Below are positions 1 to 53,369 of a DNA stretch of 53,369 nt, in pieces (position 1 is the stretch's first letter; each line of letters starts with the position of its first letter). Source of the stretch: a virus (taxonomy: Duplodnaviria; Caudoviricetes); the IMG/VR virus record IMGVR_UViG_3300037706_000057, positions 1 through 53,369 of that record. One strand, written 5' to 3'. Under the pieces are notes generated by a model that saw only the letters and a program-made list of their open reading frames with translations, was not told the origin of the DNA and made no database searches. The position numbers and the translations under genes were made by a program.

Positions 1-108
1 CCGCGAGTCGTCGCCGCTATACCCGCACCGCTTGCGGACCATGTGGATGAAAGAGCAGCGTCGCTGGCTGTGCCGGTGGATGCAGGACCGAGAGAGGACA
101 GGAACGCT

Positions 109-336
109 ATGAAGATCTACACGCTGTTCTACAACAGCGGCTACCTGGGTGCCTACCGGGAGCGTCCGGCTGCGCAGGCAGCCGCCCGGGAGCGGGCCGA
201 GTACCGGGACGAGCTGTTCCCGGACGAGGCTGTGACCTGGGAGGAGGACGCCACGCCGGGCCGGAAGACCCGCTGGATCATGAGCGTCGGTGGCAGCTGG
301 GCCGGCTACCACGTCGCTGAGGACCAGCTCCGCTGA
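109..336 (+). CDS. Hypothetical early protein, 75 aa (allele A)
   Basis: ATG after AGAGAGGACAGGA. Frame preserved in the diverged second copy (52786-53013). Confidence 0.8.
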   Translation: MKIYTLFYNSGYLGAYRERPAAQAAARERAEYRDELFPDEAVTWEEDATPGRKTRWIMSVGGSWAGYHVAEDQLR

Positions 337-376
337 CACCCACCACCCACTACCACCACCGAAAGGGTTGATCTTG

Positions 377-619
377 ATGAACATCACCGCCGAGGAACTT
401 CGCGACCGACTTGACGCCGGACTGGTGGTCCTGATGGTCCACCCCGGCAAGCCCGAGCTGGGCTGGCGCCGGTACTCCCAGCACCCAGACAGCGGCTACC
501 TGCTGGTCGCCGAGCGCGGCGACGGGTGGGGCGAGCAGCTCGGCCCGCGGGAGGTCCACGGGGCGCTGCTGGGTGACCTACTGGACCACTGGACCGTGTC
601 CACACCGAGCGAGGGTTGA
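377..619 (+). CDS. Hypothetical early protein, 80 aa (allele A)
   Basis: GAAAGGG SD. Frame preserved in the second copy (53075-53329), with an in-frame 12-nt indel. Confidence 0.8.
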   Translation: MNITAEELRDRLDAGLVVLMVHPGKPELGWRRYSQHPDSGYLLVAERGDGWGEQLGPREVHGALLGDLLDHWTVSTPSEG

Positions 620-624
620 TCTTG

Positions 625-885
625 ATGCGTACGTACTGGTCCGAGACGCTGCAGCGCCGAGTCACCATCCCCGACGACACCGAGGAGTTAACGATGCGAA
701 CCACTACCCGTGCGTGCAATGTAAAGACGGGCGACCGGATCGTCCACCCCCACACCGGCACGGCTGTCACCGTCACCCAGACCGGCGGCTACGCCCCGTA
801 CGTCGCCCTGCACGTCAGCGCCGACACCGGCAGCGCCGACCTGCTCACGCCCGACATGCTCGACCCCATAACCGTCATCCGCTGA
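625..885 (+). CDS. Hypothetical protein (alternative in-frame start at 694)
   Basis: Start context GGGTTGATCTTGATG also precedes 377. Internal GAGGAG-ATG at 694. Confidence 0.65.
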   Translation: MRTYWSETLQRRVTIPDDTEELTMRTTTRACNVKTGDRIVHPHTGTAVTVTQTGGYAPYVALHVSADTGSADLLTPDMLDPITVIR

Positions 886-907
886 CACCGACACTGAGGA
901 GACCGCC

Positions 908-1486
908 ATGCCCCAGAGCCCCGAGTCCGCCAGCACCCCGATCAGCATGGGCGGCTGGCGCTACAACCCTGACGACGCCCAAGACGTGATCGACTTCGCA
1001 GACCACGGCGCCGACGAGCTCGCCGGGCTGGAGCGCAACCGCGGCTACGACTTCACCGACCACCCCACCCGCCAGAGCGCCACCCCCGACACCGAGGAGC
1101 CCCCCATGACCCAGCTCACCGTAGGCCAGATGATCCGCCGCCACTCCAGCCCGCTGGAGAGTACCCCGCCGCCGGTAGCCCTCCCCGTCGTCTGGCTGTC
1201 ACACCGCCGGTGGGACCTCGGCCCCAACGAGGGGATCGTCAGCGCCGCGTGGCGGGTCCAGGTGGTCGACACCCCGACGCCGTTGGCGACCCCGGACGGC
1301 CGTTGGCTGGACGTGCGCCACGTCGAGGCGCGTCGGGACATCGTCACGGCGCAGGTGGCCGAGTGGCTGGCCGAGCCGTGGCCCCAGCCGTACTCGGCGC
1401 CGCCGCGGTGGCAGCCGCAGACCGAGGTCACCGACCCCGGCGTGAGTGCCGCACTCGACGCGGCGCAGGCCCGCTACGGGGCCTGA
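908..1486 (+). CDS. Hypothetical protein (alternative in-frame start at 1106)
   Basis: GAGGAG SD before 908 and again before the in-frame ATG at 1106. Confidence 0.7.
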   Translation: MPQSPESASTPISMGGWRYNPDDAQDVIDFADHGADELAGLERNRGYDFTDHPTRQSATPDTEEPPMTQLTVGQMIRRHSSPLESTPPPVALPVVWLSHRRWDLGPNEGIVSAAWRVQVVDTPTPLATPDGRWLDVRHVEARRDIVTAQVAEWLAEPWPQPYSAPPRWQPQTEVTDPGVSAALDAAQARYGA

Positions 1487-1571
1487 GCGCTGCCCGGTCC
1501 TCACCCGCTCCGGCGGGCGGGGGCCGAGTGGCGGACCAGACCCGCCACCCGACCGAGAGGAGCAGATCATG
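1480..1571 (+). repeat. Structured intergenic repeat, copy 1
   Basis: GGCCTGAGCGCTGCCCGG...GGGGCCGAGTGGCGGA-CAGACCC-CCACCCGACC shared with 1802-1898. Forms an extended stem-loop. Confidence 0.85.
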
Positions 1572-1754
1572 ACACCGGAACAGCGCGCCATGGAGGTCCG
1601 CACCGAGATCTCCGCCCGGCTCGCCGCTGGCGAGCGTGACGTGCCAACGGTCTGGGCACGCCGGGACTCGGAGACCGAGGCCGACTGGCGTGCCCGCGTG
1701 GCCGCTGAGAAGCGGATGCGCGGCTGGGCGCCGGATGCCAGCCCGCACGGCTAA
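1569..1754 (+). CDS. Hypothetical protein, 61 aa
   Basis: GAGAGGAG SD, ATG at 1569. Confidence 0.7.
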   Translation: MTPEQRAMEVRTEISARLAAGERDVPTVWARRDSETEADWRARVAAEKRMRGWAPDASPHG

Positions 1755-1801
1755 CCCCGGGGCACGAGGCAGATGAGCGGCCGAGCACCCGTGACCGAGC
1801 T

Positions 1802-1898
1802 GGCCTGAGCGCTGCCCGGCCCTAACCGCCCCACCCGGGGCGGCGGGGGCCGAGTGGCGGAGCAGACCCACCACCCGACCAGAGAGCAGGATCCCATG
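1802..1898 (+). repeat. Structured intergenic repeat, copy 2
   Basis: Similar to 1480-1571. Inner hairpin CCGCCCC-accc-GGGGCGG. Confidence 0.85.
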
Positions 1899-2363
1899 AC
1901 CTACCCACTCACACCCACAGCACCCACCATGCCCACCGCACCCATCCAGCCGGTACGGCCGGTACGGAACCGGCCACCCGCGTGGCTGGTGGTCGGCTTC
2001 ACCGGCCTGGCCAGCCTGCTCATCGGGATCGGCATCGGCGGCAGCGGCGACGCCACCGCCCCCGCGGCCACCAGCCCACCGCCCGCGGCCACAACCACCG
2101 TCCCCGCCGCGTGCCTGGACGCCCTGGACGACGCTGAGGAGCTGATGGCGATCACCAGCGAGTTCACCGGCATCGTCGAGGACCTGCCGATGATGGTCTA
2201 CGAAGCGGCCCAGGCCGGCGCGACGTACGACACCGCGGCCATCGATGGACTGACCGTACGACTGGAGGAGATCACGGTGGAGGTGGAGGGGCTGACCGCG
2301 CGGGTCAGTTCGTCCGGGTACCGCGACCAGGCGGCCCAGTGCCGCGACGCGGCCGGCGAGTAG
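1896..2363 (+). CDS. Membrane-anchored protein with Pro/Thr linker and helical two-Cys domain
   Basis: TM segment WLVVGFTGLASLLIGIGIGG. Two Cys (AACLDAL, AQCRD). Confidence 0.75.
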   Translation: MTYPLTPTAPTMPTAPIQPVRPVRNRPPAWLVVGFTGLASLLIGIGIGGSGDATAPAATSPPPAATTTVPAACLDALDDAEELMAITSEFTGIVEDLPMMVYEAAQAGATYDTAAIDGLTVRLEEITVEVEGLTARVSSSGYRDQAAQCRDAAGE

Positions 2364-2402
2364 CGAGAGTGGCCGTGGGCGCCCGCCCCGGACACGACGG
2401 AG

Positions 2403-2440
2403 GGGAGCCCTCCCGGGCCACCGCAGCCGGGAGGGCTCCC
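2403..2440. terminator. Probable bidirectional terminator between convergent genes
   Basis: Perfect 14-bp inverted repeat GGGAGCCCTCCCGG/CCGGGAGGGCTCCC. Confidence 0.75.
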
Positions 2441-2500
2441 ACTCACCCACCACCCGCCGCGCTCCGCCAGCGCAGCCGAGTTATGCCATTCGCGCCGCGC

Positions 2501-2668
2501 CTACGGCCGGTCGCACGCCGGCGGCTTGAACGCCGGGTCTCCGTTGCCGTGCTGGCCCGGTGCGCAGCTGTGGGACTCGCCCGGTCCGGGGTTGGCGCCG
2601 GCTGGTGCCGCGAGCCCGGCCGCGGCGAGCAGTCCTGCCGCCACCGCCGCAATGATCTTGATCCGCAT
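2501..2668 (-). CDS. Small secreted peptide precursor, 55 aa (not in ORF track)
   Basis: GGAGGAGG SD. Translation MRIKIIAAVAAGLLAAAGLAAPAGA|NPGPGESHSCAPGQHGNGDPAFKPPACDRP, a Sec-type signal ending A-G-A. Confidence 0.8.
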   Translation of the reverse strand: MRIKIIAAVAAGLLAAAGLAAPAGANPGPGESHSCAPGQHGNGDPAFKPPACDRP

Positions 2669-2710
2669 GGTTCCTCCTCCGCTCCGTTTCTATTATCGCG
2701 CGGTGGCATG

Positions 2711-2756
2711 ACGAAGGGCGGCCCGGCCGGGGAGTCCCCACTCCCGGCCGGGCCGC
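2711..2756 (-). terminator. Intrinsic terminator ending the late/lysis operon
   Basis: 17-bp GC-rich stem with one bulge (2718-2756), followed on the minus strand by CCTTCGT. Confidence 0.7.
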
Positions 2757-2795
2757 TCCACCCTAACCACCCGACCACGCCCCAGCGTGGACGCC

Positions 2796-3047
2796 TTACC
2801 CTGCCTTACCGGGCAAGCTGCGCTGTCGCCGCGCCTTGCGCCGGTAGGCCAGCCAGAAGTGAATTGGAACCCACAGGCTGAGCGCACCGATCAACGCGGC
2901 GGTCACCTCACCGGGGATGTGCCGCACTACGAGCGTGGTCCACGGCTCGGTATCGGCTGAGCTGTCGCACGCGGCGAGGATCTCCATGCCGATGACCAGC
3001 CCGGTCAGGCCTAGGAACGCTATCCGCCAACGGGTGGCCGCGCTCAC
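2796..3047 (-). CDS. Small membrane protein (2 TM)
   Basis: GGAGA SD, GTGA overlap, two hydrophobic segments. Confidence 0.65.
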   Translation of the reverse strand: MSAATRWRIAFLGLTGLVIGMEILAACDSSADTEPWTTLVVRHIPGEVTAALIGALSLWVPIHFWLAYRRKARRQRSLPGKAG

Positions 3048-3325
3048 CGCTGTGTCTCCCGCTCTACCCGGGCGCACAGCGGATCCCGGTAGAACATGCC
3101 AGCGTCGTTCACGCCGCACGCGCAGGCCGGACCGCGGTGGACCAGACTCTCGTGCACCGGCGCCCCCGCAGCAGCGAGGGCCATCCGCCACGCCCGGATC
3201 ATCGGCAGCACCTCGGCCTGCACCACCTGGTGAGGGGACGTCGGCCGGGCATGGTCACCTAGCCCCAGCTCCCGCAGGATGGCGGCAAGGTCGTCCTGCA
3301 TCACATCCTGCTCGGTCCGACTCAC
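3044..3325 (-). CDS. Hypothetical protein
   Basis: GTGA coupling with both neighbours. Confidence 0.6.
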   Translation of the reverse strand: MSRTEQDVMQDDLAAILRELGLGDHARPTSPHQVVQAEVLPMIRAWRMALAAAGAPVHESLVHRGPACACGVNDAGMFYRDPLCARVERETQR

Positions 3326-3444
3326 GCCAGCACCGCCAGCAGGATGAGCAGCAGCGCCAGGCCGACCAGCAGGAATCCGGCGCCGAAGTCGGCGCCCGGG
3401 TCGCGGATCTCCTCGGTCTCGATCGGGCGCTCGGACGGCTCCAT
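3322..3444 (-). CDS. Small single-TM protein, 40 aa
   Basis: AAGGAG SD, C-terminal hydrophobic run. Confidence 0.55.
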   Translation of the reverse strand: MEPSERPIETEEIRDPGADFGAGFLLVGLALLLILLAVLA

Positions 3445-3476
3445 CTTGAGCCACTCCTTGTCTGCCGGCGGCGGTC

Positions 3477-3803
3477 TCACCGCGTACCCACAAGCTCGCG
3501 GGCGCCGGTCAGCTCCGGCTCCACGCCACTCTCGTCGATCACGCACGCCTCATCGGCCCAGACCGTGCCGGGCAGGCCGCACACGCCCCAGTGCCGGTGT
3601 TCGGCCATGAACCCGCCGGCCGCCCGGGCGATGGGTGCGTGCCGGTCGCACGCGGCCAGTGAGACGTCGCCCCACGGGTCGGACATGGTCCGCACGTGCA
3701 CGGTGGCCGGCTCGCCGCACGCCGGGCCGTGCCCGGTCGGGCCGTGGTACTGGCAGACGCCGCGGTAGTCGTTGCTGGCCGGTCCGACGCCGGGCGCGCT
3801 CAC
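3477..3803 (-). CDS. Cys/His-rich hypothetical protein
   Basis: GTGA overlap with the holin stop. Several C/H clusters. Confidence 0.6.
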   Translation of the reverse strand: MSAPGVGPASNDYRGVCQYHGPTGHGPACGEPATVHVRTMSDPWGDVSLAACDRHAPIARAAGGFMAEHRHWGVCGLPGTVWADEACVIDESGVEPELTGARELVGTR

Positions 3804-4063
3804 CGCTGGGCCTCTTGCTCCGGCCGCCGGAGTCGGTCCCGGTCCGCAACCGTCGCCCCGGACCAGGACCGGCGTCGGCCCCACCACCACACCAGCAGCG
3901 GTCCCACCGTTGCGGCCAGCGCGATGATCCCCGGCCGGGCGTCGTCTGGCACCGGCAGGCCGTAGCCGACCGCCACCCCGATCACCGCGGTGGCCAGTGA
4001 GGTCCACGTGGCCGGCAGCGCCAACGGCTCGTGCGACGTCGGATCTGGCACGTGCTCGCTCAT
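3800..4063 (-). CDS. Probable holin
   Basis: Two TM segments, charged C-terminus, located in the lysis cassette. Confidence 0.65.
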   Translation of the reverse strand: MSEHVPDPTSHEPLALPATWTSLATAVIGVAVGYGLPVPDDARPGIIALAATVGPLLVWWWGRRRSWSGATVADRDRLRRPEQEAQR

Positions 4064-4070
4064 GTCAACC

Positions 4071-4412
4071 TCATCTCTGCAAAAGGATCGCGGCGACCAC
4101 TGCCCCGGCGACCGTCGCCAGGGTGCCGAGCACGGTGGCCAGCTTCGCGATCGGCGACCAGCTCTGATCGCTACGGGCGCGGCGTGCCGCGTCAGCCTTC
4201 TCCAGCGCCGCAGCGGTCGTGATCACCGTAGCGTCGCGGGCGACCGCCTGATCGGCCATGCGCTGCACGGCCAGCGCCATCGTCTGCATCTCCTTGCTGA
4301 TCTTCTCCAGCGAGCCATTGATAGATGCGAAATGCCGATCGTGCGAGTCCAGCCGCTCGGCGATCCCCCCGGCGGCCAGGCCCCGCTGGTAGTCGTCGTC
4401 AGCCGCGCTCAT
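4071..4412 (-). CDS. Lysis-cassette membrane protein (coiled coil + C-terminal TM)
   Basis: Helical region then LATVLGTLATVAGAVVAAILL. Directly after the endolysin. Confidence 0.65.
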   Translation of the reverse strand: MSAADDDYQRGLAAGGIAERLDSHDRHFASINGSLEKISKEMQTMALAVQRMADQAVARDATVITTAAALEKADAARRARSDQSWSPIAKLATVLGTLATVAGAVVAAILLQR

Positions 4413-4430
4413 GGCTGCCCCCTCGTTGCA

Positions 4431-5474
4431 TCAGGCCGGCGCCGGGGCCAGCCGCCGGCCGATCTCATCCACCACCGCGGCCGCGTCCCGCTCCCCGCTG
4501 GTGGCCTGCCGCACCAGCTCCGCCAACTCCGCCCGCTCCGCCGCAGCCGCCCGCTCGGCCACCTCCCGCGCCTGGTCCAGCTCCGCCAGCCGGACACTCA
4601 CCCACAGGTGATGCTCGTCGATCTTGGCCAGCACCGCCGGCGTGTCCGAGCCGGTGACCGCGGCCAGCACCGCCTCCAGCAGCTCCCGGTCCCGGATCTG
4701 CCCCGGCGCGGAGCCGTCGTGGACCTGCCTCACCAGCGTCCCGTACGAGGCGCCGGCGGTCGGGTTCTCCCGCTGCCACACGTCCGCCGCGGTCCTGGCG
4801 CGGCCGGCCGGGGACGAGCCCATGGCCGCGTAGCCGAGCAGCCCGGCGGCGACCCGCGACCAGTTGTCCGGCATCGTCTCGTCGGCCAGGGCGGTGATCT
4901 GAGGCCCGCTTCCGTCGCGGTTCAGGCTCTCGGTCCACATGCTGTCTCCCTCGATCAGCTCGGCGACCCGGCCGCGGAAGGCGGCCATGCCGAATGTCGG
5001 GTCGCTCTTGTCTCCGGGCTGGTGCTCCTTGTGCCCGACCAGCCGGCCAGCCGGCCAGCCGAGCCGGGTGCAGATCGCAGCCCAGCCGCGGGCGTACGCC
5101 TCGTACTGCACAGCCGGCCATAGCTCGGTCCGGTTGTCATTGTTGGCTTCCACCCCGAGCAGGTTCGTGTTGCCGAGCCCGGCGGCGGGGCCGGCCCAAC
5201 CGGTCAGGGCGGTGTTGCACCGGCCGGACGCGAGCACATGCCACCGGCCCGTGCGGTCAACGCAGCAGTTGGCGATCGGCCCGGCCAGGGTGGCGTGCCC
5301 GTCGCGGACGATCCGCACCTGATCCTCATCAGCCTGGCTGGCCGGCGCGGCGGTGGCGTGGACGATCCCGTACTGGGGCGCCCACGGCTCCCACCCGCGG
5401 GTCTGCCAACCGATGTGAGGCACCACCTGCAGACCGGCGTCGACGAGCACGTCGACCAGCCACAGAGCACGCAT
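4431..5474 (-). CDS. Endolysin, N-acetylmuramoyl-L-alanine amidase (Amidase_2-type)
   Basis: Motifs IVHATA, LLGVEANND, GHKEH...KSDP. Confidence 0.88.
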   Translation of the reverse strand: MRALWLVDVLVDAGLQVVPHIGWQTRGWEPWAPQYGIVHATAAPASQADEDQVRIVRDGHATLAGPIANCCVDRTGRWHVLASGRCNTALTGWAGPAAGLGNTNLLGVEANNDNRTELWPAVQYEAYARGWAAICTRLGWPAGRLVGHKEHQPGDKSDPTFGMAAFRGRVAELIEGDSMWTESLNRDGSGPQITALADETMPDNWSRVAAGLLGYAAMGSSPAGRARTAADVWQRENPTAGASYGTLVRQVHDGSAPGQIRDRELLEAVLAAVTGSDTPAVLAKIDEHHLWVSVRLAELDQAREVAERAAAAERAELAELVRQATSGERDAAAVVDEIGRRLAPAPA

Positions 5475-5487
5475 CGCCCTACCCCCG

Positions 5488-5928
5488 TCATCCGTAGGCG
5501 TACTGGCACCACAGCAGCGCCGGTGTCAACGCGGCCGCATCCAGCCGGCAGGAGCCGGTCCCGCCGTTGCGTTCGGCGGTGACCACGAACGTCTGGTTTC
5601 CGGTGGTGCTGGCGGTCCAGAACGCCATCAGCGGCAGCGGGCCGTACCCGAACGACGAGGAGCCGCCGCCGATCTGCTGGCCGAGCTGCATCGTCGAGCC
5701 GGCCACGTCGGTCGGCTTCAACCGGCACACGATCTGGTCGGTGGCCACCGATGAGCCCCACCGGGCCATGCACCACACCTGGTAGGTGCGGCCGGCCACC
5801 AGCGGCCGGTCCGCCAGCGTCATCACGACCACCTCGGTGGTGAACGCGGAGCTGTCCGAGGTGACAATCGTCGGGGTGCCGATCATCTCCCCGGGGATGC
5901 GTCCGTCCACATAGAGTGTGCCGGCCAT
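5488..5928 (-). CDS. Minor tail protein (beta-rich)
   Basis: Position at the end of the tail module and composition. Confidence 0.6.
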   Translation of the reverse strand: MAGTLYVDGRIPGEMIGTPTIVTSDSSAFTTEVVVMTLADRPLVAGRTYQVWCMARWGSSVATDQIVCRLKPTDVAGSTMQLGQQIGGGSSSFGYGPLPLMAFWTASTTGNQTFVVTAERNGGTGSCRLDAAALTPALLWCQYAYG

Positions 5929-5932
5929 GCCG

Positions 5933-8800
5933 CTACCCCCAGGGTCCGATCACGGTCTGGTGCCACATCTCCACCGGTGAGCCGGTGGCGTGAGCCTTGA
6001 CGATCCCGTTGACCGAACGGACCACGGTCAGGGTCTGGGTCCGGTTCGGGAAGGTACCGGTCGCCGAGCCGGCGGCGGTGACGGTCATCCGCTCCCCACC
6101 CACCTGGATGTCGTAGTCGGTACCCTCGTGGACCCAGTCATCGCCGGCGCCGCAGTGGATGTCAACACCGGCCTCGGTGGTGTCGAGCGCTTCGCCCAGC
6201 GTCGTCGAGTCCGAGCCGGTGACCCCGTAGGTCTGGTCCCCGACGACCGCGACCAGGAACGGCCGCGCGGCGGTGGTGTGCAGGTCCACCAGCCACTCAT
6301 CCACGGTAATCGTCTCGGTGATACCCAGGACGATCTGCTCGATGTCCTCGGCCGGCATGCCGGCCGGCGGGTTGGCGATGGCGATCAGCGCGCCCTCGGC
6401 AAGCGCCTGGACGGCGGCGACCAGCGCCGGCCCGTCCGTCCGCAGGCTCAGCGACCGCATGTTGATGCGGATGGTCGGGTACCGGTCCTCATCGTGTGTG
6501 CCGTGCCATGCCCACCAGCCGGACACGGACGCCAGTTGCACGTCGGAGGCCACCCCGAACGTCTCCTGTTTCGCCACCCGCCCGGCAGCGTCGACTCCGC
6601 GCGGGCCGGTGGTGATGACCGTCCGGTGCTCCCCACCGTCCGGGCGGCCGGCGGTCACATCGTTCGCCAGGCCGAAATCGTCCGGGGTCACCTCGAACGG
6701 CGGGCTGATGTGAGCCTCGGCCCAGTCCAACGTCAGGTCCGCCGTACGTGGCAGGTAGAGGGACGTCAACGCGTTGAAGTGCAGCCCGGCCGCGGCCTGC
6801 TGCTCGACCAGGATCGGCGCGCGCGAGCCGGCCGCCTCAACCTTGGCGCACTCGCCCAGCACGCCCAGGAACTCCCCCGGCCGCTGTGGACCCATCATCG
6901 CCGTGTGCGGACTGGTCAGCACCAGCAGGTCATCCACGCTCATCGTGAGCGGCAGGCCGTTGGTGATGCTGGGGTGTAGCGCCATCCGGACGCCCACCGA
7001 GCCGGCGGCGGTGATGGTCGAGTCGGTGGCCTCCGCCACCCACGGCACCGGCTCGGCCTCGGCCGCGTCCCACACCTTCATGCGCAGCAGGTTGCCGCGG
7101 AGCTGGCCGCGGACCCGGATGGCGGAGCTGGCGTCATACACCAGCTCATCGGTGAACGTGACCTGGGCGAGGTTGGACGGCGTGCCACCGCTGACCAGGC
7201 CGATCGTCGCGGTCACCTGGCCGGTGGACGTGCCGGTCGCCTGAAACTGCACGACGAATTGATACAGGTTATCGATATCCTGGGTGCGGACCGTCACCGC
7301 CGCCTGTGCGAAGCCGGCGCCGGTGAACAGCTGGCCAGGGTAGAACGTCCGGTAAACGTCCACGTCGGACATGGTGACGTCGAGGAACGTCTGCCGGACA
7401 GAGTTGAGCATGTCGACCTCGATGTGGCTGCGACCGCTGGACACCGAGTAGTCGGCAGCGTCACCGCCGGAGGTCGTCCACTCCTGGCCGGTGTCAGCGT
7501 CGCCCCACCCGTTGGACTCAGTGCGGGTGGAGGTGTCGGCCGCCACCTCGACACCGGGGCCGGTCAGCGCCACGCCCTGCTCCAGGCACAACCGCCCCAC
7601 CCGGTCGCCGGCCGGCTCCCCGTCATGGCCGCGGCCTGCCCGGTACAGCCGAACCAGTGTGTCCGCGATCGCGTCCGCCGCAAAGCCGCGCACCACCGCC
7701 GGCGCGGCGAACGACATCCCCCCGCCGGCGTCCAGCAGCGCGGTGGCCCGCACCTGCTTGGGGGTGCCCACGTCCAGGCTGGACAGCGACCCGACGTTCA
7801 GCGTCATCCCGATCTCGGCCCCGTTGAGCAGCACGGTCAGCACAGCGTTCGATCCGGACTGCTCCACCACTGCGGAGAAGTTGACCCACTCGTCGGTGAT
7901 CGGGATCGTGACCGTGTTGGACAGGCTGGCTTCAAGGCTGCCGGCATCGTCGTAGGCCTCGACGCTGACGGTGATGTCCTCCTGGGTGCCGCGCCAGATC
8001 AGCCACAGCACCCAGTTCGTTGTGGCGGTGTCCACCCATATGGTCATCTGAGATGACAGGTCGTCATCACCGTCGCCCCGCCCCCAGATACTCCAGCCGA
8101 ACAGGTCCGCCGCACCCGCGCCGGGAACCGGGCCGGTCAGACCTATGCCGGCGGCAGTGGAGCGCACCGCCGGGCACGCACCCAGCCCTGGGCCGGTCGA
8201 GTCCGCGGACCACTCGATGGCGTGCGCCCGCTTCTTGAAGGGCGAGCCGATCTTACGCAGCCGCATCGGACCGACACCGGCCACCGCAGACGGCGCGGCG
8301 GTCACGTGCTGGCCCAGCCCCGCCAGCGGCCAGCAGGCGATCACACCCGGCTCACCCGCCGCGGCCCGCGTCAGCGCCGGGTCCAACGGCGCCGCGGCCA
8401 CCCCCAGCCGGCGCAGCACCCCGGCGGCCTGCAGAGGCACCCACCGGTCGCGTTCGGACACGTCCCACCGCGGCGGCCAGGACACCACCTCCTGGACCGT
8501 GCGCACCGTCGGCGTGTCGCCGACCAGCCCGGCAGACAGCCGGATCGGCGTGTTGGGGCCGATCAGCCCGAACAGGTCGGACATCGGGTTACGCGTGGCG
8601 TACCGGTTGGTCACCGCTGGGTTGACCTTGCTCTCGCCGTTCTGCAGGGTCAGTCCGAGCGAGCCGGCGTCGGCCGAGCCGCCCTCGTTGGCGATGCCGC
8701 GGGTGACCTGGGCCGGGTCCTCCTCCTTGGTGTCGGCGGTGATGTCATGCCACTGCCCGGAGTAGAAGATCTCGACGGTCCGTGTGGTCAGCTCGGCCAT
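5933..8800 (-). CDS. Large minor tail / tail-tip protein, 955 aa, with lectin-like beta domains
   Basis: Start MAELTTRTVEIFYSG coupled by TGATG. Downstream of tape measure. The ORF-track N-terminal extension is a shadow of the upstream gene. Confidence 0.8.
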   Translation of the reverse strand: MAELTTRTVEIFYSGQWHDITADTKEEDPAQVTRGIANEGGSADAGSLGLTLQNGESKVNPAVTNRYATRNPMSDLFGLIGPNTPIRLSAGLVGDTPTVRTVQEVVSWPPRWDVSERDRWVPLQAAGVLRRLGVAAAPLDPALTRAAAGEPGVIACWPLAGLGQHVTAAPSAVAGVGPMRLRKIGSPFKKRAHAIEWSADSTGPGLGACPAVRSTAAGIGLTGPVPGAGAADLFGWSIWGRGDGDDDLSSQMTIWVDTATTNWVLWLIWRGTQEDITVSVEAYDDAGSLEASLSNTVTIPITDEWVNFSAVVEQSGSNAVLTVLLNGAEIGMTLNVGSLSSLDVGTPKQVRATALLDAGGGMSFAAPAVVRGFAADAIADTLVRLYRAGRGHDGEPAGDRVGRLCLEQGVALTGPGVEVAADTSTRTESNGWGDADTGQEWTTSGGDAADYSVSSGRSHIEVDMLNSVRQTFLDVTMSDVDVYRTFYPGQLFTGAGFAQAAVTVRTQDIDNLYQFVVQFQATGTSTGQVTATIGLVSGGTPSNLAQVTFTDELVYDASSAIRVRGQLRGNLLRMKVWDAAEAEPVPWVAEATDSTITAAGSVGVRMALHPSITNGLPLTMSVDDLLVLTSPHTAMMGPQRPGEFLGVLGECAKVEAAGSRAPILVEQQAAAGLHFNALTSLYLPRTADLTLDWAEAHISPPFEVTPDDFGLANDVTAGRPDGGEHRTVITTGPRGVDAAGRVAKQETFGVASDVQLASVSGWWAWHGTHDEDRYPTIRINMRSLSLRTDGPALVAAVQALAEGALIAIANPPAGMPAEDIEQIVLGITETITVDEWLVDLHTTAARPFLVAVVGDQTYGVTGSDSTTLGEALDTTEAGVDIHCGAGDDWVHEGTDYDIQVGGERMTVTAAGSATGTFPNRTQTLTVVRSVNGIVKAHATGSPVEMWHQTVIGPWG

Positions 8801-9291
8801 CACGCCACCGCCGGAACGGGACGCCCGAGCGCGGGCGTGCCCCGCACGGTGAACTGCATGTCGATCCGCGCCGGGTCGTCGCCCAGCTCGATCCCCCGGC
8901 CCAGTGCGGCCACCCGGACGGGCCACACGTCCATCGGGTTGTCCGCCACGTCCCCGCCGTACAGGTGCAGCACGTGACCTTTCGTACCCTCGGGCAGGGT
9001 CGCGGAGACGTCCCCACCGGTCCGGTCGCCGTAGAACACCAGCCGCGAATCGTCCACGAACAGCGACCCGTGCAGTTGCACTTCGAAGTCGTCGCGGTAC
9101 GCCTGGCCGGAGCGGACGCGGCGGCGCACGTGCCAGCCGACCACCGTGGCGACCTGGCCGGTCAGGTCGAGACCGGCGTCGATCTCGGCGCGGGTCGGCC
9201 ACGCCAGTACGGCGATCGACTCCACCCAGTAGATCCGGGTTTGCCCGGCGGCGATGTAGCGGGTGGTGGCCGCGAGCGGTGTCGGACTCAC
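8800..9291 (-). CDS. Major-tail-protein paralog
   Basis: AGGAGG SD + GTG. Colinear similarity to 13255-13758 (RYI, TR.E.DAG.DL, LP.GT.G, GGDV, DPA, TPA). Confidence 0.85.
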   Translation of the reverse strand: MSPTPLAATTRYIAAGQTRIYWVESIAVLAWPTRAEIDAGLDLTGQVATVVGWHVRRRVRSGQAYRDDFEVQLHGSLFVDDSRLVFYGDRTGGDVSATLPEGTKGHVLHLYGGDVADNPMDVWPVRVAALGRGIELGDDPARIDMQFTVRGTPALGRPVPAVA

Positions 9292-9347
9292 GCCACACCT
9301 CCTAGATCGATTCGCCGGGTTGGACCGGTGGCCGTACCATCCGGGGC

Positions 9348-9596
9348 ATGACCACCACCACGCACAGTCCCGCCACCGCCACCGCCAACCCGTGGATGAC
9401 CATGGGCTGGTTCCTCGCCGTCGCCGCCCTGCTCGGTGGGGTGATCGCCGTGGCCACTGCCGCGGACCCCGACTCCACCGGCTACAGCCCGGTGTGGGCA
9501 AACCTCGGGATGGCGTTCGTGATCGTCGGCGGGTCGCTGGCGGCCGGGCTGCTCGCCGCGGGCGCGGTCAACTGGCAGCTTCGCCAGCAGGACTAA
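9348..9596 (+). CDS. Counter-oriented 2-TM membrane protein (moron-like)
   Basis: Fills the gap between tape measure and tail genes. TACCAT lies 7 nt before the ATG, suggesting a leaderless transcript. Confidence 0.75.
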   Translation: MTTTTHSPATATANPWMTMGWFLAVAALLGGVIAVATAADPDSTGYSPVWANLGMAFVIVGGSLAAGLLAAGAVNWQLRQQD

Positions 9597-12397
9597 CGCC
9601 CGCGGACGTCGCTGCGGAATGAGTCGCTGACCAGCATCTTGTGCCGGACTGCCCAGGTCACCAGGTCCGCCAGCCGGGAGTCGGCGTGGGGTCCACCGTC
9701 GAAACGGATGGTGATCTCCCGCTCTCCACCCGCGCCGCCGACCGGCCAGCGGCCGGTCGCGTTGAACGCCGTCAGCGCTGCCCGGTTCGCCTGGGCAACC
9801 GGCTGCCGGACCACAAACTCGCGGTTGGTCAACATCGCCGGCACCCGGTCGACGCCCTCCGGACCGTTTACCTCGCCGCCGTGTTGGAAACCGACCCGCT
9901 GGGAGCCGACCGGCGCTGTTATCGACTGGTGTATGTCGATGTCGACCCGGCGGGGAATCCGGTCCAGCGCAAACTTCAGGTTACGGGCGTTGCGTTCGGC
10001 CGCGGTCAGCCCCGGCGTACGGATCGACGTCGACACCGCCGACGGGATCTGGTCGTACGCCTCGGCGTAGCGCTCGATCGCCTCCTCGCTGAACCCGGCC
10101 TGGCGCATCTGCTCGACGAACTTGCGGCGCAACTTCTCCGTCTCCGTGGTCAGATCCTCGGCGCCGGCGCCAGCCTCAGCCATCGTGGAGATGACATCCA
10201 GGTGTGAGCGGATCAACGCCCGCACGTTGTCCCGGTTGGACAGCGCGGCCTCGCCGTTGCCGTCCAGCTTCGCCCCGTTTTCGGCAGCCTCCTCGGTCAG
10301 CCGCCGCATCGCGTTGGCCGCGGCGTCCTGAGCCTCCTCGACGTCGAACAGGCCGACGAACAGGGCGTCGAGCGCCTCGTCCAGCTCCTTGATGCCCTCC
10401 GCCAGATCCCCGGCGGTGTCAGCGGTCACCTCAAACGCGCCCACCAGCCGCTGCTCCTGCTCGGTCAGCTCCCGGGCGCTGTCGGCGCCCTCGCCCCGGG
10501 CCTGGTTCAGCAGCTCGTGCAGCTTCTGTGCGTCGCCGACCCGGGCGCCCTCATCCTGGACGACCTCGATGATCTCCTCGATGGCGCGCCGCTGGGAGTC
10601 AGCCGCAGCCCGGGCCTTACCCCGCTCAGAGCTGGCCAGCCCGATCCCCTCGCCCAGCTCCTCCTCGTGACGCTTGGCAGCCTCAAGCCGCTGGTTCAGG
10701 AAGTCGAGAGCGGCCGCCTCGCCGAGTGCCGCATCGACGGCCACGTCCATCCCGACGTTCGCCCGCTCCAGGTTCTGAGTGAAGTCGTTCAGCTCACGGC
10801 CCGACACGCTGAACACGCCGGTCGCCTTACGGTTCGCGAGCTCGTTGGCAAGCCAGACCCGGGTGTTGTCGGTGACCGCCCCGGTCTGGTCGTCCAGCGT
10901 GGTCGACAGATCCTTGACTTTCGCCCGGGCGTTGGCCTGGCTCACCGCGTAGGCGCTCAACGCGGTGACCGCCACCCCCAGCGCGATACCCCACGGCCCG
11001 GCCAGGAACGACGTCACCCCACCGGACACGGACCGGAAGGCACCGACCGCGACCGCGGCCCGGCCGCCGCTGGCGGCGATCTGGTCCATGGCCTGACGGA
11101 ACTGGTGGATCTTCGGCACGGCTATCAACGCCGTGCCGCCTGCCAGCAGCAACCCGGCGGTCAGCAGCGCGAGCACCGCCAGCATGGTCCGCAGTGGCCC
11201 CGGCAGGCCGCCGATGACCCCAGCCAGCGCAGCGGTTTTGTCCGCCGCCGCTCCGACCGCCGGTAGGAACGTCTGACCCATGCTGATCGCGAAGTCTTGG
11301 ACCTGGTTGCGTGCGATGGCCAGCCGAGCCTCAACGGTGCCGTACCGGCGCTCGGCCTCCTCGGTCAGCGCCGTGTTCTCCTGCCACGCCTGGGATCCGG
11401 TCTTAAGCGAGCGGGTGAGCAGGTCACCCGAGCCGGACAGCCGGCGCAGCGCGTCCGAGACCCGGATCTCCGTGAGCCCCAGCTGACCCAGCACCGCGTT
11501 GACGTCACCGCCTTCGGCCTGGATCCGGCCGAGCCCGGTCACGAACGCGGCGATCGCGCCGGCCGCGTCCTGCTGGTAGGCCCGGACAAACTGCTCCGCG
11601 GTCATCCCAGCCGTACGGGCGAACACATCCAGGGCGTCACCACCGGCCCGCACCGCGGAGTCGATCTCCAGGAACACGCGGCTGACCGCCGTACCGCCGG
11701 CTTGGGCCGGAATACCCACACTGGACAGCGCCGCCGCGAAGCTGAGGACGTCGGCCTCAGTCAGGCCGATCTGGTTACCGGCACCGGCCAGCCGCAGCGC
11801 CATGCTCACGATCTCAGCCTCGGTGGTCGCCGACTTGTTACCCAGGTCCACGATCGTGGAGCCGAGCCGGTCGACATCCTCCGGCGCGGTCGCCATGATG
11901 TTCATCATTCGCGCCAGCGCGGTCGCCGCGTCGGTCGCGGCGAGGTTGGTCGACTCCCCCATGTCGATCATGACGCGGGTGAAGCCGGCCACGTTCTCAC
12001 GCTGGATACCCAACTGGCCGGCCGCCTCAGCCACCGCCGCGATCTCCGCGTGGGTCGCCGGCAACACGGCGGTCAGGCCACGGATCTCCTTCTCCAGCGC
12101 AGCCATCTGCTCATCGGTGCCATCCACCGTCTTCAGCACCCCGGCCCAGGAGGATTCCCAGTCGATGGCGGCCTTCACCGCCAGTCCGAGCCCGGCCGCG
12201 ATGGCCGCACCGGCGACCAGCATCCCCCGGCCGACCTTGGTCATCGCCGCGTCGACCTTGGCCTGCTGCCGCTCCAGCTTCCGCAGCTCCCGCTCGTACG
12301 CGTTCGCTGCCCGCTTGGCCTTCTCTAGCTCCTGGGCGGTCTTACCGGTGTCGGCCTCAACGTTGATGACAAGGTCACGCCGCATCGTTCCCGGCAC
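9593..12397 (-). CDS. Tape measure protein (TP901-like)
   Basis: 934 aa, Ala-rich and helical. AAIDWESSWAGVLKTV...AEAAGQLGI core. Follows the chaperones, GAGGAGG SD. Confidence 0.95.
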   Translation of the reverse strand: MPGTMRRDLVINVEADTGKTAQELEKAKRAANAYERELRKLERQQAKVDAAMTKVGRGMLVAGAAIAAGLGLAVKAAIDWESSWAGVLKTVDGTDEQMAALEKEIRGLTAVLPATHAEIAAVAEAAGQLGIQRENVAGFTRVMIDMGESTNLAATDAATALARMMNIMATAPEDVDRLGSTIVDLGNKSATTEAEIVSMALRLAGAGNQIGLTEADVLSFAAALSSVGIPAQAGGTAVSRVFLEIDSAVRAGGDALDVFARTAGMTAEQFVRAYQQDAAGAIAAFVTGLGRIQAEGGDVNAVLGQLGLTEIRVSDALRRLSGSGDLLTRSLKTGSQAWQENTALTEEAERRYGTVEARLAIARNQVQDFAISMGQTFLPAVGAAADKTAALAGVIGGLPGPLRTMLAVLALLTAGLLLAGGTALIAVPKIHQFRQAMDQIAASGGRAAVAVGAFRSVSGGVTSFLAGPWGIALGVAVTALSAYAVSQANARAKVKDLSTTLDDQTGAVTDNTRVWLANELANRKATGVFSVSGRELNDFTQNLERANVGMDVAVDAALGEAAALDFLNQRLEAAKRHEEELGEGIGLASSERGKARAAADSQRRAIEEIIEVVQDEGARVGDAQKLHELLNQARGEGADSARELTEQEQRLVGAFEVTADTAGDLAEGIKELDEALDALFVGLFDVEEAQDAAANAMRRLTEEAAENGAKLDGNGEAALSNRDNVRALIRSHLDVISTMAEAGAGAEDLTTETEKLRRKFVEQMRQAGFSEEAIERYAEAYDQIPSAVSTSIRTPGLTAAERNARNLKFALDRIPRRVDIDIHQSITAPVGSQRVGFQHGGEVNGPEGVDRVPAMLTNREFVVRQPVAQANRAALTAFNATGRWPVGGAGGEREITIRFDGGPHADSRLADLVTWAVRHKMLVSDSFRSDVRGR

Positions 12398-12734
12398 GGC
12401 GCACCTCCTCGTTGCGGACCAGCCTCACGTGCACCCCACGCACCTCGGCCGGGTCACGGTGCGCCAACGACGCGCGCATGTTCTCCAGCTGCTCGCAGCC
12501 GTGGCACAGCTCCAACTTCGGCAGATGCGCCGCCGGGTGCCCACCCAGCTCCGGGCGCCACTCCGCCGCCCGGGTGCCGCAGCCCGGGCAGGTTTCCGCC
12601 GAGCGGACGAACTCCCAGATCGCCTTAGCCCGGTCGTCGGCCGACCAGGACAGAAACGCCGAGTGGGGGATCTGGTAGGCCCGGCAGACCCTCAGCTCAA
12701 GGGCCAGCTGGGCATCCCGGTCAAGCCTTTTGGG
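12375..12734 (-). CDS. Tail assembly chaperone, -1 frameshift extension (G-T)
   Basis: Open -1 frame after the slippery site: RLDRDAQLALELRVCRAYQIPHSAFLSW...CPGCG...CHGCE...AGNDAA*. Confidence 0.85.
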   Translation of the reverse strand, partial: PKRLDRDAQLALELRVCRAYQIPHSAFLSWSADDRAKAIWEFVRSAETCPGCGTRAAEWRPELGGHPAAHLPKLELCHGCEQLENMRASLAHRDPAEVRGVHVRLVRNEEVRRAGNDAA

Positions 12735-13255
12735 AGCACCACCGAATCCACGAACCGGGCCCGCTCATTCAGGCCGAGCACCAGCACCCGCAGCTCCTGA
12801 CGCTCCCCGTCCGAGCAGTGCTCAGCCAGGAACGCGGCCCAGTCCTCGGCCGACATCCCCGCGTCGGTTCCCGCCGCCAACACCGCAGGCACGAACGTGT
12901 CGACCTCCACGTCCGCCGGGTCGCCATCCCCTTCAGGCCCCGACTTCGGCGGGTGCTCCGCCTTCAGCGCCTCGTAGGCGGCCGGGTGAAGCGCGGTGAT
13001 CGTCACCGTCGCGTAGCAGGCGTCAACGACCGCCTCAGCCTCGACCACCCGCTCCTGGGCGGCCCGGTACTCCGGCGAATCCTTGTCGTGACGTAGCAGC
13101 GCCTGCCGCGCGTGCTGCTGCACCTCCGCCAACCGCTGCCGCGCCTCGGTCGGGTCGGTGACGCGGATCGGGTACGGCAGCGACGGCCGGGGCCGGGCCA
13201 GCAGCCGGTCCCGCTGGCTGCGGCCAGCCCCGGCCGACTTCTTACGCTGGGCCAT
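12692..13255 (-). CDS. Tail assembly chaperone (G)
   Basis: Between major tail and tape measure, carries the slippery site. Confidence 0.88.
   Translation of the reverse strand: MAQRKKSAGAGRSQRDRLLARPRPSLPYPIRVTDPTEARQRLAEVQQHARQALLRHDKDSPEYRAAQERVVEAEAVVDACYATVTITALHPAAYEALKAEHPPKSGPEGDGDPADVEVDTFVPAVLAAGTDAGMSAEDWAAFLAEHCSDGERQELRVLVLGLNERARFVDSVVLPKGLTGMPSWPLS
12728..12734 (-). other. Programmed -1 ribosomal frameshift site C CCA AAA
   Basis: X XXY YYZ heptamer in the correct frame near the end of the chaperone gene. Confidence 0.85.
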
Positions 13256-13758
13256 CAGACCAGCGCCGGCAGCGCCCAGTCGATGGCCGGCGTCCGCGTG
13301 ATCGCGAAGGACACCACCACGTTGGCCGGGTCCTCCCCGGCCAGGTCCACCGACTTGGCCGCGCTGGCGACGGTCACCGGGAACGTGTCGGCCAGGTTGT
13401 TCTGGACGTCACCGCCCCAGCAGAAGACCACGAACCCGGTCGTACCCCGGGGAAGCAGGGCACGCAGCGCGTCCGCGCCGGTCTTCGTCATGTAGAACGT
13501 GGCGGTCGAGTTCTCGGCCGTAGTCCGACCGATCACCTTGCTGGTGAACTCAGAGCCGGCGTCCGGCGCATCGACGATGTTGCTCGACACGTTCCACCCG
13601 GAGCTGGCCCGCAGCTCCGGAGACAGGTCGGTACCGGCGTCCAGCTCGACCCGGGTCGCCTGCAGGGTGGTCGCCGCCGCGATAGCGGTCAGGAAATACA
13701 TCTTGGACACGCCGGGGTGAATGTACCGGACCGCCGCGGTGATCGGTGTGGCTGGCAT
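13255..13758 (-). CDS. Major tail (tube) protein
   Basis: Position before the chaperones, actinophage tube-like sequence. Confidence 0.85.
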   Translation of the reverse strand: MPATPITAAVRYIHPGVSKMYFLTAIAAATTLQATRVELDAGTDLSPELRASSGWNVSSNIVDAPDAGSEFTSKVIGRTTAENSTATFYMTKTGADALRALLPRGTTGFVVFCWGGDVQNNLADTFPVTVASAAKSVDLAGEDPANVVVSFAITRTPAIDWALPALV

Positions 13759-13760
13759 TG

Positions 13761-13958
13761 CTACTCCTCAGTGGTCGATGCCGGTCCGGCCGGCTGGCTC
13801 TTGCTACGTCGCCGCGGCGCGGCGGCCGTCTGCTCGGGTGGCGTCGGCGGTGCCGGCGGGTCGGCCTCCTGCCAGCCGGCGGCGGCCCACACCATCACCG
13901 CGGAGTCAGGCACCTCCACCAGCCGCCCGTCGAGCTGAGGGTGGGTGATCCAGGCCAT
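13761..13958 (-). CDS. Small hypothetical protein
   Basis: TGATG coupling within the tail operon. Confidence 0.65.
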   Translation of the reverse strand: MAWITHPQLDGRLVEVPDSAVMVWAAAGWQEADPPAPPTPPEQTAAAPRRRSKSQPAGPASTTEE

Positions 13959-14278
13959 CAGGAAATCACCTCGAACGTGACCGAGCTGGTCGCAGACCAG
14001 GTCAGCGTCACCAGCCCATCGGCCGGGTTCCGGTAGGTGGCGGTCGCCCGGATGTACCGGGCCTCGCCGGCCGGCACCGCCACCGTCCGGTCAGCCACCG
14101 CCAGGTCGCCGTCCACAGTCTGGGGCGTGACCATGGTCAGGGTCACCGAACTGACCGAGGCGTTGATGACCCGGATGATGCTGTCGGGCCGCACCTTGTC
14201 GCCGGCGCCACCGGTGGCCGCGTTCGCGGTCGCCTCAAGGCCAGTCGTCGGGACCGGCTCCGTGCTCACAGTCGCCAT
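13958..14278 (-). CDS. Putative virion accessory protein (beta-sandwich)
   Basis: AGGAGGAG SD, Thr/Val-rich, in the neck/tail module. Confidence 0.7.
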   Translation of the reverse strand: MATVSTEPVPTTGLEATANAATGGAGDKVRPDSIIRVINASVSSVTLTMVTPQTVDGDLAVADRTVAVPAGEARYIRATATYRNPADGLVTLTWSATSSVTFEVIS

Positions 14279-14291
14279 GCTCTCCTCCTGA

Positions 14292-14708
14292 TCATCGCCA
14301 GCCCCGTCTACGCGCCGCCGTTACCACCGCCCGGTCAGCCGCCCGGACAAACCCGCCCCGGCCCGCCCGGATCGCCGGCAACAGGAACGGCCGGGCGTCC
14401 TGGGTCACCCACCGGTCCCGGTGCCCGTGCACCGGATGGCGGAACGGGCCGAACTCGTACAGCCGCGCATGCTCGGCCAGAGCAGCCGACACCACGAACT
14501 GCACACCCGGCCGCTTCCGCGACCGCGACGCCCGCACCCGCAACGCCCCGGGAATCCGCGTCGACCAGTCGGCCCGGCCCCGCGCGTCGGCCAGGATCGG
14601 CTGCGCGGCGCGCACAAACTCGGGCGCCAACTCCCGGCGAATGTCGGCCGGCAACGCACCCAGGTCCACGATCAGCCGCCGCAGCTCACTAACCCCGGTG
14701 ACCGGCAC
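14292..14708 (-). CDS. HK97 gp10-like tail completion protein
   Basis: Basic protein with ARLYEFG...RPFLLPA motif. Confidence 0.75.
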   Translation of the reverse strand: MPVTGVSELRRLIVDLGALPADIRRELAPEFVRAAQPILADARGRADWSTRIPGALRVRASRSRKRPGVQFVVSAALAEHARLYEFGPFRHPVHGHRDRWVTQDARPFLLPAIRAGRGGFVRAADRAVVTAARRRGWR

Positions 14709-14710
14709 GC

Positions 14711-15169
14711 TCAGCCCCCGTCGAAGGCGTCGACCAGGACCACCCAGGAGATCGTCGCCGACGCACCACCGGCCGACACGTCATCACCTGAGGTCTGAAC
14801 CTGATCGAACGCGGCCACGAACGGCCGCGCCCGCATCACACCCGCCACGCCCAGGGTCGGATCCCGGCGCAGCTCGGCCGCCAGCAGGTCCCACAGCTCG
14901 AAAGCCCGGTCCCGGACCGGCTTGGTGGTCGTGTCGCCGGTGACCACGGAGATCAGCCCGGCCACGTCGTAGATCTCCCGGTCGACCATGCCGCCGGCGT
15001 CCTGCCGGTGCCAGTCCACCGACACGGCCGCCCGCTCCATCTGCCAGCCGACCACCACCACCTCATCGGCCAGGTCCTCCGCCGGCTGCCCGTCGCACAC
15101 CTGCACGTCCGGCATCACCGCCCGCACCGCAGCCACCAACGCGTCCAACACCGCCGGGATGGTGCTCAT
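14711..15169 (-). CDS. Tail terminator
   Basis: Position, and RDRAFELWD...LRRDPTLG motif. Confidence 0.7.
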   Translation of the reverse strand: MSTIPAVLDALVAAVRAVMPDVQVCDGQPAEDLADEVVVVGWQMERAAVSVDWHRQDAGGMVDREIYDVAGLISVVTGDTTTKPVRDRAFELWDLLAAELRRDPTLGVAGVMRARPFVAAFDQVQTSGDDVSAGGASATISWVVLVDAFDGG

Positions 15170-16014
15170 CAGGCGAATCCGCCGGCCTGCGCGTCGGCGC
15201 CGAGAAGCTCCACCGCCCGGCGTGGCACCGAGAACGTCATCCCGCCGCCACGCACCTCAGTCATGTCCGACGCGAGCGCCGCCGGCGGCCGGCGGATGTC
15301 ACGGGACCGCTGGGTCGACCAGATGTGCTGAAGGATGATCCGCCCGGCGTGGCTGATGTTCGCGGGCACCTGCCGCCGCCCGGCCAGGTAGGTGACATCC
15401 CACGGCCCGCCGGTGAACCACAGGCCGCGTGAGGCCTTGCGGATCACGATGCCGGCGTCCTGGTCGATGTCGAGGTCGGCCGGGTCGTAGTCGGTGCCGC
15501 CGTCCAACACCGCAACCACCGAGACCAGCGACAGCACCGGCCGGTGCCGCAGCAGCAGCGCCCGGGTGTCACACGGGTGGATCCGGTCGACGTAGGTCCG
15601 CGCCACCACCGGGCCGACACCCCACTCCGGATCCCGTTCGACCACCTCGGTCACGGCCTCGACGAACAGGCGCAGCTCCTCGTCGTCGGTGGTCCGGTCG
15701 GGTGGGATGTTCAGGTGCTTCTTCGCGTCCGCCAGGCTGAACAGCAACGCTGGAGCGGCGTCGCGGACGTCGAACATGTCGCTGTGCGCGGTCACCGGGC
15801 CGGTGGTGGTCAGCCGCCACCGGTGAGGCCCAGCCTGAACGGTCTGGTAGTCGACCCGCAGGATGCCGGTCTCGGTCGGTGCCGGCACCGACGGGGTGAC
15901 GGGGGTTCCGTCCGGCAGGGTGATCGTCAGCGTGGCGGTGGCCGGGTTGGTCAGCGCACCGGCCGAGTCGCGGATCGCGACCGCAACCTGATAAGGGTCG
16001 CCGAGATCGATCAC
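15169..16014 (-). CDS. Head-to-tail adaptor with N-terminal Ig-like domain
   Basis: SLADAKKHLNI...DDEELRLF...VTYLAG...P motifs, preceded by an ~85-aa beta domain. Confidence 0.8.
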   Translation of the reverse strand: MIDLGDPYQVAVAIRDSAGALTNPATATLTITLPDGTPVTPSVPAPTETGILRVDYQTVQAGPHRWRLTTTGPVTAHSDMFDVRDAAPALLFSLADAKKHLNIPPDRTTDDEELRLFVEAVTEVVERDPEWGVGPVVARTYVDRIHPCDTRALLLRHRPVLSLVSVVAVLDGGTDYDPADLDIDQDAGIVIRKASRGLWFTGGPWDVTYLAGRRQVPANISHAGRIILQHIWSTQRSRDIRRPPAALASDMTEVRGGGMTFSVPRRAVELLGADAQAGGFA

Positions 16015-18803
16015 GTGACACCTCCTGAGGTCGGCACCCGCTGGGCGATGACGGTGACGCTGGCGGTACGGACCGCCACGGCCGTGGCGGTCCCGGGTCG
16101 GGTCGGGTCGAACGCGGCCACCGTCGCAGCCAGCGCCAGGCCGAGCGGCACGTCGGCGACCACCGCATGGTCGGCGCCACCGACCGCGCCAACCGCCACA
16201 GACAGCGGCACCGCAGCCGTGGCCAGGTAGCCGGTCGTCGTGGTGGCAACCAGGGACAGGGCGAGCGGGATCGTCGCACCGACCTGCCCGGGAAGCACCA
16301 CCTCGGGCGCCTCGACCACCGGCGCGACCGCCAGCGCCAGCGGAATCCCGGCGGCCGCCTGGTAGGTGGTTGCTGTGGTGGCGACCACGGCCAGGCTCAG
16401 CGGCACAGCCGCGGTGACCTGGCTGGGCGCGCCGACCACCGGCGCGACGACGACCGCGTCCACGCCCAGCTGGAGCGGAACCGCGGCGGTGACCTGATGC
16501 ACGGCGGTGGCGGTGGCAGCGGTGGCGACCGCCAGTGGGACGTCGGCGGTCACCTGGTGGACGGCCTGGGCTGTGCCGGCGACGGCCACCGACAGGCCGA
16601 TACCCGCGGTCGCCTCACTGGCGCCAGCCGGTGCGTCGACCGTTGCCGCAACCGCCAGGCTGAGCGGCACAGCCGCGGTAACGGCATGGTCCGCCTCGAC
16701 GACACCGGCGACCGTGACCGCCAGACCAACGTCGGCGCTCGCCTGGTGGACGGCCTCAGCAGCCGCGCCGACCGCCAGCGACAGCGGGATAGCAGCGGTC
16801 ACCTGAGGCGTGGCGGTCACGCCGGTGGACCACACCACCAGCGCCACGCTGATCTGTTTGGCCGCGTCACCACCGGGCAGGGTGAGCGTGTCCGCGCGGA
16901 CCCCGGCGCCCTGCCCGTCCAGGATCAGGTACCCGGCCACGCCGCCGTTGCCGCCGGCGCCCTTGCCCGCGTAGCCGTCCAGCAACAGACTGCCGCCGCC
17001 GACCAGCCCCGGGTTGATGTCCACGTTGGCCCAGGTGGTGCCGGTCGCACCACCGTCGCGGATCACCGCGGCGGCGACCAGCAGCAGGTCCCCGGCCGGG
17101 ATGCTCGCCGTGTTTCCGGTGGCCAGGCTGGTCACAAAGCTGGTGTCGGAGTCGGCCACCGCAGCGGCGGCGAACCCGAAGCTGCCGCCCTCCTGGACCC
17201 GCAGCCAGATCGCATCCGTGGCATCGCCCGACCAGGCCGCCGTGAACACCCCGGCGACCACCTCGGACGCGGGCACCAGCTCGGCCACGCCCACCGACCG
17301 GCGGGCCAAGTCGTTCGTCGGCAGTGTCGCCTCGACCACCCGGTTGGTCCAGCTGGACCCGCCAGCGTTGGGCGTCACCCCGAAGCTGGTGCCACCACCG
17401 CGGGACCAGGCGATACAGACCAGCCGCTCACCCACGGCGCAGCTCAGCGTCGCGGGGTTGATGGACACCTCACCGGAGACCAGCCCGGTGGCGCTCGGCG
17501 CCGCGACGGTCGGGGCGACCGCCACAGCCACCGGGATGTCGGCGGTGACTGCGTGGTCGGCGGCCACAGCCGGCGCCACCGCGACGGCCAGCGGGATCGA
17601 GGCGGTGACGGTGGCGGGAGGTATGACCGCCACCTCGAACTCGGCCCACGAGTCGGGGTCGTTGACCGCGATGGTGATGTTCCGGCTGCCGCCGCCGCTG
17701 GCCTTGCGCAGCCACAGCGAGTACCCCAGCCGGTCACCAGCCGACCAAGTCGTGCCCAGGGTCAGCGTCGCAACCTTGATCCCGACGGTGTTGTGCTCGC
17801 CGGAGAAGTCGGAGTCAGCCTGAAGCACCCCGGCCGAGTTGTAACGGTGGACCTGCCACTTGTAGGCCAGGGTGGCCGCGGACACGGCGGTGACCTGAAG
17901 CTGGGTGGCGATCGTGGCCGAGCCGACCGCGGTCCCCACCGTCCGCACCCATTCGAGCATCTTCGTGTAGCCGCCGGATGACGTGCTACCCGATCCGAGC
18001 GTGGTAGCGGTGCCCGGGTCCTCCGACAGGTCAAAGACCGTGCCGCCAGCGCCCGGCTCGTCCTGGGTGTTGCGCAGGAAGTTACGCGAGACGATGGTGA
18101 GGCCGGTGTCCTCATACTGGAAATCCAGGTCGGTCGCGTCCACCGCGGCGCCGACAGCAACCGAAATCTCGTCGGCCCGGTCGAGAGTCCAGTCCTCGAT
18201 GTTGACGTTGACGTCGGGCTGGAAGAACGCCCACCCTGCCGTCGGGGCCGCGTCCCGCCAGTTGTTGAGGTGGTCTTCCAGCCCGGCCGCCTCGATCTCG
18301 GCGTCACCGAACGGGTCAGCCGCCCACGGCAGCACGTTGGCCCAGACCGCCACCGCGGCGTAGTCGCTGCCCGGACCCCAGCCAAACGTGATGTCGGACG
18401 TGCTCCAGGTCCCACCGGTCGGCGCTGTCCAGTCGGCGAACGTACCCGCGGTGTCGACGTGGGTCCAACCGCTGGCAACGTTCAGGAGGCTGAACCGGAC
18501 TTGCGCCGTTCCGGTGACCTTGCGGACTATCAGCGCGTGCCAGTCACCGGCGGTGACGGTCGGACCGTTGCCGCCCGAACCGCCGGTGAACCACTGAACC
18601 TTGTTAGCCGAGCTGAGACCGATCTTCCCAACCTGGGCGCCAGTCGAATCGTAGGCCGCCAGCAGCGTCCGGTTGGTCGAGTCGTAGGCGGCCAGCGGCC
18701 GGAACAAGAACGCGAGCGCGCCGAAGGCGAAGCTGTCGACGCCGCCTAGCCCGGCGGCAAAGACGACAGCGTCGTCGGCGTCCAGCCGCCGGACGGTCGG
18801 CAC
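16011..18803 (-). CDS. Large head-region virion accessory/fibre protein, 930 aa, with ~20-aa repeats
   Basis: Lectin-like N-terminal part and many VTAAVPLSLAVAATV-type repeats. Confidence 0.7.
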   Translation of the reverse strand: MPTVRRLDADDAVVFAAGLGGVDSFAFGALAFLFRPLAAYDSTNRTLLAAYDSTGAQVGKIGLSSANKVQWFTGGSGGNGPTVTAGDWHALIVRKVTGTAQVRFSLLNVASGWTHVDTAGTFADWTAPTGGTWSTSDITFGWGPGSDYAAVAVWANVLPWAADPFGDAEIEAAGLEDHLNNWRDAAPTAGWAFFQPDVNVNIEDWTLDRADEISVAVGAAVDATDLDFQYEDTGLTIVSRNFLRNTQDEPGAGGTVFDLSEDPGTATTLGSGSTSSGGYTKMLEWVRTVGTAVGSATIATQLQVTAVSAATLAYKWQVHRYNSAGVLQADSDFSGEHNTVGIKVATLTLGTTWSAGDRLGYSLWLRKASGGGSRNITIAVNDPDSWAEFEVAVIPPATVTASIPLAVAVAPAVAADHAVTADIPVAVAVAPTVAAPSATGLVSGEVSINPATLSCAVGERLVCIAWSRGGGTSFGVTPNAGGSSWTNRVVEATLPTNDLARRSVGVAELVPASEVVAGVFTAAWSGDATDAIWLRVQEGGSFGFAAAAVADSDTSFVTSLATGNTASIPAGDLLLVAAAVIRDGGATGTTWANVDINPGLVGGGSLLLDGYAGKGAGGNGGVAGYLILDGQGAGVRADTLTLPGGDAAKQISVALVVWSTGVTATPQVTAAIPLSLAVGAAAEAVHQASADVGLAVTVAGVVEADHAVTAAVPLSLAVAATVDAPAGASEATAGIGLSVAVAGTAQAVHQVTADVPLAVATAATATAVHQVTAAVPLQLGVDAVVVAPVVGAPSQVTAAVPLSLAVVATTATTYQAAAGIPLALAVAPVVEAPEVVLPGQVGATIPLALSLVATTTTGYLATAAVPLSVAVGAVGGADHAVVADVPLGLALAATVAAFDPTRPGTATAVAVRTASVTVIAQRVPTSGGVT

Positions 18804-18813
18804 CGGTCAGGCC

Positions 18814-19128
18814 CTACCGCAGCGCCTCGACCGGCGGCGCGAACTCCCGGAAGTTCACGGCAGGGTCCACAGTCTGGGCGCCCAGGTAGACCTGCCGCAG
18901 CAGCTCGTACCGGTTGCTCACCGTCCCGACGAGGTTCGCGTCGGGTGCGTTGACCGTGTCGGTCGGGTCAAAGTCGAAGTTGGCAACCAGCCCGGCCACG
19001 CCCTCGGCCTGAAAGAAGGCGTTGAACTGTTCGATCTCATCGAACACTTCCCGGAGCCGCACCGAGATCCCGCCGATCCTCGTGTTGATCTGGTCCTTCG
19101 TGAGCAGCGCCTTGAATCCAGCGGCCAC
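18814..19128 (-). CDS. Hypothetical virion-region protein
   Basis: AAGGAGGA SD + GTG. Confidence 0.75.
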   Translation of the reverse strand: MAAGFKALLTKDQINTRIGGISVRLREVFDEIEQFNAFFQAEGVAGLVANFDFDPTDTVNAPDANLVGTVSNRYELLRQVYLGAQTVDPAVNFREFAPPVEALR

Positions 19129-19137
19129 GGTTCCTCC

Positions 19138-19644
19138 TTAGGTGACGGTGATCGGCGCGGCGGTGAAACCCGCCGACACCCACGAATGCGAATGGTCATA
19201 CCTGCGGTGATGCGAGACGCACAGCACCAGATAATCCCGCTCATCCACAGAGAAGAGGAGCCTTGCTCTGCTATCAAGCCGAAGCCGGGCTTCATTGGTC
19301 GCATGATTGAGAGCTATCTCTAAACGACCTTGGCACGAGCCATCCTGGCTGGCGCACGGTCGGCCAGCCAGGACTTTCTGATGCCGTTTGTGCGCGCCTT
19401 GATAGCTGACATCATCGCCGCTCCAGCTGGGGCCGTTCTCGCGAGCCTGCCCAGGCCGCCGACTCGGATCGCCATAGAGGCGCCACCGCCGCCAATGCAT
19501 CGGACACCAGCCCCGCGAGATCTCCGGTGTCTCGCATCCCTGGATAGTGCACACGCGGCCGTGTGCATCGGCACGGTGCCTTCGTAGGTCGGCCTGCCCG
19601 GCACTCCGGTAGCCACAATCCGGGCAGCGTGTAAGTTGGGCCAC
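19138..19644 (-). CDS. HNH-like endonuclease with C2H2 and C-x4-C Zn-finger N-terminal domains
   Basis: CPDC...HRADAH, CTIQGC...GWCPMHWRRW, YQGAHKR...YLVLCVSHHRRYD. AGGAGG SD. Appears lower in GC. Confidence 0.75.
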   Translation of the reverse strand: MAQLTRCPDCGYRSAGQADLRRHRADAHGRVCTIQGCETPEISRGWCPMHWRRWRLYGDPSRRPGQARENGPSWSGDDVSYQGAHKRHQKVLAGRPCASQDGSCQGRLEIALNHATNEARLRLDSRARLLFSVDERDYLVLCVSHHRRYDHSHSWVSAGFTAAPITVT

Positions 19645-19719
19645 GTCAACCTCCTGGTTAGGTTGGCCAAGCCCCGGGCTGTCTCCGCAGCGCCGGGGCA
19701 CCTGCATCGTGATATCCGC

Positions 19720-20052
19720 CTAGGTCACCGTGATCGGCGCGGCGGTGAGGTCGATTTCGCCTGCAGAATTGAAGGTCGGGTCTCCCGAAAGCGGCCGCGC
19801 GAACCGGAACGCCCCGGCGGTCTCGTCGTCGAACACCAGCAGGTGAGACGCAGTCGCCGAGCCGGCGCCGGTGAACGACAGGGTCGCGTTCAGCGCGGCA
19901 ACCCCACCGGACGCGGCGTTGTACGTCGGTGCCAGCCGCTCGTTGGACACCTGGTCACCGCCCGTGTCGCCATCGCCGATGGCATACCAGGCGGACTCCA
20001 GGTTCAGCCCAGCCGCATCGGCTAAGACGTTCAGCAGAATCGGATCAGACAT
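19720..20052 (-). CDS. Small virion structural protein
   Basis: AGGAG SD, Ala/Gly/Thr-rich beta protein in the head accessory cluster. Confidence 0.7.
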   Translation of the reverse strand: MSDPILLNVLADAAGLNLESAWYAIGDGDTGGDQVSNERLAPTYNAASGGVAALNATLSFTGAGSATASHLLVFDDETAGAFRFARPLSGDPTFNSAGEIDLTAAPITVT

Positions 20053-20055
20053 GTT

Positions 20056-20574
20056 CTACTCCTGGGTTGAGACACACAGGGCGTGAGCCGTGGCCGTGAT
20101 CGACGTCGATCCGTGGTTAATGACGTCGATGGTCCACCGGTCGGTGCTGTTGTTCCCGAATGGAGGCGCTAGGCCCGGGGCAGAAGTCCCGATTGTGGCG
20201 CTGCCGGTAGCAGTCGGAAGCCCAGACAGCGAGTGACCACCGCTGATCAGCCGGGTTCCGGTTGGGCAATGAGCTATGCGGGTCTCCCTGGCGCCGGCCG
20301 GGATGACCACCTCGCTGGTGACAACCTGAGGCTCAGCGACACCCGGGCCGGGAGGGCCAGCTTGACTCCAGACGACCTCGGTCTCGGTCCCGCTACAGAC
20401 GGCGCCCGCTTCGGCGTCGATGACCCGGAGCGACCCGTTGGCGTTGCTGTAGCAGCCCGTGATTTCCCCGGTGGTCGAGTCTGGGATGGACGCCCAAGAC
20501 AGGCCGCCAACCAGTACCACCATAAGGACCGTCGCGACCGCGATCGCTGTAGCGCGCAGCCTTGTGTCACTCAC
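20056..20574 (-). CDS. Secreted/exported protein
   Basis: Signal-like N-terminus ending SWA|SIPD, then GCY...LRVID...C...WSQAGPPGP. Confidence 0.7.
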   Translation of the reverse strand: MSDTRLRATAIAVATVLMVVLVGGLSWASIPDSTTGEITGCYSNANGSLRVIDAEAGAVCSGTETEVVWSQAGPPGPGVAEPQVVTSEVVIPAGARETRIAHCPTGTRLISGGHSLSGLPTATGSATIGTSAPGLAPPFGNNSTDRWTIDVINHGSTSITATAHALCVSTQE

Positions 20575-20683
20575 AGGTCTCCTCCTCAGGCTCGGGCTGG
20601 TCGGTGGGCTCCGGCTCCGGCTCCGGCTCGCCCACCCCAGCCAGCGACAGGTCAATCCGCGCGGTCACCTTCGCCGGCTCCAT
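20567..20683 (-). CDS. Small acidic Glu-Pro repeat protein, 38 aa
   Basis: TGATG coupling, EPEPEPEP. Confidence 0.45.
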   Translation of the reverse strand: MEPAKVTARIDLSLAGVGEPEPEPEPTDQPEPEEETCE

Positions 20684-20994
20684 CACTGACCCCCATGCGC
20701 CCGGGAGTACGCGGTCAGCACGTCGTCCGGGATCTTCCCCCGAGCTGACACCTCGTAGCCGGCACGCGCCGCCCACTCCCGCACCGTGGCGTTGTCGGCG
20801 GTCACCCGAGGGACAGCGCTGCGGCCCTCCGGCGCCCGCACGCGCGCCTCCGGCTCATCGGCGGCGGCAGCCTTACGCACCCCGGCCGCCGCCAGCACCT
20901 TCTCCGCCGCGCGGACCCGGTCACGCTGGCCGTACGCCTTCGCGTTCGCCAGCTCCCCCCGGGCCTGCACGATGTGCGTCGGTTCCTTGCCCAT
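20683..20994 (-). CDS. Protein with Lsr2 C-terminal DNA-binding domain
   Basis: NATVREWAARAGYEVSARGKIPDDVLTAY. Confidence 0.85.
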   Translation of the reverse strand: MGKEPTHIVQARGELANAKAYGQRDRVRAAEKVLAAAGVRKAAAADEPEARVRAPEGRSAVPRVTADNATVREWAARAGYEVSARGKIPDDVLTAYSRAHGGQ

Positions 20995-21002
20995 CGGTCC
21001 TC

Positions 21003-21326
21003 CTACGTGAACTCGTAGCCGTCGGTCTCGGTGACCGCACCGCCGGGTGTCACCACCACCACATCGACGGTCGCGGCGCTGTGCGCGGGACTGGTCACCG
21101 CCACCTCGCCGTCACTGACCACCGACAGCGCCGTACCCGGAACACCGTCGAACAGCACCGCCACCGCACCCGACAGGCCGGTACCGGTCAGGGCGATCGC
21201 CGTACCGCCCGCGGCGGCACCGGTCGCCGGGTCAAGCTCGGTCACCGTCGGCGCCGGATACGCCGGTGAGGTCGTGGTCGCCGCCCTGACGACCTTGCCC
21301 AGGGTGATAGCTCGCTGGTCTGGCAT
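21003..21326 (-). CDS. IPT/TIG (Ig-like) domain protein, probable capsid decoration
   Basis: PTVTELDPATGAAAGGTAIALTGTGLSG...VDVVVVTPGG. Confidence 0.85.
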   Translation of the reverse strand: MPDQRAITLGKVVRAATTTSPAYPAPTVTELDPATGAAAGGTAIALTGTGLSGAVAVLFDGVPGTALSVVSDGEVAVTSPAHSAATVDVVVVTPGGAVTETDGYEFT

Positions 21327-21362
21327 GGCTTAGGGCCTCCTGAATGGACTGGGGGGGTCGGC

Positions 21363-21395
21363 TGAGGCCGAGGGGCATGCAACCCCTCGGCCTCA
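21363..21395 (-). terminator. Hairpin after the major capsid gene
   Basis: Perfect 13-bp IR TGAGGCCGAGGGG/CCCCTCGGCCTCA. Confidence 0.7.
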
Positions 21396-21407
21396 CTCCG
21401 ATCTAGG

Positions 21408-22847
21408 TCAGGTTTCGACGCCCTGGAACACCGGCGTGGTCAGCCCGCTGCCGACGATCTGCTGGTGCGAGTTGGCGTACCGCCTCATGGTGTAGGCGAA
21501 GTAACCGAACAGCACCAGCAGCACACCGAGGTTGGCTGCCTTGGCCTGCTCGGCGCGGATGAACTGGGGCGCGTCCGGGTCCTCCCACAGGAACGACTCG
21601 TCACGTGGCACCACCACCACCGTGTCCTGGGTGGAGCTGATGTTGATCGGGATGTTGTTGTCCACGATCACCCGCATTCCCGACGGCAGGATTCCGCGGA
21701 AGCCGGAGCCGTACGTCTCGGCCAGGTTCTCCCCGCCGTGGCGGGGGTCGATGGCCGGCTGCCCGATCAGCGGCCAGGTCGACACCATCTGCGACTGCAG
21801 CCAGTACCACCGCCGCGAGTGCATGACCACCACATCCGGGTCGGCCTGCCCAAGCAGCGCAGCCTCCGACGCCGCCGCACCCTGCAGGATCTTCGGGTAC
21901 AAGTCGGCACCGGTCGGTGCCGCGTCGGTGTACGTGATGTCAGTCGCCACTGCCAGCAGACCGGTTGTCGCCTGGTTGATGATCGTGCTGTCCAGGTTCG
22001 TCGCGTACCGGCGCTGCAGGTCCCGCATGGTGACCTCTTCGATGCCGGTGCCCCGGTCGATCGCCTGCCGGCTGACCGTCTGCTGACCGGCTGCGGTCTG
22101 CACGTTCTCAGTCAGCAGCGTGTCGTCCATGTCGGTCTCGCTCACCGCGTCGTTCTCGTTGGCCTGGAGGGCCGCCGAGCTGGGCGTGGTGATCCGGCTG
22201 ATGTTCACGGTCATCCCACTTGCCGGCAGCGGCAGCGAGGTCATCGCGTCCGCGAACGGCCGCCGAGCCGCGACCGCCGGCGCGAACATTTCGGTCAGGT
22301 ACTGGGGCACGGTGAGGCCGGCGAACGCGCCGGTGCCGGTCGCACGCTCCAGGTACTGCCCGCGCTCGACCCGCTCCTCGGACATGTGCCGGGCCAGCCG
22401 CACCTGTGCACTCGGGTCCTGGTACAGGAAGTTCCGGGTCACGTCCATCAGGAACTCCCGGCCACCCCGGCAGTTGCCCTTGTGATACGTCCGCTCCTCC
22501 GACCCCACCCGGGCGACCCGGTCGTATGCCGGCCGCGCGCCCGCCGTGGTCTTCGGGTCCGCGGTCCGCTCCTGCAGCCCGGCCTCGATCTCCCGCTCGG
22601 CCTCCTGGGCCTCCCGGGCGATGGCCAGCTTCGACTTGATGCCGACCAGATCCTGCTTTGCCTGGTCGCGCCGCCGCTGCGCGGCCTTGATGTCCGAGTC
22701 CTCTTCCTGGGTCAGGTTCGCCCGCCCGTCGGACGAGGCACGGTCGAGGATGCTCTTGATCTCGGCAGCCGCACGCTCGCGCCGCTTGATCGCCTGCTCT
22801 TCCTCCACCTCGATGGACAGAATGGCCTCTTCGATTGTCCTAGCCAT
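21408..22847 (-). CDS. Major capsid protein (HK97 fold, coiled-coil delta domain)
   Basis: Helical N-terminus, GLTVPQYL motif, follows the protease. Confidence 0.92.
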   Translation of the reverse strand: MARTIEEAILSIEVEEEQAIKRRERAAAEIKSILDRASSDGRANLTQEEDSDIKAAQRRRDQAKQDLVGIKSKLAIAREAQEAEREIEAGLQERTADPKTTAGARPAYDRVARVGSEERTYHKGNCRGGREFLMDVTRNFLYQDPSAQVRLARHMSEERVERGQYLERATGTGAFAGLTVPQYLTEMFAPAVAARRPFADAMTSLPLPASGMTVNISRITTPSSAALQANENDAVSETDMDDTLLTENVQTAAGQQTVSRQAIDRGTGIEEVTMRDLQRRYATNLDSTIINQATTGLLAVATDITYTDAAPTGADLYPKILQGAAASEAALLGQADPDVVVMHSRRWYWLQSQMVSTWPLIGQPAIDPRHGGENLAETYGSGFRGILPSGMRVIVDNNIPINISSTQDTVVVVPRDESFLWEDPDAPQFIRAEQAKAANLGVLLVLFGYFAYTMRRYANSHQQIVGSGLTTPVFQGVET

Positions 22848-23025
22848 GATCGGTCTCCTACAGAGTCAGCTTGTCGGCTGCTCCGCGCCCGCCGCGCGCC
22901 GCCGATGTGACTGCTGGCATGCGCTTTCGGCGGATGGGCCACCGATCTGAGTGTCGGCTCGCTGTCCGCGGTGCTGGTAAAGGTCCGGTCTGAATGCCGG
23001 TACTGCCTGCCGGTCTGACTGCCGG

Positions 23026-24651
23026 TCAGTCGTCTTCCATCTCCAGCAGCGCCCGAACGTGGGCGATGCTGCGGCCCTTCGGCTGTTCCGGGGCCGGCGG
23101 CTCCAGTTCGGCCGCCACGTCCACGATCTTAGTCCCGGCCACGTCGGAGCGGGCCTGCAGACGGGCCACCGCCGCCCGGGCGGCACCGGCCGGCAGGTGG
23201 TCCAGGTCGGACAGCACCTCCCGGGAGCGCGCGCTGACGTCGGTGTACGGGTTCGCGCCGTAGTTCACCGCACTGACGTCGCCACGGTCGATGTCCACCT
23301 CACTGATTCGGAACTCGCTGAAGTCCTCATTCCAGCGACCGGCACCATCGGCGAGCATGAAAGCAAAGGACATCTCGGTGACGTCCTTGTCCTCCACCGC
23401 AGTGACCAGGTCCGAGACGTCCTGACGCTTCGGGTTCAGCCAGGCGTCCGTCTTCAGCCCGGGGTCGTCCATCTCCAGCCGCAGCGTGTCGTTCGTGGTC
23501 CGCGCCATCGTCACGCCCCGGTGGTTGACCAGGAACGCCACGTCCGGGCCGGCCGCCAGCGTCCGGTCGAACGCCCCGCGCTCGATGATCTCCATGTACG
23601 GGCCGAAGCTGTCCCACATCTCGTAGGGCTGCTCGACCACGCTCGCGTGACCCTCCAGGTGGTAGCGCCGCTGGCCGTTGTGCTCCACCAGCTCCGCGCG
23701 CATCCGGGCCGGGAACCCGGCCATCCGCGACGCGCCCACACCCACCGGCGCCGCCCGCCGGGCCACCCGCCCCGACCGGTCACCGACCGCCTCCGTACGC
23801 GCGGCGGCTGCCTGCCGCCGCTCCGCGTCGCTGCTGGCCCGCGCCATCATCACCGGCATGGCCCCCTCCGTCCGCTTCTCAGGCCTGGCCGCGGTCCGCC
23901 GCCGCGGAGCCGGCGCGGCACGCCGACCGGCATAGCGGAAGTCCCGCAGCTCGTGCCGGTGACCCATCCGCTCCTCAAGCTCCACATCCGGCGCCGGCTC
24001 GTCCTCCACCACCGCATCGGCCAGCCCGAACTCCACCGCCTCGTGGTCGAACATCCACGTCTCGGCCAGCATCAGCTCACGCCAGTCCGCATTCGTCCCG
24101 CCGGCCCGACGGCGGTAGATCCCGGCGATGTTGTCGCTCTGCCGGTCCAGGAACGTGGACATCTTCGCCATGTCGGCGGCCTGACCACGCTCCACCCCCA
24201 GCGCGTCGTGGATCATCATCTGACTGCCCGGGTGCATCCGCACCTCGTCACCGGCCATCGCGATCACGCTGGCGATGCTGGCGGCCAGCGAGTCCACCGA
24301 CACCACGATCCGCGCCGGGTGCTGCCGCAGGCTGTTGTAGATGGCGATCCCGTCGAACACCGACCCGCCCGGCGAGTTGACCCGCACCAGGATCTCCCGG
24401 GCCTGGATCTCGTCAAGGTCTCGGGCGAACTGCTCCGCCTCCACCCCGAACGACCCGCCGACCTCGTCGTAGATCCACACCGTGGCCGGCCCGTCATCGC
24501 CCTCGGCCTGGTTGCGGATCGCATACCACGGCAGCCGCACCTGTCCCAGCTGGGCCACGCTCAGGCCCTCCCGCTGGGCCCGGGCGATGATCCGCGCCGC
24601 GGTCCGGTCCTTCAGCCCCTGCAGCCGGCGAACGTGGATGCTCTCGGTCAC
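23026..24651 (-). CDS. Head maturation protease: ClpP-like (S14) domain fused to HK97-type (S78) domain
   Basis: N-terminal NSPGGSVFDGIAIYN, LAASIASVI, MMIHDA. C-terminal EIIERGAF, FLVNH, EMSFAF, DVSAVNYGANP. Confidence 0.9.
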   Translation of the reverse strand: MTESIHVRRLQGLKDRTAARIIARAQREGLSVAQLGQVRLPWYAIRNQAEGDDGPATVWIYDEVGGSFGVEAEQFARDLDEIQAREILVRVNSPGGSVFDGIAIYNSLRQHPARIVVSVDSLAASIASVIAMAGDEVRMHPGSQMMIHDALGVERGQAADMAKMSTFLDRQSDNIAGIYRRRAGGTNADWRELMLAETWMFDHEAVEFGLADAVVEDEPAPDVELEERMGHRHELRDFRYAGRRAAPAPRRRTAARPEKRTEGAMPVMMARASSDAERRQAAAARTEAVGDRSGRVARRAAPVGVGASRMAGFPARMRAELVEHNGQRRYHLEGHASVVEQPYEMWDSFGPYMEIIERGAFDRTLAAGPDVAFLVNHRGVTMARTTNDTLRLEMDDPGLKTDAWLNPKRQDVSDLVTAVEDKDVTEMSFAFMLADGAGRWNEDFSEFRISEVDIDRGDVSAVNYGANPYTDVSARSREVLSDLDHLPAGAARAAVARLQARSDVAGTKIVDVAAELEPPAPEQPKGRSIAHVRALLEMEDD

Positions 24652-25926
24652 TCAGCTCACATCCTCGAATCGTGGCGGCCGTGGCGCCGGCACAGCCGAC
24701 CAGGGTGACACCCGCTCCCACCGCTCCGGCTCCGCACGCTCATCCCGGACCGTCGTCTCCGCGGACGCCCGCGGCACACCGAACAGGCGCACAAACTCCT
24801 CCTCCTGCTCAGGCGTCAACGGAGGCCGGTTGTCCAACTCCCGCGCCTCGGTCACCGTCATCCGACGGTGCTCGATCGCCTCGTCCATCATCTGAGCGCG
24901 CTTCTCCGGGTCCATCCGCAACAGCGCGTCGGTGTTCAGCTTGACGAACCGGGGCGCGCTCAGCAGCTTGGTCAGGTTCTTCTCGCGCCGGTTGACCGCC
25001 GGGCCAAGGTGCAGGATCAGGAAGTCGAGATGCCGGCTGGTGATGTTCTCGTACCGGACGCTGCCGCCGGCGCTGACCGCCGCCTCGACCATGTCAGCCG
25101 GCACACCCAGGAACCGGCAGATGTCGGCCAGGCCGTACTTCCGGCCCTCCAACCACTCCATGCCCATCTTCTCGGCCTGCAGCGGGTTGTAGTCCCAGTC
25201 CCGGCCGGTGACCAGCAGATCGCCGTGGTCCAGCGTCTCCCGGTACCGCTGTTTCAGCGCCGCCGCCTCACCCGGCTGGAGAGTCCGGGCGGTGTTCTTC
25301 GCATGGGCCTTGGGAACCGCGCCGCCGCCGAACCAGTCCAGGGCGAACTGCTGCGCGGACAGGTACTCCGACACCGACCAGGCCGCGTACGCGATCGGCG
25401 ACAGGCCCACCGGCAGACCAGCCACGACGTACTGCCGCTCATGCCACACCTGATCGGCGGTGTATTCCTTACCCTTCACCCGGTAACGCAGCTCCCCGGA
25501 CTTGGCGACCTCCCGCACCGTCCAGTCACCCAGACCCTGCAGATCGATCCGCGCCGGCTTGCCATTCCCGTCCCAGTCGGTGATCAGCCCGAGCACGTTG
25601 CCGGCCCGGTCCAGGTCCACCTGGCTGGCATACATCCAGTCCTGGTAGTCCCACCGCTCACCACCCGGATCGACCAACACCGGCGGCTTGGGCACCTCCA
25701 CCGGCCGCAGCCCCTTGACCCGCCGGAACGTGTCGCACGGGAACGTCGAGACCAGGTCGGCGCGGATGCGCAGGCACGCCCACACCGCCGAGTGGCGCAT
25801 CGCCGAGTCCGACGTCACCGCCACCACGCCCCGGCGGTCTGACGACGACGGCCGCCGCGGGATGTCCCCGTCAAACGTCGGACCGTCGATCTTCGACGTA
25901 CGGCGGTGGCGGGAGAACAGGCTCAC
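24652..25926 (-). CDS. Portal protein (HK97 family)
   Basis: SAVWACLRIRAD, GLSPIAYA, ICRFLGVP, TVTEARELDNRPP. Confidence 0.95.
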   Translation of the reverse strand: MSLFSRHRRTSKIDGPTFDGDIPRRPSSSDRRGVVAVTSDSAMRHSAVWACLRIRADLVSTFPCDTFRRVKGLRPVEVPKPPVLVDPGGERWDYQDWMYASQVDLDRAGNVLGLITDWDGNGKPARIDLQGLGDWTVREVAKSGELRYRVKGKEYTADQVWHERQYVVAGLPVGLSPIAYAAWSVSEYLSAQQFALDWFGGGAVPKAHAKNTARTLQPGEAAALKQRYRETLDHGDLLVTGRDWDYNPLQAEKMGMEWLEGRKYGLADICRFLGVPADMVEAAVSAGGSVRYENITSRHLDFLILHLGPAVNRREKNLTKLLSAPRFVKLNTDALLRMDPEKRAQMMDEAIEHRRMTVTEARELDNRPPLTPEQEEEFVRLFGVPRASAETTVRDERAEPERWERVSPWSAVPAPRPPRFEDVS

Positions 25927-26111
25927 CGTCCACCACCACCCATCCGCTCAGCCAACGCCGAACCGGCCAGCAACACACCGCCGGCCACCGCCAGACCCCA
26001 CCAGCCCAGCCACGCAGCCACCCCGGCACCGACACCGGCAGCCACCGCCAGCAGGCCCAGCGCGTCGAGCGTGTCGGTGATCGCGTCCTTGATCAGCTCA
26101 CGCATGGTCAC
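25923..26111 (-). CDS. Small membrane protein before portal
   Basis: Two hydrophobic segments, GTGA overlap with portal. Confidence 0.7.
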   Translation of the reverse strand: MTMRELIKDAITDTLDALGLLAVAAGVGAGVAAWLGWWGLAVAGGVLLAGSALAERMGGGGR

Positions 26112-26295
26112 ACCAGAAGCAGGCGTGAACCTCGTGGTCCGTGCCGATCCGGTTACAGTGCCGCCGGTGCCCGTCGCACACCCACGTCACACACTCCTCG
26201 GGATACCCCTGGGCGATCAACGCCAGGTCGATCCGCTTGGTCAGCGTCTCAGCGTGTCCATCGACCAGGACAAGGTTTCCGTCGCCCATGGCCAT
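26098..26295 (-). CDS. Small Cys/His-rich hypothetical protein
   Basis: GAGGAG SD. Confidence 0.55.
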   Translation of the reverse strand: MAMGDGNLVLVDGHAETLTKRIDLALIAQGYPEECVTWVCDGHRRHCNRIGTDHEVHACFWCDHA

Positions 26296-26304
26296 CGACT
26301 CTCC

Positions 26305-27864
26305 TCAGTAGAAGCTCTGCAGCACGTCATAATCGGCCTCGGCCACCAGCTCACCCCACGCGCCGTGAAGCCACCGCGCCAACGTCAACGACACAATCGG
26401 ACCGATCTGACCACCCGACACCCGCGGCGACCACGCCACAGTGTCAGCACCCTGCCGCACCTGACCCACCGCCGCCGAATCATCCAGCGGCTTGGACGGC
26501 CGCACCCGCAGCGAACACTGCTTCACCGCGTCGATCATCTGCCCGCACGCCGCCGCCATCGTCATCGGAGTCATCACCGCCACATCACCCCGACACGGCT
26601 CCTCCGGCACCTCCGGCACCGACAGGCCGACATCGGCCAGGTCATCCCGCAGACTCTCGTAGGTGCCACGGCCCAACGCCACCCCGATCGGGTCCAACGC
26701 CTCCCGCAGCTCCGCCAGCCGCCCCGGAAGCCAATCCACACCCGGCCGGTAATCCACCAGATGCCCATGACCCAGCCCGTCGGCGCGCAGCCCGAACACC
26801 GCCACCGAACCGAACTCACGCAGCGGATCCACATCCGCGCCGATGGCCACGTCACCCACCCGGGCCGAACCCGGGTCCTGCAACGCCCGCCACTGCGCCT
26901 CTGTGATCACACCCTGCAGCATCCGCGAAGTCTTCCGGTTTCCGTACGCCCGCGCGAACTCCGCCGGCTCCATCGCCGCCCGCTCCGAGCGGATCGCGTC
27001 CATCGTCACCGTGTGCCGCCACCGCTGCCCCGCCGGAGCGCACCGGCACGGCGGATCGGGGCACAGCGCCGGCATGAACCCGAAGTACGAAGCCTCATCC
27101 GCCGGGTCCCACTTGTCCGGCGCCGACCACTCAAAGTACGCCACGCCCGAGCCGACATCAGCCACCGTCGCCGCGCGGCCCGCCTCCACCTTCCGGTTAA
27201 GGATCACACTCGCGTCCGTGCCGGCCGTTGAGCAAACCAGCAACTGGGCATCCGGAACCGTGATCATCGCCGGCCGCAGACCCTGCTCCCGCCGCTCATC
27301 CGCGTCATGCCAGATCTCATCCATCACCGCCTGGTGGATGGACTTCGAGTGGCCCGAGCTCGCCGAGGTCGACAACAGCCGGATCAACGACCCGGTGGCC
27401 CAACGGACCGACTCGTTACCCATCCCCTCGTTGATCTCCAACCGCTTACCCTTGCGGGAGACCAGCCGGGCGATCGCCGAGTTACGGATCAGCGGAAACA
27501 GCTCATCCAGCCACTTGTCCCGGGCGTCCTTACCCGACTGGGCGGTAAACACCGACCGCTGCGGATGCGACCAGCGCGCCGAGTTGCACCGGTTGATCTG
27601 CCACGACAGGAACAGGGTCGTCTTCCCCTGCTGCCTAGGTACTGTGACGACCACCTCACGGTAGGCCGGCAACCCGGTCGCCGGGTCGACCTCACACCCG
27701 ACATCGGCCACATACCGCTGCCACGGCATGAACGGCTGAGCCAGCCGGTCGGCAACCGCCGCCAGCTCGTGGCCGAACGTCGCCCGCTCAGGCCGGCGGC
27801 GTGTCGAGAACCGGGGCGGACAACTCAGCGATGAGGCGGTCTGCCTCGCCAGAATCGCCGTCAT
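26305..27864 (-). CDS. Terminase large subunit
   Basis: MPWQ adenine motif, Walker A VPRQQGKT, Walker B AVMDE, coupling motif STAG. Confidence 0.95.
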   Translation of the reverse strand: MTAILARQTASSLSCPPRFSTRRRPERATFGHELAAVADRLAQPFMPWQRYVADVGCEVDPATGLPAYREVVVTVPRQQGKTTLFLSWQINRCNSARWSHPQRSVFTAQSGKDARDKWLDELFPLIRNSAIARLVSRKGKRLEINEGMGNESVRWATGSLIRLLSTSASSGHSKSIHQAVMDEIWHDADERREQGLRPAMITVPDAQLLVCSTAGTDASVILNRKVEAGRAATVADVGSGVAYFEWSAPDKWDPADEASYFGFMPALCPDPPCRCAPAGQRWRHTVTMDAIRSERAAMEPAEFARAYGNRKTSRMLQGVITEAQWRALQDPGSARVGDVAIGADVDPLREFGSVAVFGLRADGLGHGHLVDYRPGVDWLPGRLAELREALDPIGVALGRGTYESLRDDLADVGLSVPEVPEEPCRGDVAVMTPMTMAAACGQMIDAVKQCSLRVRPSKPLDDSAAVGQVRQGADTVAWSPRVSGGQIGPIVSLTLARWLHGAWGELVAEADYDVLQSFY

Positions 27865-28645
27865 CAGCCGTCAGCTCCCCCATCACCTCCCGGTACTGCC
27901 GCCACAACGCCGCCGCCGCCGGGTCATCGTCCAGGACCGACGCCATCGACCGGGCCATCTGGACCCGGGCCGAGTCGACCCGCTCCAGCCGACCCATCCG
28001 CCGCAGCTCCGCCAGAGTCGCCTCAAGCTCCGCCGCGTTCGTCCCCGACAACCGCGGCGCCGGCGCGAACCGGCCGCCGGCGTCCGGCATCCCGTAGTTG
28101 TTCATGTCACCGGCCGCGACCCCGGTGAACAGCTCGTCAACCAGCGCCAGGAAGAACCCGGCCACCTCGGCGTCGTCGGAGACCTCGACGTACTCCATCC
28201 GCCGGTTCTCGTTCAGGTTCATCGACGTCCGCACCGCCACGTGCCACGCGTCGTTGCTGACCACGGCGAACTTGGCGTGCAGCGCCGTCGACCGGATCGA
28301 CTCCGGGCCGAACAGCTTGACCAGCGTCGCGCAGTAATCCGGCTGCCGGGTCGCGAACGACCGGTCAACCACGAACCGCAGCGAGCGGATACGGCCATCC
28401 GCCAGGAACTTCTCCGCATGCAGCAGGTCGGCCTTCGCTGCCGACCAGGTCGAGACCGCCACATCCGCCGGCCCGGTCCGGTCTAAGATCGCCGTCAACG
28501 CATCCACCAGCGAAAACTGACCGTGGGTCAGACACAGCAGCTCCGTACCCGGCTCCAGCGCGGCGAACACAGCAGCCGCCGACTCATGAGCCGCGACCAT
28601 CGCGGCCCGGGGCCGGCGGGGGCGGGTGATCACCGAGGGTTCCAT
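27788..28645 (-). CDS. PLD-like (HKD) domain fused to terminase small subunit
   Basis: HAKFAVVS...TSMNLNEN, then a helical TerS-like C-terminus overlapping terL. TAGGAT 6 nt before the ATG. Confidence 0.75.
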   Translation of the reverse strand: MEPSVITRPRRPRAAMVAAHESAAAVFAALEPGTELLCLTHGQFSLVDALTAILDRTGPADVAVSTWSAAKADLLHAEKFLADGRIRSLRFVVDRSFATRQPDYCATLVKLFGPESIRSTALHAKFAVVSNDAWHVAVRTSMNLNENRRMEYVEVSDDAEVAGFFLALVDELFTGVAAGDMNNYGMPDAGGRFAPAPRLSGTNAAELEATLAELRRMGRLERVDSARVQMARSMASVLDDDPAAAALWRQYREVMGELTADDGDSGEADRLIAELSAPVLDTPPA

Positions 28646-28659
28646 GGCCCCATCCTACC

Positions 28660-28966
28660 ACGAACCGTCCATAATAGCCAATCAAATCTGTGGATGCCCG
28701 GCCACCGTGAACCGCGTAGCACTAGACATAGAGACATCTAGATGGTTAGCGTCACTTTGGTCTATGTCCGCTTTGTTCCCAGAGCGGTACTGGGAAGGTG
28801 GCCATTCCAAGATCGGGAACAAAGCGGACATAGACGATGCTGTATGTAAATCCGACCACCTGACAGTGTCACACCTCGGCCAAACATCTAAAAAAGTCGA
28901 TGCCTTCCCGAACTTGATTGATGGTTGTCTGTCTTTAGTGGACCTACCCAGTGTCCACTGCGAACA
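28660..28966. other. AT-enriched intergenic region, probable cos/packaging site
   Basis: Between HNH and TerS. Perfect 21-bp IR (28760-28780/28815-28835) and several palindromes. Confidence 0.6.
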
Positions 28967-29266
28967 CTAGATGTCGTCGATGTCAGCGCTGAAGCACTTC
29001 GACAACCGTCGCTGTCGTATCAGCTCGCGCCGTGCGTCGGTGAGCATGGCCATTCCCGCGCCGCGGTTGCATCCGCGGTGTTCCGGGCCGCTGTGCTCCG
29101 CCTTGCCGGTGCCGTCCCGGTGCCCCAGGTCCCACGGCTCATCGGGGTGGATGGGCTGGCCGCACCGGGCGCAGTCCACCTCCCCGGCCTCGACCAGTGG
29201 TCGCCACCGTTCACGCTCCCGTTGGTGCGGGGCGCCGTAGCCGCGTTCAGTCGTGGTGGCCATCAT
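28967..29266 (-). CDS. Packaging-associated HNH endonuclease
   Basis: CARCG...WDLGH...PEHRGCN, upstream of the terminase genes. Confidence 0.85.
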   Translation of the reverse strand: MMATTTERGYGAPHQRERERWRPLVEAGEVDCARCGQPIHPDEPWDLGHRDGTGKAEHSGPEHRGCNRGAGMAMLTDARRELIRQRRLSKCFSADIDDI

Positions 29267-29510
29267 CCACCGCAGCTGGGGCCTTCCGTGCCAGGTGGGC
29301 GGTGCCGACCTGCCGGAACTCCTCGTCGCCCGAGTGGGCGATGGCAGCGCCGAGGGCTACGGCCGGGTGGGTGTGGGAGTTGATGGCGATGGTCACCAGC
29401 GGGCGCATGTAGCGCCACGGCAGGCCGTCCAGGAAGTCGGCCCAGCGGGCTGGTGCGTGGCGGCTGAGCAGGTACTGCCGTACCTCGGGCTGGGTGGGGA
29501 CTCCGCTCAT
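29247..29510 (-). CDS. Hypothetical protein
   Basis: GAGG SD, overlaps the HNH start. Confidence 0.6.
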   Translation of the reverse strand: MSGVPTQPEVRQYLLSRHAPARWADFLDGLPWRYMRPLVTIAINSHTHPAVALGAAIAHSGDEEFRQVGTAHLARKAPAAVDDGHHD

Positions 29511-29564
29511 GCGTGGTACCTCGCCGGGTCCAGCTCAGCCACTAAGGGCGAGCGTAGTAGGGCC

Positions 29565-29593
29565 ATCGTTGCAAGGATTGGTTGAGCTGTCAA
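29565..29593 (-). promoter_or_regulatory. Candidate late promoter TTGACA-N17-AACGAT
   Basis: Consensus -35 with 17-nt spacing to a weak -10, directed into the packaging operon. Confidence 0.5.
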
Positions 29594-29708
29594 CTTTCGC
29601 CGCGTGGTCATGTGAACAGCCGCCATCCGGTCACGGCCAAATGAACAGCCACAGCGGCGTACGCCATGCCCACCACGTACAGCCACAGCGGCCGGCGCCT
29701 CCGCGCGC

Positions 29709-30578
29709 TCATGTCCTGATCCTCTCTCGCATCGCGACCCGCAGCTGGTGCGCGTCACCGAACCGGTAGCGGCCCGGAGCGTGTGCCAGCAGCTGCCGGC
29801 GGGACACCCACGACCGGACCGTGCTGGCCGGCGTCGGCCGGCCGTGCAGCGACAGCAGCGCCGCGCACTCGTCCGCGGACAGCAGGATGCCCGCCGCGGC
29901 GGCCAGGATGGCCGTGGAGCGGTCCGTGGGGTCCCAGTGGCCGCCGCAGCCGGGGCAGTGGATGAGCCGGGCTCCTGGTGGCGCTGAGAGCCGCTGGGGG
30001 CAGTGTGTGCCGTCTTCCAGCTCGGCCATGCACACCCCGGCGTCCAACCGGGGTAGTGGCCGGTCCACCGCCGGGGTGATGCGGGAGCAGGCGTAACCCA
30101 GCTCATCCCAGCACTCAGCCGCCCACCGCTGGTAGCGGCACCAGCCGAGCTGGCCGGCCAACCAGCGGAGCAGTACGGGCGCGTCGAGCTGTCGTACCCT
30201 GCCCAGCCGTTCCGTGCCACGACGTGCCTTGACCGGCCACTCCGCGCCTCGTTCGCCGACGATTGTAGCGGCCCACTCTGTTGCCGTATCGAGCACCGCA
30301 TCGGCCACCTCGGCCGCGTGCCACCGGAACGGTAGCCCGGTGGGCGGGCCTGGCTGTTGGTCGGCGCCGCCGATATCAGGCCGGATCGGCTCCGGTGGTG
30401 CCAGCCCACGGGCGCGTGGTCCCGGGTCGGCCATCCTGGCTTGGCCGGCGGCGGTGGTGAGCAGCTCCGGCCACAGGTCGGCCGTGTCGGATAGCCGGCC
30501 GGCCAGGTCGCGTTCGCACTCGGCCCCGACGTAGGCCACGTCGGGGACCGGCTTGCCGCAGACGGCGCAGTCGGCCAT
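29709..30578 (-). CDS. Zn-binding, C-terminal HTH protein (probable late transcription regulator)
   Basis: CAVC, C..C/CPGC, and TPASTVRSWVSRRQL HTH. Last gene before the late region. Confidence 0.7.
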   Translation of the reverse strand: MADCAVCGKPVPDVAYVGAECERDLAGRLSDTADLWPELLTTAAGQARMADPGPRARGLAPPEPIRPDIGGADQQPGPPTGLPFRWHAAEVADAVLDTATEWAATIVGERGAEWPVKARRGTERLGRVRQLDAPVLLRWLAGQLGWCRYQRWAAECWDELGYACSRITPAVDRPLPRLDAGVCMAELEDGTHCPQRLSAPPGARLIHCPGCGGHWDPTDRSTAILAAAAGILLSADECAALLSLHGRPTPASTVRSWVSRRQLLAHAPGRYRFGDAHQLRVAMRERIRT

Positions 30579-30763
30579 CAGGTCGCCTGGAGCCATAGGC
30601 GTGCTCGTTGGCGTGCCCGTTGCCGGTTGACCGCCGCGACGATCTCCGCCGCCAGTTCTGGTGTGTCGACCACCCCGACCAGCGTCCCGTCCTGGTCGGC
30701 GCGGGTGCATTCGTACAGCGTGCGTCCGACGCGGCGGCCGACGCGCAGGTAGGTCTCAGCCAT
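30578..30763 (-). CDS. Hypothetical protein
   Basis: Coupled ORF, AAGGGG SD. Confidence 0.6.
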   Translation of the reverse strand: MAETYLRVGRRVGRTLYECTRADQDGTLVGVVDTPELAAEIVAAVNRQRARQRARLWLQAT

Positions 30764-31172
30764 GGTCATCCCCCTTCGCTTGCAGCACCCACTCATCCAT
30801 AACCGGCGTCACCAGCCCGCCGGTCACCTCAGGGCGGAACCGCAGATCCCACACCGGCGGCCCGGACGGGCCGGTCGGACCGATGGGCCAGACTTGGGCC
30901 AGGTCCCGCAGCGGCAGAGCGTGGTCCAGCAGGATCGCCACGGCGTGCCAGGCGGCACCGGGCGAGCCGACGATCCGCACGGTCGGGTCTGGGTAGCAGT
31001 GGCCGGGACTGGCGTCACACGACTCCACCAGGCCGACGCCCAGCGGAGCGCCGCGTTGCTGTAGCAGGTCCACTACGTGTGCGATGCCCAGGTCTAGCGG
31101 GCACTCCGGCGCGAGCCGGCGGGCGGTCATGAGCGCCCGCGCCCTGGCCAGGTCGTGACGGTCAGCCGGCAT
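30756..31172 (-). CDS. Hypothetical protein
   Basis: GGAGG SD before MPADRHDL. Confidence 0.6.
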   Translation of the reverse strand: MPADRHDLARARALMTARRLAPECPLDLGIAHVVDLLQQRGAPLGVGLVESCDASPGHCYPDPTVRIVGSPGAAWHAVAILLDHALPLRDLAQVWPIGPTGPSGPPVWDLRFRPEVTGGLVTPVMDEWVLQAKGDDHG

Positions 31173-31608
31173 CGAGCACCTCCGGCTCGGGTGGGGCGGC
31201 GGACAGTCGGCTGTGGTCGGACAGCAGCGACCGCCACGGCTTGACGTCGCACCAGCCCGCCGGGTGCCACACCCGGCCGTGGGGGGCCGGTGCCTGCCAC
31301 ACCAGCCGCCAGTGGCCGGGCACGTCCCGCTCCCACCGGCAGCCGTGCCCGTCGTCCACCGCGGCCACCTCCGGGCCGGGCTCGGCCGGCAGCTCCCACG
31401 TGGTCGGGGCGGCGTCCATGCTGGACTGCTCCCCGTCGCGGACCGTCTCGGCCAGCGCCACCAGCTGGTCCCGGTCCACCACCACCTCGATGGGCCGGCG
31501 CCAGCGACCCCGGTCAACGAGGATGTAGCCGGTGTCGCCCACTGCGCCGTACTCGACATCCACGGCGCGGATGGTGCGCCCCCAGCGCCGTCGCAACCAC
31601 TCACCCAT
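31162..31608 (-). CDS. Hypothetical protein
   Basis: GGAGAGGG SD, overlaps neighbours. Confidence 0.6.
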   Translation of the reverse strand: MGEWLRRRWGRTIRAVDVEYGAVGDTGYILVDRGRWRRPIEVVVDRDQLVALAETVRDGEQSSMDAAPTTWELPAEPGPEVAAVDDGHGCRWERDVPGHWRLVWQAPAPHGRVWHPAGWCDVKPWRSLLSDHSRLSAAPPEPEVLDAG

Positions 31609-33247
31609 GGTCGGGCCCCTCTCCGCCGGCTGGGGCCGGCTCCGGGCTGCCGGGGACGGGGCGGGTACCGTCCCGGACCTCGGCGGCTATCAGGCGCATG
31701 TCGGCGGCGAGGTCGTGCTCACCCCAACGCACTGCCAGGCCTGCGCCGAAGACCAGCGCTTCGGCGGCGGCGTCCCGGCGGATCTCATCTCGGATGGCAG
31801 GCTGCTTACGCATCCACTGCTCAACCAGCCCCTCGACGGCTACGTCGTCACCCTCCTCCTCCGGGATGTGCTCGACCAGCCGGTCGACCCAGCCCTCCCA
31901 CTGGTCCGCGTCGGCCAGCAGTGCCCGGAGTTGGTCCAGTTCCGCACCGGTGGCATCCGCGCAGCTCCGGTCGATCAGGCCCTCCACGGTTGTGCGGTCC
32001 CAGCCCGGGCCGTCGGCGGCACGGTGCTGGGCTGCGGCGTCCCGGCGGGCGGTGGCCAGTTCGGCGCGAGCGGCGGCAAGCTCGCGCTCATGCTCGGCGA
32101 CGGCCCATTCGTGCGTGCGGAACAACGCCTCCCGGTCGGCGGTCACCCGGGCCAGCTCGTGTGTGAGCTGGCTCCGCTCAGCGGTCACCTCAGCCAGCTG
32201 AAGTGTGGCCCACACCTGAGCGTCGGCCAGTGCCAGTGCCTGACAGGCCGGATCAGACAGTCGCCATGACCTGGCGACACCGGCCAAAGCTTCTTGTTCG
32301 TAGTCGAGAGAAACCCCCCGCGCAGCGATGCGCCGCACTTGATGCTCACCGTCCGGCTCCGGGGCAGGCTCGCCGTGCGGGTCGGCTTGCAGCCGGGCCA
32401 CCTCGGCGCGGGCGGCGTCGCGCTCGGCCAACGCGTCGTAGAGCTGGGTGGAGCGGGTATCCAACGCCCCGACGTGCAGGTCCCGGTCGGCGAGCACTGC
32501 GCGGACCTGCCGGCCGATGTCCGGGTCCCGGGTCTCCGCCGGGCCGGTCTCCAGCCACTCGGCGAGCTCCAGCAACGGCCGGCGTGCCCAGCCGTCACCG
32601 GCCAGGCCGCCGGCCGACTCCCCGCTTGCATTTGCCGGCCCGGATTGTAAGTCCGCCGCGCCGGCGTAGGAGGCCAGCGGCGGCAGCCCGCACGCCTCGA
32701 CCTCCGCGTCGGTCAACCAAGACAGCGCGCCGGTACGGTGCCGGCGGTCCGGGTCGTCGGCGGGGCGGTGGCCCTGGTACAGCTCGCACTGGCCGTGCCG
32801 CGGGTGGGCGACAGTGCAACGACGCTGGACCGGCCCGGCGTCCGTCCCAATGTCCCCTCCGTTTTCGGCGCTGACCTGCGCGGATGCCCCGCTGGTGGGG
32901 GTCGGAATGTCCGCGCCGATGTCCAGCTGGGCCGACGCGGCGGGCGGCTCCGGCTGGTCGGCCCACGGGGTGAGCTCGCCCGTCTCGATCCGGTGCGCGT
33001 CGATCTCCAGCGCGCTGGCGCAGACCCGCATGGCGTCCGCCACGTCCGCCTGGCCGGTGTGCCGCTGGTGCTCGGCGGCGTCGCGGAGCTGGCCGGCCTT
33101 CCACCGCAGCGCACCGGCCCACACGCGGCGGCACAGCGCATCCTCCAGCACCACCACTGGCGCCGTCAGCGGTGCCCCAACTGGCTGGCCGGCTCGCGGG
33201 CCGGACGCGTGCGTCGCCGGCTGCGGGGTCGGGTCGGTGGCGGTCAT
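31601..33247 (-). CDS. Large mosaic hypothetical protein with coiled coils
   Basis: GAGGAG SD, ATGA overlap. Confidence 0.7.
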   Translation of the reverse strand: MTATDPTPQPATHASGPRAGQPVGAPLTAPVVVLEDALCRRVWAGALRWKAGQLRDAAEHQRHTGQADVADAMRVCASALEIDAHRIETGELTPWADQPEPPAASAQLDIGADIPTPTSGASAQVSAENGGDIGTDAGPVQRRCTVAHPRHGQCELYQGHRPADDPDRRHRTGALSWLTDAEVEACGLPPLASYAGAADLQSGPANASGESAGGLAGDGWARRPLLELAEWLETGPAETRDPDIGRQVRAVLADRDLHVGALDTRSTQLYDALAERDAARAEVARLQADPHGEPAPEPDGEHQVRRIAARGVSLDYEQEALAGVARSWRLSDPACQALALADAQVWATLQLAEVTAERSQLTHELARVTADREALFRTHEWAVAEHERELAAARAELATARRDAAAQHRAADGPGWDRTTVEGLIDRSCADATGAELDQLRALLADADQWEGWVDRLVEHIPEEEGDDVAVEGLVEQWMRKQPAIRDEIRRDAAAEALVFGAGLAVRWGEHDLAADMRLIAAEVRDGTRPVPGSPEPAPAGGEGPDHG

Positions 33248-33456
33248 CGTGGGGTCTCCTCGGTGGTCGGTAGTTGCTCGCACGCCACACCGTCACCGTC
33301 GACGTCCAGGCCGTGCGGGTCGTCCCGGTCGCGGTCAAGCTCACGCTGCGCGTCGGGGCGGGTGGTGAAGTCGGCGCAGTTCAGGTCGGCCGGTGATGGG
33401 CAGCCGGTCAGTGCGAGCAGCGCCACGGCGGCGGCGGCAACGCGGGTGGTGCTCAT
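33244..33456 (-). CDS. Excalibur Ca-binding domain lipoprotein
   Basis: Lipobox LTGC, then NCADF...LDVDGDGVACE. Confidence 0.88.
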   Translation of the reverse strand: MSTTRVAAAAVALLALTGCPSPADLNCADFTTRPDAQRELDRDRDDPHGLDVDGDGVACEQLPTTEETPR

Positions 33457-33815
33457 CGACGCCGGTCCCGGTCATCCTCGCCACCGTCGCCGGGGCGGGA
33501 GCCGTCGCGGACGTAGGCGGCGCCCAGCTCGGCCAGGTACAGCCACATCCCGCCGATGCGGTCGATGTTCATCTCGACCATGGCGACCGAGTCGCTGTTG
33601 ACCAGCTCGGTCAGCAGCTGGCGGGCGGAGTCGAGCGCATCGGCCCGGCGGTCATGCCCGACGTACGGGTCCGCGGCTAGGTCGGCGGCGAGCACGACAG
33701 CCTCGCGCGACAGCCGTTTTAGCCGTTCGGCGAGCTCGTCCGGGCCGTAGGCCTGGTGGCTGCTGGCGAGCTGGTGCAGCTGCTCGGCGAGCGGCGTCGG
33801 TTGGTGGGTGGTCAT
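33453..33815 (-). CDS. Hypothetical protein
   Basis: ATGA coupling at both ends. Confidence 0.65.
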   Translation of the reverse strand: MTTHQPTPLAEQLHQLASSHQAYGPDELAERLKRLSREAVVLAADLAADPYVGHDRRADALDSARQLLTELVNSDSVAMVEMNIDRIGGMWLYLAELGAAYVRDGSRPGDGGEDDRDRRR

Positions 33816-34543
33816 CGGGTCTCCGTTCCGGTGGGTCGTAGCGGGATGATCTGGGCGAGGGTCGGGGCCGGGCAGCCGCGGTTACGGCAGCGGCTGTCGG
33901 GGTCCAGCAGCACACCGCAACGGGCGCACTCGGGCGGGTCGGCGGGGTTGGTCGGCGGGGTCGGGCCATTCTCACCGGAGTCGATATCTTTGGTGCGCGG
34001 CGCGTCAGCTGTGGACGGGCGTGAGTTACTCACTGGTTTAAGATGGTTCTCCTTTACTCGCTCCTCCTCCTCCTCCTTCTCCTCTGTCCCCCGGAATTCG
34101 GGGGGCGTGGGGACGGAATTCGGGGGACGTGAGGACGGATTCCGGGGGACGTGAAGTCCGGATTCCGGGGGGCGTACACCTTGTCCACAGGCGTTATCCA
34201 CAGGGGCTTGGTCGATGGCTGCGTGCTCCCCGTGCACCAGCTGGAGCCGGTACCGGGCGGTGCTGCGGCCCTCCCGGCGGACCGCTGCGCGTCGATCGTT
34301 GACGATGGCTCCTATCGACAGGAGTGGACTCATGCCACGCTCGACGGCCTTCACGTCGGCGCGGGTGGGTGGAGCTGGCCGACCCAGCGCGTGAACCGCG
34401 AGCGCCTCGTGACCGAGCGAGAACCATGGATGCTCGTCGTGGTCGCGGGAGACCAGCGCCATGTAGGTGAGCAACTGCATCGCCAGCGGCGGCACCCGGC
34501 CGGCGTACAGCTGGTACGCGGCGATGGCGTTAGCGGCTCCCAC
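33812..34543 (-). CDS. Putative replication initiator (wHTH N-terminus, internal origin)
   Basis: GGAGG SD + GTG (start uncertain). Contains iteron-like repeats and DnaA boxes. Confidence 0.65.
   Translation of the reverse strand: MGAANAIAAYQLYAGRVPPLAMQLLTYMALVSRDHDEHPWFSLGHEALAVHALGRPAPPTRADVKAVERGMSPLLSIGAIVNDRRAAVRREGRSTARYRLQLVHGEHAAIDQAPVDNACGQGVRPPESGLHVPRNPSSRPPNSVPTPPEFRGTEEKEEEEERVKENHLKPVSNSRPSTADAPRTKDIDSGENGPTPPTNPADPPECARCGVLLDPDSRCRNRGCPAPTLAQIIPLRPTGTETR
34092..34202. promoter_or_regulatory. Probable replication origin: four iterons + two DnaA boxes
   Basis: CGGA(A/T)T(T/C)CGGGGG at 34092, 34114, 34136, 34159. TTGTCCACA at 34181, TTATCCACA at 34194. Confidence 0.75.
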
Positions 34544-34706
34544 GAGACTGGACACCTCCGGCATTCCTTGTTCGCACAGCCGACGGCGCCCTATCGGGCG
34601 CCATCGGTGTGACTGGTGAGGAATGCCGGGCTCCGTCCCGGCTGCCACGCGGACCGCCCTCGGCTCCAGCGTCCCGGCTGGGGCACGGTTCGTGGTTGCT
34701 CCCATC

Positions 34707-34961
34707 TTAACATCCACTTAGCTCCCCTCTTGGGTGTTGCTCCGGTGCGCTTTCCCCGGCTGGGGGTGCGGGCTTCCGGATCGGGTTGTGTCCGAACACC
34801 GCCCGGTGTGCGGCTTCGCTGGCGGGGTGATCGCGGTACCGGCCGCCGCACCAGCAGACGAGCACGGGCAGGTCTGGGGGTGGGATGGCGTCGGTGGTGT
34901 AGCCGGCGGGGGTCCGCTGGACGGGTTGCCGGGCGTGCTCACGCGAGCCGGGGCGGGTCAT
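34707..34961 (-). CDS. Small Zn-finger-like protein
   Basis: ATGA overlap, CWCG...H...H. Confidence 0.55.
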   Translation of the reverse strand: MTRPGSREHARQPVQRTPAGYTTDAIPPPDLPVLVCWCGGRYRDHPASEAAHRAVFGHNPIRKPAPPAGESAPEQHPRGELSGC

Positions 34962-35719
34962 GGTGCGGCCCTGAGTGGGTGGTACGCGGATGGGCACTCG
35001 CATCCATTCGTCGCGCAGTAGCCCGCGGCATCGTTCCAAATCCGGTCGTATATCGGCCACCCAGAGCCAGCACGGCCGCCTACGTGGCAAGCGATCTGGT
35101 GGCCACACCGCAGGCAGGGCAGCTCCATGGAAACCCATTGCCACGGATGCCTCGGGCCTAGTAGCCGGGCTTCGCCCATGGTCTTGACGGCAATTCCCTC
35201 GCGGCGCATCCACAGCCACCAGACGACCATCATGGCGTTGCCGTCATGGATGTTCTTCTCTGTGAAGGTATAGCCGGCCACCCGCGGGCCGGTGAGAAGA
35301 TAGTCCAGAAGCTCGCGCGTCCGAACGACGCCGTAGCCGACCAGGCTCTCGTGTTTGTCCACGTAGAGCTGCACAGTCAGGTCTGGCATCATCTCGTGAT
35401 TTCGGACGGCCGCAACCCGCTTCGCCCATTCGGTTGGCGTGCCCGTGCGCCGCCTTCGCCTGATCGTGAAGCTGGAGTAGAGGTGCGGAGACTGCTGTAC
35501 GCGGGCGGCGACCGACCGGACGCCACCCGATAGCGTGGTGGCCAGGTAGTCGATGCCGGCGCTCAGGTCGAGTATCCTCAGGTCCCCGATGCTGTGCCTG
35601 GGGTGCTCTATAGAGACCAGGCCCATCGGCGAGCAGCCGCAAGCCTCGCTAACCGCAGGCCAGTGCATCTCGAACCGACGGGCCGAGTCCTGTAGGTCTT
35701 GCTCCACGTCATACGACAA
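34958..35719 (-). CDS. Putative PD-(D/E)xK-like nuclease partner of the methyltransferase
   Basis: LDLSAGIDY...AARVQ...FTIR pattern, overlaps the MTase 3' end. Fold call is inference. Confidence 0.5.
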   Translation of the reverse strand: MSYDVEQDLQDSARRFEMHWPAVSEACGCSPMGLVSIEHPRHSIGDLRILDLSAGIDYLATTLSGGVRSVAARVQQSPHLYSSFTIRRRRRTGTPTEWAKRVAAVRNHEMMPDLTVQLYVDKHESLVGYGVVRTRELLDYLLTGPRVAGYTFTEKNIHDGNAMMVVWWLWMRREGIAVKTMGEARLLGPRHPWQWVSMELPCLRCGHQIACHVGGRAGSGWPIYDRIWNDAAGYCATNGCECPSAYHPLRAAP

Positions 35720-36824
35720 GGCGGCATCCCCGTTCGGTCGCGATCCTCACGCTGTCTTCGCTGGCGTCGCAGCCGGTTGCGCTCCGTCCCAGCCGGGCCG
35801 CCGCGAGCAAGAACGTCCCGGTACCGGCGAAGGGGTCGAGAATCAGATCACCGGGTCGACTCGCATGGCGGACGAACCGCTCGGCCAGCTCGTCGGGCTT
35901 CTGCCAGGCATGCCAGCGGTCGCCGTGCCGGCCGTCCGGCGCGTTGATGTCCTGGACGGTGAACTGCTCGGTCATCTCTGGGCAGTCCAGCGGGGCGGCG
36001 TTGGGGCCGCGGTAGTAGAGGATCGCCTGCCAGTTCAGTTTGTAGTCGTGGCTAGGGCTGGGGCCGAGGGTGTTTCGGTAGGTCCACACCAGTACGTTGG
36101 CCAGCGTGAACTCGCCGGCCGGCACGTCGAGGTAGGCGTAAAGCTCCTCAGGGTAGGCACCGATGCACACGTATGCCCGGCCAGATGGCTTGACCTTCTT
36201 CAGCGCGACTGGTAGCCAGCCCTGCGCGAACCTTTGCACGTCCGGGACGTCTGTCGAATACGGGGGGTCGGTCAGCAGCAGGTCGCAATCGTCCTGCTCG
36301 GCCAGCCAGTTCTCCCATCCGGACAGCGTGATCTGTGCGACCAGGGGCGCGGCGGCGGCCCGCTGCTGCTCTCGTGCCCGCTTGCTCGTCTCGCGCTCAG
36401 TGTGCTTCGCGTCGGCGAGTAAGCGGGTGGTCGGTAGTTCCCGCCCGCGCTCTGACGCCTCGGCGAACCGTCGCCTGAGGTCGTCATCGGTGAAGGCGTC
36501 CCGAATTCGGCGCGCCTCATGCAGTCGCTGAGCAGGAACGGGCAGGGGCGCCGGGAAATTATCCGGACTCCGGATAATTTCCGGACGTCCGACTGCCGCG
36601 ATTTCACCGCGGGCCTGGCCTTCGTCGACCACGTCGGCTAGCCGCCGCATCGCTCTTGCCTTGATCAGTAGGGCGTGGTTCACCGAAAGAGTACTCAGTC
36701 CCATCCGCTTTGCCAGGTCCGCAGCGAAGCTCGCGAGGTCAAGGACCTCCTTGACCTCCTCGGGCGTTGTTGCCCTGGCGAGCAACCGCTCCGCCCTAGA
36801 TACCTGGTCAAGCACCCCGGTCAC
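35709..36824 (-). CDS. DNA amino-methyltransferase (N4-C/N6-A, beta class)
   Basis: TDPPY before H..QKP and LILDPFAGTGT. GGAGGAGG SD + GTG. Confidence 0.92.
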   Translation of the reverse strand: MTGVLDQVSRAERLLARATTPEEVKEVLDLASFAADLAKRMGLSTLSVNHALLIKARAMRRLADVVDEGQARGEIAAVGRPEIIRSPDNFPAPLPVPAQRLHEARRIRDAFTDDDLRRRFAEASERGRELPTTRLLADAKHTERETSKRAREQQRAAAAPLVAQITLSGWENWLAEQDDCDLLLTDPPYSTDVPDVQRFAQGWLPVALKKVKPSGRAYVCIGAYPEELYAYLDVPAGEFTLANVLVWTYRNTLGPSPSHDYKLNWQAILYYRGPNAAPLDCPEMTEQFTVQDINAPDGRHGDRWHAWQKPDELAERFVRHASRPGDLILDPFAGTGTFLLAAARLGRSATGCDASEDSVRIATERGCRLVV

Positions 36825-37015
36825 GTGCGTCCCTCCTCCCGGTCGGACGTGACATGAAACCCGTCGCACCAGCCGCACCGGTAGTCCCGCGCCCACCGGC
36901 CACGCGCCCACAGCTCCAGCACGCGGGCGTTGGCGGCGAGCATGCTGGCGTGGTGCCGTTTCCGGTCGCACGCACGGTGCCGCTGCCAGTCGGCGTACGT
37001 GGTCGGGCCGCTCAC
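36821..37015 (-). CDS. Small Zn-binding protein
   Basis: C..KR..., YRCGWCDGFHVT. Confidence 0.65.
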   Translation of the reverse strand: MSGPTTYADWQRHRACDRKRHHASMLAANARVLELWARGRWARDYRCGWCDGFHVTSDREEGRT

Positions 37016-37173
37016 CGCGCACCCCTCCGCCGCTCCAGCTCGGCCTGCCAGTCCCATGTCTGCTCGGTACGGTCGGCCAGGTGCGCCCGGGCCACGGCCA
37101 CGGCGATCCGCCGTTGCATGGCGGCGCGGCGTTCCCGGGCGGTCCGACGCGGATGGGGCAGGTGCAGGTTCAT
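37012..37173 (-). CDS. Small basic hypothetical protein
   Basis: Coupled ORF. Confidence 0.5.
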   Translation of the reverse strand: MNLHLPHPRRTARERRAAMQRRIAVAVARAHLADRTEQTWDWQAELERRRGAR

Positions 37174-37457
37174 CGCCCACCGCCCTGGTACCGCTCGGCT
37201 TGCAGGTCCCGAAGGTTGCCGGTCCGTTCGGCTGCGAGCTCGGCGGCGATGACGGCCAGCTTGTCCGCCGGCCGGTCGTCGGGCTGCTGCGGTATGAAGC
37301 CCGGTATGAAATCGGCGGCCCGGTCGGACTCGGGCCGGCAGCCGCAGCAGCACGCCTCCGCCTGGCAGTGCCAGCCAGCGACGGACACGCACGCCCCGAC
37401 GGCGCAGTCGGTGCACACCGGCTTACCGGAGTCGGGGTCCGCCACGTAGTCGGACAT
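37170..37457 (-). CDS. Cys-rich hypothetical protein
   Basis: AAGGAGG SD, CTDC...CCCGC. Confidence 0.6.
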   Translation of the reverse strand: MSDYVADPDSGKPVCTDCAVGACVSVAGWHCQAEACCCGCRPESDRAADFIPGFIPQQPDDRPADKLAVIAAELAAERTGNLRDLQAERYQGGGR

Positions 37458-37990
37458 CAGCCCTCCTTGACATCGGGCCACGCCACGGCCTGCAGCGCGG
37501 CGCGGTGTGCAGCGGGCATGGGCACGAGCGGGTGGCCGAGGTGGTCGGCGCCCATGGCGGCGAGCACGAGCGCGTCGGCCTGGTCGTTGCCGGTCACCTC
37601 GACGGCGGGGAACCGCCTGACGACCGCGGCGAGCACCTGGTCCTTGCCGGCGTTGCCTTTGCCGGTGGCGTACCGCTTGAGGGTGCCGGGGATGACCTGC
37701 GCCCAGGGGATGCCGGCGGCGTCGATCGCCTCGACGACCAGGTGCCAGAGCCCGGCGCGGGTGAGGTGCTGACCGGTCTGGCTGCTAAACGCCAGCCCCT
37801 CGACCATCACCAGGTCGGCGTGGCGGGTGTAGTCCATGACCGCGCCGCGGATCCAGCGGAGCCTGGCCAGCTGGGCGGGTTCGGTGCTGGACTCGGTGCG
37901 GATCCGCGCGACCCAGCCGCCGCCGGCGTTACCAGCTACGCCGGAGCTGGCCAGGCTCAGGTCCAGCCCGATGACACGCGGCTCACCCAT
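37457..37990 (-). CDS. ruvC: RuvC-like Holliday junction resolvase
   Basis: IGLDLSLASSG, VMVEG, KRYATGKGNAGK, DQADAL. Confidence 0.9.
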   Translation of the reverse strand: MGEPRVIGLDLSLASSGVAGNAGGGWVARIRTESSTEPAQLARLRWIRGAVMDYTRHADLVMVEGLAFSSQTGQHLTRAGLWHLVVEAIDAAGIPWAQVIPGTLKRYATGKGNAGKDQVLAAVVRRFPAVEVTGNDQADALVLAAMGADHLGHPLVPMPAAHRAALQAVAWPDVKEG

Positions 37991-38990
37991 CGGTGCTCCC
38001 GCTTCCGGGCTCGGCGGTGGCCGGCCAGTCGGCCAGCGGCGGCTCCTCGGTCTCGGCCGGCTCCGGCGCGTCCAACGCGTCGATGACCTGGCCCACCTCC
38101 GCCTTGCTCAGGTCCTTGGTGGACTCCACCGGCCGGCCGACCACCCCGGCGATGTAGACCAGCGCGGTGTCCTTGTCCTCCCGCCCGGACTGGCGCAGCA
38201 TCGCGTACATCTTCTTGGTCTGGCCCGTGACCGGCGCCGGCTTGTCCGGCTCGGCCACCGCCGGCTCCTCGTCCAGCGGCGGTTCCTCGGCCGACATCTC
38301 CTGCACCGGTGGCAGCGCCCGCCGGGTCCGCCGCGGCGACACTGTCCGGGTCGCCGGGCCGACCTCCGCCGTGGCCTGAATCGTGTCCTGGATCTCCTCA
38401 ACGCTGGCGATCCCGAGCAGCACCTCGGGCGCGGTCCGCTTGCACGCCCGACCGGCAGCGCGGGCGTACAGCATGTCCTGCGGCGTCTTCACGTACGCCT
38501 GGTTAGATGTCCAGCCGGCTTTCTTTGCCTGGTCCATGGTGATGATGACCCGCTCGACGTGAGTCTCACCCCGGCGCCGGCCGCAGACGACCGCGCGGGA
38601 GTCGGACAGGTCCTCCGTCCACACCTCGTGACCGGCCGCCTTCACCAGCGCCACCATCGCCTCGGCGTACATGCCGGGCCGGCCGTGGATGACGTAGATC
38701 TGCTGTAGCGCGGTCAGCGGGTCCAGCCCGAGCGTGATCCCTTGCAGCACGGCAGCGGTGGCGTTGGCCACGGCGATGTTGCGGGCGGTGGCCTTCTCCT
38801 CCGGGGTGGCGCGGGGGTCGACCTTGGGACGGTAGGCGTCGGGGACGAACGGTGTTTCGACCAGCGGGCTCACGAGCGTGTGGGCTTGCTGGGCGGCGGT
38901 GACCCACTGGCCGAGCCGGGCGAGCGCGTCGTTGCCGTTGTGTAGGGCGACGGCGGCGTTGGTGTCTATGCGGGCGATGTCGGTGGTCAT
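37983..38990 (-). CDS. RecT-like single-strand annealing protein
   Basis: GITLGLDPLTALQQIYVIHGRP...AKKAGW...PQDMLYARA...APEVLLG, near the exonuclease. Confidence 0.75.
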   Translation of the reverse strand: MTTDIARIDTNAAVALHNGNDALARLGQWVTAAQQAHTLVSPLVETPFVPDAYRPKVDPRATPEEKATARNIAVANATAAVLQGITLGLDPLTALQQIYVIHGRPGMYAEAMVALVKAAGHEVWTEDLSDSRAVVCGRRRGETHVERVIITMDQAKKAGWTSNQAYVKTPQDMLYARAAGRACKRTAPEVLLGIASVEEIQDTIQATAEVGPATRTVSPRRTRRALPPVQEMSAEEPPLDEEPAVAEPDKPAPVTGQTKKMYAMLRQSGREDKDTALVYIAGVVGRPVESTKDLSKAEVGQVIDALDAPEPAETEEPPLADWPATAEPGSGSTDG

Positions 38991-39361
38991 CACATGTCCT
39001 CGGGGTCTAGCGGCGGGTCCTCGATGGCGCCGGGCTCGGCGCCGTCGCCGAGCCGGTCGTGGGCGTCCTTCCATGTGACGCTCAGGTCGTTGTCGGCGGC
39101 GGCGATCAGCTGCTCCAGGTACGCACGGCGCTGAGCGCACCGCAGACGGAGACGGATCTCCGTGGCGTTCAGCTTGAAGCCTCCGGCCTGAGCCGCTGCG
39201 ATCTGTTCGTCGGCGACGTGGGGCCGGAGCTGGCTGCTGCCCGGGTTAAAGGCTTCCGGGTCGCGCAGCAGCCGCAGCCCCCACATCCACCGCTCCCGGA
39301 TGCCGCCCTTGTCGGCGGCGGCGATCGCCTTCTCCTGCCTGACGTACTGCGTGGTCCTCAC
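38990..39361 (-). CDS. Hypothetical protein
   Basis: Coupled on both sides. Confidence 0.6.
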   Translation of the reverse strand: MRTTQYVRQEKAIAAADKGGIRERWMWGLRLLRDPEAFNPGSSQLRPHVADEQIAAAQAGGFKLNATEIRLRLRCAQRRAYLEQLIAAADNDLSVTWKDAHDRLGDGAEPGAIEDPPLDPEDM

Positions 39362-40161
39362 TGCTGCTCCCTGGTGAGTCGGAACGTAGACATGGTGGGC
39401 GGGACGATCGCCGGGCCGATCAGCTCGCGCGAGCGGGCAACGAACTGACCGACCCTGGCTGCGTAGAGGAAGTCCTTGTGTTCCTGCTCGCCGGCCTCGA
39501 TCGGAACCAGGTCGTACCCATCGGCCCGAACGTGGATGCCATAGCAGGCTTCGACCGGCTCGGGGTCGACCTCCTGACCATCAACGACCCACTTGTCGGC
39601 GAACCTGTAGGCCGCTATCTGGAGGGCCGTCTCACCGAACACGCCGGAGCGCGACGTCTTGAGGTCGTCCAACGTCAGCACCCGACCGCGTTCCGGCAGC
39701 GTCAGCCAGGCGCACAGGTCGGCGGTGCCGGCATACCCCCACCGGTACGACACGCACGAGAACTCGACGTGCACCGGCTCGACCTTGAACTCGTCCAAGA
39801 ATTTCGCGTAAGCCTCGACGTGGCCGGCGATCTCATCGGGCACCTGGACGGCCTCGCCGGCAAGCAGCTTCTCCGCCGCCGCGTGCACCTGTGTGCCACG
39901 ATTCTTAGCCCGGTCGGTCTCGCCGTACCGGGCACCCTGCAACCGCTTGAGCCGGGCGGCCGGGCCGAGCGTGGCGAGGTCCTCCCACTGGTCTATCGCC
40001 GCTTCGGCGGTGGCGTTGGCAGCCCAGTTGATGAGCGCCGGCTTCGGTACGCCGTCACCGATGATGGTGGTAACGCCGGGGACGCGTTCACCGCGGGCGT
40101 CCTTGTAGTGGTGGCCCTTGGCGGTGTCCACGCGCCGGATCGGTGCGGTGTAGCGACTCAT
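39358..40161 (-). CDS. PD-(D/E)xK recombination exonuclease
   Basis: PGVTTI, RGTQVH, YAGTAD, DDLKTS, LQIAAY. Confidence 0.88.
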   Translation of the reverse strand: MSRYTAPIRRVDTAKGHHYKDARGERVPGVTTIIGDGVPKPALINWAANATAEAAIDQWEDLATLGPAARLKRLQGARYGETDRAKNRGTQVHAAAEKLLAGEAVQVPDEIAGHVEAYAKFLDEFKVEPVHVEFSCVSYRWGYAGTADLCAWLTLPERGRVLTLDDLKTSRSGVFGETALQIAAYRFADKWVVDGQEVDPEPVEACYGIHVRADGYDLVPIEAGEQEHKDFLYAARVGQFVARSRELIGPAIVPPTMSTFRLTREQQ

Positions 40162-40355
40162 GGCCGGCCCCGGGTGGACAGTGCGATGACCGCGCCCCGC
40201 CACGCCCGGGCGTGGCGCAGGTGCAGCTGGCGGCCGGTGTTGCACGCCGGGTGGGGGCCGCGGGTGATGTCGGGCGGGTCGGAGCAGACGGGGCAATCGT
40301 CGGTGTGCCGCGTGCATGCGGCGGCGGCGAGGGCGAGTACCGCGGTGGCGCTCAC
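40158..40355 (-). CDS. Small Cys/His protein
   Basis: GTGA/ATGA coupling, HTDDCPVC...C. Confidence 0.55.
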   Translation of the reverse strand: MSATAVLALAAAACTRHTDDCPVCSDPPDITRGPHPACNTGRQLHLRHARAWRGAVIALSTRGRP

Positions 40356-40780
40356 CACACACCGTCCTTCGGCGCCAGCTCATGCACGAGAAACGCCTCC
40401 CACGTGTCGTACTGCTCAACGGCCGGATGGCAGTGGAACACGTTCTCCCGCTGGCCGACGATGACCAGCCGCTTCCCGGTGGCCAGTGCGTATCCGAACT
40501 CGACGTGCCGACCGCCTTTGCCGCCGGCACCGGTGAATGAGACGACCACCTCGGCGGCGCCGATGTCAGTCAGGTCGTCCGCGCCGTAGCGCCACGACCG
40601 GGCCGGGGCGCCGGTCAGCTCGGCGGGTGTGAGGGACTGGTCCAGCGGCCCGTCGTGGCAGTCGATCCACCGTGATGTGACTTTTGCGGTCGGCATGGCG
40701 GCGGCCAGCTCGTCCCGGTGGTCGCGTAGCTGACGGTGTGAGCTGTACCGGCCGGCGAAGTAGTACGTGGTCTCGCTCAT
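40352..40780 (-). CDS. Nucleoside 2-deoxyribosyltransferase-like protein
   Basis: YFAG, DLTDIGAAEVVV, GGRHVEFGYALATGK. Confidence 0.8.
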   Translation of the reverse strand: MSETTYYFAGRYSSHRQLRDHRDELAAAMPTAKVTSRWIDCHDGPLDQSLTPAELTGAPARSWRYGADDLTDIGAAEVVVSFTGAGGKGGRHVEFGYALATGKRLVIVGQRENVFHCHPAVEQYDTWEAFLVHELAPKDGVW

Positions 40781-41364
40781 GGCAGCCTCCACGTGCGGGC
40801 GTGGCCGGCGAGCTGGACTGGCCGGCCGAGCCGGTGCGCCCACCACGCCGGGTCGAGCTGCACCGCCACCCGGCGGTTGTCGAGCCTGACCCGCCGCCAG
40901 TAGGCGGGGATCCGTACGGCCATGCTGTGCCGGCCGGGTGCGGGTAGCGGGTGGCCGGCGGCGTAGGCGGCCGGCCGCTGGTGCTGGTCGGCTTCGCAGT
41001 CGCGGCCCTCCCACCAAGGCCTGCAGCGGGTGGAGCCGCAGCTGGGGTTTGGGCACCGGTCGTCGGCCGGTCGGGTTGAGCGCCACGGCGGCAGCTCGAC
41101 CGCCGGCGGGGTGTCGTAGTTGAGCAGCGCCGCGGCGGTGGCTAATTCTCGCTGGTCGGCGCGGGCGGCAGACCGCCACGCCCAGCCGGCTACTGCCCAC
41201 CGGGCCACGCGTAGGGGGCTGAGGATCAGGGTCAGGGTGGGGCGCCACGCCCGGACCGCTGGGGCGTGGGTGGCGTGCTCGGCGACGCGGCCGCGGGCGC
41301 CGGACCACAGCCACAGCGCGGCGATTGTCGCGGTGGCCAGCATGACGATCAGCTTCTGGACCAT
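40777..41364 (-). CDS. Hypothetical protein with N-terminal TM
   Basis: GAAAGGA SD. Confidence 0.55.
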   Translation of the reverse strand: MVQKLIVMLATATIAALWLWSGARGRVAEHATHAPAVRAWRPTLTLILSPLRVARWAVAGWAWRSAARADQRELATAAALLNYDTPPAVELPPWRSTRPADDRCPNPSCGSTRCRPWWEGRDCEADQHQRPAAYAAGHPLPAPGRHSMAVRIPAYWRRVRLDNRRVAVQLDPAWWAHRLGRPVQLAGHARTWRLP

Positions 41365-41600
41365 GAGCGTGTCCTTTCTTCGTTGGCCTCGCGAGTAACC
41401 CGCGCGGCGAATCGGCGGACGTGCCAGGTGGACAGCAGCGCCAGGGCGGCGATGATCGCGAGGTACACCGCGAGGGCGCCCCAGATGCCGAGCTGCTGGA
41501 GTGCCACCAAGACGGCGGCTCCGGCTCCAGTGCCGGCGCTGAACCAGCGCCAGACCATCCGGTCCAGCTGCCGTTCGAACCAGGTCAGCTTCATGCGCAT
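41349..41600 (-). CDS. Small membrane protein
   Basis: GGAGG SD, two TM segments. Confidence 0.6.
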   Translation of the reverse strand: MRMKLTWFERQLDRMVWRWFSAGTGAGAAVLVALQQLGIWGALAVYLAIIAALALLSTWHVRRFAARVTREANEERTRSWSRS

Positions 41601-42124
41601 GCCTCCGATGTGGTGGTTGCGGCGGCGCGTTCCTTCCGCTCCCGGCGGTTGCGGGCGCGCCGGGCGCGGTACAGCGACTCGGCCATCTGACAGGCCGCGT
41701 CGACCGGCTCGCCACGCTTGCGGTGGCCACGCGCGCCGGTGGTTGTGCCGCAGTTGCTACGCCGCAACGACTCGTGGTGGCACTCGTGGCTGCAGAACCG
41801 TTGGTCGGCGCGGCGGGGTGAGAACAGGCGGGGGCACTGCTCACACAGCCGCATCTTCGTGCTGAGTTTCTCCCGCAGTTGCCCGCCCCACACCCCGTGT
41901 GTGGCGTGCTGGTCGTCGGCGTCCTGGCGGCACTGCTCCGTGACGGGGCAGCGGGCGCACACTGCCACCGCCTGGTCCACCTGGGCCTGAGCCGCAGCGG
42001 TCAGCTTCTCGCCTGGCAAAAAGAACAGCTCAGGATCCTCATCGCGGCACGCGGCACGCTTCCGCCAGTCTGCGGCGGGTTCGCTGCTGAGCAGGGTGGT
42101 GGCGTGCCGGTCACGTAGTTGCAT
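41591..42124 (-). CDS. whiB: WhiB-family transcription factor with extra Zn-finger domains
   Basis: WRKRAAC...PELFF...CARCPVTEQC...GVWGG, then CEQC...FCSHEC and CGT...H...C. Confidence 0.92.
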   Translation of the reverse strand: MQLRDRHATTLLSSEPAADWRKRAACRDEDPELFFLPGEKLTAAAQAQVDQAVAVCARCPVTEQCRQDADDQHATHGVWGGQLREKLSTKMRLCEQCPRLFSPRRADQRFCSHECHHESLRRSNCGTTTGARGHRKRGEPVDAACQMAESLYRARRARNRRERKERAAATTTSEACA

Positions 42125-42458
42125 GGGTCACCGCCCCGTTGGCTTCGATCTCGGCGTCGAGCTGCTGGAGCTCGGCGGCGAGCCGGGCGCGTGCCTGCTC
42201 CCGCGTCTCCGCGCTGAGCGAGCACATGACCGTGACCACCGGGGCTTTGGTGATCGGGCTGGATGCGGACAGGTAGCGGCCGGGGTGCCGCCGCTCGGTG
42301 GGCTCGGGCAGGCCGAGCGCGGTGGCGAGCCGGGCCACGGCGGCGGTGTCGTCCGATGCGCAGTGGAGGGTCACCGTGGCGTCGTCGACGCCGCCCAGGT
42401 GGCGTACGGCGGCGGTGACGGCGGCGAGCCGGCAGGCGATGTCGGTGCTGGTGGTCAT
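42111..42458 (-). CDS. Hypothetical protein
   Basis: AGAGAGGA SD. Confidence 0.6.
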   Translation of the reverse strand: MTTSTDIACRLAAVTAAVRHLGGVDDATVTLHCASDDTAAVARLATALGLPEPTERRHPGRYLSASSPITKAPVVTVMCSLSAETREQARARLAAELQQLDAEIEANGAVTHATT

Positions 42459-42892
42459 CGTGGTCCTCTCTGGTGAGTGCCGGGCGGCGCGGCGGCGTCG
42501 GTCGCAGGCACCGCGCCACCCGGCGGGTCCAGGTAGCGCCACTCGATCCGGGTGACCTCGGTGTCAGGCATCACGCCCATCTGGTCGCAAAACCAGGTCA
42601 CCCATTGGTTCGGGGAGGGCGCAGTGACGGCTGGCCAGAAGTGGTCATGGGGCACTGCCTCGCGCACGATGTCTTCCTCGGTGATGGTGTCCAGCCGTTC
42701 CCGGCGAACCGACACCACCTCAACCTCGGCCAGCCGCACCAGCGGCTCACCGGCGCGGCGGCCCATGACCTTGCGGCACAGGGTCAGCCGGTCGCCTGGT
42801 TTGAGGTTGAGCCAGCCGAGTCGGCGGGTGACGGTTTTGGTCCTGCCGACCACCTGGGGCTCGGTGAGCGCGACGGACATGAGCCGGCTCAT
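42455..42892 (-). CDS. ASCH-domain protein
   Basis: KTVTRRLGW..LKPGD...VVSVRRERLDTITEED...RIEW. Confidence 0.8.
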   Translation of the reverse strand: MSRLMSVALTEPQVVGRTKTVTRRLGWLNLKPGDRLTLCRKVMGRRAGEPLVRLAEVEVVSVRRERLDTITEEDIVREAVPHDHFWPAVTAPSPNQWVTWFCDQMGVMPDTEVTRIEWRYLDPPGGAVPATDAAAPPGTHQRGPR

Positions 42893-42909
42893 GGCGCACC
42901 TCGCACGGG
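42888..42909. repeat. 22-bp direct repeat bounding the yhhQ-dpdA cassette (copy at 44185-44206)
   Basis: CTCATGGCGCACCTCGCACGGG identical at both sites. Confidence 0.9.
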
Positions 42910-43671
42910 CGCAGCCGCGAACAGGTCCAGCTGCGCCGGCGCGGCCAGTCTGTCGAGCACCCCGCTGCGCCACTGCCGCGCCCACTCCGGGCAGTTGGCC
43001 TCCCACGCGACGATCCCGTGGGGGCAGCGCCCAACCCGCCGCCGGGCGCCATACGAGCCGGCCATCGAGTCAGCCGAGGCGAGCAGATGGCCGTAGGACC
43101 GGAGCCCGTCAGCCTTGACCCCGAACCCGTGCAGCGGCAGCCCCCGCCTGGCCAGTTCCCATACGATGGCGCCGATCTCGGCCGTGGCCTGCCGCCGGCA
43201 CACCGTGCCCAGCCCGACCAGCGGCTCCACGGTCAGGTCGACTCCGGCGCGGTCGTATTCGTCCAGGTGGCGGAGGTAGTCGCCCAGCTGCCACCCTTGC
43301 AGCACCGGGATGATGGGCAGGTCCGGCGCGAGCGCCCGCAGCTCCAGCAGGTTGTCCGTGGTCCGCCGCTGGTGCTCGGCCACGCTAAGCCCGGTCTTGG
43401 CGACGATCCACGGCTCACACATGTGGTCTTGAGGGCTGACCCACTCCAGCCGGCCGATCTCGTCCTGGTACCGGCGGACCGCGGCAACGTATTCGGCCGG
43501 GCTGATCGTCCACCGGCCGTGTGTGCTCAGTTCGGTGAAGCCGCCGGAGTCGCACACCCACGGCGCGGTCGCCCGCGGCAGGGTGACCCGCCGGCGTAGC
43601 CGGCGGTGGGAGACCATCAGCGGCAGCCCGAGCGGCAGCCAGTGCACGTCAGCACCGAGCCAGAAGCGCAT
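42889..43671 (-). CDS. dpdA: DpdA-like 7-deazaguanine DNA transglycosylase (TGT fold)
   Basis: DSGGF, PQDHMCEP, PVLQG, GLGTVCRR, LHGFG, ADSMA. Confidence 0.85.
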   Translation of the reverse strand: MRFWLGADVHWLPLGLPLMVSHRRLRRRVTLPRATAPWVCDSGGFTELSTHGRWTISPAEYVAAVRRYQDEIGRLEWVSPQDHMCEPWIVAKTGLSVAEHQRRTTDNLLELRALAPDLPIIPVLQGWQLGDYLRHLDEYDRAGVDLTVEPLVGLGTVCRRQATAEIGAIVWELARRGLPLHGFGVKADGLRSYGHLLASADSMAGSYGARRRVGRCPHGIVAWEANCPEWARQWRSGVLDRLAAPAQLDLFAAAPVRGAP

Positions 43672-44189
43672 CAGGTCACCGCCTGCCGGACCCGGCGCGG
43701 CCAGCGGACCGCGGCCAGCAGCGCGACCGCGGCGAGGGTGACCCACACCTTGCCGATCACCTGGCCGGGCAGGAACGCGAGCGAGCCGAACGCCAGCAGG
43801 AGGAAGATCACCGAATCGGCGACCAGCCCGACCACGTTGGACGCCAGCACGGCGGCGTACCAGCGCCGGCGACGCAACGGTGAGTAGACGGCCATGTCCG
43901 CCAGCTCGCTCACCCCGAACGCCACGGCGGAGGCGACCACCAGAGCCGGTGGAGCCACCAGCGCCGAGCACCCTGCCCCGGCGGCGATCGCGGCGAGTAC
44001 CGCCCACCGGCCGCCGAACTCGTGCAGCAGGTCGCGCAGGGTGAAGGCGAGCCCGGCGAAGTAGACCCCGGCCGGGGCCAGCAGCCCGAACCCGACCGGT
44101 ACCGCGCCGAACTGGACGATCGCCCAGTTGGCGGCGAACACCGTTGCGACGAAGCCGAGCGTGGCCAGCATCGCGGTGGCGTGTCTCAT
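43671..44189 (-). CDS. yhhQ: VUT/YhhQ-family queuosine precursor transporter
   Basis: Multi-TM with AANW, FTLRDLL, ASAVAF.VSELAD, SNVVG..DSVIFL..AFG. Confidence 0.88.
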   Translation of the reverse strand: MRHATAMLATLGFVATVFAANWAIVQFGAVPVGFGLLAPAGVYFAGLAFTLRDLLHEFGGRWAVLAAIAAGAGCSALVAPPALVVASAVAFGVSELADMAVYSPLRRRRWYAAVLASNVVGLVADSVIFLLLAFGSLAFLPGQVIGKVWVTLAAVALLAAVRWPRRVRQAVT

Positions 44190-45103
44190 GGCGCACCTCG
44201 CACGGGTGCCCGGCCGGTCCGGTCCGGGTAGTCGCGTACCCGCAGCTCCGGCGGGAAGGCCTCGATGTCGTGGTGGTCCCGCCCCCAGCGGGAGCCCAGC
44301 TGCTTCACGAACACGGGCACCCCGGCGTTCTGGCACTGCTGGACCAGCGAGCGTGCCCAGTCCAGCTCCATCGGCCTCGCGCCGGGGCCGGACTCGCCGC
44401 CCACGATCAGCCAGTCGATACCGGCCAGGTCCAGGGATGGCAGTCCGCCCAGCAGCGGCTCGGCGGAGATGAACCGGACCGCTGCCGGCGTCTCGCGCAG
44501 CCGCTCGGCGCGGCGACAGTGCCCGTCGTCCTCGATCGACGTCCCGACCCACACGTTCGGCAGCGGCCACCCGGATCGGTGGTAAAGACCAGGCTCCAGG
44601 CCCGGCACGTACGTCGGGCTGTGCGGCGTAGCGGCCCACTCCATCTCGGACCGGAAGTGCTCACCGGGCGGGTGCTGAGAGCCGCAGCGGCATTCGTCGG
44701 TGAGCATCCGCGCCAGCCGCTCCGGCCGCTTCGTGAGGATCTGGTAGGTGTGCTGCGGCGTCGCGGCCATCACCGCGAACACCCGGGCCACGAACTCGCG
44801 CGGCACGCGGGCGTGCCCCAGGTCGCTCATGCTGTTGACGAACACGGTGCGTGGCTTCCGCCACCGCAGCGGCTCCGGCAAGGTGCCCGGGTGAAGTGCC
44901 AGTCCGAACCCCGGCCCGGAGGTGCGCGGGTCGCCGTCCGTCTGGTACTTCGGTGAGCCCATCGCCTTTAGCCGCTTCGCCAGCGTGAGCGCATAGCAGT
45001 TGTCGCACCCTGACGAGATCCGGTCACATCCGGTCGTGGGGTTCCACGTCTCGCCCTTCGTTCCTGGACGGTGCGTCCACTCGATAGCGGTGCCGTCAGC
45101 CAT
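44186..45103 (-). CDS. Gp37/Gp68 (DUF5131) radical-SAM-like protein
   Basis: IEWT...WNPTTGCDRISSGCDNCYA, FVNSMSDL, LTKRPER, SAEPLLG, GGESG. Confidence 0.92.
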   Translation of the reverse strand: MADGTAIEWTHRPGTKGETWNPTTGCDRISSGCDNCYALTLAKRLKAMGSPKYQTDGDPRTSGPGFGLALHPGTLPEPLRWRKPRTVFVNSMSDLGHARVPREFVARVFAVMAATPQHTYQILTKRPERLARMLTDECRCGSQHPPGEHFRSEMEWAATPHSPTYVPGLEPGLYHRSGWPLPNVWVGTSIEDDGHCRRAERLRETPAAVRFISAEPLLGGLPSLDLAGIDWLIVGGESGPGARPMELDWARSLVQQCQNAGVPVFVKQLGSRWGRDHHDIEAFPPELRVRDYPDRTGRAPVRGAP

Positions 45104-45545
45104 GGGACACCCCCATCCGCACGGGCGCCCGGCCGGTCCGGTAGGCCACGTGGGCATGGCGGGCGGGTAGCTGGGTGCCGCCGGCGCGGTGACGGCCGGC
45201 GGCGGGCAACCGGAGACCCGCCGCCGGCCGCCCGGCCCGCCCGGCTACAACCCGGGCGGGAGTGTGGGCGGCGCCCGCCGCCGCGCACCCCGTGACGGGG
45301 GCGGGCGCCGCGGCCCCGGCTGCTACCGCGTGCCAGCGGGAGCCGGGGCGTCCACCCGCCGGCAGGGGGCGCCGGAGCGGGCGGAGCAGGGTGGTGGTGG
45401 CGTACACGGCGCCGAGTAGCGGCAGCGGCCCGGCGGCGATCAGCAGCGCCAGCCCGGCGGCCACGCCGGCGAGGATCGCGGCGGTGGCCAGGGTGGTGGC
45501 GGTGGCGGGGTTGGTGACCCACACGGCCACGTGGCGGCGGATCAC
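45096..45545 (-). CDS. Membrane hypothetical protein
   Basis: Hydrophobic N-terminal half, coupled ORF. Confidence 0.5.
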   Translation of the reverse strand: MIRRHVAVWVTNPATATTLATAAILAGVAAGLALLIAAGPLPLLGAVYATTTLLRPLRRPLPAGGRPGSRWHAVAAGAAAPAPVTGCAAAGAAHTPARVVAGRAGRPAAGLRLPAAGRHRAGGTQLPARHAHVAYRTGRAPVRMGVSHG

Positions 45546-45772
45546 GACGCACCGGACTCACCGGTGGCACAGGCCCAGTGGACCTCTACCGCCACCGCGT
45601 TGTACGGCAGCCAGGCGGCGGCCTTACGCCGCGCCTCCGGGTCGTCGCCGGGGCCGAGCATGACCAGTGCCGTGAAGTCGCCGGCGACGAACGGGGTACT
45701 GCACGCCGGGCATGGGCGTCCGACGCCCGGGTGGGCTGGGCTCTTGGGGCCGAACTTGCGGCTGGTGGCCAT
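45542..45772 (-). CDS. Small Zn-ribbon protein
   Basis: CPAC...HWAC. Confidence 0.65.
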   Translation of the reverse strand: MATSRKFGPKSPAHPGVGRPCPACSTPFVAGDFTALVMLGPGDDPEARRKAAAWLPYNAVAVEVHWACATGESGAS

Positions 45773-45774
45773 GA

Positions 45775-46164
45775 TCAGCTCCAGTTCCCCGTGAGCAGCA
45801 CGACGGTGACCAGGGCGGCGATGAACAGCAGGAAGGCGGCCGCGTCGCCGATGGTGGTGCCGCCACGGTCGGGGGTGTCCAGCGTGGCGAGCACGGCGGC
45901 GCCGGCGGGGGTGATCTCGTAGACGGAGTAGCGGGTGCCGGGCTCGCGTACGGCGCCGGTGCGGATCAGCCCGCGGCGCCGTAGCGCGTCGATGGTGCCG
46001 CGCAGCCGGTAGGCGTGGGCGTAGCCATGGATGTACGGCCAGGCGGGGTGGGTCAGCTCGTCGCGGCGCAGGTCGCCGGCGGCGGCGGCGCGTAGTGCCC
46101 GGCGCATGGGTGGGGTGAGCTGGCGGGCGACCTGGGCGGCGCCCGGCGGGATCTGGGTGGTCAT
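45775..46164 (-). CDS. wHTH-like protein with C-terminal TM
   Basis: TIDALRRRGLI...YEITPAG, hydrophobic tail. Confidence 0.6.
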   Translation of the reverse strand: MTTQIPPGAAQVARQLTPPMRRALRAAAAGDLRRDELTHPAWPYIHGYAHAYRLRGTIDALRRRGLIRTGAVREPGTRYSVYEITPAGAAVLATLDTPDRGGTTIGDAAAFLLFIAALVTVVLLTGNWS

Positions 46165-46589
46165 GAGCGGGCTGCCTCGCTGTCACCGCGAACCTTGATC
46201 GTGAGCCCGTAGGCGTAGTAGAACGGGTTTCCGCAGGACCAGCCGACCTTCAGCTCCAGCACCGATCCCGCGTCCGCGAGGATGTGCCAGCGCGTGTATC
46301 CGTCGGTGGTGGCGACACCGGTGATTACGTGGTCTGAGCTGGGGAGATGATGAACGATCTCCTCGATATCGGTGTAGGCGCAGCAGTCGCTTTCCCCTGA
46401 CAGGATCGCTACTCGACCGTCATCGAGATACAGGCGTGTCCGCCCCCCGGCATCGGGGCCCTCTACGCGCACGATGCGGTGCCCGACGACGGCCTGGGCC
46501 AGCTCCGCCACGCTCTCCGGCATGGTCCCGTCGTCTTCGTCCTCGTCGACTCCGTGGTCGATGTAGGCGCTGTAGTCGACGCTAGTCAT
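46161..46589 (-). CDS. Conserved-looking actinophage hypothetical protein
   Basis: GAGGGGG SD, SDCCAY...GWSCGNPFYYAYG. Confidence 0.7.
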   Translation of the reverse strand: MTSVDYSAYIDHGVDEDEDDGTMPESVAELAQAVVGHRIVRVEGPDAGGRTRLYLDDGRVAILSGESDCCAYTDIEEIVHHLPSSDHVITGVATTDGYTRWHILADAGSVLELKVGWSCGNPFYYAYGLTIKVRGDSEAARS

Positions 46590-46590
46590 G

Positions 46591-46809
46591 TCAGTCCCCC
46601 TCGGGGTTGTCGGTGGTGTTGTCGCGCAGCGGCCGGCGGGGTCCACCGTTCTGGTGCTCGGCCGGGTAATCGCGGTCGTGGTGCCAGCCACCGGCCGGCC
46701 GGCCGGTGGCGCCGACGAACGGTGGCCGGGTCGGGTGGTGGGCGCCGAGCCGGTCGGGGTGGGAGTCGGCCCGGTCCCGCTGGTCGGGGTGGCGGTGCCG
46801 GCCGGTCAT
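46591..46809 (-). CDS. Hypothetical protein
   Basis: ATGA coupling, low complexity. Confidence 0.4.
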   Translation of the reverse strand: MTGRHRHPDQRDRADSHPDRLGAHHPTRPPFVGATGRPAGGWHHDRDYPAEHQNGGPRRPLRDNTTDNPEGD

Positions 46810-47009
46810 GACGCACACTCCGCGACGACGCCGAGCAGGACCGCGATGGTGGCGGCTTGGAGCAGCAGCCAGAACCAGAAGCGGCCCCGCCGGCCACCAC
46901 CGCCACCGCCGGCGGCGCGACCGTGGTTGTGGCCGGTGCCGTAGAGCCGCCCGTCGCGGTAGCCGCGGCGGTAGTCGGGGTGGTCTTTGCGGGACCGGTC
47001 GCGGCTCAT
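46806..47009 (-). CDS. Small membrane protein
   Basis: ATGA coupling, C-terminal TM. Confidence 0.55.
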   Translation of the reverse strand: MSRDRSRKDHPDYRRGYRDGRLYGTGHNHGRAAGGGGGGRRGRFWFWLLLQAATIAVLLGVVAECAS

Positions 47010-47314
47010 CGGACACCCGCCAGACGCTCCGCGTACGCCTGGTACTGCATGCGGCGGTGTGCCTGGCGCCGCCGTTCGCTGGCTGCGTGAGCCGACTTGC
47101 ACGGCCGGCACCGGCAACCCCACCCGGTGTAGGTGTGGTCGCGGCCGTGTGGCCGCAGTGTCGGGTCGGCCTTCAGCCGTGCCACCCGGGCCGACCTCAT
47201 CCGGGCCGCCTGGTCGGCGTGGCCGCTCCGGCACCGGCCACACCGGCAGTGGTAATTGGTGTAGCCGCTGGCGCCGTGGGTGTAGCCGCCCTTCGGCGCG
47301 CGTGGGGCGTTCAT
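47006..47314 (-). CDS. Basic protein with two HG...Y...CRC..C Zn-binding repeats
   Basis: Internal repeat visible in the translation. Confidence 0.75.
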   Translation of the reverse strand: MNAPRAPKGGYTHGASGYTNYHCRCGRCRSGHADQAARMRSARVARLKADPTLRPHGRDHTYTGWGCRCRPCKSAHAASERRRQAHRRMQYQAYAERLAGVR

Positions 47315-47664
47315 CGGGCACCTCGCAGCTGCACGCCGAGCACCCGGGCGACCAGCTCAGTGGTGGAGCACGGCCAAATCGGCGGCTCCCAGTCGTGGCC
47401 GTCGGCGTCGCAGCCCCGGCACTCCCACCAGATGCCGTTCAACACCGGCGCGTGAAGCTCGACCACCGCGCGGAGGGCGCCCATCATGGCGTCGGCGTCC
47501 AGCAGCGCCCGGTAGCCCGCCGGCTCCGCCGGGGGCGGCTCCGGCGGACGCGGCGGCCGAGGGTTGTTCAGCACGTCCAGCAGCGCAGCTTCGAAGCTCG
47601 CCGCGCCGGTCAGCATCTCGTCGGCGACCGGGATGTACGCCGTGGCCTTGGTCGGCTCGGTCAC
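47311..47664 (-). CDS. Hypothetical Zn-binding protein
   Basis: VELHAP...ECRGC...WPCST. Confidence 0.65.
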   Translation of the reverse strand: MTEPTKATAYIPVADEMLTGAASFEAALLDVLNNPRPPRPPEPPPAEPAGYRALLDADAMMGALRAVVELHAPVLNGIWWECRGCDADGHDWEPPIWPCSTTELVARVLGVQLRGAR

Positions 47665-47852
47665 CGTGACCACCTCGGTCCGTCGGGTCCGCCCGGGTGG
47701 GGCGTGGGCTTCGGCCAGCCGTCGTGAGGGTCGCGGTCCGGGTCGGGGTTGGGCCGGGGCAGCGCGGTCAGGGTGGTGGCCGTGGCCAGGAGAAGCCCGG
47801 CGGCGACCAGCGTCCAGCCGGCCAGCGACCAGCCGATCAGCGCGGCGGTCAT
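47661..47852 (-). CDS. Small membrane protein
   Basis: ATGA coupling, N-terminal TM. Confidence 0.5.
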   Translation of the reverse strand: MTAALIGWSLAGWTLVAAGLLLATATTLTALPRPNPDPDRDPHDGWPKPTPHPGGPDGPRWSR

Positions 47853-47959
47853 GACCCACCACCGGCGATGTCGATCAGCGTCGCCGCGGCCAGGAACGCG
47901 GCGATGGCGATGAGCCACAGCGCCACGGCGATCAGCGCGGCGGACAGCCAGCGGCTCAC
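47849..47959 (-). CDS. Small single-TM protein
   Basis: GTGA coupling, hydrophobic. Confidence 0.5.
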   Translation of the reverse strand: MSRWLSAALIAVALWLIAIAAFLAAATLIDIAGGGS

Positions 47960-48237
47960 CGGACACCGCCCGGGCTCCGGCCCAGCGCCTCCCGGGCGCG
48001 GGTGATGGCCTGGATCAGGTGCTCCGCCACCACGTCGTGGCGGTCGAGCGCGGGCAACATCCACGCCCGGGACGCCAGCCACTCGGCCAGCTCCCGCAGC
48101 GGGTCCGGCTGTGAGGCAGTCAGACTCTGCTCCGTGCACCGCCCCGACGGGTCGTCATGCAGCAGCGGCGCCTCGCCACATCCGGGGCAGGGGATGCCAG
48201 CCGGGTCCGGCACGCCGGTGGTCGGGTGGGCGCTCAT
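47956..48237 (-). CDS. Hypothetical protein
   Basis: ATGA coupling, CPGC. Confidence 0.6.
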   Translation of the reverse strand: MSAHPTTGVPDPAGIPCPGCGEAPLLHDDPSGRCTEQSLTASQPDPLRELAEWLASRAWMLPALDRHDVVAEHLIQAITRAREALGRSPGGVR

Positions 48238-48461
48238 CGCTGGCCCCCCGCCGGCTCAGTCTGGTGCTCCAGGGTGCAGGCCAGCCGCCGCAGGGCGGTC
48301 TGCCGCCGGTTGTACGCCCGCTGGTGGCGCTCGGCGGGCGGGCTGTCCGGGCCGGAGTAGATGCGCGCGGCCATCCACTGCTGGGCTGAGGCGGCCAGCC
48401 GGTCGGCCATTTCCATGACGTCCAGCGCCCGCACCGGCCGGTACGACTCGGTGAGGCTCAT
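48234..48461 (-). CDS. Hypothetical protein
   Basis: GGGAGG SD, ATGA coupling. Its 3' end duplicates that of cro. Confidence 0.65.
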   Translation of the reverse strand: MSLTESYRPVRALDVMEMADRLAASAQQWMAARIYSGPDSPPAERHQRAYNRRQTALRRLACTLEHQTEPAGGQR

Positions 48462-48703
48462 CGCTGGCCTCCCGCCGGCTCAGTGGCGGACGGGAGGAAC
48501 CGGGTCACCGGCACGCCGAGCGCGTCGGCGATCGCCTCTAGCTCGGACGGCGTGAATTCCACGTCCGCGTTCTCGTGGACTGAGAGTCGCCGCCAGGCGT
48601 ACGGCTGTGACCAGCCGAGCCGGCGGGCGAGCTCGCGCTGCGATATGCCCTGCCGAGTCATCTCGGCGCCGATTGAGTGTTTGAGGTCTTGGCTGAGTGC
48701 CAT
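48458..48703 (-). CDS. Cro-like XRE HTH regulator
   Basis: ISQRELARRLGWSQPYAWRRLS. First gene of the leftward operon. Confidence 0.88.
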   Translation of the reverse strand: MALSQDLKHSIGAEMTRQGISQRELARRLGWSQPYAWRRLSVHENADVEFTPSELEAIADALGVPVTRFLPSATEPAGGQR

Positions 48704-48709
48704 ATCGCC

Positions 48710-48738
48710 ATCATGAACCGCTGGGACACTCATAGCAA
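48710..48738 (-). promoter_or_regulatory. Lytic (cro) promoter TTGCTA-N17-CATGAT, leaderless
   Basis: -10 ends 6 nt before the cro ATG. Confidence 0.7.
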
Positions 48739-48828
48739 GCGCAGAGGCGTCAGCCGTTCGGATGATTTTGAGTCGGCTATCAGTTCATCCGCACGCCATC
48801 GGGTTGACCTGAACCGCCGTGCGGGTCA
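48714..48828. promoter_or_regulatory. Three 19-bp operator-like sites TGA-N13-TCA
   Basis: 48714-48732, 48769-48787 (inverted) and 48810-48828 all read TGAAC...TCA. The outer two fill the promoter spacers. Confidence 0.6.
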
Positions 48829-48832
48829 TAGT
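48804..48832 (+). promoter_or_regulatory. Repressor promoter TTGACC-N17-CATAGT, leaderless
   Basis: -10 ends 6 nt before ATG 48839. Confidence 0.7.
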
Positions 48833-48838
48833 GGCCGT

Positions 48839-49231
48839 ATGGATGAACTGGCGACGCTGAACGACCTAGTAGCCAGCGAGATTCGAGCATGGATCGGGCG
48901 CCGACAGACCACCGGGCGCAAGCTGGCAACCAAGATCGGGAAGTCTCAGAGTTGGGTCTCCACCCGGACCCGGGGCGAGACAGAGATCGCGGTGAACGAC
49001 CTACAGCTTTTCGCCGACGGTCTCGGGATACCGCTCGCGAGCCTGCTGCCAGCCCGCGACCTTAATCATCGTTCTGGCCACCCGACCGAAAGTATGACCC
49101 CGCGCGCCAGCACCCACCCCGCCAGCTCGGCCGTACGGACCGCACCAGCATCCACCACCCGGACAACCCGCCGGCCCACCGCCACCACCGCAACCGGCCG
49201 CACGCGCAGACCCGCATGGCAGCACGGATGA
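48839..49231 (+). CDS. Immunity repressor (XRE HTH) with low-complexity C-terminal extension
   Basis: GRKLATKIGKSQSWVSTRTRGE. Divergent from cro and upstream of the integrase. Confidence 0.85.
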   Translation: MDELATLNDLVASEIRAWIGRRQTTGRKLATKIGKSQSWVSTRTRGETEIAVNDLQLFADGLGIPLASLLPARDLNHRSGHPTESMTPRASTHPASSAVRTAPASTTRTTRRPTATTATGRTRRPAWQHG

Positions 49232-49299
49232 CACCCGGCCGGGTGGCCACCACACCCCGGGTGCGACCCGGCACGCCCGGCCCGGCCGAGCGTCCGAGC

Positions 49300-50109
49300 A
49301 TGGACGACACCCCCCACATCACCGCCTGGCTGGACCACCTCGCCGCCGTCGGCCACCCCGCCACCACCCGCGACACCTACCGCTGCGTGCTCACCCGCGC
49401 GTCCCGGGAGCTGCCCCACGGCCTTGGCCAGGCGCTGCAGGAGGAGCTGGTCGCCTGGCTGGGCACCCACCGGTCCCTGGCCACCCGCGCCGCCTACCGC
49501 GCCGCCCTGACCAGCTTCTACCGGTGGGTGTGCGCGTCGCGCCGGCTCAAGGGCGCCAACCCGGCCGCCGACCTGCCGAGGATAAAGCGGCCGCGCAGGC
49601 TGCCCCGGCCGGTCGAGCATCACGAGCTCGCGCTGATCCTGGACCGGGCGGCCGAGCCGGTCAGGACTTGGGCGGTGATCGCCGCCTACTCGGGCGCGCG
49701 GTGTTGCGAGATCGCCCGCCTGGACCGGGGCGACGTCACGGAGCAGAGCACCCGGCTGCACGGCAAGGGCGACCGGCAGCGCAGCGTGCCCACCCACCCG
49801 GCGGTGTGGGCGGCGGTGACCAAGCTGCCGGCTGGGCTGGTCGCCGGCGGGCGGACGCCGTGGCAGGTGTCCCACGCGGGCGCCGGCGAGTTCCGCCGGC
49901 TGGGGGTGGCCGGCGGGTTGCACCGGCTGCGGCACTGGTACGGCACGCACATCCAGGCGGCGGTCAGAGATCTGAGGGTGACGCAGGAACTGCTGGGCCA
50001 CGCGTCTCCGGCGACCACGGCGGTGTACACGGCGGTGTCCGACGTGGCGATGCGCGCGGCGGTGCTGGCGCTGCCGCACACGCAAGGCGACCCCGGCAGC
50101 CAGCCGTAG
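49300..50109 (+). CDS. int: Tyrosine integrase/recombinase (short, no obvious arm-binding domain)
   Basis: Catalytic R-K-H-R-H-Y: SGARCCE, HGKG, HRLRH, LLGH, TAVY. Confidence 0.93.
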   Translation: MDDTPHITAWLDHLAAVGHPATTRDTYRCVLTRASRELPHGLGQALQEELVAWLGTHRSLATRAAYRAALTSFYRWVCASRRLKGANPAADLPRIKRPRRLPRPVEHHELALILDRAAEPVRTWAVIAAYSGARCCEIARLDRGDVTEQSTRLHGKGDRQRSVPTHPAVWAAVTKLPAGLVAGGRTPWQVSHAGAGEFRRLGVAGGLHRLRHWYGTHIQAAVRDLRVTQELLGHASPATTAVYTAVSDVAMRAAVLALPHTQGDPGSQP

Positions 50110-50149
50110 CTGACTGCCGGGGTATGGTGCAGATTCCTTAGGTATGGAC

Positions 50150-50180
50150 CCGGCGAGACGCTCCGGCGCTCGCCGGTTTT
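50150..50180 (+). terminator. Intrinsic terminator after the integrase
   Basis: CCGGCGAG...CTCGCCGG followed by TTTT. Confidence 0.7.
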
Positions 50181-50185
50181 CCGTC

Positions 50186-50380
50186 TTACGCCCAGCGGGG
50201 GCGCCTCATGGTCTCGTCGATGGCCACGAGGTCCCCGAACGCGGCGTTCAGGATTGCCCGGTCATCCTCGCCGAGCAACCCGTACGCCCCGGAGACACGC
50301 GCACGCTCCAGCGCCGCGACCGTCTCCGTCACCGAGTCCATGGCTGCGTCCAGCTCCCGCCGGATCCCCTGCTCGCTCAT
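50186..50380 (-). CDS. Hypothetical protein
   Basis: GAGAGG SD. Confidence 0.6.
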   Translation of the reverse strand: MSEQGIRRELDAAMDSVTETVAALERARVSGAYGLLGEDDRAILNAAFGDLVAIDETMRRPRWA

Positions 50381-50410
50381 CGGGGCACCTCTCGTCTCGT
50401 ACGGCAAAGG

Positions 50411-50662
50411 TTACGCCCAGCGGGGTCGCCAGCGGACCAGCTCGTCCGCGGCCACCAACCGCGGCAACCGGCCCGCCGGCAACACCGACCGGGACGTCAC
50501 CAGACCAACATCAGCCGCGCCGTCCGCGCACACCCGCACCAGATCCGGCCACCGCCACACCACATGCTCCACCGTCCAACCGCGGCCCTGCGCCACCTCC
50601 GTCAGGTGCCGGATGATCCTGTCAACCTCCCGGTGCTGCGGCACGTAGAGCGCTGCCCGCAT
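50411..50662 (-). CDS. Hypothetical protein resembling a degenerate resolvase N-terminal domain
   Basis: GGAGG SD, MRAALY...GWTVEHV...GAADVGLV. Confidence 0.55.
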   Translation of the reverse strand: MRAALYVPQHREVDRIIRHLTEVAQGRGWTVEHVVWRWPDLVRVCADGAADVGLVTSRSVLPAGRLPRLVAADELVRWRPRWA

Positions 50663-50797
50663 GGCGACGCCTCCCCCTCCTCCCGCCACCACAGTGATCG
50701 CCGCGGGGGCGCGCGTGGGGGTCATCCGGACGGGTCGGCCGGCTGTCGGGTTCCGGACTGGCCGCCCCTATGTAGAGACCCTGCTACAGTGAGCCCC

Positions 50798-51064
50798 ATG
50801 CACGTGACTGTAGCCACGGCGAAGGTCCTGGCCGCGTTCCTGGACACGCAGCCCCGGTACGGCCTGGAGCTGATGCGGGAGACCGGTCTGCAATCCGGGA
50901 CGCTGTACCCGATCCTGGCCCGGCTGGAGCGCGCCGGCTGGGTCGACTCCGCCGCGGAGGACGTGGCGCCGCAGTCCGTCCGCCGGCCGCGTCGCCGCTA
51001 CTACCGGCTGACCGGGAAGGGCGACGCAGCCGCCCGTCTTTGCAGAGCCGCCCTCGCCCTTTAG
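50798..51064 (+). CDS. PadR-family transcriptional regulator
   Basis: YGLEL...SGTLYPILARLERAGWV...RRYYRLTGKG. TACAGT 7 nt before the ATG. Confidence 0.92.
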   Translation: MHVTVATAKVLAAFLDTQPRYGLELMRETGLQSGTLYPILARLERAGWVDSAAEDVAPQSVRRPRRRYYRLTGKGDAAARLCRAALAL

Positions 51065-51426
51065 GGTCGCCACCCCTGCCGGTAGTCCTCGTGGTCGGCA
51101 TAGGGCAGGGCGAGCGACCGGAGGGTGGACAGTGCCAGCCCGTACTCGCCCGGTCCGGTCCCGGCGTCGTTGATGCTGGCCATGCAGTCGTCCACGATCT
51201 GCCGATCGGCAGCCACCCGGCGCAGCACCCGGTCCGGGTCATGCCGGGCCATGTGCAGGGCCGCGTTACGCGGTGCCAGCGCCAAGCCGTCCAGATCCCC
51301 ACCTGCTACCTGGACCACGCCGGTTGACGGCACGTCCCAATCTCGGTAGCCGTCGCCCTGGCAAGCGGCCAGCGCATCGAACTCAACGTCGGCCAGCCGG
51401 GCGAGCACAAACTCCACCAGCGTCAC
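51061..51426 (-). CDS. DUF6221-like protein
   Basis: LVEFVLARL...RHDPDRVLR...LALPYADHEDYRQGWRP. Confidence 0.75.
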   Translation of the reverse strand: MTLVEFVLARLADVEFDALAACQGDGYRDWDVPSTGVVQVAGGDLDGLALAPRNAALHMARHDPDRVLRRVAADRQIVDDCMASINDAGTGPGEYGLALSTLRSLALPYADHEDYRQGWRP

Positions 51427-51629
51427 GGCTCACTCCGATCAACACACTGCCGCGGATGCGTATCTTCGTAGATGAACGCGACGCTGAGGCCCATGACGAA
51501 CACGGCGAAGACCAGAACGACCCCCGCAGCCACCCTGGCGGCACCCCAAAGGCCGGTCGCGCCGGTCGCGAAGCTGGACCCGACCGCCAGGCCCCCGAGC
51601 AGCAGCCCGGTGATAACCAGCCAGTCCAT
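51423..51629 (-). CDS. Small 2-TM membrane protein
   Basis: Coupled ORF, hydrophobic. Confidence 0.6.
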   Translation of the reverse strand: MDWLVITGLLLGGLAVGSSFATGATGLWGAARVAAGVVLVFAVFVMGLSVAFIYEDTHPRQCVDRSEP

Positions 51630-51850
51630 CAGTCCACACTCCGATCAAGATCAGTCCGGGTCAGGTCACCGTGCCGCCGGATGTACGCCCGCAGCGCCCG
51701 CACCACCACCGCGGTGAGGGTCTCCCCCTCCACTCCGGCAGCCGCCCGCGCGCGGGCAATCTCCAGCGCCGGGTACCACAGCTCATTCGGGATGCGCATG
51801 GCGTGTAGGCGGGTACCCGGGTAGGGCGGGTCGCCCGGCTCCGTGGCCAT
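51629..51850 (-). CDS. Ribbon-helix-helix DNA-binding protein
   Basis: HAMRIPNELW...ETLTAVVVRALRAY. Confidence 0.75.
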   Translation of the reverse strand: MATEPGDPPYPGTRLHAMRIPNELWYPALEIARARAAAGVEGETLTAVVVRALRAYIRRHGDLTRTDLDRSVD

Positions 51851-52227
51851 CACGCCACCGCCAACTCGGCCCAGGTGGTCCACCGCGCCTGGCCGGTCGG
51901 GATGGCCAGCGGCTCGCCGTCGAAGCCAGTCCCGACCCGCTCGCCCTCAAAGATGACCACCGCGTCGTTGTCGCCAACGATCATGTGCTCGGTGGCGTAG
52001 GCGATCAGGTCGGCGGCGCTCTCGCATGCCGAGTAGCCGTAGCTGGCGTCATCCCAGCCGGTGCCTCCGCAGGTCGGGCAGTCCTGCTCGCCGGGCAGGC
52101 AGCGGGTGCAGCGGGTCTTAGTGCCGTCCTGGTTCCACTCGGCGCCCCACGGGGCGGACCAGGCGTTCTCGGGGGAGAACGTCGGCGCGTCCGGGTTGGT
52201 GTGGAGCCGGTAGTAGGTCTCGGTCAT
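51850..52227 (-). CDS. Hypothetical protein with Zn ribbon, possible ADP-ribosyltransferase-like fold
   Basis: YYRLH...CTRC..CPTC...GYSACES...DGE. TACACT 6 nt before the ATG. Confidence 0.65.
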   Translation of the reverse strand: MTETYYRLHTNPDAPTFSPENAWSAPWGAEWNQDGTKTRCTRCLPGEQDCPTCGGTGWDDASYGYSACESAADLIAYATEHMIVGDNDAVVIFEGERVGTGFDGEPLAIPTGQARWTTWAELAVA

Positions 52228-52236
52228 GCCTCAAGT

Positions 52237-52346
52237 GTAGCTACGTAGCTGGTATACGGCATCGCCTGAACGTAGCTACATGACTGACCGAAAGTATGAC
52301 CCCTCAGGCTTGTCAGTAGCTACATGGTGAGCTAAGCTGTAGATAC
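52237..52346. promoter_or_regulatory. Four GTAGCTAC-type palindromic operators
   Basis: GTAGCTAC at 52237, 52272, 52316 and GTAGATAC at 52339, overlapping both divergent promoters. Confidence 0.75.
52310..52338 (+). promoter_or_regulatory. Rightward promoter TTGTCA-N17-TAAGCT
   Basis: Near-consensus housekeeping sigma elements with 17-nt spacing. Confidence 0.7.
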
Positions 52347-52785
52347 AAGAGAAAAGAGAAGCCAGAAGCTCAGGAGAAACCACAGGGCCGCGAAGATCCG
52401 AAAGGGGAGCGGAAGCCGGAACCGGGAGGAGAAGGAAGGAGGACCTGCAGCCTCCTAGCTGGCGCGGCTGACCCGTTAACCGGCGATGTGCTCCCCGGAC
52501 TGGCTCAGCGGGAACCGGGGATAGGCCGAAGTCGCCCCCATCAATGAGCCCTACACCCGCGCCAGCTAGGAGGATGCAGGACGCAGGGTCCTGCAGCCTC
52601 CAGCACAGCCAGCGCCCAGCGGACCCGGGTAACCGGGGGAAGCCGCGCGGCACGGCAAGGTCACGGTCTGGGCGTGGCCGCGAGTCGTCGCCGCTATACC
52701 CGCACCGCTTGCGGACCATGTGGATGAAAGAGCAGCGTCGCTGGCTGTGCCGGTGGATGCAGGACCGAGAGAGGACAGGAACGCT
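52345..52785 (+). ncRNA. Candidate structured ncRNA / long 5' leader
   Basis: 24-bp and 28-bp closing stems, GNRA tetraloops, potential pseudoknot, no convincing ORF. Confidence 0.6.
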
Positions 52786-53013
52786 ATGACCATCTACACG
52801 CTGTTCTACAACAGCAGCTATCTCGGGGCCTTCCGGGAGCGTCCGGCTGCGCAGGCAGCCGCCCGGAAGCGGGCCGAGTACCGCGACGAGCCGTACCCCG
52901 ACGAGGCTGTGACCTGGGAGGAGGACGCGACCCCGGGCTGTAAGACCCGCTGGATCATGAGCGTCGGTGGCGAGTGGAGCGGCTACCACGTCACCGAGGA
53001 CCAGCTCCGCTGA
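52786..53013 (+). CDS. Hypothetical early protein (allele B of 109-336)
   Basis: Same length, scattered amino-acid substitutions. Confidence 0.8.
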   Translation: MTIYTLFYNSSYLGAFRERPAAQAAARKRAEYRDEPYPDEAVTWEEDATPGCKTRWIMSVGGEWSGYHVTEDQLR

Positions 53014-53074
53014 CCGGGCCGTCGGCCACACTGACACCCACCACCCACTACCACCACCGAAAGGGATGATCTTG

Positions 53075-53329
53075 ATGAACGCCACCACCACCCAGACCGC
53101 CAAGGATCTTCGCGACCGGCTCGACGCCGGACTGGTGGTCCTGATGGTCCACCCCGGCAGGCCCGAGCTGGGCTGGCGCCGGTACTCCAGGCACCCAGAC
53201 AGCGGCTACCTGCTGATCGCCGAGCGCGGCGACGGGTGGGGTGAGCAGCTCGGCCCGCGGGAGGTCCACGGGGCGCTGCTGGGTGACCTACTGGACCACT
53301 GGACCGTGTCCACACCGAGCGAGGGTTGA
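53075..53329 (+). CDS. Hypothetical early protein (allele B of 377-619)
   Basis: 4 aa longer at the N-terminus, otherwise near-identical. Confidence 0.8.
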   Translation: MNATTTQTAKDLRDRLDAGLVVLMVHPGRPELGWRRYSRHPDSGYLLIAERGDGWGEQLGPREVHGALLGDLLDHWTVSTPSEG

Positions 53330-53369
53330 TCTTGATGCGTACGTACTGGTCCGAGACGCTGCAGCGCCG

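Follow-up and report, generated by a model that had tools for sequence, protein, structure and literature searches.

A conserved module of two tandem stem-closed domains in an operon leader of a small actinophage lineage is a candidate RNase III processing unit

The window, by which we mean the whole stretch of DNA analyzed (a complete IMG/VR virus record of 53,369 bp with approximately 70% G+C), contains a discrete, non-coding module that is linked to a promoter in a single orientation and matches no Rfam family. The module consists of two tandem domains, each closed by a long and nearly perfect stem. We consider it a real and probably undescribed motif of narrow distribution, the function of which we infer from its sequence features. 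It probably acts at the RNA level in one way or another, when processing, released small RNAs (sRNAs), 5′ protection, and attenuation are taken together; the remaining probability falls to a MITE-like origin without function and to roles at the DNA level. As a specific explanation, we tentatively prefer a 5′-UTR unit made of two autonomous double-stranded RNA stems that would be cut by RNase III. To our knowledge, control at the RNA level has hardly been described for phages of high-G+C actinobacteria.

Judged by its gene content, the phage is a temperate, siphovirus-type actinophage. A single long block of minus-strand genes, extending from about 48.5 kb to about 4 kb, encodes DpdA, DUF5131, a RecT-like protein (E 1.4e-4, below the Pfam cut-off), a methylase, terminase, portal, protease-capsid, tape-measure, and amidase. 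The integrase and two regulators are listed in Table 1, and a DUF6221 protein is also encoded. The element occupies the 558 nt that separate two divergent genes, a leftward one with its start at 52227 and a rightward one with its start at 52786; the operon downstream of it (~4 kb) consists of small genes and converges on the lysis genes. The first 112 nt of the window are repeated at 52678-52789, and from there the alignment goes on to the window end with scattered substitutions and two indels, which indicates that the contig combines two strain variants and wraps around a genome that is circular or permuted. Relatives of the portal protein (47–56% identity) were present in Leifsonia, Spongiactinospora, and Diaminobutyricimonas assemblies. 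Model R1, which matches domain 1 on the + strand at 175.9 bits, gave no match in the three actinobacterial genomes that have portal relatives. A long inverted repeat in the Leifsonia region was rejected as a relative of the module, as it sits in chromosomal coding sequence. A 42-residue fragment of the portal protein also matched (52%) in a Poribacteria MAG.

Table 1. Features of the window that bear on the module (window positions)
Feature	Position	Strand	Details or basis
Partial second copy, 3′ half of domain 2	1-112	+	100% identity to 52678-52789, from contig wrapping
Tyrosine integrase	49216-50109	+	
PadR-like regulator	50786-51064	+	
Arc-like repressor	51629-51883	-	
Four operator-like copies of palindrome GTAGCTAC, across divergent promoter region	52237-52247, 52272-52282, 52316-52326, 52339-52349	.	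Repeat search
Rightward promoter	52310-52338	+	-35 TTGTCA 52310-52315, 17-nt spacer, -10 TAAGCT 52333-52338
Variable purine-rich 5′ leader, outside conserved module	52345-52434	+	Includes GAAA-loop hairpin; alignment
Conserved module	52435-52775	+	GAAGGAGG, domain 1, spacer, domain 2, CGAGAG; alignment of five sequences
Domain 1 (137 nt)	52444-52580	+	Closing-stem G-A mismatch 52450/52574; interior 52471-52553 with GGCGAT/GTCGCC and TCCCCGG/CCGGGGA
Spacer between domains	52581-52586	+	Variable; ACGCAG in window
Domain 2 (180 nt)	52587-52766	+	Stem mismatches G-A (52596/52757), U-U, A-C; interior 52615-52738
Linker with ribosome-binding purine run, then first gene of operon	52767-53013	+	ATG 52786, 75 aa

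The initial annotation of this region had described two tandem domains closed by long stems with a common motif, and every detail that we checked by direct reading and by repeat search was borne out. Inverted repeat 1 has arms of 27 nt at 52444-52470 and 52554-52580 that are 93% complementary and separated by 83 nt, and it contains the annotated core of 24 bp with a single G-A mismatch; the 28-nt arms of inverted repeat 2, at 52587-52614 and 52739-52766, are 89% complementary (three mismatches) and separated by 124 nt. These two are the best-quality long-range inverted repeats of the whole window. Their ungapped stem scores were 22.0 and 20.5, compared with a mean of 8.75 (sd 1.03, maximum 12.5) in 300 dinucleotide shuffles of 52230-52800. 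The common motif is seen as direct repeats, GGACCTGCAGCCTCC and GGTCCTGCAGCCTCC at a distance of 146 nt and GGAGGATGCAGGAC and GGTGGATGCAGGAC at a distance of 183 nt, so that both domains have 15 and 14 nt in common at the outer ends of their arms. With at most one mismatch, CCTGCAGCCTCC occurs four times in the window (0.73 expected; 0 of 100 shuffles gave four), although one of the four matches, at 26913, is unrelated to the module. Domains 1 and 2 have different sequences in the inner halves of their stems, and yet complementarity is retained within each domain, which base pairing explains better than one common protein-binding sequence does.

The minimum free energy (MFE) fold reproduced both closing stems and the nested helices. 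The smaller pairings that had been annotated (CCCGG-GTAA-CCGGG, GGTCACG/CGTGGCC, GGCGAT/GTCGCC, and TCCCCGG/CCGGGGA) are all present, and the promoter hexamers, GGCTCA (52502-52507), and TGAGCC (52545-52550) are found at the coordinates assigned to them. The interior of domain 2 forms the hairpins CCCGG-GUAA-CCGGG, GGUCACG/CGUGGCC, and CCG-CUUG-CGG, and model R1 reached this domain only through its stem (18.2 bits, E 0.066). For the fold of the whole region, the z-scores were modest, at -2.7 (+ strand) and -3.1 (- strand). Folding energies for the + and - strands were -78.1 and -84.4 kcal/mol for domain 1, and -104.5 and -104.8 kcal/mol for domain 2. Since the + strand was not favored, we rejected folding energy as a means of choosing the strand; the module is assigned to the + strand because of the promoter and of its co-transcription with the gene that begins 20 nt further on.

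The symmetry of folding energy between strands is also what an element acting as DNA would give, either as two small invertible segments or as a cluster of four sites for a recombinase, an initiator, or a partition protein. There are four copies of a 12-nt motif in two inverted pairs, and the 27-28-bp inverted repeats flank 83 and 124 bp in the manner of small invertible promoters. We consider a DNA-level role very improbable, however. The five contigs, together with pieces from four sequencing runs, were collinear and had no strand-changing joints, even if contigs can hide rare forms, and the complementary but differing inner arms fit a hairpin and not a common protein site. The module also lies far from the replication genes. 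A role as attP was rejected because the module is intact inside one relative (G001, below) that is classed as a provirus.

The annotation had found no convincing ORF between the promoter and the first gene, and our results agree. In 52345-52785, third-position G+C was 0.78-0.80 in the highest frame and 0.60-0.75 in the others, whereas the genes just downstream had one frame at 0.88-0.95 and the lowest at 0.42-0.57. An 81-aa ORF at 52544-52789, the sizeable one in the region, had no match in Pfam or PHROG and was interrupted in relatives by indels of 1, 2, and 8 nt; frame-breaking indels occur in G001, G002, and G003. A coding leader or small ORF was therefore rejected. The statement that no known RNA family was recognizable was confirmed as well: at the gathering score, Rfam 15 gave no match in the whole window, and a relaxed scan of 52200-52900 gave five junk matches, all with E of at least 2, the best at 18.8 bits against a cut-off of 50. 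Two further candidates were discarded. A tRNA or tmRNA was rejected because ARAGORN predicted no such gene in the window, and a retron non-coding RNA because PF00078 had no match in the record and did match in control genomes.

Some parts of the first interpretation did not hold. A riboswitch or ribozyme is not supported, as there was no Rfam match and the conservation of the interiors barely exceeds that of third codon positions; the proposed GGCTCA/TGAGCC pseudoknot showed no covariation and lost one of its six pairs in one relative; and the A-rich 5′ part with the GAAA tetraloop does not belong to the element, since three of the five phages have an unrelated leader there. For the same reason, the element of about 440 nt had its two domains correctly described but its length overestimated, and the conserved unit is about 340 nt (52435-52775). 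The promoter, the lack of an ORF, the stems, and the lack of a known family are thus what was retained.

Relatives were identified by a 15-mer scan of IMG/VR that returned 72 loci. Only four had two matches approximately 146 nt apart, and the partner motif was found in these same four alone. They are G001 (classed as a provirus), G002 (with direct terminal repeats), G003, and G004, which together with the window make five sequences. The module keeps its position and orientation behind the promoter in all five, while its neighbors have been exchanged: at least four operator sets occur, and both the 5′ leader and the first gene come in two unrelated versions. Palindrome GTAGCTAC is present at the operator sites of the window and G004, and other palindromes take its place in G001, G002, and G003. 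The 90-nt leader exists in one version in the window and G003 and in another, unrelated one in G001, G002, and G004, and the identity of 52345-52434 to three relatives was 0.62-0.66. In G001, both flanks of the module are replaced. Per 30-nt bin, identity to three relatives was 0.89-1.0 in the module and 0.44-0.66 just upstream.

The promoter was annotated from its hexamers, and the comparison strengthens it. CTTG of the -35 and A2/T6 of the -10 (within the annotated hexamers, TTG and the A and T) are unchanged in all five sequences, amid bases between and around them that could not be aligned; a scan with a strict sigma-70 consensus did not flag 52310-52338. The transcript would start near 52344-52346. 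Neither a promoter nor a terminator was found between domain 2 and the ATG 20 nt further on, so the downstream genes must be co-transcribed with the module. Four phages have the 75-aa gene as first gene, and G001 has an unrelated 116-aa gene after the same CGAGAG. The 75-aa product matched no known family and had only five protein clusters in a database of 5.8 billion sequences; searched alone or as a five-sequence alignment, it led to the same three loci both times. Two more distant clusters of this protein are P0004 (78% identity) and P0005 (66%).

A location directly behind a regulated promoter in all five phages, and stems of such stability, could also serve transcription control on the nascent RNA, where the hairpins would pause or terminate the polymerase or would confer resistance to termination as the put RNAs of HK022 do. 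Terminators of high-G+C bacteria can lack a U-tract. The 3′ arm of domain 1 can alternatively pair with the 5′ arm of domain 2 (14 nt, 93%), which would make a switch possible, but deletion of the spacer in G001 removes the loop of this alternative hairpin. The put RNAs resemble the module in being paired stem-loop elements just downstream of early promoters, and they act in cis. They measure about 70 nt, consist of two simple stem-loops, and occur once per early operon, whereas the module has two units of 137-180 nt in one leader only, and antitermination by it is putative. A search for terminator-like sites gave none, the leftward operon has no second copy, and there is no likeness to any Rfam cis-regulatory family. 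The operon is short (~4 kb), which implies a weak need for processive antitermination. For these reasons, we consider transcription control quite unlikely.

To compare constraint along the leader, variable columns were counted in the window, G002, G003, and G004; G001 was left out, as its gene differs. The closing stems had 2 variable columns of 110, and the interiors 24 of 207. In the adjacent gene, 11, 10, and 15 of 75 columns varied at codon positions 1, 2, and 3, respectively. The stems were less variable than third codon positions (p = 3e-5) and than the interiors (p = 0.002), and the interiors were somewhat less variable than third positions (p = 0.08). In the single-sequence MFE structure, 13 variation events fell on 222 paired positions and 18 on 119 unpaired ones (p = 0.009); in the RNAalifold consensus structure, 8 of 210 paired and 30 of 128 unpaired positions were variable, a count that is partly circular. 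Fewer variable columns in the stems, and variation that avoids pairs, identify the stems as the strongly constrained part. Judged from this alignment, both stem arms are under strong purifying selection and the interiors are mildly constrained. Alternatively, the arms could be invariant because a mobile unit spread recently or because they are recognized as DNA.

At the level of single pairs, 25 of 25 in the closing stem of domain 1 and 27 of 29 in that of domain 2 never vary. Changes on both sides of a pair were found in 0 of 105 pairs, and 98.7% of cells were paired. This absence of covariation is due to the relatives being too alike (mean column identity 97% in domain 1), and the structure is consequently a prediction from thermodynamics and conservation. 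In one or two relatives, five pairs are disrupted, among them one with a T-to-G change at 52758 that enlarges a stem mismatch in G002 and G004. Two helix changes confined to one side produce G-U wobbles on the + strand. In G001 and G002, a 2-nt deletion turns the GUAA hairpin into CCCG-ACAC-CGGG and the hairpin is kept. The spacer between the domains has one extra A in G002 and lacks eight alignment columns in G001; its variability and its deletion indicate that the two domains are independent units.

The module could also be a gene for stable regulatory sRNAs that would be cut from the leader and act in trans or on their own transcript, as the leader-derived c4 and CI immunity RNAs do. The slight deficit of variation in the interiors relative to third positions is in line with such a gene, as are the ability of RNase III to make sRNAs (PMC8687705) and the placement of the module, in a repressor-controlled leader that adjoins the immunity region and precedes small ORFs. 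But the constraint on the interiors is weak, and the rest of the genome offered no convincing target: its best complementarities were 11-14 nt long, which is chance level and led us to reject an antisense target elsewhere in the genome, and an 11-nt match at 53104-53114 is lost in the window's own second variant. No Rfam family matched either, although the database contains a C4 family. We regard an sRNA gene as rather unlikely.

The distribution of the module was narrow in every collection searched. The exact stem-pair pattern had four matches in viral contigs, all of them the known relatives, none in one genome each for 185,579 species, and six in metagenome contigs, all unrelated on inspection and due to chance; scans of this exact kind would overlook diverged copies, and the collections may lack the host genome. 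Two interior core patterns led only to known relatives in viral contigs (two of four and four of four). A blastn search for distant relatives returned nothing among 50,697 phage records and nothing among 72,556 plasmids, and no second full copy was found within the window. Parts of the stretch were present in 15 sediment or soil DNA runs. Contigs from four of these (X4, X7, X8, and X9) contained few new variants and no strand-changing joints.

These results weigh on the explanation that the leader contains two related MITE-like palindromic DNA units, whose RNA hairpins would be by-products of selfish or formerly mobile DNA. Such units, of 137 and 180 bp with terminal inverted repeats of 27-28 bp and a common 15-bp end, would be comparable to Correia or ERIC-type elements. 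Correia elements measure approximately 100-180 bp, have inverted repeats of approximately 26-28 bp, and carry target-site duplications. The arms of the module (27 and 28 nt, with 15 nt common at the ends) have the form of terminal inverted repeats, and its size and repeat length resemble those of the Neisseria elements, which are co-transcribed into mRNA leaders where their hairpins bind RNase III (PMC2649163). The termini of the two units are common and the interiors unrelated, as the stem-only match of R1 to domain 2 illustrates. Boundaries are sharp with both flanks mosaic, and a low-depth contig from X8 reads the last 43 nt of domain 1 and continues with unrelated sequence exactly after 52580. 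This contig is a weak hint of mobility, as is a loose end of 15 letters after 52455 in run X4, which reads the inner arm of domain 2 and would be either a variant without domain 1 or a misplaced fragment.

Against a MITE-like nature, Correia elements occur in many copies per genome, whereas the module was single-site in every search made, always at an identical site and in the same orientation, and only 4 of the 72 IMG/VR loci, the syntenic relatives, had the partner motif. No target-site duplication is visible (flanks GGAGGA/ACGCAG for domain 1 and ACGCAG/GAGAGA for domain 2), and the module is confined to one small phage lineage. Moreover, the inner arms differ between the units, which one common transposase does not explain. 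A pair of selfish or formerly mobile units is therefore unlikely.

We return to the explanation that we tentatively prefer, RNase III processing, which is plausible because the length of the stems fits and the mismatch is at the same place in both. RNase III needs approximately two helical turns of double-stranded RNA (~20 bp or more), as work on T7 and lambda has established, and the leader-trailer helix of rRNA is one of its substrates. In all five sequences, the 25 and 29 predicted pairs of the closing stems exceed the approximately 20 bp of continuous double-stranded RNA that this enzyme takes. This reading is based on the stem length, on the same mismatch at the same distance from the base in both stems, and on the arrangement of a closing helix round a structured RNA, as in rRNA precursors (a leader-trailer helix is named in the title of PMC10250234). 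Correia hairpins provide a parallel of similar form, as they are bound by RNase III, which cleaves or protects them (PMC2649163).

According to this model, transcription would begin at the promoter at 52310-52338 and would pass through the variable purine-rich leader into two autonomous RNA domains, each closed by a nearly perfect helix of 24-28 bp; the 12-15-bp base motif and the G-A mismatch are common to both helices. The closing helices would be the functional parts, as substrates of the double-strand-specific RNase III of the host. Cuts in the two stems would detach the leader, free two structured RNAs of roughly 90 and 130 nt, and leave the downstream mRNA with a new short 5′ end just ahead of the ribosome-binding site; this end would set the stability and translation of the operon. 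The action as RNA, RNase III as the enzyme, and the effect on the operon are what we infer here.

Known RNase III processing hairpins share several traits with the module. Those of the T7 R sites and the lambda N leader occur in phage early mRNAs and, like the rRNA leader-trailer helices, are long and nearly perfect, with at least two turns and a small internal mismatch. The phage sites also lie in transcript leaders, the rRNA helices close round a structured RNA, and a stem motif is repeated between sites. In contrast to them, the module has no sequence or Rfam relation to such hairpins; each of its helices closes a multi-helix interior of 83-124 nt, which simple RNase III hairpins do not; and it is built of two tandem units before the first gene, with cleavage only predicted.

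A related possibility combines processing with an action of the products. The domains could be leader-embedded twin RNAs of a new class, excised via a common sequence-specific double-stranded stem and regulating the lysis-lysogeny circuit or a host factor, which we think unlikely. In that case they would correspond, in an actinophage, to the immunity RNAs c4 of P1 and CI of P4, with an excision principle like that of rRNA. The c4 RNA of P1 and P7 and the CI RNA of P4 are likewise structured RNAs in a repressor-controlled leader by the immunity region, before small ORFs. They are, however, processed by RNase P, whereas the module has long closing stems, no Rfam match, and no target complementarity above chance.

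That the module keeps its place behind a repressor-controlled promoter amid exchanged surroundings marks it as a part with a function in the early or the immunity circuit. Should the stems be RNase III sites, they would provide a defined processing cassette for high-G+C hosts and a natural case of two RNAs excised like rRNA. If the module is instead a domesticated MITE pair, it would show palindromic mobile DNA turning into a regulatory part of a phage. Its general importance is limited by the narrow distribution, five contigs and a handful of sediment and soil runs.

The rightward promoter upstream of the conserved non-coding module lies in an operator-like region, and its palindromes differ among the related phages (Table). 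Four GTAGCTAC palindromes occur both in the window and in G004, one of the four related IMG/VR contigs (G001–G004), while the operator sites are of the TGTACCAC type in G001, of the CTGTCGTGACAG type in G002, and of the CCAAGTGG/TTGCCAAC type in G003. Despite these differing palindromes, the −35 TTG and the −10 A..T are constant across the window and G001–G004. Judged from these sequences, a single predicted promoter skeleton carries exchanged immunity specificities. The first leftward gene also varies between phages.

Features in the window and in loci of related phages (L086, the G001 locus; L085 and L012)
Feature	Location	Strand	Evidence
Operator-like region	window 52237-52349; L086 1310-1420; L085/L012 540-770		
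DpdA homologue and adjoining DUF5131 protein	window 42889-45157	(-)	PF23859, E 1e-78; DUF5131, E 2e-83
Small proteins adjoining the module	window 51850-52227; L086 1874-2224	(-); (+)	CxxC...CxxC zinc-ribbon-like motifs

The motif of the small proteins reads CTRC...CPTC in the window and CEGDGTCGAC in G001, and neither protein matched a family. Elsewhere in the window, the DpdA homologue beside a DUF5131 protein suggests a 7-deazaguanine-type modification of the phage DNA.

Alignment of window positions 1-692 with 52678-53369 revealed that the two contig ends overlap. Positions 52678-52789 are identical to the first 112 nt of the window; past these, the alignment reaches the window end with scattered substitutions and two indels (21 and 12 nt). 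The record therefore represents a circular or permuted genome that was wrapped, joining two strain variants. This reading is contrary to the IMG/VR classification of the record as linear.

Within the variable leader, 52389-52399 is perfectly complementary over 11 nt to the start of the second gene (53104-53114). Such a match is no better than expected by chance (E 4.5), and it is lost in the window's own second variant. In X8, a sequencing run from sediment or soil DNA, one low-depth contig contains the end of domain 1 (52538-52580) and switches directly after 52580 to C-rich sequence that is unrelated; in a piece from a second such run, X4, the 15 letters beyond 52455 form a loose end matching domain 2 in its inner arm. 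Both cases may reflect single-domain variants, or else assembly noise.

Other repeats were also observed. Upstream of a related portal gene in a Spongiactinospora genome (L102, 15278-15556), GGGGTTTGGCGGGGTTT-type repeats, direct and inverted, form a dense array resembling a cluster of iterons or operators; this array has no relation to the twin-hairpin module. The methylase region of the window contains a 22-nt palindrome (36546-36590) with a TCCGGATAATTTCCGGA core, 86% complementary. A perfect 21-bp inverted repeat, its arms separated by 34 nt, lies at 28760-28835 in a relatively A+T-rich stretch immediately upstream of the terminase-side genes, where it could serve in termination, packaging, or late regulation.
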